A stretch of DNA of 64,000 nucleotides, taken from NCBI GenBank assembly GCA_002269645.1, contig NIVC01000493.1:434001-498000 (forward strand), written 5' to 3'. The translations under genes were made by a program, and so were the position numbers. The notes under the pieces are model-generated. The model saw nothing but the letters and a program-made list of their open reading frames with translations, had not been told where the DNA came from and did not search any database. Positions 1 to 64,000 of the stretch are shown piece by piece (within the stretch, counting starts at the first letter, position 1; each line of letters starts with the position of its first letter). Source of the stretch: Macrostomum lignano (taxonomy: Eukaryota).

Positions 1-614
1 CTTACAGCAAATCAATTAAAGTAAAAAGTTATGACATAATGAATTTCTCAGTCAGCCAGTATCAGTCTCAATTTGAGTTAGTAATATTGGTTACGCAATT
101 TAAATCAAGTCGTGTGTGCATTTCTTCGGCACTGTTTTCAACTTGTTGTGATGCAATCTTTATCACAATCGGAATTCAGCCAGTCAGTTTTTTCTCTAGC
201 ATTCTTACAATGAATTTTAGGTCGAAAGAGCTGCTTGACCTTTGCAAAAAAGCATGTTTATTGGTTACGCAATTTAAATCAAGTCGTGTGTGCATTTCTT
301 CGGCACTGTTTTCAACTTGTTGTGATGCAATCTTTATCACAATCGGAATTCAGCCAGTCAGTTTTTTCTCTAGCATTCTTACAATGAATTTTAGGTCGAA
401 AGAGCTGCTTGACCTTTGCAAAAAAAGCATGTTTTTCGAATATTTAATCCCTTTAAAATTGAGCAATTTCTTAGCCAAGATGCATGTACCGTCCCAGGAA
501 AATTTCTGATCAAATGGTGCAAGTTTGAAGAAAATCGGTTGAGCCATTTTTTCTGAAATCTATCGCATACCTACCCACATACATACATACAGACAACTCA
601 TTTTTAGTATATTG
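1..614 (+). mobile_element. 3' part of a non-autonomous Helitron/Helentron (DINE-1/Lep1-like) interspersed repeat, with an internal 174-bp tandem duplication
   Basis: Near-identical to 7298-7731; its last ~140 bp recur at 9377-9518. All copies end in ...AAAATCGGTTGAGCC...CATACATACAGACAACTCATTTTTAGT(A/G)TAT. Segment 86-259 is repeated at 260-433. The family assignment rests on recalled end architecture, not a database hit. Confidence 0.5.
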
Positions 615-744
615 GACTAGCAATCTTCGCCCCCCGATGGGGGACATCTGGTTAGAATCCTTGTTCTTTACAAATAACAAATAGACAGCGAACTAAAGCC
701 TTCAAAAAACAACAACAGACATTCCCTCTAAAAACAAAACATCC

Positions 745-990
745 CAAGACAGCAAGCATCCTCAGACAGCATTCAAGCATCGATCCCAAAATAGCAAGCA
801 TCCCCCAGGTAGCAAGCATCCCCCGATAGCAAGCAACCCCAGATAGCAAGCATCCGCAGATAGCAAGCATTCCCCAGACCCCAGATAGTAAGCATCCCCC
901 AGATAGCAAGCATCCCCCAGATCGCAAGCATCCCCCAGATCGCAAGCATCCCCCAGATAGCAAGCACCCCAAATAGTAAGCATCCACCAT
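745..990. repeat. ~18-bp minisatellite (CCCCAGATAGCAAGCATC)n
   Basis: About 13 degenerate tandem copies read directly; explains ORFs 652-990, 762-983 and 773-994. Confidence 0.9.
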
Positions 991-1094
991 ACAATAAGTA
1001 AAGTAGCTAGTGCTACAATTTCCTTAGCTCTATAGTGGCTCCTTTAAAATTGGCATGACGCTTACTTTTACGTTTGAAATTGTGTAAATTTTAT

Positions 1095-4000
1095 GTTTGA
1101 CATGGTGGCTCTTTAATGTTTGACATGGTGGCTTTTTAATGTTTGACATGGTGGCTCTTTAATGTTTGACATGGTGGCTCTTTTATGTTCTACATGGTGG
1201 CTCTCTTATGTTTGATTCAGGGTTTTTTTAATGTCTGACATGGTGTCTCTTTATTGTTTGACATGGTGGCGTTTTACTGTTTGACATTATGGCTCTTTAA
1301 TTTTTGACATGGTGGCTCTTTTATGTTGGACATGGTGGCTCTTTTTTGCTTGACATGGTGGCTCTTTACTGTTTGACATGGTGGCTCTTTAATGTTCGAA
1401 ATGGTGGCTCTTTAATGTTTGACATGATGGCTCTTTTATGTTTGACATGGTGGCTCTTTTATGTTGGACATAGTGGTTCTTTAATGTTCGACATTGGTTG
1501 CTCTTTTATGTTCAAAAAGGTGGCTTTTTAATGTTAGACATGGTGGCTCTTTAATGTTCGACATGGTGGCTCTTTAATGTTAGACATGGTGGCTCTTTAT
1601 TGTTCGACATGATGGCTCTTTAATGTTTGACATTGCGGCTCTTTAATGTTTGACATGGTGGCTCCTTTATGTTTGACATGGTGGCTCTTTTTTGATTGAC
1701 ATGGTGGCTCCTTTATGTTTGACATGATGGCTCTTTTATGTTTGACATGGTGGCTCTTTAATGTTTTACGTGGTGGCTCTTTAATGTTCTTCATGGTAGC
1801 TCTTTTATGTTTGACATGGAGTCACGAATATACTTGACATGGTGACTCGTTATTGTTCGACATGGTGGCTCTTCTATGTTTGACATGGTAGCACTTTAAT
1901 GTTTGACATGCTAGCTCTATAATGTTTGACATGGAGTCACATATATGTTGGACATGGTGGCTCTTTAATGTTCGACATGGTGGCTCTTTAATGTTTGACA
2001 TGGTGGCTCTTCAATGTTTGACATGATGGCTCTTCAATGTTTGACATTGCGGCTCTTTAATGTTTGACATGGTGGCTCCTTTATGTTTGACATGGTGGCT
2101 GTTTTAAGTTTGACATGGTGGCTCTTTTTTGATTGACATGGTGGCTCCTTTATGTTTGACATGATGGCTCTTTTATGTTTGACATGGTGGCTCTTTTATG
2201 TTTGACATGGTGGCTGTTTTATGTTTGACATGGTGGCTCTTCTATGTTTGACATGGTGGCTCTTTAATGTTCTACATGGTGGCTCTCTTATGTTTGATTC
2301 GGGTTTTTTTAATGTCTGACATGGTGTCCCTTTATTGTTTGACATAGTGGCTCTTTTATGTTTGACATGATGGCTCTTTAATGTTCGACATGGTGGCTCT
2401 TTAATGTTTGACATGGTGGCTCTTTAATGTTTGACCTGGTGGCACCTTAATGTAATGATGGCTCTTTAATGTTTGAAATGGTGGCTCTTTAATGTTCGAC
2501 ATGGTGGCTCCTTTATGTTTAACATGGTGCTCTTAAATGTTTGACATCGTGGCTCTTTAATGTTTGACATGGTGGCTCTCTAGTGTTTCACATGGAGTCA
2601 CGTCTGTGTTTGACATGGAGTCACGTATATATTTGGCATGGAGTCACGTATATGCTTTTCATGGTGGCTCTTTTATGTTTGACATGGTGGGTCTTTAATG
2701 TTTGACATGGTGGCTCTTTAATTTTTGACATGATGGCTCTTTAATGTTCGACATGATGGCTGTTTAATGTTTGACATGGTGGCTCTTTTATGTTCTACAT
2801 GGTGGCTCTCTTATGTTTGATTCAGGGTTTTTTTAATGTCTGACATGGTGTCTCTTTATTGTTTGACATGGTGGCGTTTTACTGTTTGACATTATGGCTC
2901 TTTAATTTTTGACATGGTGGCTCTTTTATGTTTGAAATGGTGGCTCTTTATGTTAGACATGGTGGCTCTTTAATGTTCGACATGGTGGCTCTTTAATGTT
3001 AGACATGATGGCTCTTTAATGTTTGACATTGCGGCTCTTTTAATGTTTGACATGGTGGCTCTTTTATGTTGGACATGGTGGCTCTTTTTTGCTTGACATG
3101 GTGGCTCTTTACTGTTTGACATGGTGGCTCTTTAATGTTCGAAATGGTGGCTCTTTAATGTTTGACATGATGGCTCTTTTATGTTTGACATGGTGGCTCT
3201 TTTATGTTGGACATAGTGGTTCTTTAATGTTCGACATTGGTTGCTCTTTTATGTTCAAAAAGGTGGCTTTTTAATGTTAGACATGGTGGCTCTTTAATGT
3301 TCGACATGGTGGCTCTTTAATGTTAGACATGGTGGCTCTTTATTGTTCGACATGATGGCTCTTTAATGTTTGACATTGCGGCTCTTTAATGTTTGACATG
3401 GTGGCTCCTTTATGTTTGACATGGTGGCTCTTTTTGATTGACATGGTGGCTCCTTTATGTTTGACATGATGGCTCTTTTATGTTTGACATGGTGGCTCTT
3501 TAATGTTTTACGTGGTGGCTCTTTAATGTTCTTCATGGTAGCTCTTTTATGTTTGACATGGAGTCACGAATATACTTGACATGGTGACTCGTTATTGTTC
3601 GACATGGTGGCTCTTCTATGTTTGACATGGTAGCACTTTAATGTTTGACATGCTAGCTCTATAATGTTTGACATGGAGTCACATATATGTTGGACATGGT
3701 GGCTCTTTAATGTTCGACATGGTGGCTCTTTAATGTTTGACATGGTGGCTCTTCAATGTTTGACATGATGGCTCTTCAATGTTTGACATTGCGGCTCTTT
3801 AATGTTTGACATGGTGGCTCCTTTATGTTTGACTTGGTGGCTGTTTTAAGTTTGACATGGTGGCTCTTTTTTGATTGACATGGTGGCTCCTTTATGTTTG
3901 ACATGATGGCTCTTTTATGTTTGACATGGTGGCTCTTTTATGTTTGACATGGTGGCTGTTTTATGTTTGACATGGTGGCTCTTCTATGTTTGACATGGTG

Positions 4001-7000
4001 GCTCTTTAATGTTCTACATGGTGGCTCTCTTATGTTTGATTCGGGTTTTTTTAATGTCTGACATGGTGTCCCTTTATTGTTTGACATAGTGGCTCTTTTA
4101 TGTTTGACATGATGGCTCTTTAATGTTCGACATGGTGGCTCTTTAATGTTTGACATGGTGGCTCTTTAATGTTTGACCTGGTGGCACCTTAATGTAATGA
4201 TGGCTCTTTAATGTTTGAAATGGTGGCTCTTTAATGTTCGACATGGTGGCTCCTTTATGTTTAACATGGTGCTCTTAAATGTTTGACATCGTGGCTCTTT
4301 AATGTTTGACATGGTGGCTCTCTAGTGTTTCACATGGAGTCACGTCTGTGTTTGACATGGAGTCACGTATATATTTGGCATGGAGTCACGTATATGCTTT
4401 TCATGGTGGCTCTTTTATGTTTGACATGGTGGGTCTTTAATGTTTGACATGGTGGCTCTTTAATTTTTGACATGATGGCTCTTTAATGTTCGACATGATG
4501 GCTGTTTAATGTTTGTTATGTAGTCATGTGTATATGTTTTACATGGTGGCTCTTTTATGTGTGACATGGAGTCACGTATATATTTGACATGGAGTCACAT
4601 ATATGTTTGACATGATGGCTCTTTTATGTTTGACATGGTGGCTCTTTTATGTTTGACATGGTGGCTGTTTTATGTTTGACATGGTGGCTCTTCTATGTTT
4701 GACATGGTGGCTCTTTAATGTTCTACATGGTGGCTCTCTTATGTTTGATTCGGGTTTTTTTTAATGTCTGACATGGTGTCCCTTTATTGTTTGACATAGT
4801 GGCTCTTTTATGTTTGACATGATGGCTCTTTAATGTTCGACATGGTGGCTCTTTAATGTTTGACATGGTGGCTCTTTAATGTTTGACCTGGTGGCACCTT
4901 AATGTAATGATGGCTCTTTAATGTTTGAAATGGCGGCTCTTTAATGTTCGACATGGTGGCTCCTTTATGTTTAACATGGTGCTCTTAAATGTTTGACATC
5001 GTGGCTCTTTAATGTTTGACATGGTGGCTCTCTAGTGTTTCACATGGAGTCACGTCTGTGTTTGACATGGAGCCACGTATATATTTGGCATGGAGTCACG
5101 TATATGCTTTTCATGGTGGCTCTTTTATGTTTGACATGGTGGGTCTTTAATGTTTGACATGGTGGCTCTTTAATTTTTGACATGATGGCTCTTTAATGTT
5201 CGACATGATGGCTGTTTAATGTTTGTTATGTAGTCATGTGTATATGTTTTACATGGTGGCTCTTTTATGTGTGACATGGAGTCACGTATATATTTGACAT
5301 GGAGTCACATATATGTTTGACATGATGGCTCTTTTATGTTTGACATGGTGGCTCTTTTATGTTTGACATGGTGGCTGTTTTATGTTTGACATGGTGGCTC
5401 TTCTATGTTTGACATGGTGGCTCTTTAATGTTCTACATGGTGGCTCTCTTATGTTTGATTCGGGTTTTTTTTAATGTCTGACATGGTGTCCCTTTATTGT
5501 TTGACATAGTGGCTCTTTTATGTTTGACATGATGGCTCTTTAATGTTCGACATGGTGGCTCTTTAATGTTTGACATGGTGGCTCTTTAATGTTTGACCTG
5601 GTGGCACCTTAATGTAATGATGGCTCTTTAATGTTTGAAATGGTGGCTCTTTAATGTTCGACATGGTGGCTCCTTTATGTTTAACATGGTGCTCTTAAAT
5701 GTTTGACATCGTGGCTCTTTAATGTTTGACATGGTGGCTCTCTAGTGTTTCACATGGAGTCACGTCTGTGTTTGACATGGAGTCACGTATATATTTGGCA
5801 TGGAGTCACGTATATGCTTTTCATGGTGGCTCTTTTATGTTTGACATGGTGGGTCTTTAATGTTTGACATGGTGGCTCTTTAATTTTTGACATGATGGCT
5901 CTTTAATGTTCGACATGATGGCTGTTTAATGTTTGTTATGTAGTCATGTGTATATGTTTTACATGGTGGCTCTTTTATGTGTGACATGGAGTCACGTATA
6001 TATTTGACATGGAGTCACATATATGTTTGACATGGTGGCTCTTTAGTGTTCGATATGGTGGCTGTTTAATGTTTGACATAGTGGCTATTTTATGTTTGAC
6101 ATAGTGGCTCTTTAATGTCTGACATGGTGGCTCTTTAATGTTTGACATGGTGGCTCTTTTATGTTCGACATGGTGGCTCTTTAATGTACGACATAATGGC
6201 TCGTTTATTTTCGACATGGTGGCTCTTTAGTGTTTGACATGGCTTTTTAATGTTTGACATGGTGGCTCTTTTATGCTTGACATGGTGGCTCTTTAACGTT
6301 CGACATGGTGGCTCTTTAATGTTTGACATGGTGGCTCTTTTATGCTTGACATGGTGGCTCTTTAATGTTTGACATAAAGTCACTTATACATGGTGTCTCT
6401 TAAATATTAGACATGGTGGCTCGTTTAGGTTTGACATGTTGGCTCTTTTATGTTTGACATGGTGGCTCTTTTATGTTCGACATGGTGGCTCTTTTTTGTT
6501 CTACATGGTAACTCTTTTATGTTTGATACGGTGGCTTTTTAATATCTGACATGGTGGCTCATCTATGTTTGACATTGTGGCTCTTCTGTGTTTGACATGG
6601 TGGCTGTTTAATGTTTGACATGGTGGCTCTTTAATGTACGACATAATGGCTCGTTTAAGTTGGACATGGTGGCTTTTTAATGTTTGACATGGTAGCTCTG
6701 TTATGTTCGACATGGTGGCTCTTTTAGGTTTGACATGGTGGCTCTTAAATGTTTCACATGGTGGCTCTTAAATGTCTTACATGGTGGCTCTTTTATGTTT
6801 GACAATGTGGCTGTTTAATGTTTTACATGGCGGCTCTTTTATGTTCGACATGGTGGCTCTTTAATGTTTGACATGCTAGCTCTTTAATGTTCGACATAGT
6901 GGCTCTTTTATGTTTGGCATGGTGGCTATTTAATGTTCTTCATGGTGGCTCTTTTACGTTTGACATGGTGGGTCTTTAATGTTCGACGTGGTGGCTCTTT

Positions 7001-7140
7001 AATTTTCGAAATGGTGACTCTTTTATGTTTCACATGGTGGCTCTTTAATGTTTGACATAGAGTGACGTATATGTTTTACATGGTGCCCATGTAATGTTTG
7101 ACATGGTGCCTCTTTTATGTTTGACATTGTGCTTTTTTAT
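1095..7140. repeat. 23-bp satellite (TGTTTGACATGGTGGCTCTTTAA)n, ~260 units, with higher-order repeats
   Basis: Unit read directly. The variant landmark GATTCGGGTTTT recurs at 2296, 4038, 4747 and 5457 (spacings 1742, 709, 710). Confidence 0.97.
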
Positions 7141-7186
7141 GTTTAGCAGTTTCGTGTTTTCAAGGTGTTTTAATAAAAAAATCTTT

Positions 7187-7255
7187 TTGCAGCACTAAGA
7201 TTGGAACCCAGGTCGCTGCATTAGCAGTCCAGTCTGTTCGCATCTATGCTATCTC
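7187..7255 (-). pseudogene. Degenerate tRNA-like sequence (tRNA pseudogene or SINE head)
   Basis: Minus strand reads GAGATAGCATAGATGCGAACAGACTGGACTGCTAATGCAGCGACCTGGGTTCCAATCTTAGTGCTGC: A-box-like TAGCATAGATG, loop CTGCTAA (GCT), B-box-like GGTTCCAATC, followed by a T6 run. The acceptor stem does not pair. Confidence 0.45.
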
Positions 7256-7297
7256 TTTTCAATTGGCGAACATGATTTGTGGCCCTTATAATTCAAT

Positions 7298-7731
7298 GCT
7301 TACAGCAAGTTGGTTAGAGTAAAAAGTTATGACATAATCAATTTCTTAGTCAGCCAGTATCAGTGTCAATTTAAGTTAGCAATATTGTTACGCAATTTCA
7401 ATCAAGTTGTGTGTGCATTTCTTTGGCACTGTTTTCAACTTGTTGTGATGCAATCTTTATCAGAATTGAAATTCAGTCAGTCAGTTTTTTCTCTAGCATT
7501 CTTACAATGCATTTCAGATCGAAAGAGCCGCTTGACCTTTGCAAAAAAGCCTGTTTTTCGAATATTTAATCCCTTTAATATTGAGCAATTTTTTAGCCAA
7601 GATGCATGTACCGTCCCAGGAAAATTTCTGATCGAATGGTGCAAGTTTGAAGAAAATCGGTTGAGCCATTTTTTCTGAAATCTATCGCATACCTACCCAC
7701 ATACATACAGACAACTCATTTTTAGTATATA
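7298..7731 (+). mobile_element. Second copy of the Helitron/DINE-like repeat 3' region
   Basis: Diverged direct copy of 1-614 without the 174-bp duplication; same terminal motif. Confidence 0.5.
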
Positions 7732-7819
7732 CGAGGCCAACTCCTCCTTCGGAGAAGAAAGGGGAAGAACTCCAATCAGCGGAATTCCATTCCCTGAACT
7801 CCATCAGCGGAATCCCATT

Positions 7820-7960
7820 TTCCAACACCTCTCCGCGCAACAGAAATCGTCTCCGTGAAACTGAACACTATCGAAATCCTCTCCGTGAAACTGAACACCA
7901 TCGAAATATACTCCGCGAAATAGAAATCCTCTCCGTGAAACTGGACTAAATCGAAATTTC
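7820..7960. repeat. Short ~33-bp tandem repeat (CTCCGTGAAACTGAACAC(T/C)ATCGAAAT...)
   Basis: 3-4 degenerate copies read directly. Confidence 0.7.
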
Positions 7961-7994
7961 TACGTCAAACAGCCCAGCTCTCAGAATTCATTGG

Positions 7995-8016
7995 TTAGGG
8001 TTAGGGTTAGGGTTAG
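7995..8016 (+). repeat. Interstitial telomere-like (TTAGGG)3 TTAG
   Basis: Perfect TTAGGGTTAGGGTTAGGGTTAG. Confidence 0.85.
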
Positions 8017-8128
8017 AGCTACACACAGCTGCGTGTTGAAAGGCGCCGTAAAAACATTGAACCAATTAAATTGCGCAACTTATTTCTCAGGCAGTCAGTA
8101 TCAGCCTCAGTTAAAGTTAACAAAAAGA

Positions 8129-9050
8129 TTGCGCAATCTAAATCAACCCTCAAATACACAGCAACCGACCCCCCTTCCAATATGCAGTGCAGCTAGAAAT
8201 TGAACCCCCCCCCCCTCACCAACTATTGGGGGGGTCGGTCGAACCCCCATTGAACTCCAAAATGAGAACAATCTTTGCAGAAAGCTAAAAGTATGAAAAT
8301 CTTTTCTTGAATGCTGTGAATTTAATTTTCATATTTAAAGCAAAAAACTTATATCCCCGAACTCATCGCAGCAAGATCTTTCCAGCAATATAAGTCTCTC
8401 CTCTCTAAGTTCAAAACTCGAGCAACAGTTAGTGTTTGAAACTTTCTGATTTTAAGCATTGAAATATCGAGTGTACGTTCACTGGCTGCAACAGTGAATT
8501 GCAATTGTCTATACAGTCAGCCCGTGCGCCAAGGTCCAAGTGCACACGAAATGATTGCGCAATCTAAATCAACCCTCCAATACACAGCGACTGACCCCCT
8601 TCCGCAGTGGCAATTAAAAGTTGAACCGCCCCCCCCTCCCACCAACTGTTGGGGGGTTGGTCGAACCCCATTGAACCCCAAAATGAGTACAATCTTTCCA
8701 GAAAGTAAAAAGTATGGAAGTTGTTTTCGATCGCTGTGTTTTTTCTTTTCACATTTAAAACAAACAACTTATATCCCCGAACTCAGTGTTGCAAGATCTT
8801 TCCAGCAATATAAGTCTATTCTTTTAAAGTTTAGAACTCGAGCAACAGTTAGCGTTTGAAATGTCCCGATTTAAAGCATTGAAGTATCGAGTGTACGTTC
8901 ACCTGCCTGCTAAAAAGGCTCGCATGTTGATGCATTGAATTTCAGTGTGCAAAAAATACACCGGGCTGCCTAATTGAAAATCAGAGCACGTATCGTTGCG
9001 CAATTGTCTATACAGTCAGCCCGTGCGCCAAGGTCCAAGTGCACACACGC
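8129..9050. repeat. Diverged ~426-bp tandem duplication within an interspersed repeat
   Basis: TTGCGCAATCTAAATCAACCCTC at 8129 and 8555; GCAATTGTCTATACAGTCAGCCCGTGCGCCAAGGTCCAAGTGCACAC at ~8500 and ~9000. Confidence 0.8.
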
Positions 9051-9312
9051 CGCCACTGAGAACGCGAGCACCCCCACTGGAGAGAAAATACACTGCAGAG
9101 ATAGGAGAAAGTTATGGCGCAATCGCTCAAAATTCATGCAAATTTTTAGCTCCAAGCAGAAAGAGGGGACAAATAAGATTATCAAAGGTCAAGATTGCAG
9201 TTTTTTGCTTTTTTCGGGATCTTAAAATGTAAAAATAAAAAATTGAAATAGCCCACTGCCATCCTCGGAAAATTTGCAGTTTTCCCATATAAGTTTCGAC
9301 GCTGACTTGCAA

Positions 9313-9520
9313 GTCGTCTAGGAGGAGATATGTATCACACAGACAAACAACGCACCAGTTTTAGTATTAAGAGGATTTAGCCAAGATGCATGTACCGTCC
9401 CAGGAAAATTTCTGATCGAATGGTGCAAGTTTGAAGAAAATCGGTTGAGCCATTTTTTCTGAAATCTATCGCATACCTACCCACATACATACAGACAACT
9501 CATTTTTAGTGTATAGGATT
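9313..9520 (+). mobile_element. Two stacked Helitron/DINE-like 3' ends
   Basis: ACAGACAAACAACGCACCAGTTTTAGTATTAAGAGGAT (to ~9376) is immediately followed by a copy of the end seen at 475-614 and 7597-7731. Confidence 0.5.
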
Positions 9521-9889
9521 AATAAAATTCACTTTGAATTAACAAAACTCAAGCAAAATCCTCGTATTTCTACTCAAAGTAATAAAATTAGTTTGGTTCA
9601 TAAATTTAACACTGCACATTTATTTACAGAAACGAATGTAAATATCCGCTCTGCGATCTCCCGAAAATGAACTGATAGAGCGATCGATTTTCAGATAATC
9701 GTTTGATGCTGCAAAATAACACGGCGTGCTTAGTGCGCACTGGAATACTAAATATTTCTGCAACGAATACACTGTGATTTTTCTTGCGCTTTTATCACAC
9801 AGAGAAGTCAGACTCTGAAGGATCTGTTTGACTAGATTATTATATTTTACTTGCTCTCTCACACACTGAATGTGCGAATCTGCTCCCTC

Positions 9890-10650
9890 AGTGCTTGAGA
9901 ATCTGCCTCTCTGCTCCGTCAGTGCTTGAGAATCTGCCTTTCTGCTCCGTCAGTGATTGATAATCTGCCTCTCTGCTCCCTCAGTGATTGAGAATCTGCC
10001 TCTCTGCTCCGTCAGTGCTTGAGAATCTGCCTCTCTGCTCCCTCAGTGATTGAGAAACTGCCTTTCTGCTCCGTCAGTGATTGATAATCTGCCTCTCTGC
10101 TCCGTCAGTGCTTGAGAATCTGCCTCTCTGCTCCGTCAGTGATTGAGAATCTGCCTTTCTGCTCCCGTCAGTGATTGAGAATCTGCCTTTATGCTCCCTC
10201 AGTGATTGAGAATCTGCCTCTCTGCTCCCTCAGTGATTGAGAATCTGCCTTTCTGCTCCGTCAGTGATTGATAATCTGCCTCTCTGCTCCGTCAGTGCTT
10301 GAGAATCTGCCTCTCTGCTCCGTCAGTGATTGAGAATCTGCCTTTCTGCTCCCGTCAGTGATTGAGAATCTGCCTTTATGCTCCCTCAGTGATTGAGAAT
10401 CTGCCTTTATGCTCCCTCAGTGATTGGGAATCTGCCTTTATGCTCCCTCAGTGATTGAGAATCTGCCTTTATGCTCCCTCAGTGATTGAGAATCTGCCTT
10501 TATGCTCCCTCAGTGATTGAGAATCTGCCTTTATGCTCCCTCAGTGCTTGAGAATCTGCCTCTCTGCTCCCTCAGTGATTGAGAATCTGCCTCTCTGCTC
10601 CCTCAGTGCTTGAGAATCTGCCTCTCTGCTCCCTCAGTGATTGGGAAACT
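9890..10650. repeat. ~30-bp minisatellite (CTCAGTGATTGAGAATCTGCCTCTCTGCTC)n
   Basis: About 25 tandem copies just 3' of the minus-strand gene. Confidence 0.95.
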
Positions 10651-10837
10651 GCCCCCAAGGTCAATTAAAACGTTATTATCTCATTTCAGAATGCATTCGC
10701 AAGGCAACTAATTAAAAATGTAAGTGAGCTAATGACTCAGTACTATCTACTGATCACTATCAGTAGATAGTACTATCACTGACATTACTATCTATCGTAC
10801 ATCAGGTTTGGAACGCTGTACAGAATTGGCTGCCACG

Positions 10838-12203
10838 CTACACCACAATGTAGTGCAAATCGTACGGGTCCACCACCGACGGCAGTTCGCCTCGACGACT
10901 TCGTGGTGGAGGCCTCGGCGCCACCGCCCGCATCTCCATCTGCGCCTGCCGCTCCCGCCCGCTGCGCTCCACTGGCGCCGACGGAGCTTTGAAATGCAAC
11001 AACGAAGGCGTCTTCATCGCCGACTGTTTCATCCGTGGCGGTGCTGACGGGCGCGGCAGGCAGGACTGCGGCGGCAGGACCAGCTGGGCGTACACAACCC
11101 GATCCGGCGACTCTGCTGCTGCCGATGGTCGTTCGAGCAGCTCCTCGATGGTGTCCGGCGATGGCTGGTTCAACAGCCGGGTGTAGCTGCACCGCGACGA
11201 GGCGGCAGCGGACGGCACGGAGGCACGTCGGCTGCGCCACTCGGTGTAGTCGCCGCTGGCAGCCGCCGCCGCTGGCGCCGCTGGCGACCGCACACTCCGA
11301 CGCAAGCAGACGTCGCCGAGCTCAATATTGACGACTGTTTCTTTCTCCTCTCTCGCCTCGTCCAGCGAAGGCAGCTGACGGCTGCCTCGTCGTCGACTTC
11401 TAGGCGGAGGCGTCGGTGGCGGCGGCTGACTGCCGCTACCGCTGCTACTGCTGCGCCGATCTCGTTCGCCGGTCTCGCTGTCAACGCTATCGCTAGCCTT
11501 GCTGCTGGGGGTTGGCGTCGACCTGACGGGCGGAAGTGGCGGCGGCGGCGTCGATGGCGAAGTAATGACGGTCGCTGAGGCAGCCAGAGTGGCCACGGTG
11601 GCGGCCCGGGCCGGCGGGGTTGGCGGGCAGGATGGGTAGGAGTAGTAAGCTTCATTGCCGCCACCCCCGCCTCCACTTGCCGCAACCGACAGCGGCCTCT
11701 CATCATTGTCGGCTTCTTCGTCCGCTTCGTTGTCGGCCGCATCAGCCTCTTCGGCCCCGTCGTCGCCTGGTTTGTAGTCGTAGTTCTCGTCAATGTCCAG
11801 CCGACGTTGCTGAGCGCATAGCCGCGCCAGAGCGGCGACAAGCGCGAGCGGTAGGGCGGCGAGCGCCAGCCAGCGGAGCCGGTCCAGCACCCACGCACCC
11901 GACGGCAGGAGGCCGCCGGCGCCGCTGCTGCCCCAGCCAGTCAGGTTCCCAAACACGGGGCATCTCTCGGGATCGTTGAACGAGTCGAAGCAATCATCGC
12001 GTTGCGAGCAGCCGCCGGGTGCCAGGCAGATGCCGGCGGCCTGCCGATTTGGCTGGCACCAGGAGTGGCCGTGCCGCTTGCAGAGATCCTGCCGGACCGT
12101 CTCATTCAAGCCGTCCTTGTATTTGGCGTACGCGGCCGCCGTGATGTTGACGGGGTTGTTGAGCCGGGCGGGCCCGCTGCTGCTCCAGTAAAGTCGGACG
12201 TAT
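10838..12203 (-). CDS. Exon 2 of a type I membrane protein: end of CUB-like region, LDLa-like module, TM, Pro/Ser-rich cytoplasmic tail
   Basis: Acceptor CCCGCAG at 12204, phase 2, joins exon 1 in frame (..LKYR-YVRLYW..). Six-Cys module CKRHGHSWC..GICLAPGGCSQRDDCFDSFNDPERC; hydrophobic WLALAALPLALVAALARLC; stop at 10838. Confidence 0.8.
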
Positions 12204-12344
12204 CTGCGGGGGATTGAAAAAGTCATGAGAGTCAATTACTGATGACGTTGACTCGAGCGTATCTTTATGCATTCGAGCAGAGTGACAAACCGATAAATTA
12301 TTCTGCGTTGACAGTGGGAGCGAAATTCACTCTCAATTAAGAGG

Positions 12345-12840
12345 GCTGCCGCTCTCTTCAGAGTCCTTGAGAATCTGCCTCTTCTCTCCCTTCAGAGCCC
12401 TTGAGAATCTGCCTCTTCTCTCCCTTCAGAGCCCTTGAGAATCTGCCTCTTCTCTCTCTTCAGAGTCCTTGAGAATCTGCCTCTCCGCTCCTTCACTGTC
12501 CTTGAGAATCTGCCTCTTCTCTCCCTTCAGAGTCCTTGAGAATCTGCCTCTTCTCTCCCTTCAGAGTCCTTGAGAATCTGCCTCTCCGCTCCTTCACTGT
12601 CCTTGAGAATCTGCCTCTCCGCTCCTTCAGTGTCCTAGAGAATCTGCCTCTCCGCTCCTTCACTGTCCTTGAGAATCTGCCTCTCCGCTCCCTTCAGAGT
12701 CCTTGAGAATCTGCCTCTCCGCTCCTTCAGTGTCCTTGAGAATCTGCCTCTCCGCTCCTTCAGTGTCCTTGAGAATCTGCCTCTCCGCTCCCTTCAGAGT
12801 CCTTGAGAATCTGCCTCTCCGCTCCCTTCAGAGTCCTGAC
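12345..12840. repeat. Intronic ~30-bp minisatellite (GAGAATCTGCCTCTCCGCTCCTTCAGTGTCCTT-like)
   Basis: Shares TGAGAATCTGCCTCT with 9890-10650; lies within intron 12204-12923. Confidence 0.95.
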
Positions 12841-12923
12841 AATCCGGCTCTCTTATTGTGTAGAATGTAATATAATACGAGTATATAATATATAACCTAT
12901 ATTAGAATATATTATACTCTTAC

Positions 12924-13387
12924 CTGTACTTCAGATACAGCACAACTGGGTACCGATGCGAGTCGCTAGTGAGGTCTATCAGCTGGTCATTGCCAACTTT
13001 CATCGAGTGCCGATCCTCATAGTCGGTGTTGGCGATGCTCAGCTTCTGTCCGGCGGCCAGCCGGGTGACTCGCAGTCGCATGAACCAGAAGCTGATGCCG
13101 CGCGGGTCGTCAACTCGAGCGCCAAACGGCACCAGAGGAGTTCGGCAAAGTTTTTTGGTGCCATGTGGCGCCGGCGCCGTGGTCAGCTTGAAGTAGCCCT
13201 CGATGGGGATCACCTCCGGGGAGGCGCGGTCGCAGTCGCTGTCTATGGCCGGAGCGCTGAGAAAGTGCAGCACCCTAGTCGGGCGGTCGGATGACTCAGT
13301 GTCGAATAGAATAAGGGCTCGGCCGGACCCTAGCAACCGTATGGCAACGGTCAACAATTGCAGGAACAGCAGCCCTTGCTGGGACAT
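12924..13387 (-). CDS. Exon 1 of the type I membrane protein (signal peptide plus CUB-like region); spliced product ~609 aa
   Basis: ATG at 13387, N-terminal hydrophobic MSQQGLLFLQLLTVAIRLLGSGRA, donor AG|GTAAGA at 12923. 464 + 1366 nt = 610 codons. The CUB call is by eye (two Cys, beta-rich pattern). Confidence 0.75.
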
Positions 13388-14470
13388 TTCTCATTCCAGA
13401 ACGCAGAGGAGGCGCTTATTCAGACAATGTTCAGCATTTCTGCTCCTGGAAAGAAAAATTGTGGCCACAAGTGCAATAATTTATCATGCAGAGCTATTAT
13501 TCATCCAATGGCACATTTACGAAAGCAAGCCGTCGAAGTCAAACCGCTAGGGCAAAGAGTAGCGCATCTGGTGCTTGCCAAAATGTGGGAAGATAAATGG
13601 TTAAACGGTTTGCGGCCTCCGCCTTGAACGCAGAAGATGGAAATTGTGCGGATAAAGTGCGCAGTTTCTTGGGTCACGGTCAATGGGGGTAAAGTTTTCC
13701 ATTACCATCGCCCTCTCGACCCCTGCAGCGATCGCCCCTAACGAGACTGGAAACGCGCCATACTATGCTGGGAGTTGCAAAGCTTCTCCTTGAATACTTT
13801 AGAGGCAGGAAAAAATCAGTCAAAGACAATTGTAGGCAGCAAGGTCCAATGCCAAGAGAGGAGAGGGGAGAGGTAGAGAGATCTGCTAGTTACCAGGGTG
13901 GATTAGCTTAGGATACAAAAACCAACCCAACTCCCAGCCCAACTGTGTTCCGACACTTGATCGATGAGGTGCCTCTGGCAGCCATAGAAATTGCCCCGTG
14001 GCTGCGTATGCGTCGATGCAAAGTCCAATTCTCTATCTTTACTTACAACAGAAGCTGTAGATGGCAGAGGCAGAGAGAGATCATTTGTGTTGGCCTGCAT
14101 TCATTATTCATTCATAGCGACGGACTTGCAGGTTATTTATGCGCAGAATGCTAATCAATACCCAGTTTCCAAATACATATGCGCCCACAATATCAGTTTG
14201 ATCAATTTGTGCGCTAAAATGTAATCCGATATGCGCCAAATAAAATTGCAAATTGTTGAGATTTATTTGCCAGTTGGCAGTGATGGCATGCTGTTGTGCG
14301 GGGTTCGATTTTGTCAAGCAAACTGTGAGCCCGATCAGCCAAAACTACCCTGTGATATTGCCGCTTCATCCTGTGTTAATTGGGGCTAAACTCTTCACCG
14401 CCGAAATTAAAACTCAACATCAATGCGGCCAGGTGTGGCGCATCTTTAGGACTTGTGTTACTGTGCATAG

Positions 14471-14530
14471 CAGGGGTCGGCAACTCCGGCCCTCGGGTTT
14501 TTTGAAACTAGGATTCGGCCCGCTCAAGAT
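14471..14530 (+). mobile_element. Possible hAT/Charlie-like left terminus fragment
   Basis: CAGGGGTCGGCAACTCCGGCCC..CGGCCCGC resembles hAT termini; no matching right TIR found. Confidence 0.3.
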
Positions 14531-14534
14531 TTGC

Positions 14535-14955
14535 GTCTCTTCTCAGCTGTCTTTCTCTCTTCTCTTCCCTCTTCTCTCTCCCCTCTCCTCTCTCAGTCTC
14601 CTTCCTCTCTGCTCTCTCCCTCTCTCCTCTCCCCTCTCTCTCCTCTCCCCTCTCTCTCCTCTCCCCTCTCCCCTCTCTCTCCCCTCTCCCCTCTCTACCC
14701 TCTCCTCTCCCTCTCTTCTCTCCCCACCCTCCCCTTTCTACCCTCCCCTCTCTCCTCTTTTCTCCCCTCCCTTCTCTCCTCTCTCCTCTCTCCCCTCTAC
14801 TCTATCTCCTCTCTCGCTCTCCTCTCTCTCCTCTCCCCACCCTCCCCTCTCTCCTCTTCTCTCACCACCCTCCCCTCTCTCCTTTTCTCTCCCCTCTCCT
14901 CTCCCCTCTCCTCTCTCCCCTCTCTCCCCTCTACTCTCTTTTCTCTCTCTCTTCT
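14535..14955. repeat. Polypyrimidine (CT-rich) low-complexity tract
   Basis: About 420 bp almost entirely C/T. Confidence 0.95.
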
Positions 14956-16641
14956 TTCAACCCAGAGCTGCAGACAGGGTGATTTGGAGCTGGTGAACTC
15001 AGCCTAACTTTCAATTCGCCATCGGTTTTACCAAGGTTTGACGCCAGCAGCCTTTTCAGCTGCGCACTAAATACGCTAACTTTCTGATATCTAAAACTTT
15101 CAATTGAGAGCAGAAATACGATCTAATTGTAGAAAACAAGGACCCAAACTCGTCCTAGGGCTAGCCTAGTAGCTCGTACTAAAATCATTAGGTTCTGCAC
15201 AGCACGCTTCACTTTTTTGTCTTCTTCAAAGAAACTATTATTGACCGTTTACCGGAAATTATTTCCTCAGTCCATAGGCAAAAAATAGCAGCTTTTTTCT
15301 CATCTTTTATCCCCACGTAGAAAGCGAGGTTTGACTATAGGCTTTTAGGCTTTTGGGATAACACAAGTGCAGTATAGCTATCGATGACTAAACTGAAGTC
15401 AGCTGCGTCACGTCATCCCTTATTAGCAAGAGCTGGGTGCACCAATACTTGCTTGTAATAATAGCAACGTACTTTGCCCCCGTCGCGTGTATCCGTTCCG
15501 CACCCCTCTTTTAGGTTCCTAAGAGTTTTCGTATGTTTTACGAGTACCCGCCCGTCCATGTGTGTGTGTGTGGCCATCCAGGTCGTGATGAGTCACGCGG
15601 ATATCCCCCCCCCCCTGAGGCAGGCGTGAGTCAGTGGGAAAATTAATTTTGCTGCTAGTAAATTTGGATTATAAGCCATTTGGGATCTGTCCTGTCACGG
15701 GGATTTAGAGGATTATTCTTTCTCACGGCTGTACAGGAGCCTAAACTCACCTCAATTTGAAGACAGATTCTTGATAGTCGCCACGATTCAAGGATTAGTC
15801 TCTCTTGACTCCGATTGACTCCTTGCTGTGTTGTGCTTTCTTTTAGTAGGCAACTGGTAAGAGTAAAAAAGAGAGCCAGAAAGCGACAGGAGAGGAGGGG
15901 GAGGTGGGCAAGAGAAAGAGCGCGGAGATGATTGGCGCAGGTGGTAGGAAGGGATCACGGACAGGTTCCAGAGAGCCTGCTGCCTACAGAGGAATCCAAA
16001 TTTTCTCCCTTCGCTTATACGGCCGGGTAATTTGGACCGCAAAGCTTTAGTCTGGGCAAGAATAGGCAGTAGAGGCAGAGGAGGTGACGCGCAGGGGATC
16101 AGTGCGGATTGGAGGAGCGGCCGGCTTGGGGATGAGAGAAACGGCGAGAGAGAAAGAGGAATGGAGAGACGCTTTGGGCGAAATTGTGTGGTTTTGTTAG
16201 TGCACACGCGCGTGTTTTTTACGTAAAAATCGCTTCTACCCACGAAGCCTTGAACCAACACACACGCAGACAGGAGAGCTGTACGCCTTTTGGTAGATTA
16301 ATAGAAACGAGGGGAAATGAAGGAAATGAGGCTACGCTACGAAGCGGATTGAAAAAATGGGGCAAATACTTGAATCCTCACTAGGCGGAGGATTTTGGGG
16401 CGAATATCTCAGGATTTGAAGTCGAAAATTCGACTAGGGTTTCGAAAGTCGTTCGCCCGTCTTGCTCCGCCCCACCCCCCCCCCTACTAACCCTCACGCT
16501 TTCTATGCCTGCGTGATGGCGGATGTGAAAGACGCTGCGATCGACTCGGCGCTGAGCAAACTGACCGATTTTTTCTGGGTTGGGAGAAAGCAAACTTTAC
16601 CACCCACTAATCCCAGCTGACTGGCCGAGCTTAGTGCCTTC

Positions 16642-17947
<1,306 letters not shown>

Positions 17948-18477
17948 TATACATGTCTTTATTGCACTGGTTGGAAATCGCGGCAAACTTTTACCCAGTT
18001 ACTTACAATAATCTATCAGAGCAAGCAAAGCTATGTAGTGAAAGCAAGAGTACCCGGATATGCAAGAAAAAAGAGATCGATAGCAGTGGCCCTTTCATAA
18101 CAGTCGTCGTAATAAGTGAACGTCCGTTCAGCCCACCATTCCCAAGGGGGGGAGTGAAGGACAATTAAGCCGAAACAGAACTGATGAAGTTCAGCCCTCG
18201 AGAGCGAGTTTTATAAACTGGCGGCTGCTATAGGGGCTCTGCCGCAATATCGCTTAATAAATAAACTGAGTATTCATCAGGCGGCCCTGTGCATTGCATA
18301 CTGAGAAAATTGCCAGCCAAGCCAGGCGATCGGGAAACTCCATCGAGGTGCACTTTTTTCGAGGGGAAAACTGCGCGCATCGGCAGCCATGATGAAGAGC
18401 CAATCGTTTTCTATATAGGCCATGTGAGCAGATTATGTCTGAAATAGACTAAGCGCAATGCAGCATCATTTTCTACA

Positions 18478-18740
18478 GGGTTGTAGCCTAGTGGTTAGAG
18501 CGTCGGACTCATGACTTGAAGGTCGGGGGTTCGATTCTCGACTCACTTGAAACAATTTGTGTCCTTGAGCAAGACACTTAACTCTGCATTGCTTCAGTTC
18601 ACCCAGCTGTAAAATGGGTGCCAGCATTAGCTGGGGTAATTGAGGGTGTGTGGCGACCCCCCCCCCCGAGTCCTTGGACTGAACAGCCGTACGCAGCCTC
18701 CAGATCTGCCCATTTGGGCTTCCACGCATTGAATTTAATC
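18478..18740 (+). mobile_element. tRNA-derived SINE with a CORE-like central domain
   Basis: A box TAGCCTAGTGG, CTCATGA loop, B box GGTTCGATTC, then TGTGTCCTTGAGCAAGACACTTAACTCTGCATTGCTTCAGTTCACCCAGCTGTAAAATGGG, which resembles the MIR/CORE consensus (TGTGACCTTGGGCAAGTTACTTAACCTCTCTGAGCCTCAGTTTCCTCATCTGTAAAATGGG). The 3' boundary is approximate. Confidence 0.75.
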
Positions 18741-19559
18741 CAAGATATGTTTGCCAAAGTACGAGTAAATAGAGCTTTTGTCTATGGCAGCAAGGCTGGC
18801 ATTAGTCTCCCGTAGTATTTCAAGGAAAAGTACAACAGATTGATAAACTTGCAAGTGCAGCGTCATTCTATTGGAGTTGCCATCGATTTATAGTATGTAG
18901 ATAGACTTCAAACCAGATGAACACCTCGCTTATGACAGATTGTTAACAAACAATCGAAATTGTAAAACTTATTTAAGCTTCGGCAAGCTTTCGTACATAA
19001 AAATAGGTCAGATTTGCATTCCAGGAACGGGCTGGCTGTGCCGCGATACTCTTTCTAACCGCCTTTCAATAGTTGTCAAACTACCTAGCCGTGACCTGAC
19101 TTTTTAATTTATGTGGAATTCTGGTCAGCAGTGCCGCATTCCAGCTCGATGTGAACTGCATGTCAACTGAGACACCATGTTAGCGTGTATCTAAGCTTAC
19201 AATGCAAGGGGCATTGTTCTGTTCTGAGAGACAAGCTGTCAGCAGCGCAAATCCTATATTAATGCGCAGATTCCGGTGGACTTTTCTCTCATTTGCGCGC
19301 AGCATGTGCCCGGCTAAACTGTGCGTGACATTTACAAGAGAGCTGAGCCTGTGGGATATGTGATGATGGGCTTAGGATTTTGATGAGCCCGAGACATGCA
19401 GCCTATTTTACTGTAGCTACCCAGAGTAGAACGGAATGAGAGTCTGCAGCAAGTCGATTGTCTCAGAGCCAATCATCCGCTCCTGCTGCTTCGAGATGGA
19501 CGTGTCCAGGAGCTGAGCAGCTCAACGGTGAATGTGTCTGACTCTCGCGCCACAGAACC

Positions 19560-19780
19560 CATTTGGGGCTTGTGTGCACGAGAATTGGCCGGGCTGTTGT
19601 CATGGGATTCACCAACCCCCTCCCCCCATGGCGCAGAGAGTGTACATGCCTGACAGTTGGAAAGTCAGCGCCGCTGTACACCCTGTGTGAGCGTGTGCAC
19701 GAGTGCGTGCCTGCGTACAGTATTGACGCGCTTGTACATGTGTGCTCAGGAGTCAGCGGGATGGGCAGAGTTGCCGTCAG
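19560..19780 (+). repeat. Dispersed repeat, copy 1
   Basis: GGCGCAGAGAGTGTACATGCC..AAAGTCAGCGCCGCTGTACACCCTGTGTGAGCG..CAGGAGTCAGCGG; matches 20560-20680 and the reverse complement of 40255-40380. Confidence 0.75.
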
Positions 19781-20559
19781 CGCTGGCTGTGGGACGATGT
19801 CGCCGAAGGCGTTGCTCGGGGTTGCCCGCAGCCCTCCTACAAATATTATTATTAGTGACAGACGTGTCCAATCTCATCAGCTTCCGCGATTCCTAAAAAG
19901 TTTCCGAATATCAAAGCAGTTGGAGCAGTTCAGCAGTTTGCGCGTCTGACTTTTGCCCCAAAATGATACGTGGGTTCGATTCCGTCTTCCGTGCACGACT
20001 GCGTTAAAATTGTGTAGTGAGCCGCTACTTGGTGTTAGGTGTCGCACTATTTTAAGCCGTTTCCCTCGCCCTCGCCCTCGCCCTGGGCTGTTGTCTGCCG
20101 CTGGGCAGCCTCCCTCCCCTTTTGTCTGCCTGTTCTCTGCCTTCCTCCCTTTTTTCTGCACTCTTGTTTGCAGCCAGGGGCATCTCTGCTGTGGTCTGCT
20201 CTTCGTTTCGCTCCAGTCTTGAAGTCACGGTTGGTGGTCTGTTTTCCCTTGTCTTGTGAGCAAGTCACACGACAAACCGTGTTTTCCTGCAGTCCAAAAG
20301 TACATTAAACATGTTTAATGCACTCGCTGGCCTGTGTTTACGGGGGAATCACGTGTCCCAGGACCCCGGCCTTCTTTAAGGCGGGAGGTGACGTCAGTTC
20401 TAAAAATAGGTACTGACATCACGTGGTCTGGTGCACACTGCCCGAGGACCCCAGCCTTGTATAAGGTGGAAGGTGACGTCAGTTCTAAAAATAGAACTGA
20501 GTCATGCGGTCTTGCGCACAATGGCTTCCTTGTTTTTCCTTTTTAATTGGTTTCTGCAG

Positions 20560-20680
20560 TTCACACCCATGGGGGCCGAACCCAATATCGCAGAGTCTAT
20601 ACTGTCTGACGATGAGAAAGTCAGGGCCGCTGTACACCCTGCGTGAGCGCCTGCATGCGCATGTATCCGTAAGCGCGCTC
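20560..20680 (+). repeat. Dispersed repeat, copy 2 (diverged)
   Basis: AAAGTCAGGGCCGCTGTACACCCTGCGTGAGCG. Confidence 0.65.
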
Positions 20681-21294
20681 TCCTTGAGCGTGAGGTGGCA
20701 GCGGGTCGGCTCTCGTCTCTGATTTGTGTCAGCGCCCAAAGCCCGCTGCGAACTGTCAAACAAACTAAGGGATGACTTGATTATCATGCCGCAATACCAG
20801 GTTTGGCTTTGAGATGAGTGGTGAGGTCTATCAGGTGTGTCAGCAGGAGTGCTATACGAGCTCGTAGAAACGCTATGCGTGGACAACTCAAGCGAAGGGC
20901 GCTGCGCTGAGACGTTAAGTTAGAAAGTTTTCGGTTGTTTTAACACTAGATATACTATAGCTCACGTTCTGGACTTCCAAATTACTCGTGCAAAAGAAGC
21001 AAGCATGTGTCAAGATATTTTTTCATGATACCGGCAGACAAGCAATGATTCAGGGTATTTTGCTAGATGGATATTTCTCGAAAGATTTTTTATGGCAAAA
21101 TTCCACTCAGCGCAAATGCGAAAAAAGCAAATTTTAGCAAAATCAGCAACTCTTTTTTTGAGCGTTGCTGCTCTCTAATAGCATTTTTTACTTTTTCTCA
21201 ACAAGCCTGCGAGTGCACCTCGAACGAAGCAGCACTCTTTTGATTGATTTGTCCACGGTGCTACGCTGCAGCTTCTTAATTTTCAAGGTTAAAA

Positions 21295-21430
21295 GTACTC
21301 AAGGTGACGAGTACTCAGGGTGAGTAGTACGAGCTACTCAGGGTGAGTGTACTCAGGGTGAGAAGTACTCAGGGTGGGGAGTACTCAGGGTGGGGAGTAC
21401 TCAGGGTGGGGAGTACTCAGGGTGAGGAGT
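21295..21430. repeat. ~17-bp minisatellite (GTACTCAGGGTGGGGA-like)
   Basis: About 8 tandem copies. Confidence 0.85.
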
Positions 21431-24400
21431 GCTCAATGTCAGGAGTAAGGCCACGAGCTCATTAAGAACCCCCAATAAAAATCATGGCTACATTTCTGTG
21501 GTGAAGCAACCAGTGTTGATTGCTACAGAATTCGGGAAATGAAAATTCTCGCTACGAATAATTTGTCATTAGTTCCACACACCAGGCGCCGTGAGTGCTA
21601 AAACCTTTTTTTGTACCCAACAGCGCATACTTTGACTGGGCAAACAGCAAGGCCACATGTAGATTGTCCATTCGTTGATTGTTTGCAGGTCAGATCACAT
21701 GGCTTGCACTCACCGCATGCTATTAGCTACATATGCATGTAGAGCAGATGACTTTCCAGAGCCTGTAGCTTTAATTCTGTATGCAGGCAGCTCTCAATCG
21801 TCACAAAAGGACCCAGTTGCCCATCACAAGCGCGTGTTTGAATTGAACTATTGCATGTAAACTTTACTATTTACATCTTCATCATCATGAGTTACTCTTT
21901 TGTTGGCTGTGAAACACGAATTCGCATTTCCTCAATGACTAATACCAAGCATCGTGTACCGTTGCCATATAGCGGCTTCACTGCAGGCTAACACGGTTGC
22001 GATCAGGCATTGATTGATGGAGGCTTGTTATACTCGTAGTTAAACAACAAGAGCCTAATTTCAGCCTCTTCGGACGCACTTTGGGTGCACACTGCATGGG
22101 AATCCATATATACGTACCTGTACGTATAATGTATAAGTGCGTAATTAACTATCCACAACAATCTGCCATTTCCTGTGACGTCGGATGCAAATGAATGAAT
22201 TTGCATTATGCCGACGCTAGCTAAAAGTATCTCACTGCATGATCTTTTGCGAAAAAAAGGTTTTTATGTCAGCCGCCTTCAAAATATTGTAAAAGTGCGT
22301 ACTCGTATCTGCCAACGTCTATCGACGTCGGAATATTGTACAGATATTCAGAATACAGGTACAGGTATTGTATAATGTATGTACTGTACAGGTATACAGT
22401 GCAGAGTACGAAATTTGTGCTGGACTCGACATTCAATGGTCCCACAGTATCTAATATGCCGTCGTCGACTTAAATCGTCACTTGTATTTGGGAATTCTTC
22501 TTCACAAAAAATAAAACATGCAAATGCAGAGCCGCTTCCATATATAGTTGCATTATGTTCACATACATGTACATGTACATGGACTGCTAATGATTTCATG
22601 TTATAATTGCAATACATGCATGTATTCCATCTCCCCCCTACACCATTTGAGCCTAAAAACTGCATGGGCATGTACTAAAAATACATCAGCCTGATTTTTT
22701 TTGACTACGTCATCAGTTTGGTCCAGAATATAGCTTATATCAACGTACATGTTTGCTAAGGACTAATTTGAAAAAGCATATAAAAATATAATCTTTATAT
22801 GCCTTTTCAATGAATAAATTATGAATAATGAATCTTATGAATAAATATAATTCGTCATATAAAAATATAAAGAACTAAATATGAAAAGGCCTAGCGGTGC
22901 TAAGTGGGGTTAAAGAGCCTAGTGGGAACGCATGATAATTATTACTTTCGCTACTCAAAAAGAAAATTTGCTTCTTTTCCAGCAATTAAATGTATATACT
23001 AACATACGCTACGCATGCATAAAACAAACATGCGTATATATGCATTTATGACCTCCTTTGCCTTTTCATTTCGTCCATAAATAATAGAATTTACAACTGA
23101 AAAGTCTATAAAATTTCACAGAAATAAATAAACCAAATGATTTGTAACAAGAATTTTTATTGCATACTATTTTTAAAACAGCTTCTATTTTGATTTACCT
23201 ATTTAATACAAATGGCGCGCGTTTGACCAGCGTAGCGTGCTAAGTTAAATTCCATATTTACATAGAGTGCTAATTATCGGACTTTTTAAAGTCATATCGC
23301 TTGGCGCAATTAATAGGACTAGGGCCACCATGCTATGTAGATTAATTTTATCAATCCCGCTTATTACACAGGTAATTTTCTCAATATTTTAATTGTATAA
23401 GCATAAAGTACGACCTGGGTTTATTTTTTTGTGCGTAGAGTGTGCATATGCACCTTAAATTTTAAAATTGCACGTTGAAATTGAAATATAGGTGCGGTTT
23501 AGGTGCAGTCTCATAACCTATTTTTCTATTAAAGCCTCATTCGCACTGCCTTAAAATAAGAAAAAAGAGCAATTGCACTTTGAGCCTTAAAATTGCACCA
23601 TGAAAGTGAGCATAGGGTGCAATTTTGCACCTTGTCTCTGGCGAAAAAGAAAACCAAAGTATCGTGTATGGAGTATGTTGTTAATTAGGTTGCTAATTAA
23701 ATTAGTAGATCGTCATATTCCATGTCGTCATATATTATGAAGAATTGATTTAAGCTTTCAGATACCGAATATCAAATATTACTAGCTGAATACTCATAAT
23801 ACTTTGTCATCAATCGGTAAAATGGTAATGGATGACAATGCTTTGTATAGTGATTCACTATATTGTTTGTAGGGCCTATAGTGAATAATTAATGCACTAC
23901 ACACAAAACTCCTAGAAATTTGGACACTTCTTTGTCCTCAATCACAAGAGAAGAGAAATCACCAAAAATTTAGGACACATCTTTTTAACATAATATAAAA
24001 ATTGAAGCAATTCATACTTTATACACATCATTTCCATATTAATTCATTTGGAATTGACACAATTAGCAATTCAACCAGGGTCCAGATTCTATCGTAGTAT
24101 ACACCAGAACAAGAATCCTATCTTAGCTTAATGTAGGCCAGTGTATGCCAAGAAAGAAAAAATTCCCTTAAAATTTATCCCAAAGTTTCTACTAAAAAAG
24201 TTCATTCAGTTTTCACAAGTTGAGTTTTCTAAGAGAGGCTTTTGTACAAAACATCTTTTTTAAATATTACAAAAAAATTTTATTTTTAACAAAAAAATAC
24301 TTCTCTAAAAATAATGACACAAAATTTGTTTTTAGCAATAATTTTTACTAATTTAATTTATTTTTTATTTTAAAGAAGCAAAGAGTTTATCACTAGTTTT

Positions 24401-27349
24401 CTAGATGAAAGACAATACAAATTTTCTTTTATTCTATATGACAACATTAATTTATATTACTATTTTGATGCATGGCATGAATTTATTCACCAAAATTTGT
24501 ATGCAATAAATTGGCATGAATTTGTATGTTGAAATTGGTACACCAAAAATGCATAAATTTTTATGCCTATGTGCCTAAATTTGTATAACAACTTTGAAAG
24601 GGATCATTTGTATGCCTGAATTTTTCTAGTTTTCTATATAACCTTCCAAAGCCTGGCAATTCAGTTTGAATGAAGTAATAGACACCCAAATAACAAAATA
24701 CTAAAATAGCAAATAACAGAATGACAACAAAATGACTAGGAAATGTTAGTTAAGTATTAATTAGCTATTGTAAAGTAAGTAAAAATATTTTTGAATATAA
24801 AATATTTGTATTATCCTAATTTTTATCCTTTCATCCATTTTTTTATCCAAGATAACGAATTTGAAGATTTTTATTATTATGTTTGTAGATTCTATTAATG
24901 CATATTGAAAATAAGAATAGCCTAACTTAGGCTAAATAATATAATAAAACTCTATAGACTATATTATAGACTTTATATTATAAGACCTAGTCCTAATCTT
25001 AGCCTATAGTTTGGATTGTGTATTAGTGTATGCTGGGTCTAATAGGGGAAAAATTACAAGACTATATTTGTATACCAATATTAAAAATGTTTTCAACTTT
25101 GTATACCAAAGTTATATACTTTTTTATTCTTGAATTTATTATTCATACAAAGTAACAAACTTAAAACTATGCACTTTTGCAATGTGCAATGAGAAAAGAC
25201 AATTAGAAAAGAAGTACCTTAATTAAAATACTTTAATTTGCTAAAATAAAAAAAAAAAAAAGTTTTTAGGGTACGAAATTTAAAATTGTTTTTTTATTCC
25301 TTGTTCTATGTTGACAGTGTTGCATGTAGCATATTTTACATGTATGTAAAGTCATTTTATTTGATCCTAACAGGTATACCATAGATCTAAGCCAATTTGT
25401 CTTATAATTTTTTAAATATTTTGTATATTTTTTTTGTTTTTTAAATACCAGTATATTATTTTAGTATTTATATAACTGCTTAATAAAATAATGTATTTGG
25501 CTTAACTTTAACAGTAATTTAAAAAATAGAACAAGAAATAATTTATAGAAGTCTTAGCAATATATATTTGCAAATAGACTAGATGATATATTTAGCTATT
25601 GGAAAATTTAAGAAGTTTAACTATTAGCCTATTGTCTCATTGTTTAGAATAAGTTTAACTTTGCATATTAAAGAAAGAGTTTTATCTTGCTCTTTGAGAT
25701 ATTTTATAATATAAGCCTATATGACTTTTTAATATATAAATACTTTGTTTCAAAATAGGATCTATATTAGAACTACTAATAATTAAACCACAAAAACTTG
25801 TTATAGGTTACTATGCTCTAGTGTAACAAAAAATTTAATTAAAATTCCTCTAAAAATATTAAGTTTTAACTAGCAAGTTTTTTTTTACTAAAGTAAGTAG
25901 AAAAAAAGTATTTATTTATTTATATTTATTTTTTATTTTGGCCTGGCTATAGACTGCAGACAAAAATCAAAATAAATATATTTCTATAATCTTGACCTAA
26001 ATAGGATTAACTGTTTTTTTAGTCTATGGCCAAGCCTGGGTAAAGAATAAATACATTTCTATAGTCTATGGCCTGGCCCAAAGGAAGAATAAATATATTT
26101 CTATAGTCTATAGCTAGCCCAAGGGTTGAATAAGTGTGTTTATTGGTATAACTTGGATAAGGACTATTAAGCAATGTATGCAACAAAGTGCTAGTGGTCA
26201 ACAAGTGATAGCTTTAATCCAAATTTAGTCATCAGTTTCCACTCTCTTAGCCTAAATCTAAGGCCTTGTGATTCAAAATACATATCCATAGATGAGAACC
26301 ATAGATGTGTGTGAATTGCATCGCTTGGAGTTCTGAGAAAAGTTGACTATTAGTTTCTAGGTGGAAACTTTAGCATGTTGCTGAGTGTATTTGCAATGCA
26401 TAATGCAAACCCAGCTATTACTTTATAAACACCCTTAACTATTACAAATTTGTACTATTAGAAAAAGCCTTTCTAAGCTATAGCTACATTGCCATTGCAC
26501 TATTGATATTGGCTGTTCTGCCCCACAGATAGGCGCCTCAATGAGAGCTAGCTATACAGAGTAAAGACTTGGCCAAGTGGTTCTTCTTGGCTAAACAATA
26601 AGAATGATAACTATTGAAGCAAGAGATGTGCTCCAGATAGGGTTGTAGCAGCAACAGACAGACTTGGCTAATTGGTCGCCACTCGACAGGAATTGAGGAC
26701 TGTCTTTTTACAGAGTATGTGTGCTGTGCAAGCACTGTAATACACGCATGTAGCTTTGGTTAGGTCTGGGTATTCTGTCTCTATTTTCTAATATGTGTCG
26801 CTATTGTTCCAGCCTATAGTATGCTAACATTTCAGTGTCCATCATTGTTAGTTCATTATAAAATAGAAGTGCATGTACACTTAGGCCTTGAGCTTGTTTG
26901 AGCACATGCTGCACATAAGTTCGCCTCGTTTGACGACTGACGTTTACATAAGCTTCAATGTCTTCTAATCGAGGAAAAAAAGCGATATCGTTTCTTTCAG
27001 CTCTCTGGTGGCTTTCCTAAATAGCAAGTCGAGTTACTTTTTGAGTTGCATACTCTAGTGCAGTGTGCGGGAGGTGGGGCCAGAACATATAGCCCCCCTC
27101 TTGCTTGTCCTCCCTCCCATGACTTAGGACTGCGTGACCAGGCCTAGCCCTGCAGTCGAACGGTTCGCCCGAATAGCCGATTTTGTTATGTTCTTAGTCT
27201 TTTAGGATAACAAATACCTGCGGTTGATTTGGCTTCCTCATTTGTTTATGCTGGTTTCTTTGATGTGCCTGCGCGCTTTTCCTGAATGGATTTGGGGTTA
27301 GTCTATGCTCTAGGCCTGACTGATAATCTCGCCGCTTGTGGGCGTTGAT

Positions 27350-27401
27350 TCTATCTGTCTATCTATCTGTCTGTCTGTCTGTCTGTCTGCGTGTCTGTCT
27401 G

Positions 27402-27494
<93 letters not shown>

Positions 27495-27508
27495 CTGTCT
27501 ATCTATCC

Positions 27509-27585
<77 letters not shown>

Positions 27586-27589
27586 ATCC

Positions 27590-27682
<93 letters not shown>

Positions 27683-27686
27683 ATCC

Positions 27687-27718
<32 letters not shown>

Positions 27719-27722
27719 GTTC
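27350..27722. repeat. (CTAT)n microsatellite
   Basis: Read directly; explains the SIYL ORFs. Confidence 0.98.
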
Positions 27723-29459
27723 ATCTATTTAGCTACATTCTACCCCACCTGTCTCTTTTAAGCGTGCTCTTATTTCTGATCTCGTATTCATACTCCCACC
27801 AACCTTTTGGACTCTATCCAGAGTTTCCAAAGTCACAGTTGAATTCTTAGAGCTAAGAAGAGGTTTTTTACATTCAAATGTGGATTGCTTTGAGCAGAAA
27901 CCGCTGCTAACTCATACTGCTGCTCAGGTGTACTATCTGCCTATTGCATGCCGCTTACTGCTACTCGCGAATTCGTTCATTTATGCCGCAGTTTACTGCT
28001 AGCGAACCCTCCCCGAGTGAAATTGAGAACAATATAACAGTTAGTTAAACAATAAATATGCTGACTAGTTAGATAGAGATAGCGATAAAACAGCATACAG
28101 ACAGGCTAGTGAACTCTCGCCCTTAAAGATGGGCATTTTATTTGTTTTTATTAGCAATAATTTAATCCTCTAACCAACTGATTCGACAAAGCAGGCTACC
28201 GTCTTTCATCTTTAGCACTTTCTATAGTTCTTGTGATTTTTTGGCCTTGTTTTTTGCACCCTTTTAGTTTTTTTGTGCGCGCGTCTGTCTGTCCGTCTGT
28301 CTATCTGTATTTTGTGCATACTCGCATGCATTGGGTCCGACTAATATTATGTAGTTTGTCTGCCCTGTCTGTCTGTGTCGTCGCTTACTACTCTGTCTCA
28401 GCCTGCGCGTGTCAGTCCTCGGTTCGGACCCAAACAGGCAGCCAGCCAGTTTGCCCTTTTCCCCCAGTCTCCTCTCGTCCCCTGTCGCTCTCCCTCCTCT
28501 CTTTTCGTCTCCAGTTGCTTCCCCATCCCCATCGCTGGCTAGACAGGCCAGCCACCCCTGCATTGGGATCCCCAGGTCTCTCCCTTCTCTCCCCCCTCTG
28601 GCCCTAGACTGAATCATAATCTCGGCTACTAAGAGTGCATTCTTCTCCTAGACACTTCTGTTAGACTCTAATTCTCTCTCTCACCCTCTCTCTTGCTTCT
28701 GCCGCCTGTCTGTGAGGGCCTCCTCCTCCCTCCCTCCTCAGTCCCTTCATCCCGTCCCGGTTCCCACTCCAATCCCTTTTGATTCCGTCTCTCCCTTGAG
28801 TCTATACTCTATAGCTTAACCCGGACATTTACAATTGAGCTTAATACTAAATCCCCACTCAATTCTCTTAGCTCTTATTCTAGAGAGACCTTGCGTGTGC
28901 GATGTGTTTCTTTCATTTTTCACTGTTATTTCTGTCATCTATTAGTTAATGATTTAGGTGATAAGGAAATTTATTTGCAATGCGCGAGTGTCACCCTCCC
29001 AGCTGTAGAATTGATGCAGTGCAGTAGAGCTAACTTTAAAAGTACAATTGCACTTGACGGGCTCTTCATTTTCCATTACTGCGCGTGCGTATATGGCTGT
29101 GCCTGACTGTACCTGTTTTGGAGGAGCATTTGGGATGGGGCGGTAGTAACTTAAGCCTACTGCAGCCTAGGCAGTTTACAGGACCCTTCATTGATGCATT
29201 TCTAGCCTCATCATCCTAGCTGTGCATGTTCTTGCGACTTTTAGCCTGTCATCTTTCTATGTTTGAGCGTAGTAACTTCCTGGTTCCTCAATCTCCTCTC
29301 GTCTGCAGATCTTGGCCTCCCTAATTTCAATATGATGTGAATTTTATTTAAGGTCTCGGGGGCCTATAGCCTGCATGGTAGCTTTATTTGTGTGCAGGTA
29401 AATTATTAAAAATAGGTTTAAAAATCGCAATAATCTAGCCATAGCTTTTTTAGAATATA

Positions 29460-29652
29460 GGGCCGTATGCAGAAAGCTCTGTCTAGGGTAGTCCGGTCTT
29501 GAAAAGCTAGTCTAGACTTGGATTTGGTATGCAGAAACACAAAGTTAGACCAGTCTACTATAGCAGAACTAGGCTAGCTAGACCATAGACTATAGACTGA
29601 ACTACCCAAGTCCGCACTAGCTAGTCTGGACTAGGCTTTCTGCATACGGTCC
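29460..29652. mobile_element. MITE, PIF/Harbinger-like (193 bp, 18-bp TIRs, 3-bp TSD ATA)
   Basis: Left end GGGCCGTATGCAGAAAGC; reverse complement of the right end GGACCGTATGCAGAAAGC (1 mismatch); ATA flanks both sides; no ORF. Confidence 0.75.
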
Positions 29653-31399
29653 ATAATGTTAAGTTAAGTACTAGTTAATTAATCTGACTCGTGAGCAATA
29701 GCGGAGTAATATGGAGGTTTATGATTCTTTCTCTGCATTAAGTCAAAATAATGTTTTATGTATAATTAACATACAGAATGTAGAGACCAGTGACAGTTTT
29801 CTCTTTTTTAAGGTAGCGATTCATTTGACTTCTGAATCCAAGCTTAATAGTGCATTGAAAATGCTTCGGGGTTCAGCCTCGTGCAAACTTGCGCTATTTG
29901 GCCACTGAACTGGCCCTTTTATGAGGGATTCCCTGCTCTCTGGTGCTGCTGCTGCTGCGGCTGCGGCCTGAAAAGTCGAATAAGTGGTCCGCGCACGCAC
30001 TCAAGTGTATCATATATTATATATATTGGCTTGGCATTGAATTTGATCCATTTTTTATTCCGCATGTCCACCTATACACACGCAATGCATTGGCAGTTCC
30101 TGTTTGCCCACGATAAGCTTTAACTGAGCGCTCGAGAGGCCACTACGGGGTCTATCTTCGCACTTTTTTGTTAGAAATTTTTACTTGTCAAGTGTGTTTC
30201 TGGATCTAGCTTTGCCCTCCAGTGCCGCTAAGCCTGGTATTTTGTATTGGACCGCCCCAGAGTTTCTTCCTCTCTCTTTCTCTCCCTCTCACTCACGTGG
30301 TGTGTATATTTTCTATGCCAACACGCTTTCCCACCCTAACGCACGTACAATTGGTGTGCTTGTGTGAATACAGTATGTGTGTGTCCATCTGGAAATTGTC
30401 GCCCACTGAATGCATTTGTCATCGACTTGTGCCCCGGAGCGGGCCGCAACTGCATTGAATTTGGGGGGGGGGGGATTTTTCTCAGAGGATTTCCCTATTC
30501 ATGAGAGGAAACTCGTCTTCAAGCCTCTAATGGGTGGACGCGCTGTTTAATTCGCAAAGTTAAGCATGGGAGGAGTGAGGAATTTAAAAAAAATATGGTA
30601 GTCAGAAGGTTGTCCTGCTCAATTTCCATATGTAATATTGATTATCGTGTTATTACAGCCGGGCGCATTGTGGTTTAGGGAGTGGGGCAGAAATGCTTTG
30701 TGAGGCGTATAAAAGCTCTGGATTTGAAATGGCGTGCTACTTTCTTTTAGTTTCCTCTGTCGATTGCTACAGTGTACTGTTTATAGACGAAGGCATTTTG
30801 ACTTGGCCTGTGCGTCAACTTTCACCCTTTCACTCACTGCTCTAAGGCGCTTTCGTGTTTTTTTCTCGTAAACCTACCTCATCGGCCTACCGTTGTCCTT
30901 AGCAATGTCGCGAAAGCATAGAAGGTGGAAGTAACACTTACTTGCGGCCTGTAATTATTTGATGGATGCACCAGTTTAGATTGAACACATTCTTATTCTT
31001 TCCTTTATCCATCCGTTTTTCTTTTCCTTTCCCTGTACAAATGAAAAGTACAGCTGGGCAGAGATAATTAAAGCGCAATGAAGGACAGACGAAGATAGAG
31101 AGGCCGACGTGTTAAGATGCCTGATCTAGTTTAAGCAAAAGTACACAAATATAGCTGCCGTTCTGATGCTCTAGTTTGTTGCATAAATAAGTGAAGCCTG
31201 AATATGGCCACAATCTAGCCGTATGTTTTTTCCAGTGGATTATTGTGGCCACTGATGCTCTGTGGGGCTGCAGGGGAGGTTTTACTTAAAACCAGTAGCG
31301 CACTGAGCTTATTGACGGATGGCATGCCACGGGGCTTCAATCTCTTTCCCACTACCACAGAGCACTGTGTCAATTAACGGCTCAAGAAATTCCCATAGA

Positions 31400-33621
31400 C
31401 TACTGACTGGCTTACTTAACTATTGAGTTCCAACTGTCCTAAAATTTGTGCTTGACTGATACTACAGTTTATTTTAAAACTGTCTATGGTAAAAACAGTA
31501 CAGAATCATGCAGTAAATTTTTCCTGATACCACAAACTTTTCGAACTTTACTGTATAATTAATTCAACTTACACAAGACTCAAAATGGTTAACAATATTG
31601 ACAAGGCTGCAATTGCAATATGGAAGGTCCCCTGTTTTCACCAGCGATGGCAGCGACAGCGAATGTCGATGGAGAGTTGCTGGACGAGGAAGATGGTGAG
31701 AATAATGCGGAAGTAGCTGAGCATGGAGTCGAGTTCGCTAACGAGGATGAATGGACAGCTGCTCAAGATGGTGAAGATTTGCGTCTCAACGATCTGCCCG
31801 AATTCCTCGCTGTGCCTGGCCTGAACCCAGACATCCAAGCAAAGCTCCTGAGGGTAAAATGGGCCAGGTGCAATTCTATCTGCAGCACTTTCTCACCGCT
31901 GATCTGGTGTCTGCCATTCGCATCTGGACCAACGCCCGAGCTGACATGGAGCTTCAACATTTGACAGCTGAAGATCAGGACGGAGCTCTTCCCAATTTGC
32001 TATCAACTTGGAGACCGTGTACCGACAATGAGGTGAAGAAGTCTCTAGCAATCGTTCTGTACATGTGTCTTGTGAAGAAGCCCGAAATGCACATGTACTG
32101 GTCCACGGGAGACTTCTACGGCGGCGAATACTTCCAGAAAGAACATTGCCTTGGAAGGGATCGGTTTGTGCAGATATTATCATTCCTTCGATTTTACGAC
32201 TGCACCACGGTCAACCACCAGGACTCCTTGAAAAAGATTCAACCTTTTCTTAACATTGCCCGCGATATTTGCCAAGCAAATTACAGCCCAAGTCAAGAGG
32301 TGTCTGTCGATGAAGAAACTGGTCATGTACAAGAGCAGGCTCATTTTCCGGCAGTTCATGCCCAACAAGCGTGACAGATTCGGCATCAAGGTCTACTGCT
32401 TGACGGAAGTTTCGACAGGTTTTCTGTGGAACTTTCATGTACATGCTGTTAAGCAGGATAACGACAAGTTTGGAGATGGATTAAACTGCGGGAATTTGTC
32501 GATGAGCGAGAAGATCGTCGTTGAATTGAGTAAAAATTTGCTGGACCTGGGGCACAAGGTCTTCTGTGACAGCTGGTTCACATCGCTCCGTCTGGCGCAG
32601 TTTCTGCTGGAACGCAGTAGTTTACTGACTGGGACGGTGAGCCCCAATCGAGGTGTGCCGAATGAGCTGAAAGTGCTGCCCCTGCAACCCGTCAGTCACT
32701 CCCAGATGCGCCGCGGCGATGTTCTCACAGTCAGGCTTGTAGACAGGAAGGCAAGCGGTCGCAAAACTGTGTACTTGTTGAACACGCACGGTGTTGCTGA
32801 AAGCACAGAAGTGAGGCGAGTGATCCGAGGCGGAGCGGAGGAGTCAGCTTTAAAGCCGAATTCGGTGCTGCGGTACAATAAGTACATGGGAGGCATTGAT
32901 TGCCTTGATGCAGCACTGCAGCGCCTTACAGTGCGGGGAGAAGAACATACAGATGGCACCAGAAGCTCGGGTTCCACATTTTGCTGCAGTTGGTCCGCAA
33001 TGCCTGGATCTGCAACTGCCAAAGAGGAAGGAAAATCAAATTCGTTGAATTTTTGGAAGCTGCGATCCGCACTCTCATGGAGCAGACAGGCCAGGGCAAA
33101 CGTTTGAATACATCGAAGCGCAGGGCTGTCTCATAGCATGCGCCATCAAAGCTGCCGCCGACAGATGGCAATGCAAGGCCGACAAAGCGATGCAGAGTCT
33201 GCTACAGCAATGGTGTGCCCAAGAGAACGGTGTTCGTATGCGCTGGTTGCCCAGGAGAGCCCGGGCTGTGTGCTGTCCCGTGCTTACAGAATTGGCACAC
33301 TGCAGCAGCACAGTAGTTACACTGGTGGTACCGTGTAAAACTTAAGTACGTTCAGAATACGAAATTCAAAACGCTCCTCCTAAATGCCTCATTAATGCAT
33401 TAAATATTGTTTACCTATTTGTTTTTGTTCTGTCGTTGTCCCTTTTTTTAAAGTTTTTGTTTTCTATCCTGTACTTGCAGTCAAATATAGTGGAAAAACT
33501 ACGAAAAAATAACATGGTACGCACAGCGTGCCATCCGTGACTTATGGGGATGTCGAGAAAGTCATATTTATGCTAAACCATCTAAGCCATAGACACGTAT
33601 TCTCAGTGTTGGGGGGGTTAA
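31400..33621 (+). mobile_element. piggyBac DNA transposon remnant (approximate extent)
   Basis: Contains the transposase pseudogene; candidate right end GGGGGGG|TTAA at ~33617-33621; no convincing left TIR. Confidence 0.55.
31620..33316 (+). pseudogene. piggyBac transposase (PGBD4-like), inactivated
   Basis: Consecutive frames give ..EVSVDE / RQFMPNKRDRFGIK / FCDSWFTS / YNKYMGGIDCLD / RWHQKLGFH, plus a C-terminal Cys-rich CRVC..CAGC..LCAVPC..WH. Frameshifts near 31850, 32320 and 32935, and a TAG at ~33134. Confidence 0.93.
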
Positions 33622-36059
33622 GCGACTTAATAGAATTTAAAATTTACGCATTAAAAGCAGGCACTCTGAGTAATAATTGCGATTATTATTTGCTTAGAAA
33701 ATTTATCCGAAAGTCCGAAGGCCGATTTTGCCGGAAGTCAAAGCCGAATTCGAACCGTTGATGATTAAGTGCGGCGTCTTTCTCACTGCGCAGGAGATGA
33801 AAAAGGAGAGGGGCGACTTCTGAAGAGACAGCAGTGCTAGCTGACTAGTGTTTTAGCACAAATTGTGTGTATGCGCTATACAAGGCAGCCGGGCTAGTCG
33901 CTATAAATAGTGGCACAAGTAGCGGCGCTTGTGATAAATAAATGTATTTCTATTGCTATTCCGCATTTAGCTGCATGTTAGTCTAGCTTATATCTGCGTT
34001 GGAGCTACTATTCTACATGGTAGCAAGCATAGGAGCTTCCATAGCGGTCGCATGATCTAACGGATTCGACAAAAATGGTACTTCTCCCTAGCGATGTACT
34101 TTTAATTCAATTGGAGCTTTCAATTGGAGCTTTTACTTTTACTTTTAATGTTCTTAATTGATTTAAGCATACTTCAACACTGTTGTCTGAAATTTCAATG
34201 CATGGGTCTTGTGAATGTTAGTATGTGGATAGTAATTGTTAGGAAATTCGTTGATCGAGCTGCATTTACTCTCCTATTTGCAACCCAGGCAACCGCTTGT
34301 TCGTTACTGCGAGTCGCGTAGTCCTGCCGTTATGCGCACTATTATGCTAGCTGGTTTCGGGTTTCTACCAATTCGCAGTGCTATTACGAGCTTGTAGTTT
34401 GACTCCGTAGAATTTGCCAGTGCATGGATACTGCTGAGCATTCGCAACGCAATAGCGCAGTTTTGGTTTGGCAGCAATTTTCTATTTGTTTCCGTGCGTT
34501 TTCTCTCCATCTGGCATCAGCGCGCTTCCTCTAGTGACATTTTAGTTCCAGCGAACTTTCTCTGTCCTCCCGTCCTCGTGGGATTCCTCAAATCTACACG
34601 TGATTGGTTTCTGTTGTGTAAGGTAGGCTTAAGCTGCAGTGGTATTGGTTTTTTGTTTATGCAAGAAAATTGTTTAACTCTCCTAGCCGTATGGGTGACA
34701 GTCTATTTTCTTTAAACAAATTTTGCTGCTGACATTTAGCCGCTTGCCTCTTTTAATTTTTGCCTGACACGTAGGTACGCCCGTGTCTCGTTCGAGTAGT
34801 AGTTTACAGTTGTGGATTCTGAGATAGCAAATCGGTGTCAAGTCTTTCTTTTGAATCTTATTTGTGATTTCGAGATTAGAAGGTTCCGAAGCGTTTTAAA
34901 GCTTAATTTGCAAGATAGGAGCTTTGCTTCCTTTGCGCTCATCGTGGGTCCCAAGATATCCAATTTGTTCTGTCTCGGTTGTCAAGAAGGAACCTCGCAT
35001 TTTGTCTTGAGTCCCGAGATAGAAGAGTGTCCGGAGAGAGTCAGCAGAGCTCAGCTCAATCTAGCCGGAGCTTCCACACTCCGAAATTATTGTTGCTACG
35101 TGTGCGACCAGAATTAAGCTATACACTGAGAGCGTAGTTGACTTGTACTGTCCGCAAACTCTCCTTACTAAATCTGTTAGACGTTACCCGATAAGCAGGT
35201 GGTTTCGGAACCTCGCAATTGAATAGCCAGGGGAAGGAGGGCCAGTCGCCATGTGCATTGCACGCTGCCAATTCGCCTTGCCTGGATTACCAATGCTCAC
35301 TCTCGCAACCATTGCTTTTTAATTATTGTTTCCGGTGTTCAGTCGTCGACTGCATGGCTTAGCTAGCCAAATAGTGCATGCCAAAAGTCAAAAGCTCAGT
35401 CACGCACGCCAATGGCAACAGAGGTAGAGTGAGGAAACAGACGCACTAAAGAGTTGGTTGCTGCGGTACTTTTTAAAAGTACACCAGTAGCTGTTAGTCA
35501 TTATGTTCCGCGCCGTGTTGTGGAGAACTGTTTTAATCAGTCAGTTTTGGATAGCCTGCAGAGAACGGCCTTTAGAAGCGCTCCGGTAGCAGCAGGCAGA
35601 CAGAGCTGATCGATCCATCAGCTGGTTGGGGGGGGGGGCAAGCCTCTGGGACTGGATCTGTGCCGAGGGCTAGCAGGATCCGATGAAATTAATTGCCGTG
35701 TGGTGGCGGCTGCTGATTTCAGATTCTGTACGCATAGGCATAGAGCATAGTGCTCAGCTTACTGGCTGGCAGACTGCCACTGCGTGCGCCTTCGTAACGA
35801 TTTTATAACTAAAATAAAATTTTGCACCATATGGTTTATATCACGTATAATATGCAATCTATCCTCTGTTTTAAATGAACTATTAAGTTAGCAGTTTTTT
35901 TGTACGAAATACTCAGTGGGAATCTTTCGTAGTGTCGTTCAATTAGTACGGCGTAATTCTATTTTAATTTTTACTAGTTCAAAATTGAAGTTGTCCCCGT
36001 TTAAAAATGAGTTGAAAGAATTGAGTTTGATAATTCACACTAGAGAATTTGTTAAATGT

Positions 36060-37140
36060 GAGTCCGCTAGTCCTGCAGAAAGCATCCCATAGTTGAGATA
36101 TTTCAGTCCGCTAGTCCCGCAGAAAGCATCCCATAGTTGAGATATTTCAGTCCGCTAGTCCCGCAGAAAGCATCCCATAGTTGAGATATTTCAGTCCGCT
36201 ATTCCTGCAGAAAGCATCCCATAGTTGAGATATTTCAGTCCGCTATTCCTGCAGAAAGCATCCCATAGTTGAGATATTTCAGTCCGCTAGTCCCGCAGAA
36301 AGCATCCCATAGTTGAGATATTTCAGTCCGCTAGTCCCGCAGAAAGCATCCCATAGTTGAGATATTTCAGTCCGCTAGTCCCGCAGAAAGCATCCCATAG
36401 TTGAGATATTTCAGTCCGCTAGTCCCGCAGAAAGCATCCCATAGTTGAGATATTTCAGTCCGCTAGTCCCGCAGAAAGCATCCCATAGTTGAGATATTTC
36501 AGTCCGCTAGTCCTGCAGAAAGAATCCCATAGTTGAGATATTTCAGTCCGCTAGTCCCGCAGAAAGAATCCCATAGTTGGGATATTTGAGTCCGCTAGTC
36601 CCGCAGAAAGAATCCCATAGTTGGGATATTTGAGTCCGCTAGTCCCGCAGAAAGAATCCCATAGTTGGGATATTTGAGTCCGCTAGTCCCACAGAGAGAA
36701 TCCCATAGTTGGGATATTTGAGTCCTCTAGTCTCGTAGAAAAAATCCCATAGTTGAGATATCTCAGTCTGCTAGTCCCACAGAAAGAATCCCATAGTTGG
36801 GATATTTGAGTCCGCTAGTCCCGCAGAAAGAATCCCATAGTTGGGATATTTGAGTCCGCTAGTCCCACAGAGAGAATCCCATAGTTGGGATATTTGAGTC
36901 CTCTAGTCTCGTAGAAAAAATCCCATAGTTGAGATATCTCAGTCTGCTAGTCCCACAGAGAGAATCCCATAATTAAGATATTTGAGTCCTCTAGTCTCCT
37001 AGAAAAAATCCCATAGTTGAGATATCTCAGTCTGCTAGTCCCACAGAGAGAATCCCATAATTAAGATATTTGAGTCCTCTAGTCTCGTAGAAAAAATCCC
37101 ATAGTTGAGATATCTCAGTCTGCTAGTCCCGCAGAAAGCA
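36060..37140. repeat. 44-bp minisatellite (AGTCCGCTAGTCCCGCAGAAAGCATCCCATAGTTGAGATATTTC)n
   Basis: About 24 copies; period measured 36061 to 36105. Confidence 0.97.
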
Positions 37141-37732
37141 CTGAGTAGTTCTCCAGTTCGCTAGACGACAAATAAATATTCTCTAATTTTACAGCTACGT
37201 GCCACAAATTTGGTACAAGCGCTCGCCCACGTGACTTGGCTAAGACCCCATGTCTTAACTGTTTAGCAAAGCAATTCGTTCGCCTTAGCTTAATTGCATT
37301 ACCCTTGTGGCAGGCTTTCGGGAAAAATGAGCATTTTAATATTGCCGACTTCCTGACTGGGGTCCGGTCTAGGCTGCTAGGTGTCTGTGGGTAATGATGT
37401 ATGATCCAGGGCTTCTCCAGGGTGTCTCGTTCTGTCGCTGTTCCTTTCTCATTAACTTCGTATTCTAACTGGCTTGCGAGCAATTAGTTTGCATATTAAT
37501 TTGCTAAACTTTATTAATTAGATGAGTGGGCCAAATCAAGCCTTGCCAGAACTTTAACAGTCGGCTTGACATTGCTGGTTTTAAAGTGAATATTTTTTTC
37601 AAACAGTTTGATTTTATGACTTCAAGAGACGTAGAAATGTAGAATATAATATTCATTCAATTTAGCCTACTGACAGTAGCTTACTAGCGAATATAGCAGC
37701 CCAAATTTGTAATGTTGCAGTCTTCATGTAAG

Positions 37733-38142
37733 ATGGCGCACGGCGCTGATAGCCCACCGTCGAGGCCGCTCGGCCTGACCTCTGCGTCGTCTACGTCGGC
37801 TGCGTTGCCGTCGCCGCAGCCGCCTTATTTGACGTCGACGCCTCCGCTGCTGCTAGCGCCGGCCGCATCGGCTGACAGCAACGGCTGGTGCCGCTCGGCC
37901 ACGGAGCCGCCGTGCAACACGCCGGCTGTGACGCCAACCTCGGCGATTGTTCGGCTGCCGCCACCGCCTCCACCTGCGCCGCCGCCGCCGCCCCTGCCGC
38001 CGCCTGGCAGGAGTGCGCTGCGCTCAAGCATTGGCGGCGGCCCTCGGGTGCTGCGCAAACGGGTGACAATCAGGGAAACTCTGTTAGATGATTCCGCTAG
38101 CGGGTCTAACAGCGGCTCCTACTCAGCTTGTCGGCTTGTTGA
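37733..38142 (+). CDS. WNK-like kinase, predicted first coding exon (Pro/Ser-rich)
   Basis: AAGATGG start context; donor GA|GTGAGT at 38143 (phase 2) joins the acceptor at 40518 in frame (..RLVE-IRRLSLTE..). Confidence 0.65.
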
Positions 38143-38214
38143 GTGAGTTTACCTCATAGTACATAATATTCGTATTCCCCAAACTTAATGGTCCTGAAAC
38201 TCAAGCAGCAAGCT

Positions 38215-39060
38215 TCCTAATCCCCTGCTTCATAATCCCCTGCTTCATAATAAACTGCTTCATAATCCCCTGCTTCATAATCCCCTGCTTCATAATAAAC
38301 TGCTTCATAATCCTCTGCTTCATGATCACCTGCTTCATAATCCCCTACTTCATAATCCCCTGCTTCATAATCCCCTGCTTCATAATAAACTACTTCATAA
38401 TCCCCTGCTTCATAATCCCCTGCTTCATAATAAACTACTTCATAATCCCCTACTTCATAATCCCCTACTTCATAATCCCTTGCTTCATGATCCCCTACTT
38501 CATAATCCCCTACTTCATAATCCCTTGCTTCATGATCCCCTACTTCATAATCCCCTACTTCATAATCACCTGCTTCATAATCCCCTGCTTCATAATCCCC
38601 TACTTCATAATTCCCTACTTCATAATCCCCTACTTCATAATCCCCTACTTCATAATCCCCTACTTCATAATCCCCTACTTCATAATCCCCTACTTCATAA
38701 TCCCCTACTTCATAATCCCCTACTTCATAATCCCTTGCTTCATGATCCCCTACTTCATAATCCCCTGCTTCATAATCCCCTGCTTCATAATAAACTACTT
38801 CATAATCACTTGCTTCATGATCACCTGCTTCATAATCCCCTACTTCATAATCCCCTGCTTCATAATCCCCTACTTCATAATCCCCTACTTCATAATCCCT
38901 TGCTTCATGATCTCCTACTTCATAATCCTCTACTTCATAATCCCCTGCTTCATAGTCCCCGACTTCAGAATCCCCGACTTCAGAATCCCCTACTTCATAA
39001 TCCCCTAATTCATAATCCCCTGCTTCATAATAAACTACTTCATAATCCCCTGCTTCTATC
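38215..39060. repeat. Intronic 15-bp minisatellite (CATAATCCCCTACTT)n
   Basis: About 55 copies; explains the IIPYF and LLHNP ORFs. Confidence 0.97.
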
Positions 39061-39619
39061 TCTCCTCATGATTCCCTTCTCCATAATCTCCTAATTCTAT
39101 GACCCCCTAACTTCATAATCCGAACACTTTGTAGTCAGCAAAGTTAATCAACCATAACCTTTATATTATCCAATCTGTTTAATTGGTTTTCAGATCTAGC
39201 TCCCAGCTAGTGAAAGTATTGGCCCCTTATATATCGAGCAATAAAGAATTGTATTTATTAATATATTCCTTCCAGATTAAAGCTATACTTACCGCTGCTA
39301 GTAGTATATATCGGTCAAAGTATCCCTATTCACACCTCCGGCCTACCTTTGCCCATTGCACTCAGCGAACTTGACTGGACTGCGGGAGTGGCGAGAGCAG
39401 TTGACCCCAATCCGCCCCCTACTCCCCTGCCTCTGTGCCCGGCGCTTTGCTTTAGGTTATAAAAATACCTGCGGCTGTCCAAGCCATTAACTGGCCTAAT
39501 TTTGCCACTAAACAAATAAACACAGATTTAAAGAGATTCACTTAGCGTTAAACAATAAATTGTCAAGGGACTGCATTGGCAAATATTTTCGTTTCCACTT
39601 GGTAAGACGTGCATGGAGT

Positions 39620-39802
39620 ATTAGTTATTTGTTAGTTAATTGAACAGTTAGTTAATATATTAGTTATGTAACTAGCTAGTTAGTTAGTTAATTGGTTAGT
39701 TAATTAGTTAGTTAGTTAGTTAGTAAGTAAGTTAGTGAATTAGTGAATTGGTTAGTTAATAAGTTAGTAAGTTAGTTAGTTAGTTAGTTAGTTAATTATT
39801 TC

Positions 39803-39838
<36 letters not shown>

Positions 39839-39859
39839 TTTATTTCGTTAGTTAGTTAT

Positions 39860-39910
<51 letters not shown>

Positions 39911-39994
39911 TTTAGTTAGTTAGTTAGTTATTTAGTTAGTTAGTTGGTTAGTTAGTTAGTTAGTTGGTTAGTTAGTTAGTTAGTTATTTATTTC

Positions 39995-40034
<40 letters not shown>

Positions 40035-40035
40035 T

Positions 40036-40082
<47 letters not shown>

Positions 40083-40175
40083 TTTAGTTATTTAGTTAGT
40101 TATTTAGTTATTTAGTTAGTTAGTTATTTAGTTAGTTAGTTAGTTATTTAGTTAGTTAGTTAGATAGTTATTTAT

Positions 40176-40214
<39 letters not shown>

Positions 40215-40240
40215 ATTGGTTAGTTAATAAGTTAGTAAGT
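39620..40240. repeat. Intronic (TTAG)n microsatellite
   Basis: Read directly. Confidence 0.97.
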
Positions 40241-40254
40241 TAGTGGGTTTGTCA

Positions 40255-40380
40255 GTCGTCAAGCCCATTCCGCTGACTCCTGAAGACACGCACAGATATG
40301 TACGCAGGCACGCGCTCACACAGGGTGTACAGCGGCCGTGACTTTCTGGCATGTACACTCTCTGCGCCTTGGGGGTAGGC
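40255..40380 (-). repeat. Dispersed repeat, copy 3 (inverted, intronic)
   Basis: Reverse complement matches 19615-19770. Confidence 0.75.
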
Positions 40381-40517
40381 CGCAAAGTTATTGAGCTATT
40401 GGAGAGTCGGGCGCCTTACAGCTGAGCTGCAATCGCAAGTGTTTCGCCTTTGCAGCTCTAAACTTTTAAATTGGGAAATTTCTAATTTCTTTCCCGCTCC
40501 CCTCATCTCCTTGGCAG

Positions 40518-41409
40518 AATCCGCAGGCTGTCGCTGACGGAGCCGCAGCCAGCGCATCGAATGGCGCCGCCTGGCAGCTCTGGCGCCGACGCCGCCGACT
40601 CCGCTGCCAGTTCGTCTTCGAAGGAGGCGCCGCCGCGGCTGATGGTCGACAGCAAAGACGACAACGACGGCGACCCGACGACGTCTACAGCAGTTCCCAC
40701 CACCGGAGTTGTCGTTGTTGTGGCGCCGCAGGCGGACGAGTCCTGCCCTGAGTTGCCGGCCGCTCCCTCCGTATCGCCTGCCGGGGTTGCCGAGCCGCCA
40801 GTTCTGGTTGTCAATGGCGACATCAGCTTGGCAACAACTGCCATGCCGACGCTGCCGCCGCCGGCTGCTGCTGCTGCTGCGGCGATTCGCACCTTCGCCT
40901 CGGCTTCAACATCGCCTTCGCCGTCGTCGCCTGCTGTATCGGCTACGACAATCTCTGTCGGTTCCATCGTCGGCGCTGTTGTTGCTTCTTCGTCAGAGGA
41001 GGCGTCGTCAACTGCGGCTGCTCAGTCGCAGGTGCAGCAGCAGCCACAGCAGCAGCAACAGCCGCCATCTCCTCACGTCAAGCTGTCCCGTCAATCGTCT
41101 ACTAATTCTTCCCAGCAGCAGCAGTCGCATCACAGCAGGTCGCGCGAGGAGAAACAGAAAGAGAGGCAGCGCCGGCGCGAGGCGCAGATGTGGCGCCGGC
41201 ACCAGATGGAGCTGCAGCTGAAGCAGCGGGGCATCGCGGTCAGTCCGTGTGGCCGGTGGATTAAGCATAATTTAAAGTGCGGCGAAGGCGCCTACAAACG
41301 AGTGTACAGGGGCTACGATCGGGAGCAGGGCCGGCCCATAGCCTGGTGCGAGCTCAAGTACCAGGTTGGGAAGGACAAACCGGCCGAGAGGGATCAGGTT
41401 CGCAAAGAG
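40518..41409 (+). CDS. WNK: WNK-family Ser/Thr kinase, exon 2 (N-terminal low complexity, Q-rich/coiled coil, kinase subdomains I-III)
   Basis: SPCGRWIKHNLKCGEGAYKRVYRGYD..IAWCEL shows the WNK signature: Lys in the Gly-loop and Cys in subdomain II. Acceptor TTGGCAG at 40517, donor GAG|GTGAGA at 41410. Confidence 0.9.
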
Positions 41410-41469
41410 GTGAGATCCTATCTTTTTTGTGAGACTCTACAATTTTTACAAATAATCCTTCACAATCCC

Positions 41470-41925
41470 TTTCCTAAAGATCTTAATCCTTAAAATATCA
41501 ATCCCTAGAATCCCAATCACTAAAATACCAATCCCTAGAATCCCAATCACTAAAATACCAATCCCTAGAATCCCAATCGCTAAAATCCCAATCCCTAGAA
41601 TCCCAATCCCTAAAATCCGAATCCCTAAAATTCGAATCCCTAAAATCACAATCCCTAAAATCCCAATCCCTAGAATCCCCATCCCTAAAATCACAATCCC
41701 TAGAATCCCGATCCCTAAAATCCCAATCCCTAAAATCCGAATCCCTAAAATCACAATCCCTAAAATCACAATCTCTAGAATCCCAATCCCTAAAATCACA
41801 ATCCCTAGAATCCCGATCCCTAAAATCCCAATCCGTAAAATCCGAATCCCTAAAATCACAATCCCTAAAATCACAATCTCTAGAATCCCAATCTTCAAAA
41901 TCACAATCCTTAAAATTGCTAACCT
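41470..41925. repeat. Intronic 15-bp minisatellite (AATCCCTAAAATCCC)n
   Basis: About 30 copies filling intron 41410-41944. Confidence 0.97.
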
Positions 41926-41944
41926 CAAACCCGCCAACTCGCAG

Positions 41945-42210
41945 GTTGAGATGATGATCAAGTGCGAGCACCCCAACATAGTCCGCTATTATGACTTGCT
42001 CGACTGCTATTTTGAACTAGACGAGAACGGCGAGAGAGGCGAGAAAGTGAAAGCCACCGTGATTGTCACCGAGTTCATGAGCGAGGGCACGCTCAAGGAG
42101 AAGATGAAGACTTTCTATAATGAGCAGACCAGAGAGGCTGTGGTTGAGTTCAGCGTGTTTCAGTCCTGGATGCAGCAGATTCTCGAGGGACTGAGGCACA
42201 TGCATCACAA
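41945..42210 (+). CDS. WNK: WNK-family kinase, exon 3 (subdomains III-VIa)
   Basis: VEMMIKCEHPNIVRYYD..IVTEFMSEGTLK..WMQQILEGLRHMH; canonical AG/GT, phases 0 to 2. Confidence 0.92.
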
Positions 42211-42289
42211 GTGAGTTTGGTTTAGATGCTTTTGTTGGACTTTAAATTTAACCTTCATCATCACCAAACACCAGACAAACCTTCAAAAA

Positions 42290-42770
42290 CTGAATCTCAC
42301 CAGCCCGAATCTTCACCAACCCGAATCTTCACCAGCCCGAATCTTCACCAACCCGAATCTTCACCAACCCGAATCTTCACCGACCTGAATCTTCACCAAC
42401 CTGAATCTTCACCAGCCCGAATCTTCACTTCACCAACCCGAATCTTCACCAACCCGACTCTTTACCAACCCGAATCTTCACCAACCCGAATCTTTACCAA
42501 ACTGAATATTTACTAACCCGAATCTTCACCAAACTGAATATTTACCAACCCGAATCTTCACCAACCTGAATATTTACCAACCCGAATCTTCACCAACCTG
42601 ATTATTTACCAACCTGAATCTTCACCAACCCGAATCTTTACCAACCCGAATCTCTCACCAACCCGAATCTCTCACCAACCCGAATCTTCAACCTGAATCT
42701 GCAACCCAAATTTTCACCAACCCGAATCCGAATTTTCACTAAAAATACTTACTAACTCGAATCTTCACGG
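42290..42770. repeat. Intronic 16-bp minisatellite (CTTCACCAACCCGAAT)n
   Basis: Read directly. Confidence 0.93.
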
Positions 42771-43649
42771 AACCAAAGCTTTAAAATCTTCACAATTGTG
42801 AATCTGTACAAGCCATGGTGACCAAAACCCGAATATTCACATTCACATTCACACGCTGGCTAATAATCCAGCCTAAGTTGAAACTGTATTTGCAAAATTT
42901 CTGCTTCAATATTTCATGGTGATAAGGCTACTTTTGAACACCCCGCTTACTTGCTTTGCCCTTATTTGTCTGTGTATTATCGACAATTTGGCAACTGAAT
43001 TGTGTGAAATATTGTAACAAATTATGAAAATTTAATTCAAAAGTCCAAATTTCAGTATGCCAAAATTAAAAGTTGGTGTGTCATGACACACGTTATGAAA
43101 CATAAACCAGGGCTGTTGTACATGTCCCTGTACTCTGCACCTTGGGCTGGGGGGGGGGCTTGGCGACAATTCTTTAGCTGTATAATTGATAAGAATTTCT
43201 TTTAGCTAGACTGCGCACTTGAAATCAAACTGGATAGATATTTAGATAGATTATTGCATTATAGGCCGTACCAGTGCAGTCTTCTCAGTCTTAGGCATTG
43301 AGAAGATAAACTAAGTCGCGTGACTACAGCCGAGAAATTGTGAGAGCGCGTTGTTTTTTTACAACTGTGCACTATTAGGCCATTTTGTTAGTTTCAAAGC
43401 GTTGCTTTGACCCTGCTATTGCGCATTTATTTGTCTTCTTAACTAGTTGGTTGGGCTCATTGCTCATGGCTTCACTAGCTCATTAATAATGCTACACTTC
43501 ATGGAATTTTTGAGCTCCTAGAACTGAACATGCTTTATTTGATTTCATTTGCATTATTTAGCAAAATAATACTGCATTTCTATTATACAAAAATCACCAG
43601 TATTTGCGCAAGTAAAATAAAAAATAAGTCTTTGTTTAATCCGTAGCAA

Positions 43650-44030
43650 CGAATCTTCATGAGTATTTCTAAATGAGTATTGTTTCCTCGTGTTTCTAAT
43701 TGAGTCTTTGTTCCATCATGTTTCTAAATGAGTCATTGTTTCATCGTGTTTCTAAATGAGTCTTTCATCATGTTTCTAAATAAGTCTTTGTTCCATCATG
43801 TTTCTAAATGAATCTTTGTTTCCTCGTGTTTCTAAATGGATCTTTGTTTCATTTTGTTTCTAAATAGGTCTTTGTTTCATGTTTCTAAATGAATATTTGT
43901 TTCATCATGTTTCTAAATAGGTCTTTGTTTCATCGTGCTCCTAAATAAGTCAGTTTCATTATGTTTCTCAATTAGTTTTTGTTTAATACTTCAGAATCAG
44001 TCTTCGTCTCATCCCGGAGAAAGAGTCTTT
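43650..44030. repeat. Intronic degenerate ~28-29-bp repeat (TGTTTCTAAATGAGTCTTTGTTTCATC-like)
   Basis: TGTTTCTAAAT recurs about 11 times. Confidence 0.8.
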
Positions 44031-44167
44031 ATTATTTGAACATGAATTAACAAAACGAATGTAGGGTTTTCCAATATAGGACTGGTCTTTGTTTAAATAG
44101 TTTCACGTAAATATTTTTATATCTTTTAATGAGTTGTAACTATTTTGCCGATTTCCTTTAATCGCAG

Positions 44168-44497
44168 AATGAACCCGCCAGTGATCCACCGCGACCTCAA
44201 GCCGGAGAACGTGTTCATAGCCGATGGCGAGAATCCTGACGAATATTATAACATCAAAATTGGCGACTTCGGCCTGGCCACTGCCAAGACTCAGAGCCGC
44301 AAGACCATGCTGGGCACTCTGGGCTACATGGCTCCGGAGATGCTGCAGGAGCGATACGACGAGAAAGTCGACATATTCGCCTTTGGCCTGCTCATGGTGG
44401 AGCTGGTCACCAACTGTGTGCCGTATCAGGAGTGCCAGAACTTTATGGATGTCTGGCAAAGGATTGCTAGCACCACTCCGCCTCAGGTGCTGAACAG
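44168..44497 (+). CDS. WNK: WNK-family kinase, exon 4 (catalytic loop to subdomain X)
   Basis: MNPPVIHRDLKPENVFI..KIGDFGLA..GTLGYMAPE..YDEKVDIFAFG..PYQEC; phases 2 to 2. Confidence 0.95.
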
Positions 44498-44514
44498 GTG
44501 AGAATTGATTGGCA

Positions 44515-46680
44515 ACTAGTTTGCATCTAGCCAGTATCTAGTTTGCATCTAGTCAGTATCTATTTTGCATCTAGTCAGTATCTAGTTTGCATTTAGTCAG
44601 TATCTAGTTTGCATCTAGTCAGTATCTAGTTTGCATCTAGTCAGTATCTAGTTTGCATCTAGTCAGTATCTAGTTTGCATCTAGTCAGTATCTAGTTTGC
44701 ATCTAGTCAGTATCTAGTTTGCATCTAGTCAGTATCTAGTTTGCATCTAGTCAGTATCTAGTTTGCATCTAGTCAGTATCTAGTTTGCATCTAGTCATCT
44801 AGATCTAGTTTGCATCTAGTCAGTATCTATTTTGCATCTAGTCAGTATCTAGTTTGCATTTAGTCAGTATCTAGTTTGCATCTAGTCAGTATCTATTTTG
44901 CATCTGGTCATCTAGATCTAGTTTGCATCTAGTCAGTATCTATTTTGCATCTAGTCAGTATCTATTTTGCATCTAGTCAGTATCTAGTTTGCATTTAGTC
45001 AGCATCTAGTTTGCATCTAGTCAGTATCTAGTTTGCATCTAGTCAGTATCTAGTTTGCATCTAGTCAGTATCTAGTTTGCATCTAGTCAGTATCTAGTTT
45101 GCATCTAGTCAGTATCTAGTTTGCATCTAGTCAGTATCTAGTTTGCATCTAGTCATCTAGATCTAGTTTGCATCTAGTCAGTATCTATTTTGCATCTAGT
45201 CAGTATCTATTTTGCATTTAGTCAGTATCTAGTTTGCATCTAGTCAGTATCTATTTTGCATCTAGTCATCTAGATCTAGTTTGCATCTAGCCAGTATCTA
45301 GTTTGCATCTAGTCAGTATCTATTTTGCATCTAGTCAGTATCTAGTTTGCATTTAGTCAGTATCTAGTTTGCATCTAGTCAGTATCTAGTTTGCATCTAG
45401 TCAGTATCTAGTTTGCATCTAGTCAGTATCTAGTTTGCATCTAGTCAGTATCTAGTTTGCATCTAGTCATCTAGATCTAGTTTGCATCTAGTCAGTATCT
45501 ATTTTGCATCTAGTCAGTATCTATTTTGCATCGAGTCAGTATCTATTTTGCATCTAGTCAGTATCTATTTTGCATCTAGTCAGTATCTAGTTTGCATCTA
45601 GTCAGTATCTATTTTGCATCTAGTCAGTATCTAGTTTGCATCTAGTCAGTATCTAGTTTGCATCTAGTCAGTATCTATTTTGCATCTAGTCAGTATCTAG
45701 TTTGCATTTAGTCAGTATCTAGTTTGCATCTAGTCAGTATCTAGTTTGCATCAAGTCAGTATCTAGTTTGCATCTAGTCAGTATCTAGTTTGCATCTAGT
45801 CAGTATCTAGTTTGCATCTAGTCAGTATCTAGTTTGCATCTAGTCATCTAGATCTAGTTTGCATCTAGTCAGTATCTATTTTGCATCTAGTCAGTATCTA
45901 TTTTGCATCGAGTCAGTATCTATTTTGCATCTAGTCAGTATCTATTTTGCATCTAGTCAGTATCTAGTTTGCATCTAGTCAGTATCTATTTTGCATCTAG
46001 TCAGTATCTAGTTTGCATCTAGTCAGTATCTAGTTTGCATCTAGTCAGTATCTATTTTGCATCTAGTCAGTATCTAGTTTGCATTTAGTCAGTATCTAGT
46101 TTGCATCTAGTCAGTATCTAGTTTGCATCAAGTCAGTATCTAGTTTGCATCTAGTCAGTATCTAGTTTGCATCTAGTCAGTATCTAGTTTGCATCTAGTC
46201 AGTATCTAGTTTGCATCTAGTCAGTATCTATTTTGCATCTAGTCAGTATCTATTTTGCATCTAGTCAGTATCTAGTTTGCATCTAGTCAGTATCTAGTTT
46301 GCATCTAGTCAGTATCTAGTTTGCATCTAGTCAGTATCTAGTTTGCATCTAGTCAGTATCTAGTTTGCATCTAGTCAGTATCTAGTTTGCATCTAGTCAG
46401 TATCTAGTTTGCATCTAGTCATCTAGATCTAGTTTGCATCTAGTCATCATCTAGATCTAGTTTGCATCTAGTCATCATCTAGATCTAGTTTGCATCTAGT
46501 CATCATCTAGATCTAGTTTGCATCTAGTCATCATCTAGATCTAGTTTGCATCTAGTCATCATCTAGATCTAGTTTGCATCTAGTCATCATCTAGATCTAG
46601 TTTGCATCTAGTCATCATCTAGATCTAGTTTGCATCTAGTCATCATCTAGATCTAGTTTGCATCTAGTCATCATCTAGTT
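44515..46680. repeat. Intronic 22-bp minisatellite (TAGTTTGCATCTAGTCAGTATC)n, ~98 copies
   Basis: Starts 17 nt after the donor; its 3' end shifts to a CATCATCTAGATC variant. Confidence 0.97.
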
Positions 46681-46786
46681 GACAACTAGTTGACAGCTGA
46701 ATGTCTAGGTGACAACTAGTCTCGTGATCTATTCAACATCTATTATCCATAGGCATTCGATCCCACCCGCCTTCTCTGCAAATCAG

Positions 46787-47330
46787 GCTGGAGAATCCGG
46801 AAATCCGGGACATATTTTTCACGTGCACGCATCCGCTGCCGGATTTCCGGCCCACTTCCGAGGAGCTGCTCTCGTTGCAAATCTTCAATCTGAAGCCGAT
46901 CCCAGTTCAGGTGCAGTTGGTCCGCCTGTCCCAGACAGTCCGCTGGCAGGACGAGGATACCGTGTCGCCGACTCAGCCGACGGTAGCCGCCGCCCAGCAA
47001 CAAATATCTGGCACTTCTTCGACGGCCAGGCATCGGGCCTTGTCGGCCGACGTCGAGTACGTCGGCGATCCCGGTCGTTACTATCACGTGGCCGACTTTC
47101 GTCTGGTGGTGAACGATCGAGCGCTGCAGCAGCAGATGCGAATCCTGCCCGGTGTCGGATTCGAATTCCAGCTCGACTGCTTCATCGATGAGGATTTGGA
47201 GAATGTCGTTAATTCGTTTGCCGATTTGGCCGAGTCGGACGCGCCGGGGCTCAGCGCCGATCAGCTGCGTCGGCTGCGACAGAAGGTGGTGAACAGCGTC
47301 AGAAACCAACTGCTGTACTACCGGAAGAAG
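46787..47330 (+). CDS. WNK: WNK-family kinase, exon 5 (subdomain XI plus autoinhibitory/CCT-like domain)
   Basis: Acceptor AAATCAG at 46786 gives R-LENPEIRDIFFTC..RPTSEELL; then FRLVV..FEFQLDCFIDEDLENVV, resembling the WNK autoinhibitory domain; donor at 47331. Confidence 0.85.
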
Positions 47331-47344
47331 GTGCGATATTCTTG

Positions 47345-47885
47345 GGATAATCTAGCCCATGTGGATTAGGGATAGAATGGATTGCTAATCTAGCCCATGT
47401 GGATTAGGGATAGAATGGATTGCTAATCTAGCCCATGTGGATTAGGGATAGAATGGATTGCTAATCTAGCCCATGTGGATTAGGGATAGAATGGATTGCT
47501 AATCTAGCCCATGTGGATTAGGGATAGAATGGATTGCTAATCTAGCTCATGTGGATTATGGATAGAATGGACTGCTAATCTAGCCCATGTGGATTAGGGA
47601 TAGAATGGATTGCTAATCTAGCTCATGTGGATTATGGATAGAATGGATTGCTAATATAGCTCACGTGGATTAGGGATAGAATGGATTGCTAATATAGCTC
47701 ACGTGGATTAGGGATAGAATGGATTGCTAATCTAGCCCATGTGGATTATGGATAGAATGGATTGCTAATCTAGCCAATGTGGATTAGGGATAGAATGGAT
47801 TGCTAATCTAGTCCATGTGGATTAGGGATAAAATGGATTGCTAATATAGCTCACGTGGATTAGGGATAGAATGGATTGCTAATCT
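47345..47885. repeat. Intronic 38-bp minisatellite (AATCTAGCCCATGTGGATTAGGGATAGAATGGATTGCT)n
   Basis: About 14 copies; period 38. Confidence 0.97.
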
Positions 47886-47941
47886 ATCCCAATCCAATAA
47901 CTTCAAGACATTCAAGCCCCATCCGAAACAATATCGCTCAG

Positions 47942-48446
47942 GTGCTAGCGGGCATCTGGAACTACTTCATGGACCTGATCCGCGACTCGGAGCCCGAGAA
48001 GGACAGCGAGCTGGACACCTGCATCGTTCGGCTCGGCCTGCAGGCGCGCCGATGGGCCGAAGCGAAACGGCGCGTCATCAAGGAGCGAGACGACTACAAC
48101 GGGCGCTGGGAGGAGGAGGCGGGCGGCGGCGGCAGTGGCGGCCAAGGCCAGGCCTCGCCTGCCACGGCTCCTTCGTCCGCGGCCGTCTCCAGGCAGGTCA
48201 GCCAGGTCGACTCGCAGTCGCAGCAGCAACAGCAACTGGCCGACTGTCTGTGCGAGCAGCCGCTGAACGAATCGCCAAAGGCGCCCGCTGATCAAAACTT
48301 TGGCTACTTTGGCGTGCCGGGCAGTCCGGGCTACCAGCCGCAGGTAGAAAGCTTGCCAGCCGCCATGTCTGCGTCCATGTCGGCCATTATGAACGGGCAG
48401 CACCATGGCAACGGGCTTCAGTACGACTTTTTAGCGTCTAATTCTT
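47942..48446 (+). CDS. WNK: WNK-family kinase, exon 6 (coiled coil plus low complexity)
   Basis: Acceptor CTCAG at 47941 (phase 0), donor T|GTGAGT at 48447 (phase 1); frame-consistent with both neighbours. Confidence 0.75.
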
Positions 48447-48494
48447 GTGAGTGTTGGATTTCATATTTATTCAAAATCATTGTATGTGACTGAG

Positions 48495-48880
48495 CTCCCA
48501 TTGAACCCATTTTATCCTGGTTTGGTATTTAAGGGGCTCTTAGCTCCCATTGATCCCCATTTTATCCCAATGTGGGATTTCAATGACTCTTAGCTCCCAT
48601 TGATCCCCATTTTATCCTATTGTGGGATTTAGTTGACTCTTAGCTCACATTGATCCCCATTTTATCCCGGTGCGGGATTTCAATGACTCTTAGCTCCCAT
48701 TGATCCCCATTTTATCCTATTGTGAGATTTAGTTGACTCTTAGCTCCCATTGATCCCCATTTTTTCCCAATGTGGGATTTCAATGACTCTTAGCTCCCAT
48801 TGATCCCCATTTTATCCTATTGTGGGATTTCAATGACTCTTAGCTTCCATTGATCCCCATTTTATCCCGGTGTGGGATCT
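48495..48880. repeat. Intronic 50-bp minisatellite (TAGCTCCCATTGATCCCCATTTTATCC..GGGATT..GACTCT)n
   Basis: About 8 copies; period measured 48541 to 48591. Confidence 0.95.
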
Positions 48881-48934
48881 GAATGCCTATAAGAGCAACT
48901 TATTTGAATGATCCCACATTCGGATTAATTTCAG

Positions 48935-49513
48935 TCATCTCAAGTTCCTCTGTGAACGCCACCGTGACCGCCACCGTGACGTCATCGCTGGTGGCGCCGG
49001 TCTCTGCTGACCTGCCATCCTCGCCGCTGTTGCTGTCTCTGGACGCCGGCGAAGCGGCTCTGTCGGCGCCGGTATCGCCTGCGGTCCGCTGTCGGAAGGA
49101 AAGCAGCGGCGCCAGTCAGCAGCGGCGCCGAGCGGAGTCGCCGGCGCCTCCGACCACGCCGACAGCCGCTCACCCGCTCAGCCAGCAGCGGCTCATGCAG
49201 CACTGGACAACGATGAGCTCCGGCTCCGCTCAGCTGCTCTTGCCGGGCCTGCCACCGCAGCCTCTGCCAGGACTTGAGGCCGGGCGTTGCCTTCTGCTCT
49301 GCCCGAGTGCGTCTGGAACGCAGGCGCCGGCCACCACCGTCACCTGCTTGGCCTTCGATGGCGGGCCGCAGATGCGTCTGGAAGACGTGCTAGCCGTGCT
49401 GTCCGCCGTGCAGGCGTCGGCATCGGCTGCGACTGCGACGAACGGTGCCGAGTGCGGCGACGTTCAACGGGCGGAGACTGACCAGGGTGCACCTGGCACT
49501 CCCACTGGCCTGG
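48935..49513 (+). CDS. WNK: WNK-family kinase, exon 7 (Ser/Ala/Pro-rich); gene continues, next exon unresolved
   Basis: Acceptor TTTCAG at 48934 (phase 1), donor G|GTGAGC at 49514; GC-rich open frame. Confidence 0.7.
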
Positions 49514-49544
49514 GTGAGCGCCTGTCCGCGTTTGGAGAGGGTGG

Positions 49545-49940
49545 GGAGAGCATTGGTCATGGGATGTGTAGGGAGCATTGGTCATGGGGTGTGTAGGGAG
49601 CATTGGTCATGGGGTGTGTAGGGAGCATTGGTCATGGGGTGTCTAGGGAGAATTGGTCATGTGGTGTGTAGGGAGCATTGGTCATGGGGTGTGTAGGGAG
49701 CATTGGTCATGGGGTGTCTAGGGAGAATTGGTCATGGAGTGTGTAGGGAGCATTGGTCATGGGGTGTGTAGGGAGAATTGGTCATGAGTGTGTAGGGAGT
49801 ATTGATCATGGAGTGTGTAGGGAGTATTGATCATGGAGTGTGTAGGGAGAATTGGTCATGAGTGTGTAGGGAGTATTGATCATGGAGTGTGTAGGGAGTA
49901 TTGATCATGGAGTGTATAGGGAGTATTGATCATGGAGTGT
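49545..49940. repeat. 25-bp minisatellite (GGGAGCATTGGTCATGGGGTGTGTA)n
   Basis: About 16 copies starting ~30 nt after the donor. Confidence 0.95.
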
Positions 49941-50279
49941 ATATTGCTCAACGGGATTTAGATAAATCTGAAATCTGAGCGCAGCTCGTATTTCTATGAA
50001 ACAATTTGCATTTCAGACGAATGGTTATCAGTTAATACAAGTGAATCCCAGCAACCTTTGTTGCCAGATCGTCTAGTGCTGAACCCGCCTAGTCACTCGC
50101 CAATGGGTATATCTAAAATTTTATATAGAGATTCTTGCCCTCTGTTTCATAGCAGGCATGCCAGTTTGTTGATATTTTGCTTTTGTAGTGTAGTTTAGTT
50201 TTATGCCCATGCCATCAATAACTGGTGCAATCATACTACCGATTTATTTCGTTCCTATTGTCTTAGCAGCATTGCAACA

Positions 50280-51560
50280 GGGATTTCCCTTGGATACTAA
50301 TATCACTTAGCAAGAGAGAATTGCCTTGGATACTAATATTACTTAGCAACAGGGATTTCCTTTGGATACTAATATCACTTAGCAACAGGGATTTTGCTTT
50401 CCTTAGATACCACTATCGCTTAGAGACAGAAAATTCCTTTGGATACTATTCTCTCTCTTAGCAACAGCAATTTCCCTTGGATACTACTCTCTCTTAGCAA
50501 CAGGGATTTCCCTTGGATACTACTCTCTCTTAGCAACAGGGATTTCCCTTGGATACTACTCTCTCTTAGCAACAGGGATTTCCCTTGGATACTACTCTCT
50601 CTTAGCAACAGGGATTTCCCTTGGATACTACTCTCTCTTAGCAACAGGAACTCACCTTGGATACTACTCTCTCTTAGCAACAGGAATTTCCCTTGGATAC
50701 TACTCTCTCTTAGCAACAGGAATTTCCCTTGGATACTACTATCTCTTAGCAACAGGGATTTCCCTTGGATACTACTCTCTCTTAGCAACAGGAATTTCCC
50801 TTGGATACTACTATCTCTTAGCAACAGGGATTTCCCTTGGATACTACTCTCTCTTAGCAACAGGAATTTCCCTTGGATACTACTATCTCTTAGCAACAGG
50901 GATTTCCCTTGGATACTACTCTCTCTTAGCAACAGGAATTTCCCTTGGATACTACTATCTCTTAGCAACAGGGATTTCCCTTGGATACTACTCTCTCTTA
51001 GCAACAGGAATTTCCCTTGGATACTACTATCTCTTAGCAACAGGGATTTCCCTTGGATACTACTCTCTCTTAGCAACAGGGATTTCCCTTGGATACTACT
51101 CTCTCTTAGCAACAGGAACTCACCTTGGATACTACTCTCTCTTAGCAACAGGAATTTCCCTTGGATACTACTCTCTCTTAGCAACAGGAACTCACCTTGG
51201 ATACTACTCTCTCTTAGCAACAGGAATTTCCCTTGGATACTACTCTCTCTTAGCAACAGGAACTCACCTTGGATACTACTCTCTCTTAGCAACAGGAACT
51301 CACCTTGGATACTACTCTCTCTTAGCAACAGGAACTCACCTTGGATACTACTCTCTCTTAGCAACAGGAATTTCCCTTGGATACTACTCTCTTTTAGCAA
51401 CAGGAACTCACCTTGGATACTACTCTCTCTTAGCAACAGGAACTCACCTTGGATACTACTCTCTCTTAGCAACAGGAACTCACCTTGGATACTACTCTCT
51501 CTTAGCAACAGGAACTCACCTTGGATACTACTCTCTCTTAGCAACAGGGATTTTTTCTAC
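50280..51560. repeat. 36-bp minisatellite (TTTCCCTTGGATACTACTCTCTCTTAGCAACAGGGA)n
   Basis: About 31 homogeneous copies plus degenerate 5' units; explains the 374-aa and 389-aa ORFs. Confidence 0.97.
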
Positions 51561-52129
51561 TATTACAAACTGGGGTTTCCCTTGGATAGCAACAAACATA
51601 TCTCTTGAATAGAATTCCTTTAGCAGCAGGGATTTCCTTAGATTCACCGTTGGTTGTCATTGTGAAACATTGGTCCCTAAAGTACAAAAACTTCTTAAAA
51701 GCCTCAGCATCCATGGTTACCAACAATCTAGAATGCTAGATTTGTGCGTGGTCTTTTATTGCTACGAGCTAATGACAGCAGAATGAAAGTGTAATGATAG
51801 CAGTGCACTCGAATGCACTGAATTGCCTACTTAGTAGTATATGATGCATTATACAGGCATTTATATTTTGTTAAGATTTATGGTTTTTTGTGTATATCCC
51901 GTAGTAGATGTGCATGGTACACAGTCTTAGTAGTTTTAGTAAATTAATAAGCATAACTTTGCATGTCATAAGTAAGCATTTTCTTTGATGTGTTTCTCAT
52001 GCAGCCACTGTATCAGAGCGTATTAAAAGATACACTTAAAATGAAGTGGTGCCCATTGGACACTATGAATACTGGCTAATTCTATGCTGACACCTGATTA
52101 TTGAACAGTTTAAAGAGAATTGCTGTATG

Positions 52130-53950
52130 GTTGAGAATCACTCCCGTGTATGCTTGAGAATCACTGCCGTGTGTGGTTGAGAATCACTCCCGTGGATGGC
52201 TGAGAATCACTCCCGTGTATGGTTGAGAATCACTCCCGTGTATGGTTGAGAATCACTCCCGTGTATGGTTGAGAATCACTCCCGTGTATGGTTGAGAATC
52301 ACTCCCGTGTATGGTTGAGAATCACTCCCGTGGATGGTTGAGAATCACTCCCGTGTATGGTTGAGAATCACTCCCGTGTATGGTTGAGAATCACTCCCGT
52401 GTATGGTTGAGAATCACTCCCGTGTATGGTTGAGAATCACTCCCGTGGATGGTTGAGAATCACTCCCGTGTATGGTTGAGAATCACTCCGTGTATGGTTG
52501 AGAATCACTCCCGTGTATGGCTGAGAATCACTCCCGTGTATGGTTGAGAATCACTCCCGTGTATGGTTGAGAATCACTCCCGTGTATGGTTGAGAATCAC
52601 TCCCGTGTATGGTTGAGAATCACTCCCGTGTATGGTTGAGAATCACTCCCGTGGATGGTTGAGAATCACTCCCGTGTATGGTTGAGAATCACTCCCGTGT
52701 ATGGTTGAGAATCACTCCCGTGTATGGTTGAGAATCACTCCCGTGGATGGTTGAGAATCACTCCCGTGTATGGCTGAGAATCACTCCCGTGGATGGCTGA
52801 GAATCACTCCCGTGTATGGTTGAGAATCACTCCCGTGTATGGCTGAGAATCACTCCCGTGTATGGTTGAGAATCACTCCCGTGTATGGTTGAGAATCACT
52901 CCCGTGGATGGCTGAGAATCACTCCCGTGTATGGTTGAGAATCACTCCCGTGTATGGTTGAGAATCACTCCCGTGTATGGTTGAGAATCACTCCCGTGTA
53001 TGGTTGAGAATCACTCCGTGTATGGTTGAGAATCACTCCCGTGGATGGTTGAGAATCACTCCCGTGGATGGTTGAGAATCACTCCCGTGTATGGTTGAGA
53101 ATCACTCCCGTGTATGGTTGAGAATCACTCCCGTGTATGGTTGAGAATCACTCCCGTGTATGGTTGAGAATCACTCCCGTGTATGGTTGAGAATCACTCC
53201 CGTGTATGGTTGAGAATCACTCCCGTGTATGGTTGAGAATCACTCCCGTGTATGGCTGAGAATCACTCCCGTGTATGGTTGAGAATCACTCCCGTGTATG
53301 GTTGAGAATCACTCCCGTGTATGGTTGAGAATCACTCCCGTGTATGGTTGAGAATCACTCCCGTGGATGGCTGAGAATCACTCCCGTGTATGGTTGAGAA
53401 TCACTCCCGTGTATGGTTGAGAATCACTCCCGTGGATGGTTGAGAATCACTCCCGTGTATGGTTGAGAATCACTCCCGTGTATGGTTGAGAATCACTCCC
53501 GTGTATGGTTGAGAATCACTCCCGTGTATGGTTGAGAATCACTCCCGTGTATGGTTGAGAATCACTCCCGTGGATGGTTGAGAATCACTCCCGTGTATGG
53601 TTGAGAATCACTCCCGTGTATGGTTGAGAATCACTCCCGTGTATGGTTGAGAATCACTCCCGTGTATGGTTGAGAATCACTCCCGTGTATGGTTGAGAAT
53701 CACTCCCGTGGATGGTTGAGAATCACTCCCGTGTATGGTTGAGAATCACTCCCGTGTATGGTTGAGAATCACTCCCGTGTATGGTTGAGAATCACTCCCG
53801 TGGATGGTTGAGAATCACTCCCGTGTATGGTTGAGAATCACTCCCGTGTATGGTTGAGAATCACTCCCGTGTATGGTTGAGAATCACTCCCGTGGATGGT
53901 TGAGAATCACTCCCGTGGATGGTTGAGAATCACTCCCGTGTATGGTTGAA
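52130..53950. repeat. 23-bp minisatellite (GGTTGAGAATCACTCCCGTGTAT)n, ~79 copies
   Basis: Highly homogeneous; only GTGGAT and GGCTGA variants are common. Confidence 0.98.
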
Positions 53951-54599
53951 AATTGTTTTTATTTTCAGGTAGTTGGCATTTTTGTAAATAATTTCATTTT
54001 GCTGTTATTCCCCGAAGTAATGGAATCACAGTCACAGTGTTTAAAAATATAAATTTTTCTTAGAAAATCGCTACAGTTTCTAAGAAACCAGCTTTTTTCT
54101 GAAAAGGTGAAACATGGAGAAACTTGTGGTTTATTAGAGTTAGACTTTGATTAGAATTTGAAATAAAAAATGCTACGGAAACAGTTTTTTCGATACATAT
54201 CGGTAGGCTTGGTGTTTTTATTATTGTTTTTCCTTTCAACGCGTCGCTTGCAGGCGGAACTGGGGCAGCGGCCGTTCGACCGACACGCCTGACGAGAGTT
54301 CCGCCGTCTACCGACTCTTGAAATGAAAAAAATGCGTAGGATTAAGGGCCTGAGCACTGGCTGTTTTTTTGCTCTGATTTCATCTCGGAGACTTTTTTGG
54401 GTTTGCTCACGTTGCCTAGGTATTGTTACTCGGATTGGGGCAGTTGCTTTTTCAATTTTTCAGTCGCTGCTATAAAAAGCGTTTTTGTTGATTTATTTAA
54501 AGTATTGGCTAATTAAAAAGGCAATATTTTATTTGGCATGCTTAGCCTATTGTTAATAAGTTTATGTAAATTTAGCTACCCCATGTTTTGTGATTTTGT

Positions 54600-55900
54600 G
54601 ATCTAAGAATCCGGATCCCAAACATGAGAATCCCAATCCCGAATCTGAGAATCCCAATCCCAAATCTGAGAATCCCAATCCCAAATCTGAGAATCCCAAT
54701 CCCAAATCTGAGAATCCCAATCCCAAATCTGAGAATCCCAATCCCAAATCTGAGAATCCCAATCCCAAACATGAGAATCCCAATCCCGAATCTGAGAATC
54801 CCAATCCCGAGTCCCAGAATCCCAAACCCGAATCCGAGAATCCCAAACCCGAATCTGAGAATTCCAAACCCGAATCTGAGAATCCCAAACCCGAATCCGA
54901 GAATCCCAATCCCGAATCCGAGAATCCCAATCCCGAATCTGAGAATTCCAAACCCGAATCTGAGAATCCCAAACCCGAATCCGAGAATCCCAATCCCGAA
55001 TCCCAGAATCCCAAACCCGAATCCGAGAATCCCAAACCCGAATCCGAGAATCCGGATCCGAAACATGAGAATCCCAATCCCGAATCTGAGAATCCCAATC
55101 CCGAATCCGAGAATCCCAAACCCGAATCTGAGAATCCCAAACCCGAATCCGAGAATCCCAAACCCGAATCCGAGAATCCGGATCCGAAACATGAGAATCC
55201 CAATCCCGAATCTGAGAATCCGGATCCGAATCTGAGAATCCCAATGCCGAATCTGAGAATCCCAATCCCGAATCTGAGAATCCGGATCCGAATCTGAGAA
55301 TCCCAATCCCGAATCTGAGAATCCCAATCCCGAATCTGAGAATCCCAAACCCGAATCCGAGAATCCCAAACCCGAATCCGAGAATCCGGATCCGAAACAT
55401 GAGAATCCCAATCCCGAATCTGAGAATCCGGATCCGAATCTGAGAATCCGGATCCGAATCTGAGAATCCCAATGCCAAATCTGAGAATCCCAATCCCGAA
55501 TCTGAGAATCCCAAACCCGAATCCGAGAATCCCAATCCCGAATCTGAGAATCCCAATCCCGAATCTGAGAATCCCAATCCCGAATCTGAGAATCCGGATC
55601 CGAATCTGAGAATCCCAATCCCGAATCCGAGAATCCCAATCCCGAATCTGAGAATCCCAAACCCGAATCTGAGAATCCCAATCCCGAATCTGAGAATCCC
55701 AAACCCGAATCCGAGAATCCGGATCCGAAACATGAGAATTCCAATCCCGAATCCGAGAATCCCAAACCCGAATCCGAGAATCCCAATCCCCAATCCCAGA
55801 ATCCCAAACCCGAATCCGAGAATCCCAATCCCCAATCCCAGAATCCCAAACCCTAATCCGAGAATCCCAATCCCTAATCCCAGAATCCCAATCCCTCAAG
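54600..55900. repeat. 21-bp minisatellite (GAGAATCCCAATCCCGAATCT)n
   Basis: About 60 copies; explains the 400+ aa repeat ORFs. Confidence 0.97.
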
Positions 55901-57079
55901 GGAGAGAGATTCTCAAGGAGTGTGGGGCCGAGAGGCAGATCCAGGGGTGCAAAAGTGATGAATCTTAAAGTGATGATTCTCCTTTATTTACCGCAGCCAA
56001 CCACCTACTTAGCCAATGTCTACCTAATTCCGCTTATGTCGTTGTTGCTTCTTTGAAGAATTGTTTCGTTTCCAAAGCAGAATTTTCACAGAATCAACAT
56101 AAGCTTCATCAGATGAAACCAAGCCTCACCCAATTGCTTATTATATATGTCCTTTATTTATTGTATTTTGGTGTACTTTTTCTGTTTTATCGGATTGCAG
56201 TTTATTCAGAAATCATGGCAGCGCTACTGTAAGTAGCAATTACAGTACTCCGCCCCCCCCCGCATTGTACAGGCGCCAGACGGGGCTCCGGTTGCGCTAC
56301 CCACGTCGGCCGGTTCACTGTGCTGCCTATTGCTGAGTCGGCGGACTCCGCCCAGCAGTCCTAGCCCAGCTGCCGGCACCGGTTCAACCCCCCTCCATCC
56401 CGGTTTGGCCCGTCAATTCACCTCACTTTCTTTTCTCCGTAATTTGTGCGATGAACCAAAAATAACAACATAAAATTCCAGTTTGCATGTTCCAATCTGC
56501 CTACTGCTGTTGCACTGTCAGTAGTATGGCTAGCACGTTTTTATTAAATCGGGTTTTCTTTGGCTTACTCTGATTGCTGCTTTGGTTATTTTTTTAATTC
56601 CTTGTTTCCTATCATCTCCCTTGATGCTTTAAATACCTCCCATATTTCTTAATGATGCAACCTTTTTGTCGTGTAGATCTCCGAAACCAACCATTCCATT
56701 TTTGGTGACGATCGAAGCAATTTGTCTTCTCTAACTAATCTTGTAACTGTCATTAACAGTTGAAATCTATATCGGATCTTATCAGATAGAGCTGTTCCAA
56801 TGTGTCTCAATGCATCCGCCTGCAGGCCAATGGGTCTGCTGCCGTATTGCTTTAAGATCCTCCAACCTCCAACTTATGTTCATATGTCACGTTGCTGTAT
56901 GCATAGAAATTATCATTGTCGCCTTTTGTGTATGTGTGTGATTCATTGGTTTGCAATGCTAGATTTTTGTATTAAATTAATTTTAGGACTTGTCAATATA
57001 AGTGCTTTGGAATCAATTTTTATCAGATCTTGTAATAGAATTGTTTCTAGAATTAAAATTGAATTAATGACATTGTCTA

Positions 57080-57480
57080 TGGCCACTTATAGCTGAGTAA
57101 TGGCACTGTCTATGGTCAGTTGCAGCTGAGTAATGGCACTGCATATGGCCAGTTGCAGCTGAGTAAAGGCACTACTCGTATCTATGGTCAGTTGCAGCTT
57201 AGTAATGGCACTATCTATGGTCAGTTGCAGCTGAGTAAAGGCACTTCATATGGCCAGTTGCAGCTGAGTAAAGGCACTACTCGTATCTATGGTCAGTTGC
57301 AGCTGAGTAATGGCACTGTCTATGGCCAGTTGCAGCTGAGTTATGGCACTGTCTATGGCCAGTTGCAGCTGAGTAATGGCACTGTCTATGGCCAGTTGTG
57401 GCTGGGGTAATGGCACTGTCTATGGCTAGTTGCAGCTGAGTAATGGCACTGTTTATGGCCAGTTGCAGCTGGGATAATGG
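57080..57480. repeat. 33-bp minisatellite (TATGGCCAGTTGCAGCTGAGTAATGGCACTGTC)n
   Basis: About 12 copies. Confidence 0.93.
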
Positions 57481-58239
57481 CACACGAAAAATATAATTCT
57501 ATCTGATACAATTCTTTCTATTCCGATGTGTTCCTACATCCACTCAGTCCCATTTGCTGCCTCTGTGCAATAGTCTCGTCAATCAGTTCCATTTTGCTGC
57601 TTTAATTGCCGGAAATAAATGTACTGACTTCCTAATTGCTGTTGCCATTGCCTGTCCCAATCTGTTCACGTTTTGTTGGGTTTTCCAATTTTTTTCTTCT
57701 AATATCCCCCGCCCTTCAATGTTGCTAACTGCTTATTGCCTTCTGCTTTTGCAAATTTTAGACCTTGGTGTTTAAACACGCGGTTAATGTGCTTTCCATT
57801 ACGCCTTGTCAGACAGAGCAAAATTACTAATAACAGCAGAGTCAATTGTCTCTGTCCCGTGCTTTGCTAATTTAATAATTTATTTATTAACTTCCTCTTC
57901 CAAAACAGAATTGACAAAAGCAGACTAATTGAAATTGCGATTGCATTGGTTGGCCATTTTGCTTTTTAAAAAAACTAGTTTGTAAATATTTTGTTATAAC
58001 TGTTGCAGATCGAATCGCTTAATAGCAGTCCTCAGAGTCTTTGAATCGCTTCTTTCAATTCATAATAAGTTAATATATTTAAATATATAAATATGCCCGA
58101 TTTAAACAAATTCTCACTTCGCCACATTTTTCATGCCAATTGGCAAATTTGCAATCCAGTTGCTTTGTCGCTTCCGGCATCATCTGATTCGAAATTCGCG
58201 CTTGCGGTGCTCGTCTCTTCTCATTCAATCGGTTGGGGC

Positions 58240-59155
58240 GGGCAGTGAAGCGGGGGCGACGGAGGGTGGTGGTGAAGGAGGGTGAGGGGAGAGGAGAGTG
58301 AGGGGGTTAAGGGTGAGGGGGGAGGAGAGTGAGGGGGAGGAGAGTGAGGGGGAGGAGGGGAGGGGGAGGGGGGAGGAGAGTGACGGGGAAGAAGGGTGAC
58401 GGGGGAGGAGAGTGAGGGGATTAAGGGTGAGGGGGAGGAGAGTGAGGGGGAAGGAGGGTGAGAGGGGAGGAGAGTGAGGGGGAGGAGAGTGAGGGGGAGG
58501 AGAGTGAGGGGGAGGGGGAGGAGAGTGAGGGGGAAGGAGGGTGAGAGGGGAGGAGAGTGAGGGGGAGGACGGGGAGGGGAGGGGAGGAGAGTGACGGGGA
58601 AGGAGGGTGACGGGGGAGGAGAGTGAGGGGGGGGAGGGGGAGGGGAGGAGAGTGAGGGGGAGGAGGGAGGAGAGTGAAGGGGACGGAGAGTGAGGGGGTT
58701 AAGGGTGAGGGGGGAGGAGAGTGAGGGGGAAGGAGGGTGAGAGGGGAGGAGAGTGAGGGGGTTAAGGGTGAGGGGGGAGAGTGAGGGGGAAGGAGGGTGA
58801 GAGGGAGGAGAGTGAGGGGGAGGAGAGTGAGGGGAGGAGGGGGAGGGGGAGGAGAGTGAGGGGGAAGGAGGGTGAGAGGGGAGGAGAGTGAGGGGGAGGA
58901 GAGTGAGGGGGAGGAGGGGGAGGGGGAGGGGAGGAGAGTGAGGGGGAGGAGGGGGAGGGGGAGGAGAGTGACGGGGAAGGAGGGTGACGGGGGAGGAGAG
59001 TGAGGGGGCGGAGGGGGAGGGGAGGAGAGTGAGGGGGAGGAGAATGACGCGGAAGGAGAGTGACGGGGGAAGGAGAGTGGGGGGAAGGAAGATGAGGGGG
59101 GAGGAGAGTGAGGGGGAAGAGTGACAGGGGAGCAGAATGACACGGAGGGGCAAGA
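58240..59155. repeat. Polypurine (GA-rich) tract with degenerate GAGAGTGAGGGGGAG units
   Basis: About 900 bp almost entirely G/A. Confidence 0.95.
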
Positions 59156-59174
59156 GTGACTGAAAGAGGGCCCC

Positions 59175-59310
59175 CTATGGCGCTAAACTGGGTTGCCCTA
59201 TGGCGCTAAACTGAGTTGCCTTATAGCGCTAAACTGAGTTGCCTTATATATGGCGCTAAACTAAGAGACCTGAGGCGCTAAACGGAGAGGCCTGAGGCGC
59301 TAAACTGAAT
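59175..59310. repeat. Short GCGCTAAACTGAGT-core repeat, array 1
   Basis: About 6 degenerate copies. Confidence 0.85.
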
Positions 59311-60054
59311 AAAATATATGCTTCAGTTATATATGGCACAAAAATCAATACTAGCCCAACGCCCCAATTCCCTAAATTAATATGTGAATTTTTGCCGGCC
59401 CCACTAGCCGGCCATAAAAAATCCATGGCTCGGTCCCCCTGTGCTTCGGGTTCCCGGCTTGGTTAGTCAGCCGCTTTGCAGTCCCACTTTAAATTGGCCT
59501 CGCTGTCCGGAACTGATGTTGCTACAAGAGAAATTATGGCTAATCCATGCTGCCAGTCGTCAGAGCGCACTGATTGGGGTGAGGCAGCGACACTGAGTTG
59601 AGCGTTAATGAGGGCCCATTTCTAAGAAAGAAAGGGTCGATCCTTTTCTATCTGTCTCTCTCTCCTTCCGCCCACTTGTTTTACATTGTCCAGCTCGTTA
59701 GGATTTACATGGAGCTGCATGGTCTGGCTGCCAGCGAGGTGCCCTGGCCGCAATCAAGGAGCTCTTAGATCCATGGAGTCGGGAAGTTTTAGCCCAGCTC
59801 CGCGCTGTCTTCATCAGCTCATTAGGCACTTGGGAAACACTGGGAAATATATATAAATTTAATTTATTCAGCTATCAAATGGGAATAACTCGACGTTCTA
59901 TTGTGTATAAACTGAGAGTTTTGCGTGAGATTCTGTGCCAGTCGTGAGGCCTTGCCGTGACTGCTGCCTTGATCCGCATTTTCAGACTTTTCAGGGCTGC
60001 TTGCACGATTTCAGTTTGCACGCAAAACATAGACGAGTTTCTGAGAGTTGGTTT

Positions 60055-60400
60055 AAACTGAGTGCACTGTGGCGCTAAACTGAGTGCCCTGTGGCGCTAA
60101 ACTGGGTGCCTTCATGACACTAAACTGAGTGCCTTCATGACACTAAACTGAGTGCCCTGTGGCGCTAAACTGAGTGCCTTCATGACACTAAACTGAGTGC
60201 CTTCATGACACTAAACTGAGTGCCTTCATGACACTAAACTGAGTGCCTTCATGACACTAAACTGAGTGCCTTCATGACACTAAACTGAGTGCCTTCATGA
60301 CACTAAACTGAGTGCCTTCATGACACTAAACTGAGTGCCTTCATGACACTAAACTGAGTGCCTTCATGACACTAAACTGAGTGCCTGTGTAGCTAAACTG
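60055..60400. repeat. 23-bp minisatellite (TAAACTGAGTGCCTTCATGACAC)n, same core as 59175-59310
   Basis: About 15 copies. Confidence 0.93.
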
Positions 60401-60689
60401 GGGTCCTCAAATACTAAAACTGTTACTCAAATATGGAGAAAATTTATTAATCCTTAAAATTCGCCCAATTCTCAGAAGCTCGGCACTACTATATGAACCC
60501 GAATGGCGCGATTTTGGAGGTGAGGTGGGTGTCAACCCTCCTCGCCTCTCATTGGCTGGCGCCCCGATCACTAGGTGATCGATACCCGTATCGATATCGG
60601 CGCTCGGCGCGCGCGCGCGCCGCAGGCGCCAAGCGCCGCAGGCGACCCTCCCCAGCCGCAGGCGCACCTACCGATATTAGATCCCAATA

Positions 60690-60910
60690 AATCAATCAGA
60701 TCCCAAATCAATCAGATCCCAAATCAATCAGATCCCAAGCGCACCCTCCCGAGCCGCAGGCGCCCATGCCGCAGGCACCCCGAGTGTACACTCTACCGAG
60801 CCGCAGGCACCCCGAGTGTACACTCTACCGAGCCGCAGGCACCCCGAGTGTACACTCTACCGAGCCAAAGGTACACTCTACCACTCTCCCGATATGTACA
60901 CTCTACCACT
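60690..60910. repeat. GC-rich repeat cluster: 16-bp x3 and 32-bp x3 containing the palindrome GAGTGTACACTC
   Basis: AATCAATCAGATCCCA repeats; CGAGTGTACACTCTACCGAGCCGCAGGCACCC at 60781 and 60813. Confidence 0.85.
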
Positions 60911-61743
60911 CTTCCGATATGTAGTCAACGATATTAGGCTAGTGAAAACTACTTATAGTAGATGAAATTGCGTATATTTACATAAAAATGTAGATAAAAC
61001 ATATTGGTAGGTGAATAATGACGCATATTGCATATTAAAATGTACATATTGGAGCATATGAGCAGCAAAAACACACAATGTAGGTGTATGGGCAGAAATA
61101 GACAAAGCAGGTACTGTAGGCGCTACATAGGTGGAAATACACACAGCAGGTTTACAAAGTGTACTTTCGATACATATCGGGTTAATGTATAAAGCAGGTT
61201 TACAAGGCATGCATAAGGTGTAGTTGTATAATACAGGCACGCATGTATAATCAGATTATAGGCAAACGCCCAGGTGCAACAGACGCGTAAATAATGTCAC
61301 ACCGACTAAAGAGTAAATATTGTCTAACCCGCAGGTGCATAAAAATTTTAAACAAAAGCGGTTCGGGGAAATCCCAAAAGGGAGGTTCACGGCCTAATGA
61401 CCCGATATACTTTCAACACAATTAAACCCACAAGTGGGCTAGAAAAATGGACAACGTATTTCGATTGCGCTATCAGTACGCTAATCAGCGCAGCAAGTTC
61501 ATGTCAGGAGTTCTACTCCAAGAGGCGGACCGCTGGGCCACAAACCGCCCCGAGGGAATAGGTGTCAAATGGGAGTTTTAACACTTGAGGGGATCCCGCT
61601 CAATGTACAGTGGAGGTGCCAAATGAGTAAGGACCCTAAGTACAGTGCGGGCGTAAAACCATTTTCATCCCCACGAGTCAAGGGATCCCAAGTGGGCACA
61701 TAGGGGAATCCCAGGCGTGCAAAGACAGATCCTTATCTTTCAC

Positions 61744-62137
61744 TCACTCCCGAAAGCCATACGGGCGGCTAGCGGCCCCATACACCCTCTTAGTCATTAC
61801 GCGCTGGAAAGTCTTGTCCATCTCGAGGGTCCGGATTGTACAGCTAGCCTTATCGCGCCTGAACTGGGCCTGGGGCAGGCGTACAGTCCCGCCGTGACGC
61901 AGAATTTCCTGCAGCTCGTCCTCGCGCTCGGAAATCTCGGGGGTGACTCTGATGCCCTTGCACTTGAGCACCGAGTACAGCGACCCGTCGGGCTTCTCCA
62001 CCACGTACCGGTAGAGCTTGGGGCCTCCCGTGGTGAACTGTACCATGCGGCAGCCAGCAGGTACCTCGTCAGTCCACTGCCCCAAACTCGAACCGCCCGG
62101 AGGCTCGTACTCGCCCGGAGAGCAGCGGTATACGACC
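61744..62137 (-). CDS. Protein-primed DNA polymerase B, last exon
   Basis: Acceptor CCTCCCAG at 62138; S-VVYRC..LGQWTDE..GPKLY..LKCKGI..KR..SRPYGF-stop. Confidence 0.92.
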
Positions 62138-62207
62138 CTGGGAGGAGGAGAAGGATAAAGTGTTAAGGGGAGAAAGAGAGACAGAGACAGTTGAAAAAAT
62201 TACTCAC

Positions 62208-62501
62208 GAATCAGTATCGGCGTAAATGACGCGGGTTCCTAGACCCTCCAGAGCCTCGTAGAGTCGCAGCCGGGCGTGGGAGGTGGTGAAAACGCCAATA
62301 GGTACATTAGCGTACTTGAACGCCCGCTCGCCAGCACCGCCAAATCGGGGCTTGTACTCGAGCATCATGAAGCTCTCCCCAATTGGCTCGCACGACTTGA
62401 CCTTGATCGAGGGGTCGGTCAGGCGCTGCAGCCACGCCTCGTAGCTGTCCACAATCTCTGTGGAGGTCAGGTCGTCGCGCTGGCAGAATTTGCCCCAGAG
62501 C
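62208..62501 (-). CDS. Protein-primed DNA polymerase B, exon (motif B end to motif C)
   Basis: S-LWGKF..NVPIGVFTTSHARLRLY..VIYADTDS; acceptor CCCTGCAG at 62502, donor TC|GTGAGT at 62207. Confidence 0.93.
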
Positions 62502-62571
62502 CTGCAGGGAAAAATAAATTTTTTTTTGTAAGTAGAAAAACACGGCCCCCACTGCAAGTAGAAAAACTTAC

Positions 62572-63119
62572 GAGTTTAGAAAAATCTTGGCCACAAAGCG
62601 CAAGCCAGGATTCTCCTCCACCTTTTCCAGCCGGACGCCTTCGCGCTCGAAAAAGCTGGCCATGTAGGCAGCCTTGGCGTCCTCAGCCATCCCCGGCGAA
62701 CCGCTAGACTCGGCTTTGAGCTTTAAAAAAGTGTTTACGTAATCTGCAAACAGGCCCGTGCGAGTCTCGGTCCAATAGGCCAGGGCATGAACTGACTGCA
62801 GCTTGTAACCCAACTGCAGGGCTTTGTGGAGCTCTGGGGTCGACCACGTGCCGCGGAGCATTCTCTCAGCGTCAGTGTGTGTACACTCGCTGCTGCACTG
62901 GGTCTCCATGCAGACGCGGCAGAGGCCGAAAACCAGCTTCTTGTTAATCTTGGCGGGCAGTAGCGGGATGTGGAGATTGGTTGGCGGCAGAATCGACACC
63001 TCGGCGATGCCAAAATACCGGGCCAGCTGCAGCTCATCCAGTAGATGAGGCTCGGGGTGGTGAACCGGGTGCCCGACCGGGTACTTGTCAAACTTGTTGA
63101 CAGTCGGGTAGAGCGACAC
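62572..63119 (-). CDS. Protein-primed DNA polymerase B, exon (motif A to motif B)
   Basis: VSLYPTVN..YPVGHP..GTW..PEL..YVNTFLKLKAESSG..NPGLRFVAKIFLNS; acceptor CCCCTAG at 63120, donor TC|GTAAGT at 62571. Confidence 0.93.
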
Positions 63120-63188
63120 CTAGGGGATAAGGATAAGATAAACTCAAACGCATGTCAACTGTGTGTGTGTACAAGTGTACAAACTTAC

Positions 63189-63998
63189 CACATCCCGATA
63201 GCGCAGCTCTACAGTCTCGGTGGCCTCGGCGTGCGGGACAAAAGCCTCGGTACGGCCGCCAAACAGGGCATCCTCCAGGCGAATAGGCTGCTGGACTGGC
63301 GCTCCCTCGTCCTGATAGTCGTGCTCCCACAGAACACGCACATTGTATGCAGTGGAGAGCAGCCGGGTGAAGCGCTCAGTCTCCTCATAAATTGCTCGCA
63401 TTGGCTGGTTCTTGAGCGGGTGCAGCACGTCGCCGTTGGGGAAGCACTTGGGACAGCCATGGAAGAAGCAGCCATGAAACTGCAGCACTGTCCTGGTCTC
63501 TGGGTCGAAGCCGTCGACCTTACGGCCCATGGCGAAAGCCTCGCCGCCCGAGTCCGCTGTCCGCAACCGGCCGCCAAACTCGGTTGCATTTAAATGTGCC
63601 AGCCAGCACCGCGCCTTGTGCGACTGTACATCGGACCGGCGGGAAATCACCCCAAGAGTGTTGGGCTCCATAAACTTGGTGGTGAATACCGACATGGCCA
63701 AGCCCGCAATGGTGTTGGATTGAACAAATGCGTCCAGTCCGCAAATGTCCTTAATCAGGCGGGTGTACTTTAGACAGCCTTCCCGCAAAATTAACGTGTC
63801 CTGCAGGCAGTAGTCCAGGTACTCCTTATTGAAATTAAACACCTGTCCCTCCTGCTTGGCCAGCCAGTCGGCGATGGAGTCATGCTGCTTATTCTTCTTC
63901 CCGCCGTACATATCAATTGAGCAGTAGGGACCGACGTACCCCCAATTTTGAGGCTGGTTAAACACGTGCGGGAAATCTCCTTTGGTCAGTTGGGTGCC
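63189..63998 (-). CDS. Protein-primed DNA polymerase B, exon (exonuclease end, Vsr-like insert, pre-motif A); open to the window edge
   Basis: KGDFPHVFN..YCLQDTLIL..TIAGLAM..KVDG..QFHGCFFHGCPKC..LFGGRTE..YRDV; donor GTG|GTAAGT at 63188. Spliced total in window is 2046 nt = 681 aa plus stop. Confidence 0.93.
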
Positions 63999-64000
63999 CA

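Follow-up and report, generated by a model that had tools for sequence, protein, structure and literature searches.

A probable Polinton-derived transposon lineage with a spliced protein-primed DNA polymerase gene in Macrostomum lignano

Can a Polinton-type protein-primed DNA polymerase (pPolB) gene that is interrupted by spliceosomal introns belong to a mobile element, or has a viral polymerase been domesticated by its host? The question is raised by the end of the window, i.e. the 64,000-nucleotide stretch of the 764-Mb M. lignano genome that was analyzed (G000:C493:434001-498000; window position is the C493 position minus 434000). A first-pass annotation described four open reading frames that join through three introns, and proposed either an intron-bearing lineage dependent on host splicing or a domesticated viral polymerase.

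The pPolB gene and its element

The features are listed below, by window position as far as 64000 and by contig position beyond it.

60479..60484, no strand: left target-site duplication (TSD) CTCGGC, 6 bp, repeated at G000:C493:503963-503968
60485..61387, no strand: left terminal inverted repeat (TIR), 903 bp, begins 5'-ACTACTATATG, 100% identical to the right TIR
61744..62137, minus strand: pPolB exon 7 (end of motif C, KxY, KxKG, C-terminus, stop)
62138..62207, minus strand: pPolB intron 6, 70 nt, phase 2, inside motif C; joints in runs X1, X4 and X8
62208..62501, minus strand: pPolB exon 6, from frame and spliced joints
62502..62571, minus strand: pPolB intron 5, 70 nt, phase 2, inside motif B; joints in runs X1, X4 and X8
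62572..63119, minus strand: pPolB exon 5; PF03175, E 1.2e-12
63120..63188, minus strand: pPolB intron 4, 69 nt, phase 0, inside motif A; from frame and conservation
63189..64000, minus strand: pPolB exon 4, window part; the remainder runs to C493:499108
To C493:499108, minus strand: pPolB exon 4 whole, 1,920 nt; predicted vOTU His, Cys-rich repeats, exonuclease I-III, VSR-like insert
Beyond window, minus strand: pPolB intron 3, 232 nt, between exons 3 and 4
Beyond window, minus strand: pPolB exon 3, predicted vOTU Cys; frameshifted near its start in the window copy
Beyond window, minus strand: pPolB intron 2, 70 nt
Beyond window, minus strand: pPolB exon 2, 45 nt
Beyond window, minus strand: pPolB intron 1, 761 nt
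To C493:500845, beyond window, minus strand: pPolB exon 1, 61 nt
C493:501084-501617, plus strand: ORF2, 177 aa, PC4-like, divergent
C493:501733-502743, plus strand: ORF3, orphan, one 91-nt intron
G000:C493:503060-503962, beyond window: right TIR, 903 bp

The three window introns lie exactly where they were first placed (63188-63120, 62571-62502, 62207-62138) and have canonical ends: GTAAGT..TAG in intron 4, GTAAGT..CAG in intron 5 and GTGAGT..CAG in intron 6. Once they are removed, the four exons give the single frame that had been described, 681 codons and a stop with zero internal stops; retention of intron 4, 5 or 6 leads to a stop codon after 14, 1 and 1 codons, respectively. The GC content is 0.36-0.43 in these introns versus 0.57-0.62 in the exons. 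In the family of the window copy (family A, 31 pPolB-bearing loci), GT and AG are kept in 31/31 (intron 4), 30/30 (intron 5) and 26/26 (intron 6) of the copies with anchorable exon ends. Intron lengths vary freely among the copies while GT and AG stay fixed, thus the window introns are more than chance. The gene was termed intact, and the window part is indeed open; the whole copy however carries a frameshift early in exon 3, outside the window.

The PF03175 match covers exons 4 and 5. The family profile matches phi29 polymerase (E 1.9e-9), which also ranks first with an alignment-based structure model of exon 4 (pLDDT 83.5), and the assignment to Polinton-type protein-primed PolB is supported by profile and fold. 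The pPolB catalytic motifs are present. The profile displays a further match to VSR (1vsr, 1odg; E ~8e-4), and the VSR motif is present in exon 4. The candidate vOTU motifs NxDxxCLxRA and HFNVV are present as well, and the His is invariant in alignment A2.

In UniRef, proteins with 57-99% identity to exon 4 bear the label Macrostomum lignano, and automated multi-exon models named "DNA-directed DNA polymerase" are already present there. The nearest relatives outside Macrostomum are ~30-40% identical and come from metagenomes and assorted animals. A scan of viral contigs with exon 4, which is sensitive to close relatives only, gave zero relatives.

The element is 9,478 bp in length with 5'-ACTACT ends. 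Integrase, capsid, ATPase and protease genes had been expected beyond 64000, however the element ends ~5,960 bases past the window, and that region instead contains three more introns and the 903-bp TIR, two kinds of feature that the first-pass annotation had suggested looking for. The ORF inventory shows only pPolB (VSR type), the PC4-like ORF2 and the orphan ORF3. Neither the inventory nor Pfam gives an integrase, ATPase, protease or capsid gene in the element, and no integrase, ATPase or capsid Pfam family is found among 78 frames of the element, the palindrome arm (described below) and family B. A highly diverged, finely split virion gene inside the element is still conceivable. ORF3 has zero matching Pfam families. 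Its relatives in UniRef are named "DDE_Tnp_1_7", "ParB", "Nanos" or "BSD"; these names are mutually contradictory, have no Pfam support and were not adopted.

Splicing of the element transcripts

Contigs of four of the 24 listed runs, from four studies, were compared with the whole element. X1, X4 and X8, from three studies, are taken to be RNA-type runs, a guess supported only by their spliced joints; none of the listed runs is recorded as RNA. Introns 6, 5 and 3 and the ORF3 intron are joined in all three, intron 1 is joined in two, and the exon 2-3 junction is found as a joint in one run, while the other two have loose ends that match there. None of the listed splice joints occurs in the unclassified control run X19.

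No spliced joint for intron 4 (63188-63120) is present among the joints listed. Contigs of X1 and X4, with depths of 110 and 150, read on into this intron, and the motif-A intron may frequently be retained in transcripts. Contigs drop minority paths, thus the read-through is no proof that splicing is absent. Conservation speaks for splicing of intron 4 at least sometimes. Its length is not divisible by three in 26 of the 31 family-A copies, it is found at the same position in 9/9 family-B copies, and the D-x-x-S-L-Y-P spacing present in 115 of 152 non-host homologues supports its removal. The RNA check of the three window junctions is therefore divided: introns 5 and 6 are spliced, whereas intron 4 is absent among the listed joints. 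The proposal of a lineage that depends on host splicing is supported, and it extends to six pPolB introns and two families.

Among 43 annotated host proteins (P0002 and others), the gene models of 19 join motif A as predicted and those of 17 splice the motif-A donor to a later point.

No two of the seven introns (six in pPolB, one in ORF3) are similar at E<1e-3, and their boundaries lack 6-nt repeats; an introner origin was ruled out on these grounds.

Dispersed copies and palindromic satellites

At least 37 pPolB-bearing places with 92-100% DNA identity are present in the genome (37 scored of 774 candidates). The family-A end motif has 250 genome matches versus 0 for a control motif. The 31 family-A loci analyzed are mostly best hits and thus a non-random sample. 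A perfect 6-bp TSD is found in 24/24 of those that have both ends in the stretch, and these copies are 8.7-9.7 kb in length (24/24). Shorter TSD-flanked copies of 3.2 and 4.4 kb exist.

Family B consists of 10 loci with 53-74% protein identity to family A, ACTACGT ends and 75 end-motif matches. Perfect 6-bp TSDs are present in 4/4 full-length family-B copies (of 10 loci) and in 11/11 elements that have ends of this kind without a pPolB; three of four family-B copies are 9.5-10.4 kb. Integrase, ATPase and capsid probes gave zero matches in family-B loci, and no ORF3 match is listed for them. Family-B loci include L071-L072, L082-L083, L087 and L059-L060; one copy carries a dUTPase (PF00692, E 3e-28), and two full-length copies have no PC4-like match.

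The dN/dS values, from up to 25 random pairs per exon with open exons only, are 0.00-0.16 in family A, 0.05-0.19 in family B and 0.12-0.17 for comparisons across the two. The copy-number and selection checks that had been suggested thus give at least 37 copies and dN/dS about 0.1. Introns 3-6 are at the same positions in both families with diverged sequences (~0.5 aligned identity), and dS between A and B is 1.2-3.1, which indicates that the shared introns are old.

Exons 4-7 are uninterrupted in 10 of the 31 family-A loci and have a break or gap in 21. Of 28 copies that could be scored, 23 keep exons 1-3 in frame; the frameshift of the window copy lies in this region. Some of the breaks may be assembly errors. 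In one family-A copy (L068, G000:C1158:30001-40000) an inverted duplicate of the ORF2-ORF3 arm stands in place of the last pPolB exon, a fold-back rearrangement.

Within a copy the two ends agree (median 0.99), and in 10 of 24 copies the identity is complete over 250 nt; between copies the ends differ (median 0.70). This is the pattern that panhandle replication predicts.

Loci were also picked as end-motif pairs 8.5-9.5 kb apart, and 10 of these 12 lack a pPolB. The ten are near-perfect palindromes, 8.7-9.4 kb in length (10/10), with ACTACT ends, 6-bp TSDs, arms ~99% identical and a short central spacer (L091-L100, e.g. L094, G000:C303:572501-582400). Only ~300-480 bp of terminus is shared with the pPolB element, and 6 of 8 palindrome end variants are common to pPolB elements. 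Here too, both ends of one copy match and copies differ. A search with the arm gave 122 candidates, and 40/40 of those scored are at 98-100%. There are no recognized genes in the arm, and the integrase probe has zero matches in 11 non-pPolB elements. These features are consistent with protein-primed strand displacement, panhandle repair and occasional fold-back.

Origin, mobilization and alternative readings

A FastTree tree with SH-like support only was made from 53 rows: four element copies, four co-resident pPolBs and the first 45 homologues with motifs A and C. Families A and B form one clade. Its sister is a metagenomic protein of 806 aa from a 3.2-kb contig; its three motifs are uninterrupted, and it appears from its sequence to be intronless. 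On that basis the tree points to gain of the introns in the A + B lineage. The element pPolB branches at a great distance from the four canonical pPolBs of the same genome, thus a helper among these is not the parent of the element.

The genome has 115 Polinton-integrase matches and canonical Polintons of at least three families, with single-ORF intronless pPolB genes (L051-L058, L063-L066); those measured are 12.1 and 16.4 kb. A helper is therefore available. In the main integrase-bearing family 11 of 12 sampled ends are AGTAGT and one is AACAGT, and a second family also displays AGTAGT. No integrase-bearing helper with ACTAC ends was found among families whose ends were examined. A genome-wide Pox_A32 search gave 0 matches and is uninformative, as the ATPase of a canonical element matches that family.

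Some details of the canonical elements may be added. An Endonuclease VII insert is present in three of four scanned pPolBs; a dUTPase occurs in one family, and in one family a PC4-like gene adjoins the integrase. The integrase on C106, the only one located between family ends and a candidate for an autonomous ACTAC element, really belongs to a nested AGTAGT canonical Polinton with its own TSD; at this locus (L088-L090, G000:C106) the 12.1-kb Polinton is nested in a palindrome-type element.

The element is probably a Polinton-derived self-synthesizing transposon that has lost virion and integrase genes and gained spliceosomal introns. The need for the spliceosome, the TSDs and the chromosomal location indicate that it is nuclear. 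Transcription by the host would start at a central divergent promoter, and six pPolB introns would be removed by the spliceosome, five of them supported by joints and the motif-A intron predicted from conservation. The putative ~1,270-aa TP-vOTU-exonuclease(VSR)-palm protein would replicate a linear form, with protein priming at the ACTACT ends; this would involve strand displacement and pass through a panhandle intermediate, and the PC4-like protein may assist. Copying would be from DNA to DNA, thus introns would be inherited. An rve integrase acting in trans would then insert the product with a 6-bp TSD, its donor most likely being the canonical Polintons of the same genome. The 9-kb palindromes with the same ends may be second-order parasites of this machinery.

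Integrase borrowing is the weakest step of this model. AGTAGT and ACTAC both fit A-x-T-A. The difference between these ends and the distance of the polymerases mean that borrowing needs relaxed end recognition or an unseen helper. The absence of a matching-end helper among the families examined, the lack of a motif-A joint among those listed, the guessed RNA status of the runs and the finding of only 10 of 31 loci open are points against the transposon model.

The pPolB element may alternatively be the replicase segment of a multipartite or satellite virus, with ACTAC partners, perhaps the palindromes, or canonical Polinton capsids that package and integrate it. The clustered lengths (8.7-9.7 kb in A, 8.7-9.4 kb in palindromes, 9.5-10.4 kb in B) and the 6 of 8 shared palindrome end variants are in line with this, and segments of Bidnavirus have common termini according to the accessible part of PMC8502044. 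It is nevertheless unlikely, as the palindrome arm has no recognized known gene, TSD-flanked copies of 3.2 and 4.4 kb are present, canonical elements are 12.1 and 16.4 kb, and the viral contigs gave zero relatives in a scan that detects close ones only.

It is improbable that the family became extinct recently, its helper gone and its relic copies transcribed and spliced passively. The broken or gapped exons 4-7 in 21 of 31 family-A loci and the frameshift in the window copy would be explained by this. However, ends identical over 250 nt in 10 of 24 copies, palindrome arms that are 98-100% alike in 40/40 scored matches and exons 1-3 in frame in 23 of 28 copies speak against it, and some breaks may come from the assembly.

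Integration without an rve integrase, by the element's own proteins (the VSR-like nuclease in pPolB, or ORF3), is quite improbable. Although the element has no integrase, its ends are unlike those of the integrase-bearing families examined and the VSR-like motif is retained, the 6-bp TSD is a signature of Polinton integrase in the portion of PMC8097293 consulted, and VSR inserts are also present in ordinary Polintons (10.1101/2023.08.22.554363, in part). ORF3 has no Pfam match, and no match to ORF3 is listed in family-B loci.

A domesticated polymerase gene, as the first-pass annotation had considered, would account for the introns, expression and purifying selection, but is hardly tenable for a dispersed multi-copy family with TIRs, copy-specific TSDs and many broken copies and no sign of a single fixed locus.

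The transposon model can be extended, with much reservation, to a three-tier Polinton ecosystem in one genome combined with a retention switch at the motif-A intron. Canonical Polintons would lend integrase, and perhaps capsids, to the spliced replicase-only transposon, which would drive the palindromes. Messages that retain the intron would supply terminal protein without active polymerase and so set the primer-to-polymerase ratio. Retention leads to truncation in family A and to an in-frame stop-free insert in 7 of 9 family-B copies. Adenoviruses set this ratio by alternative splicing.

Compared with VSR-insert pPolB2 Polintons, as described in the available part of 10.1101/2023.08.22.554363, the element shares the exonuclease, VSR-like insert and palm of its pPolB and a putative vOTU, as well as long TIRs, a 6-bp TSD and a short repeated end motif. 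It differs in its six pPolB introns, its length (9.5 kb versus 15-20 kb) and the absence of a detected integrase, ATPase, protease or capsid gene. Its end motif is 5'-ACTAC, with the repeat (ACT)2 in family A and ACTACGT in family B, whereas Polintons have (AGT)2, (AG)3 or (AC)3A. The 6-bp TSD is a Maverick signature, and core genes of Polintons are intronless, unlike the pPolB here (both from PMC8097293, in part). The element is thus Polinton-like in replication and insertion, and falls outside the group in integrase, virion genes, introns and end motif.

Fungal cytoplasmic linear plasmids of the pGKL type derive from Polintons by loss of the morphogenetic module (10.1101/2024.03.18.585575). 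They too are capsid-less replicons based on TP-vOTU-pPolB, a putative architecture in the case of the element, and on TIRs; the element however is chromosomal, has TSDs and depends on the spliceosome. Introner-invaded Maverick/Polinton-like proviruses of dinoflagellates also have spliceosomal-type insertions inside the element, but most of those introners are post-integration and the capsid genes are kept (10.1101/2025.03.18.643946), whereas the seven introns here are mutually unrelated, four positions occur in both families and the introns are inherited through amplification. Nematode Mavericks likewise carry introns in a mobile element (10.1101/2022.07.12.499685); there the cargo bears introns and the core is intronless, while here the core replicase holds them.

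A description of a spliced pPolB or of Macrostomum Polintons was not found in the literature searched, the scope of which left out Repbase, the founding papers and supplements. The portions available of PMC8502044, PMC5718144, PMC6431247, PMC12220804, PMC11071296, 10.64898/2026.07.28.741278, 10.64898/2026.10.13.758929 and 10.1101/2024.01.15.575659 contain no such element.

It has long been asked whether Polintons are endogenous viruses or true transposons; the usual picture is of an intronless core with a full virion module. This lineage represents the other end point, without virion genes or integrase and with six replicase introns, yet under purifying selection and with recent clean insertions. 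It makes testable the replication of Polintons apart from virion formation, the use of a Polinton integrase in trans on different ends, and intron gain by a lineage of viral polymerases. Surveys based on open reading frames would call such elements fragmented and discard them, thus similar families may be missed elsewhere.

The window contains no tRNA genes. Two other features are found on its plus strand: an open reading frame at 32232-33107 which by motif presumably is a fragment of a piggyBac-type transposase, and, at 40486-49596, exons that we take to encode a putative WNK-like host protein kinase, also by motif.

Follow-up and report, generated by a model that had tools for sequence, protein, structure and literature searches.

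Three introns of a Macrostomum lignano gene for a family-B DNA polymerase of the protein-primed type (pPolB) fall in catalytic motifs A, B and C, next to the classical intein insertion sites, which raises the question of how they came to be placed there. The prevailing view is that spliceosomal introns have no preference for conserved sites and that Polinton core genes are intron-free, whereas here one gene shows a roughly tenfold intron excess in active-site codons, at several offsets and in unrelated lineages, and how and why new introns become fixed is now testable at one 15-nt target. The whole stretch of DNA analysed, termed the window, comprises 64,000 nucleotides of contig NIVC01000493.1 (positions 434,001 to 498,000 of the forward strand); coordinates prefixed with G000:C493 lie on the contig itself. 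Sources marked “in part” are cited for the portions accessible to us.

A Polymerase Gene Interrupted in Its Catalytic Motifs

The end of the window holds, on the minus strand, the C-terminal part of the pPolB (Pfam DNA_pol_B_2), with the following features of the gene inside and upstream of the window (a slash marks an insertion point):

61744..62137, minus strand: last pPolB exon, with the thumb region and ending at the stop, as given by RNA-type contigs
62138..62207, minus strand: intron C, GT..AG, 70 nt long, splitting the Ser codon of motif C (YADTDS) in phase 2
62208..62501, minus strand: exon running from xWGK of motif B to YADTD of motif C
62502..62571, minus strand: intron B, GT..AG, 70 nt long, splitting the Ser codon of motif B (KxxxNS-xWGK) in phase 2
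62572..63119, minus strand: exon running from VSLYP of motif A to KxxxN of motif B, with a match to Pfam DNA_pol_B_2 (E 1.2e-12)
63120..63188, minus strand: intron A, GT..AG, 69 nt long, interrupting motif A (DV/VSLYP) in phase 0
63189..64000, minus strand: 3′ part of a 640-codon intron-free exon that extends to G000:C493:499108
63318..63545, minus strand: VSR-like nuclease insert in the pPolB (E..D..HGCxxHGC), placed by motif residues, bounds approximate
G000:C493:500024-500784, 499909-499978 and 499109-499340, minus strand: upstream pPolB introns of 761, 70 and 232 nt, with two mini-exons

A preliminary description of this DNA had placed three introns in motifs A, B and C at 3, 2 and 8 nt from the classical intein sites. 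Both statements are borne out, the offsets being −3 nt for intron A, +2 nt for intron B and +8 nt for intron C. We take the pol-a intein site to lie before the Ser of SLYP and the pol-b site between N and S. The pol-c site is YGD/TDS (PMC549080, in part). The description had also noted no intron in the remaining ~2 kb. The 640-codon exon is intron-free, and its part in the window carries a Cys-rich region, the exonuclease motifs and the VSR-like insert. The gene continues past the window, however, and three more introns lie there, upstream, at non-conserved sites, within roughly the first 225 codons, so that three of the six introns of the gene are in motifs A/B/C. The first and third upstream introns are skipped in RNA-type contigs, and the second is backed by loose ends. 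The name VSR rests on the source labels of homologues and on PMC10748475 (in part); a search of solved structures with the insert gave no match.

In all three RNA-type runs (X1, X3 and X9, each of another study) the contigs leave out precisely 69, 70 and 70 nt, and a fourth run, flat and deep like DNA, contains none of the three joints, the run types being an inferred assignment judged by these joints. The introns are thus removed exactly in the RNA-type runs and left in place in the DNA-like run, and they have the GT..AG ends and pyrimidine tract of the U2 type: they are spliceosomal introns, with usual chemistry and unusual placement. In the window copy of the gene the reading frame is also shifted close to where exon 3 begins (L051 near 5650). 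This place is often read differently in public runs, the DNA-like one included, and the shift is therefore either an assembly error or a copy-specific lesion.

The Host Element and Its Copies

The pPolB gene sits within a 9,478-bp element with terminal inverted repeats (TIRs) at G000:C493:494485-503962, whose left end lies in the window:

60479..60484, unstranded: left copy of the 6-bp target-site duplication (TSD), right copy at G000:C493:503963-503968
60485..61387, unstranded: left TIR, 903 bp, 100% identical to the right TIR at G000:C493:503060-503962

The element terminus starts ACTACT, three additional full copies are co-linear, and 6-bp TSDs are present too in eight further copies or related elements. 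Besides the pPolB, the element has two ORFs, one of 178 aa (weak PC4 match, E 0.19) and one that is spliced and of unknown kind. Its protein-primed PolB (PF03175), long TIRs and 6-bp TSD are those of Polintons/Mavericks (adintovirus-like elements). The Polintons with a VSR insert in their pPolB2 likewise have PF03175 with Exo and A/B/C motifs, and share with the element here the VSR-like insert, the long TIRs and the 6-bp TSD (PMC10748475; PMC8097293; PMC8502044; all in part). Unlike Polintons, the element has no ORF or Pfam match for a retroviral-type integrase between its TIRs, no capsid, packaging ATPase or protease genes were seen in its 9.5 kb, and its termini read ACTAC, not AGTAGT. Intact vertebrate Mavericks, moreover, are described as intron-free, whereas the pPolB here has six introns (PMC8097293, in part). 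The element is best read as an integrase-less Polinton derivative mobilised in trans. No helper combining these termini with an integrase came to light among the 40 of 266 terminus candidates that were scored, 20 of them examined, and the terminus had no match in five other families.

For the exon between introns A and B, the assembly contains 45 matches at 94% identity or more, part of which may be haplotype duplicates. Another 26 near-full matches have 67-72% identity and represent a sister family. Introns A, B and C are retained in all 30 close copies examined. The sister family (about 70% identical) agrees in the position and phase of each intron, whereas the intron interiors are unrelated (15 loci show A, 16 show B and 13 show C, a few with mutated splice sites), and no precise loss of a motif intron was seen there. 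When 29 copies are compared with the window copy, gap columns make up 8.0% of the introns vs 0.05% of the exons, and substitutions 1.7% vs 1.8%. An origin of intron A from duplicated VSLY codons, as its first 12 nt read VSLY, was rejected, this feature being absent in the sister family.

Intron Position Tested Against Chance

The preliminary description had proposed that intron position be tested against conservation, and had allowed that many introns at non-conserved sites would make the coincidence unremarkable. The three upstream introns are indeed of that kind; the coincidence nevertheless survives, and it is replicated in an independent set. Within the gene, with 30 homologues of <65% identity as the conservation reference (host models excluded), the probability that at least three of six introns fall in the strict motifs A/B/C is 1.1e-4. 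When conservation windows of 5, 7, 11 and 21 codons are used instead, the values are 0.005, 0.001, 0.027 and 0.26, so that clustering at the widest is not significant. Being post hoc and based on three events, this test is suggestive only.

The independent set, which provides the stronger test, comes from a metagenome scan with a pattern located between motifs A and B; of the 109 related loci, the best 80 were used (about 25-45% identity). A spliced profile aligner, which recovered the three introns of the window exactly, was applied to all 80 loci, and a GC and frame filter accepted 65 of its calls, including eight from the two host subfamilies, and rejected 74, mostly in-frame protein inserts. 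Among these best 80 of 109 loci, an intron interrupts motif B in 20 of the 77 that cover it and motif C in 12 of 71 (two of the former and one of the latter fail the GC filter). Motif A, as conserved as B, is rarely interrupted (1 of 79). ORF-based surveys would accordingly truncate or miss about a quarter of the sampled pPolB-group loci (20/77). With the window included, the offsets are +2, +3, +7, +8, +10 and +12 from N/S in motif B (six within 11 nt), −2, +4 and +8 from D/T in motif C, and −3 and +2 in motif A, all within 12 nt of the classical intein junctions.

Counted per lineage, 15 of 43 events lie in A/B/C, where five context-matched nulls predict 1.0-1.2 (0/200,000 draws each) and a null limited to conserved codons predicts 3.9 (again 0/200,000). 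When the window family is left out, shared positions are taken once and draws are matched for the base preceding the intron, eight of 33 distinct positions are in A/B/C vs 0.76 expected (0/500,000 draws); with no filter and every aligner call, the figure is 10/78 vs 2.0 expected (P 3e-5). The 25 positions outside A/B/C are still shifted toward conserved windows (P 8e-4). Five loci have 1,015-1,218 stop-free codons ahead of the motif-B intron, so that these lineages are intron-poor and frame-breaking introns were not missed in their variable regions; introns that are in frame and stop-free could have escaped there. L126 has an unbroken integrase ORF and an unbroken protease-like ORF as well. 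A separate set of 140 proteins (150 less six host-like or repetitive rows and four duplicates of the earlier set) gave a similar picture, as 49 proteins end prematurely at motif B or beyond it, some perhaps at contig ends, and 12 of these ends fall in the five motif-B columns (P 1e-9), and five proteins end N-R-stop, as an AG/GTAA donor would read. The motif introns of the window are real, spliced and non-random, and exemplify a pattern that recurs across this pPolB group.

Additional, less marked intron clusters were found in the VSR H-G-C motif, with four offsets (L151, L153, L160, L169, L184), and in the YxGG motif, with two (L160, L184, L189). Most clusters lie within the top 1-7% of nucleotide conservation, where the commonest letters of the peak windows reach about 70-79% only. 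The two highest conservation peaks are without an intron, one of them because it was the search pattern and could not hold one. Scans of viral contigs found no relative. One predicted protein, P0137, seems to read through an in-frame intron in the motif-B Ser, possibly a seventh offset, as judged from the protein only.

Distribution on the Polymerase Tree

A tree was built from 425 polymerase columns of 109 rows, four of which were dropped as too short, and also from a 62-row set. Rows with a B intron appear in about nine places among intronless rows, with nine presence/absence changes among the rows seen as DNA. AU tests in IQ-TREE rejected a single clade for all B-intron rows (p 3e-112) and likewise three same-offset pairs as clades (p 0.0006, 0.003 and 0.009), under LG+G4 with fast constrained searches, with weakly supported deep nodes and without distinguishing gain from loss. 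The intron-bearing lineages hence do not form one clade. Identical positions nevertheless recur in distant lineages, namely in three for motif C and in two each for B at +7, +3 and +2. The intronless L181 and L185 group strongly beside or inside a clade that has introns in B as well as in C, so that an intron may be lost precisely, and the intron of L179 is 1 nt off from that of its own clade, so sliding probably occurs too.

Search for Traces of Homing Elements

A derivation of the introns from homing elements that target conserved catalytic codons had been suggested at the outset. The link to homing gains strong indirect support from the unrelated pPolB lineages with other offsets in the same motifs, whereas descent from such elements left no trace in our searches. 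The introns are 55-144 nt long and AT-rich (one 263-nt call is repeat-filled), and no large insert was present at A/B/C in 80 loci. Eleven longer homologues contained no intein or homing-endonuclease gene (HEG) domain, which is weak evidence, and 18 loci gave no Rfam match to a group I/II ribozyme at E<=0.5. An in-frame Hint domain at the fixed junction was not seen either, the 70-nt inserts being removed at the RNA level and lying off the junctions.

Comparison of 50 introns revealed, between different sites, only low-complexity matches of 15-24 nt. Terminal inverted repeats were absent from them as a class, nothing marked these 50 as introners, and the junction repeats (mean 2 nt, maximum 6, n = 50) carried no repair signature. 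The VSR-like residues are kept about equally often, in 12/17 rows with a B intron vs 38/43 without any intron, so that the element's own VSR domain does not predict intron presence, and a correlation between VSR integrity and introns was discarded.

Origin of the Motif Introns

The best explanation at present, which we hold tentatively and at somewhat less than an even chance, is that the introns were gained repeatedly and independently and became fixed because they break the recognition sites of homing-type nucleases. A candidate nuclease of a competing element, whether intein- or intron-borne, free-standing, or the in-frame VSR/EndoVII domain of pPolB2, would cut at conserved motif codons, and repair of the cut would insert filler DNA. 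In a catalytic motif, only an insertion that the spliceosome can remove would leave a working enzyme; such an insertion would also destroy the cut site and so, we propose, would spread. The wider picture, in which Polintons wage homing-endonuclease warfare over polymerase genes and de novo spliceosomal introns at cut sites confer immunity, we regard as a real possibility, with slightly more reserve. If it is true, selection would have a way to bring introns into conserved sites, and resistance to gene drives would exist in a natural form.

Several published observations provide the setting for nuclease escape. Inteins and group I introns favour conserved sites, spliceosomal introns do not, and homing endonucleases target such conserved codons (PMC2814812, in part). 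Vsr-like folds include a homing-endonuclease family (PMC3239194, in part), polinton-like viruses carry HEGs (PMC12220804, in part), pPolB2 proteins bear HNH or VSR domains and pPolB genes replace one another between Polintons (PMC10748475, in part), and an insertion can mask a cut site in viral competition (PMC5871332; PMC11296320; both in part). In favour of the nuclease reading we count, besides the position tests and the tree above, two co-resident intronless pPolBs with Endonuclease VII domains; against it stand the absence of repair repeats, the absence of a VSR-intron correlation, the rarity of interruptions in motif A, the lack of an intein or HEG domain in the 11 longer homologues and of large inserts at A/B/C in the 80 loci, and the two top conservation peaks without an intron.

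The identical positions in distant lineages and the 1-nt offsets within one clade fit shared ancestry and sliding, and thus a different history, in which one ancient intron per motif, present in the clade ancestor, slid by a few bases and was precisely lost in most lineages. The 1-nt neighbours in a G-run, the placement of L181 and L185, and the fact that all three positions are common to both host subfamilies agree with it as well. We consider it unlikely, since it needs at least five slides inside invariant codons and loss in 57/77 loci of a DNA-replicating element, leaves the ancestral placement in B and C without explanation, and accounts neither for the extra VSR (four offsets) and YxGG clusters nor for the conserved shift of the 25 other positions. 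That the introns are shrunken homing elements, either group I/II introns or inteins captured by the spliceosome, would suit the closeness of all A/B/C positions to the classical intein junctions (<=12 nt), and group I introns do occur in some polinton-like viruses (PMC12220804, in part). It appears distinctly unlikely given introns of 55-144 nt that are AT-rich, match no ribozyme and share no sequence beyond short low-complexity matches, the lack of any intermediate in 80 loci, and offsets that differ from the intein junctions. A survivor bias, by which introns arrive anywhere and imprecise deletion clears variable regions and is lethal in catalytic codons, accounts for the general shift to conserved windows, and is in keeping with the scatter of introns in lineages that have many of them (12 in L184, five or more accepted in L169). 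It does not account for the excess in B and C: the conserved-codon null is rejected (B 8 vs 2.0, P 6e-4; A/B/C 15 vs 3.9), interruptions are rare in motif A and in the exonuclease motifs, and the three upstream introns of the window gene persist at variable sites, which makes it improbable.

It is decidedly improbable, in our view, that the introns serve to interrupt the last stretches in which divergent Polintons still resemble each other in DNA, and thereby prevent cross-silencing by small RNAs or ectopic recombination. Most clusters do lie at the top 1-7% of nucleotide conservation, but commonest letters of about 70-79% in the peak windows are low for guide pairing, and the spliced mRNA would still be a target. 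The regulated splicing switch for polymerase activity, also put forward in the preliminary description, draws on the fact that retaining any one intron would abolish activity, and position would matter in the part of the sister family where intron A is in frame and stop-free. Most motif introns, however, are frame-shifting or stop-bearing, so that retention anywhere upstream of motif C inactivates equally, and the switch does not explain the intron positions. As the main contigs of the three runs are also fully spliced (contigs show neither levels nor retention), and as intron substitutions are unconstrained and indels many in the copy comparison above, we rate this idea as highly improbable. 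Chance, proto-splice-site bias or intron transfer from host family-B polymerase genes, finally, can be given hardly any credence, and all three are refuted to the extent tested. There are only three events in the gene, the 21-codon test is not significant and many sites follow a G in Gly or Asp codons; the context-matched nulls are nonetheless rejected. In three host replicative polymerases no motif A, B or C is interrupted (0/9), and transfer from these Pol delta/alpha/zeta-type genes, whose names are inferred from motifs and which match exon by exon, was rejected on this ground.

Relation to Known Systems

With PolB inteins the introns here share three active-site positions, from which they lie no more than 12 nt away. 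The introns differ in being about 70 nt long, removed by the spliceosome and without endonuclease or self-splicing domain, and they have several offsets per motif where inteins keep to one fixed junction. The intron of the chlorovirus DNA polymerase gene is likewise of host type, in a viral family-B gene and kept in position between clades, but it is one intron, in the RNA-primed PolB of a giant virus (PMC7019647; PMC2949830; both in part). Dinoflagellate eupolintoviral introners are, as here, spliceosomal introns in Polinton-type elements; introners form repeated transposon families, whereas the introns here are mutually unrelated, lack TIRs as a class and are motif-clustered (PMC12166617, in part). 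In the collaborative or intronless homing of phages and giant viruses, an endonuclease-free intron masks the cut site in an essential gene, which is the working principle proposed here, though known only for self-splicing introns (PMC11296320; PMC5871332; both in part). A literature search (full text, few subscription papers, main text only) found nothing on introns in Polinton polymerase motifs, and the accessible parts of PMC8502044 and PMC10710043 hold nothing on the motif-intron pattern.

Other Features of the Genome and the Window

Two co-resident pPolB genes without introns (L055:3426-7268 and L059:1488-5921) carry the Endonuclease VII domain in frame, and the neighbour genes include a dUTPase (L059), a Mab-21-like gene (L052) and an F5/8 gene (L056). 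A degraded, AT-rich pPolB of another lineage (L047 / G000:C234) has no introns at A, B and C. Both host subfamilies have ACTAC termini, and two co-resident Polinton families the usual AGTAGT (termini of the element, L087-L088, C114 and C2506).

A second element class (L091-L099, L105-L110) has the terminal ~300 bp and 6-bp TSDs in common with the element and is without a pPolB. Its members are near-perfect palindromes of 7-9.3 kb, with arms of 3-4.6 kb that are about 99% identical, and are probably non-autonomous foldback passengers. In the ORF of unknown kind, a 91-nt GT-AG intron (L051:8326-8416, plus strand) is removed in all three RNA-type runs. The host DNA left of the element contains, within the window, tandem-repeat arrays that yield long spurious ORFs:

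50407-51612, 54562-55983, 57093-57450, 58221-59180 and 60060-60400: tandem-repeat arrays in host DNA
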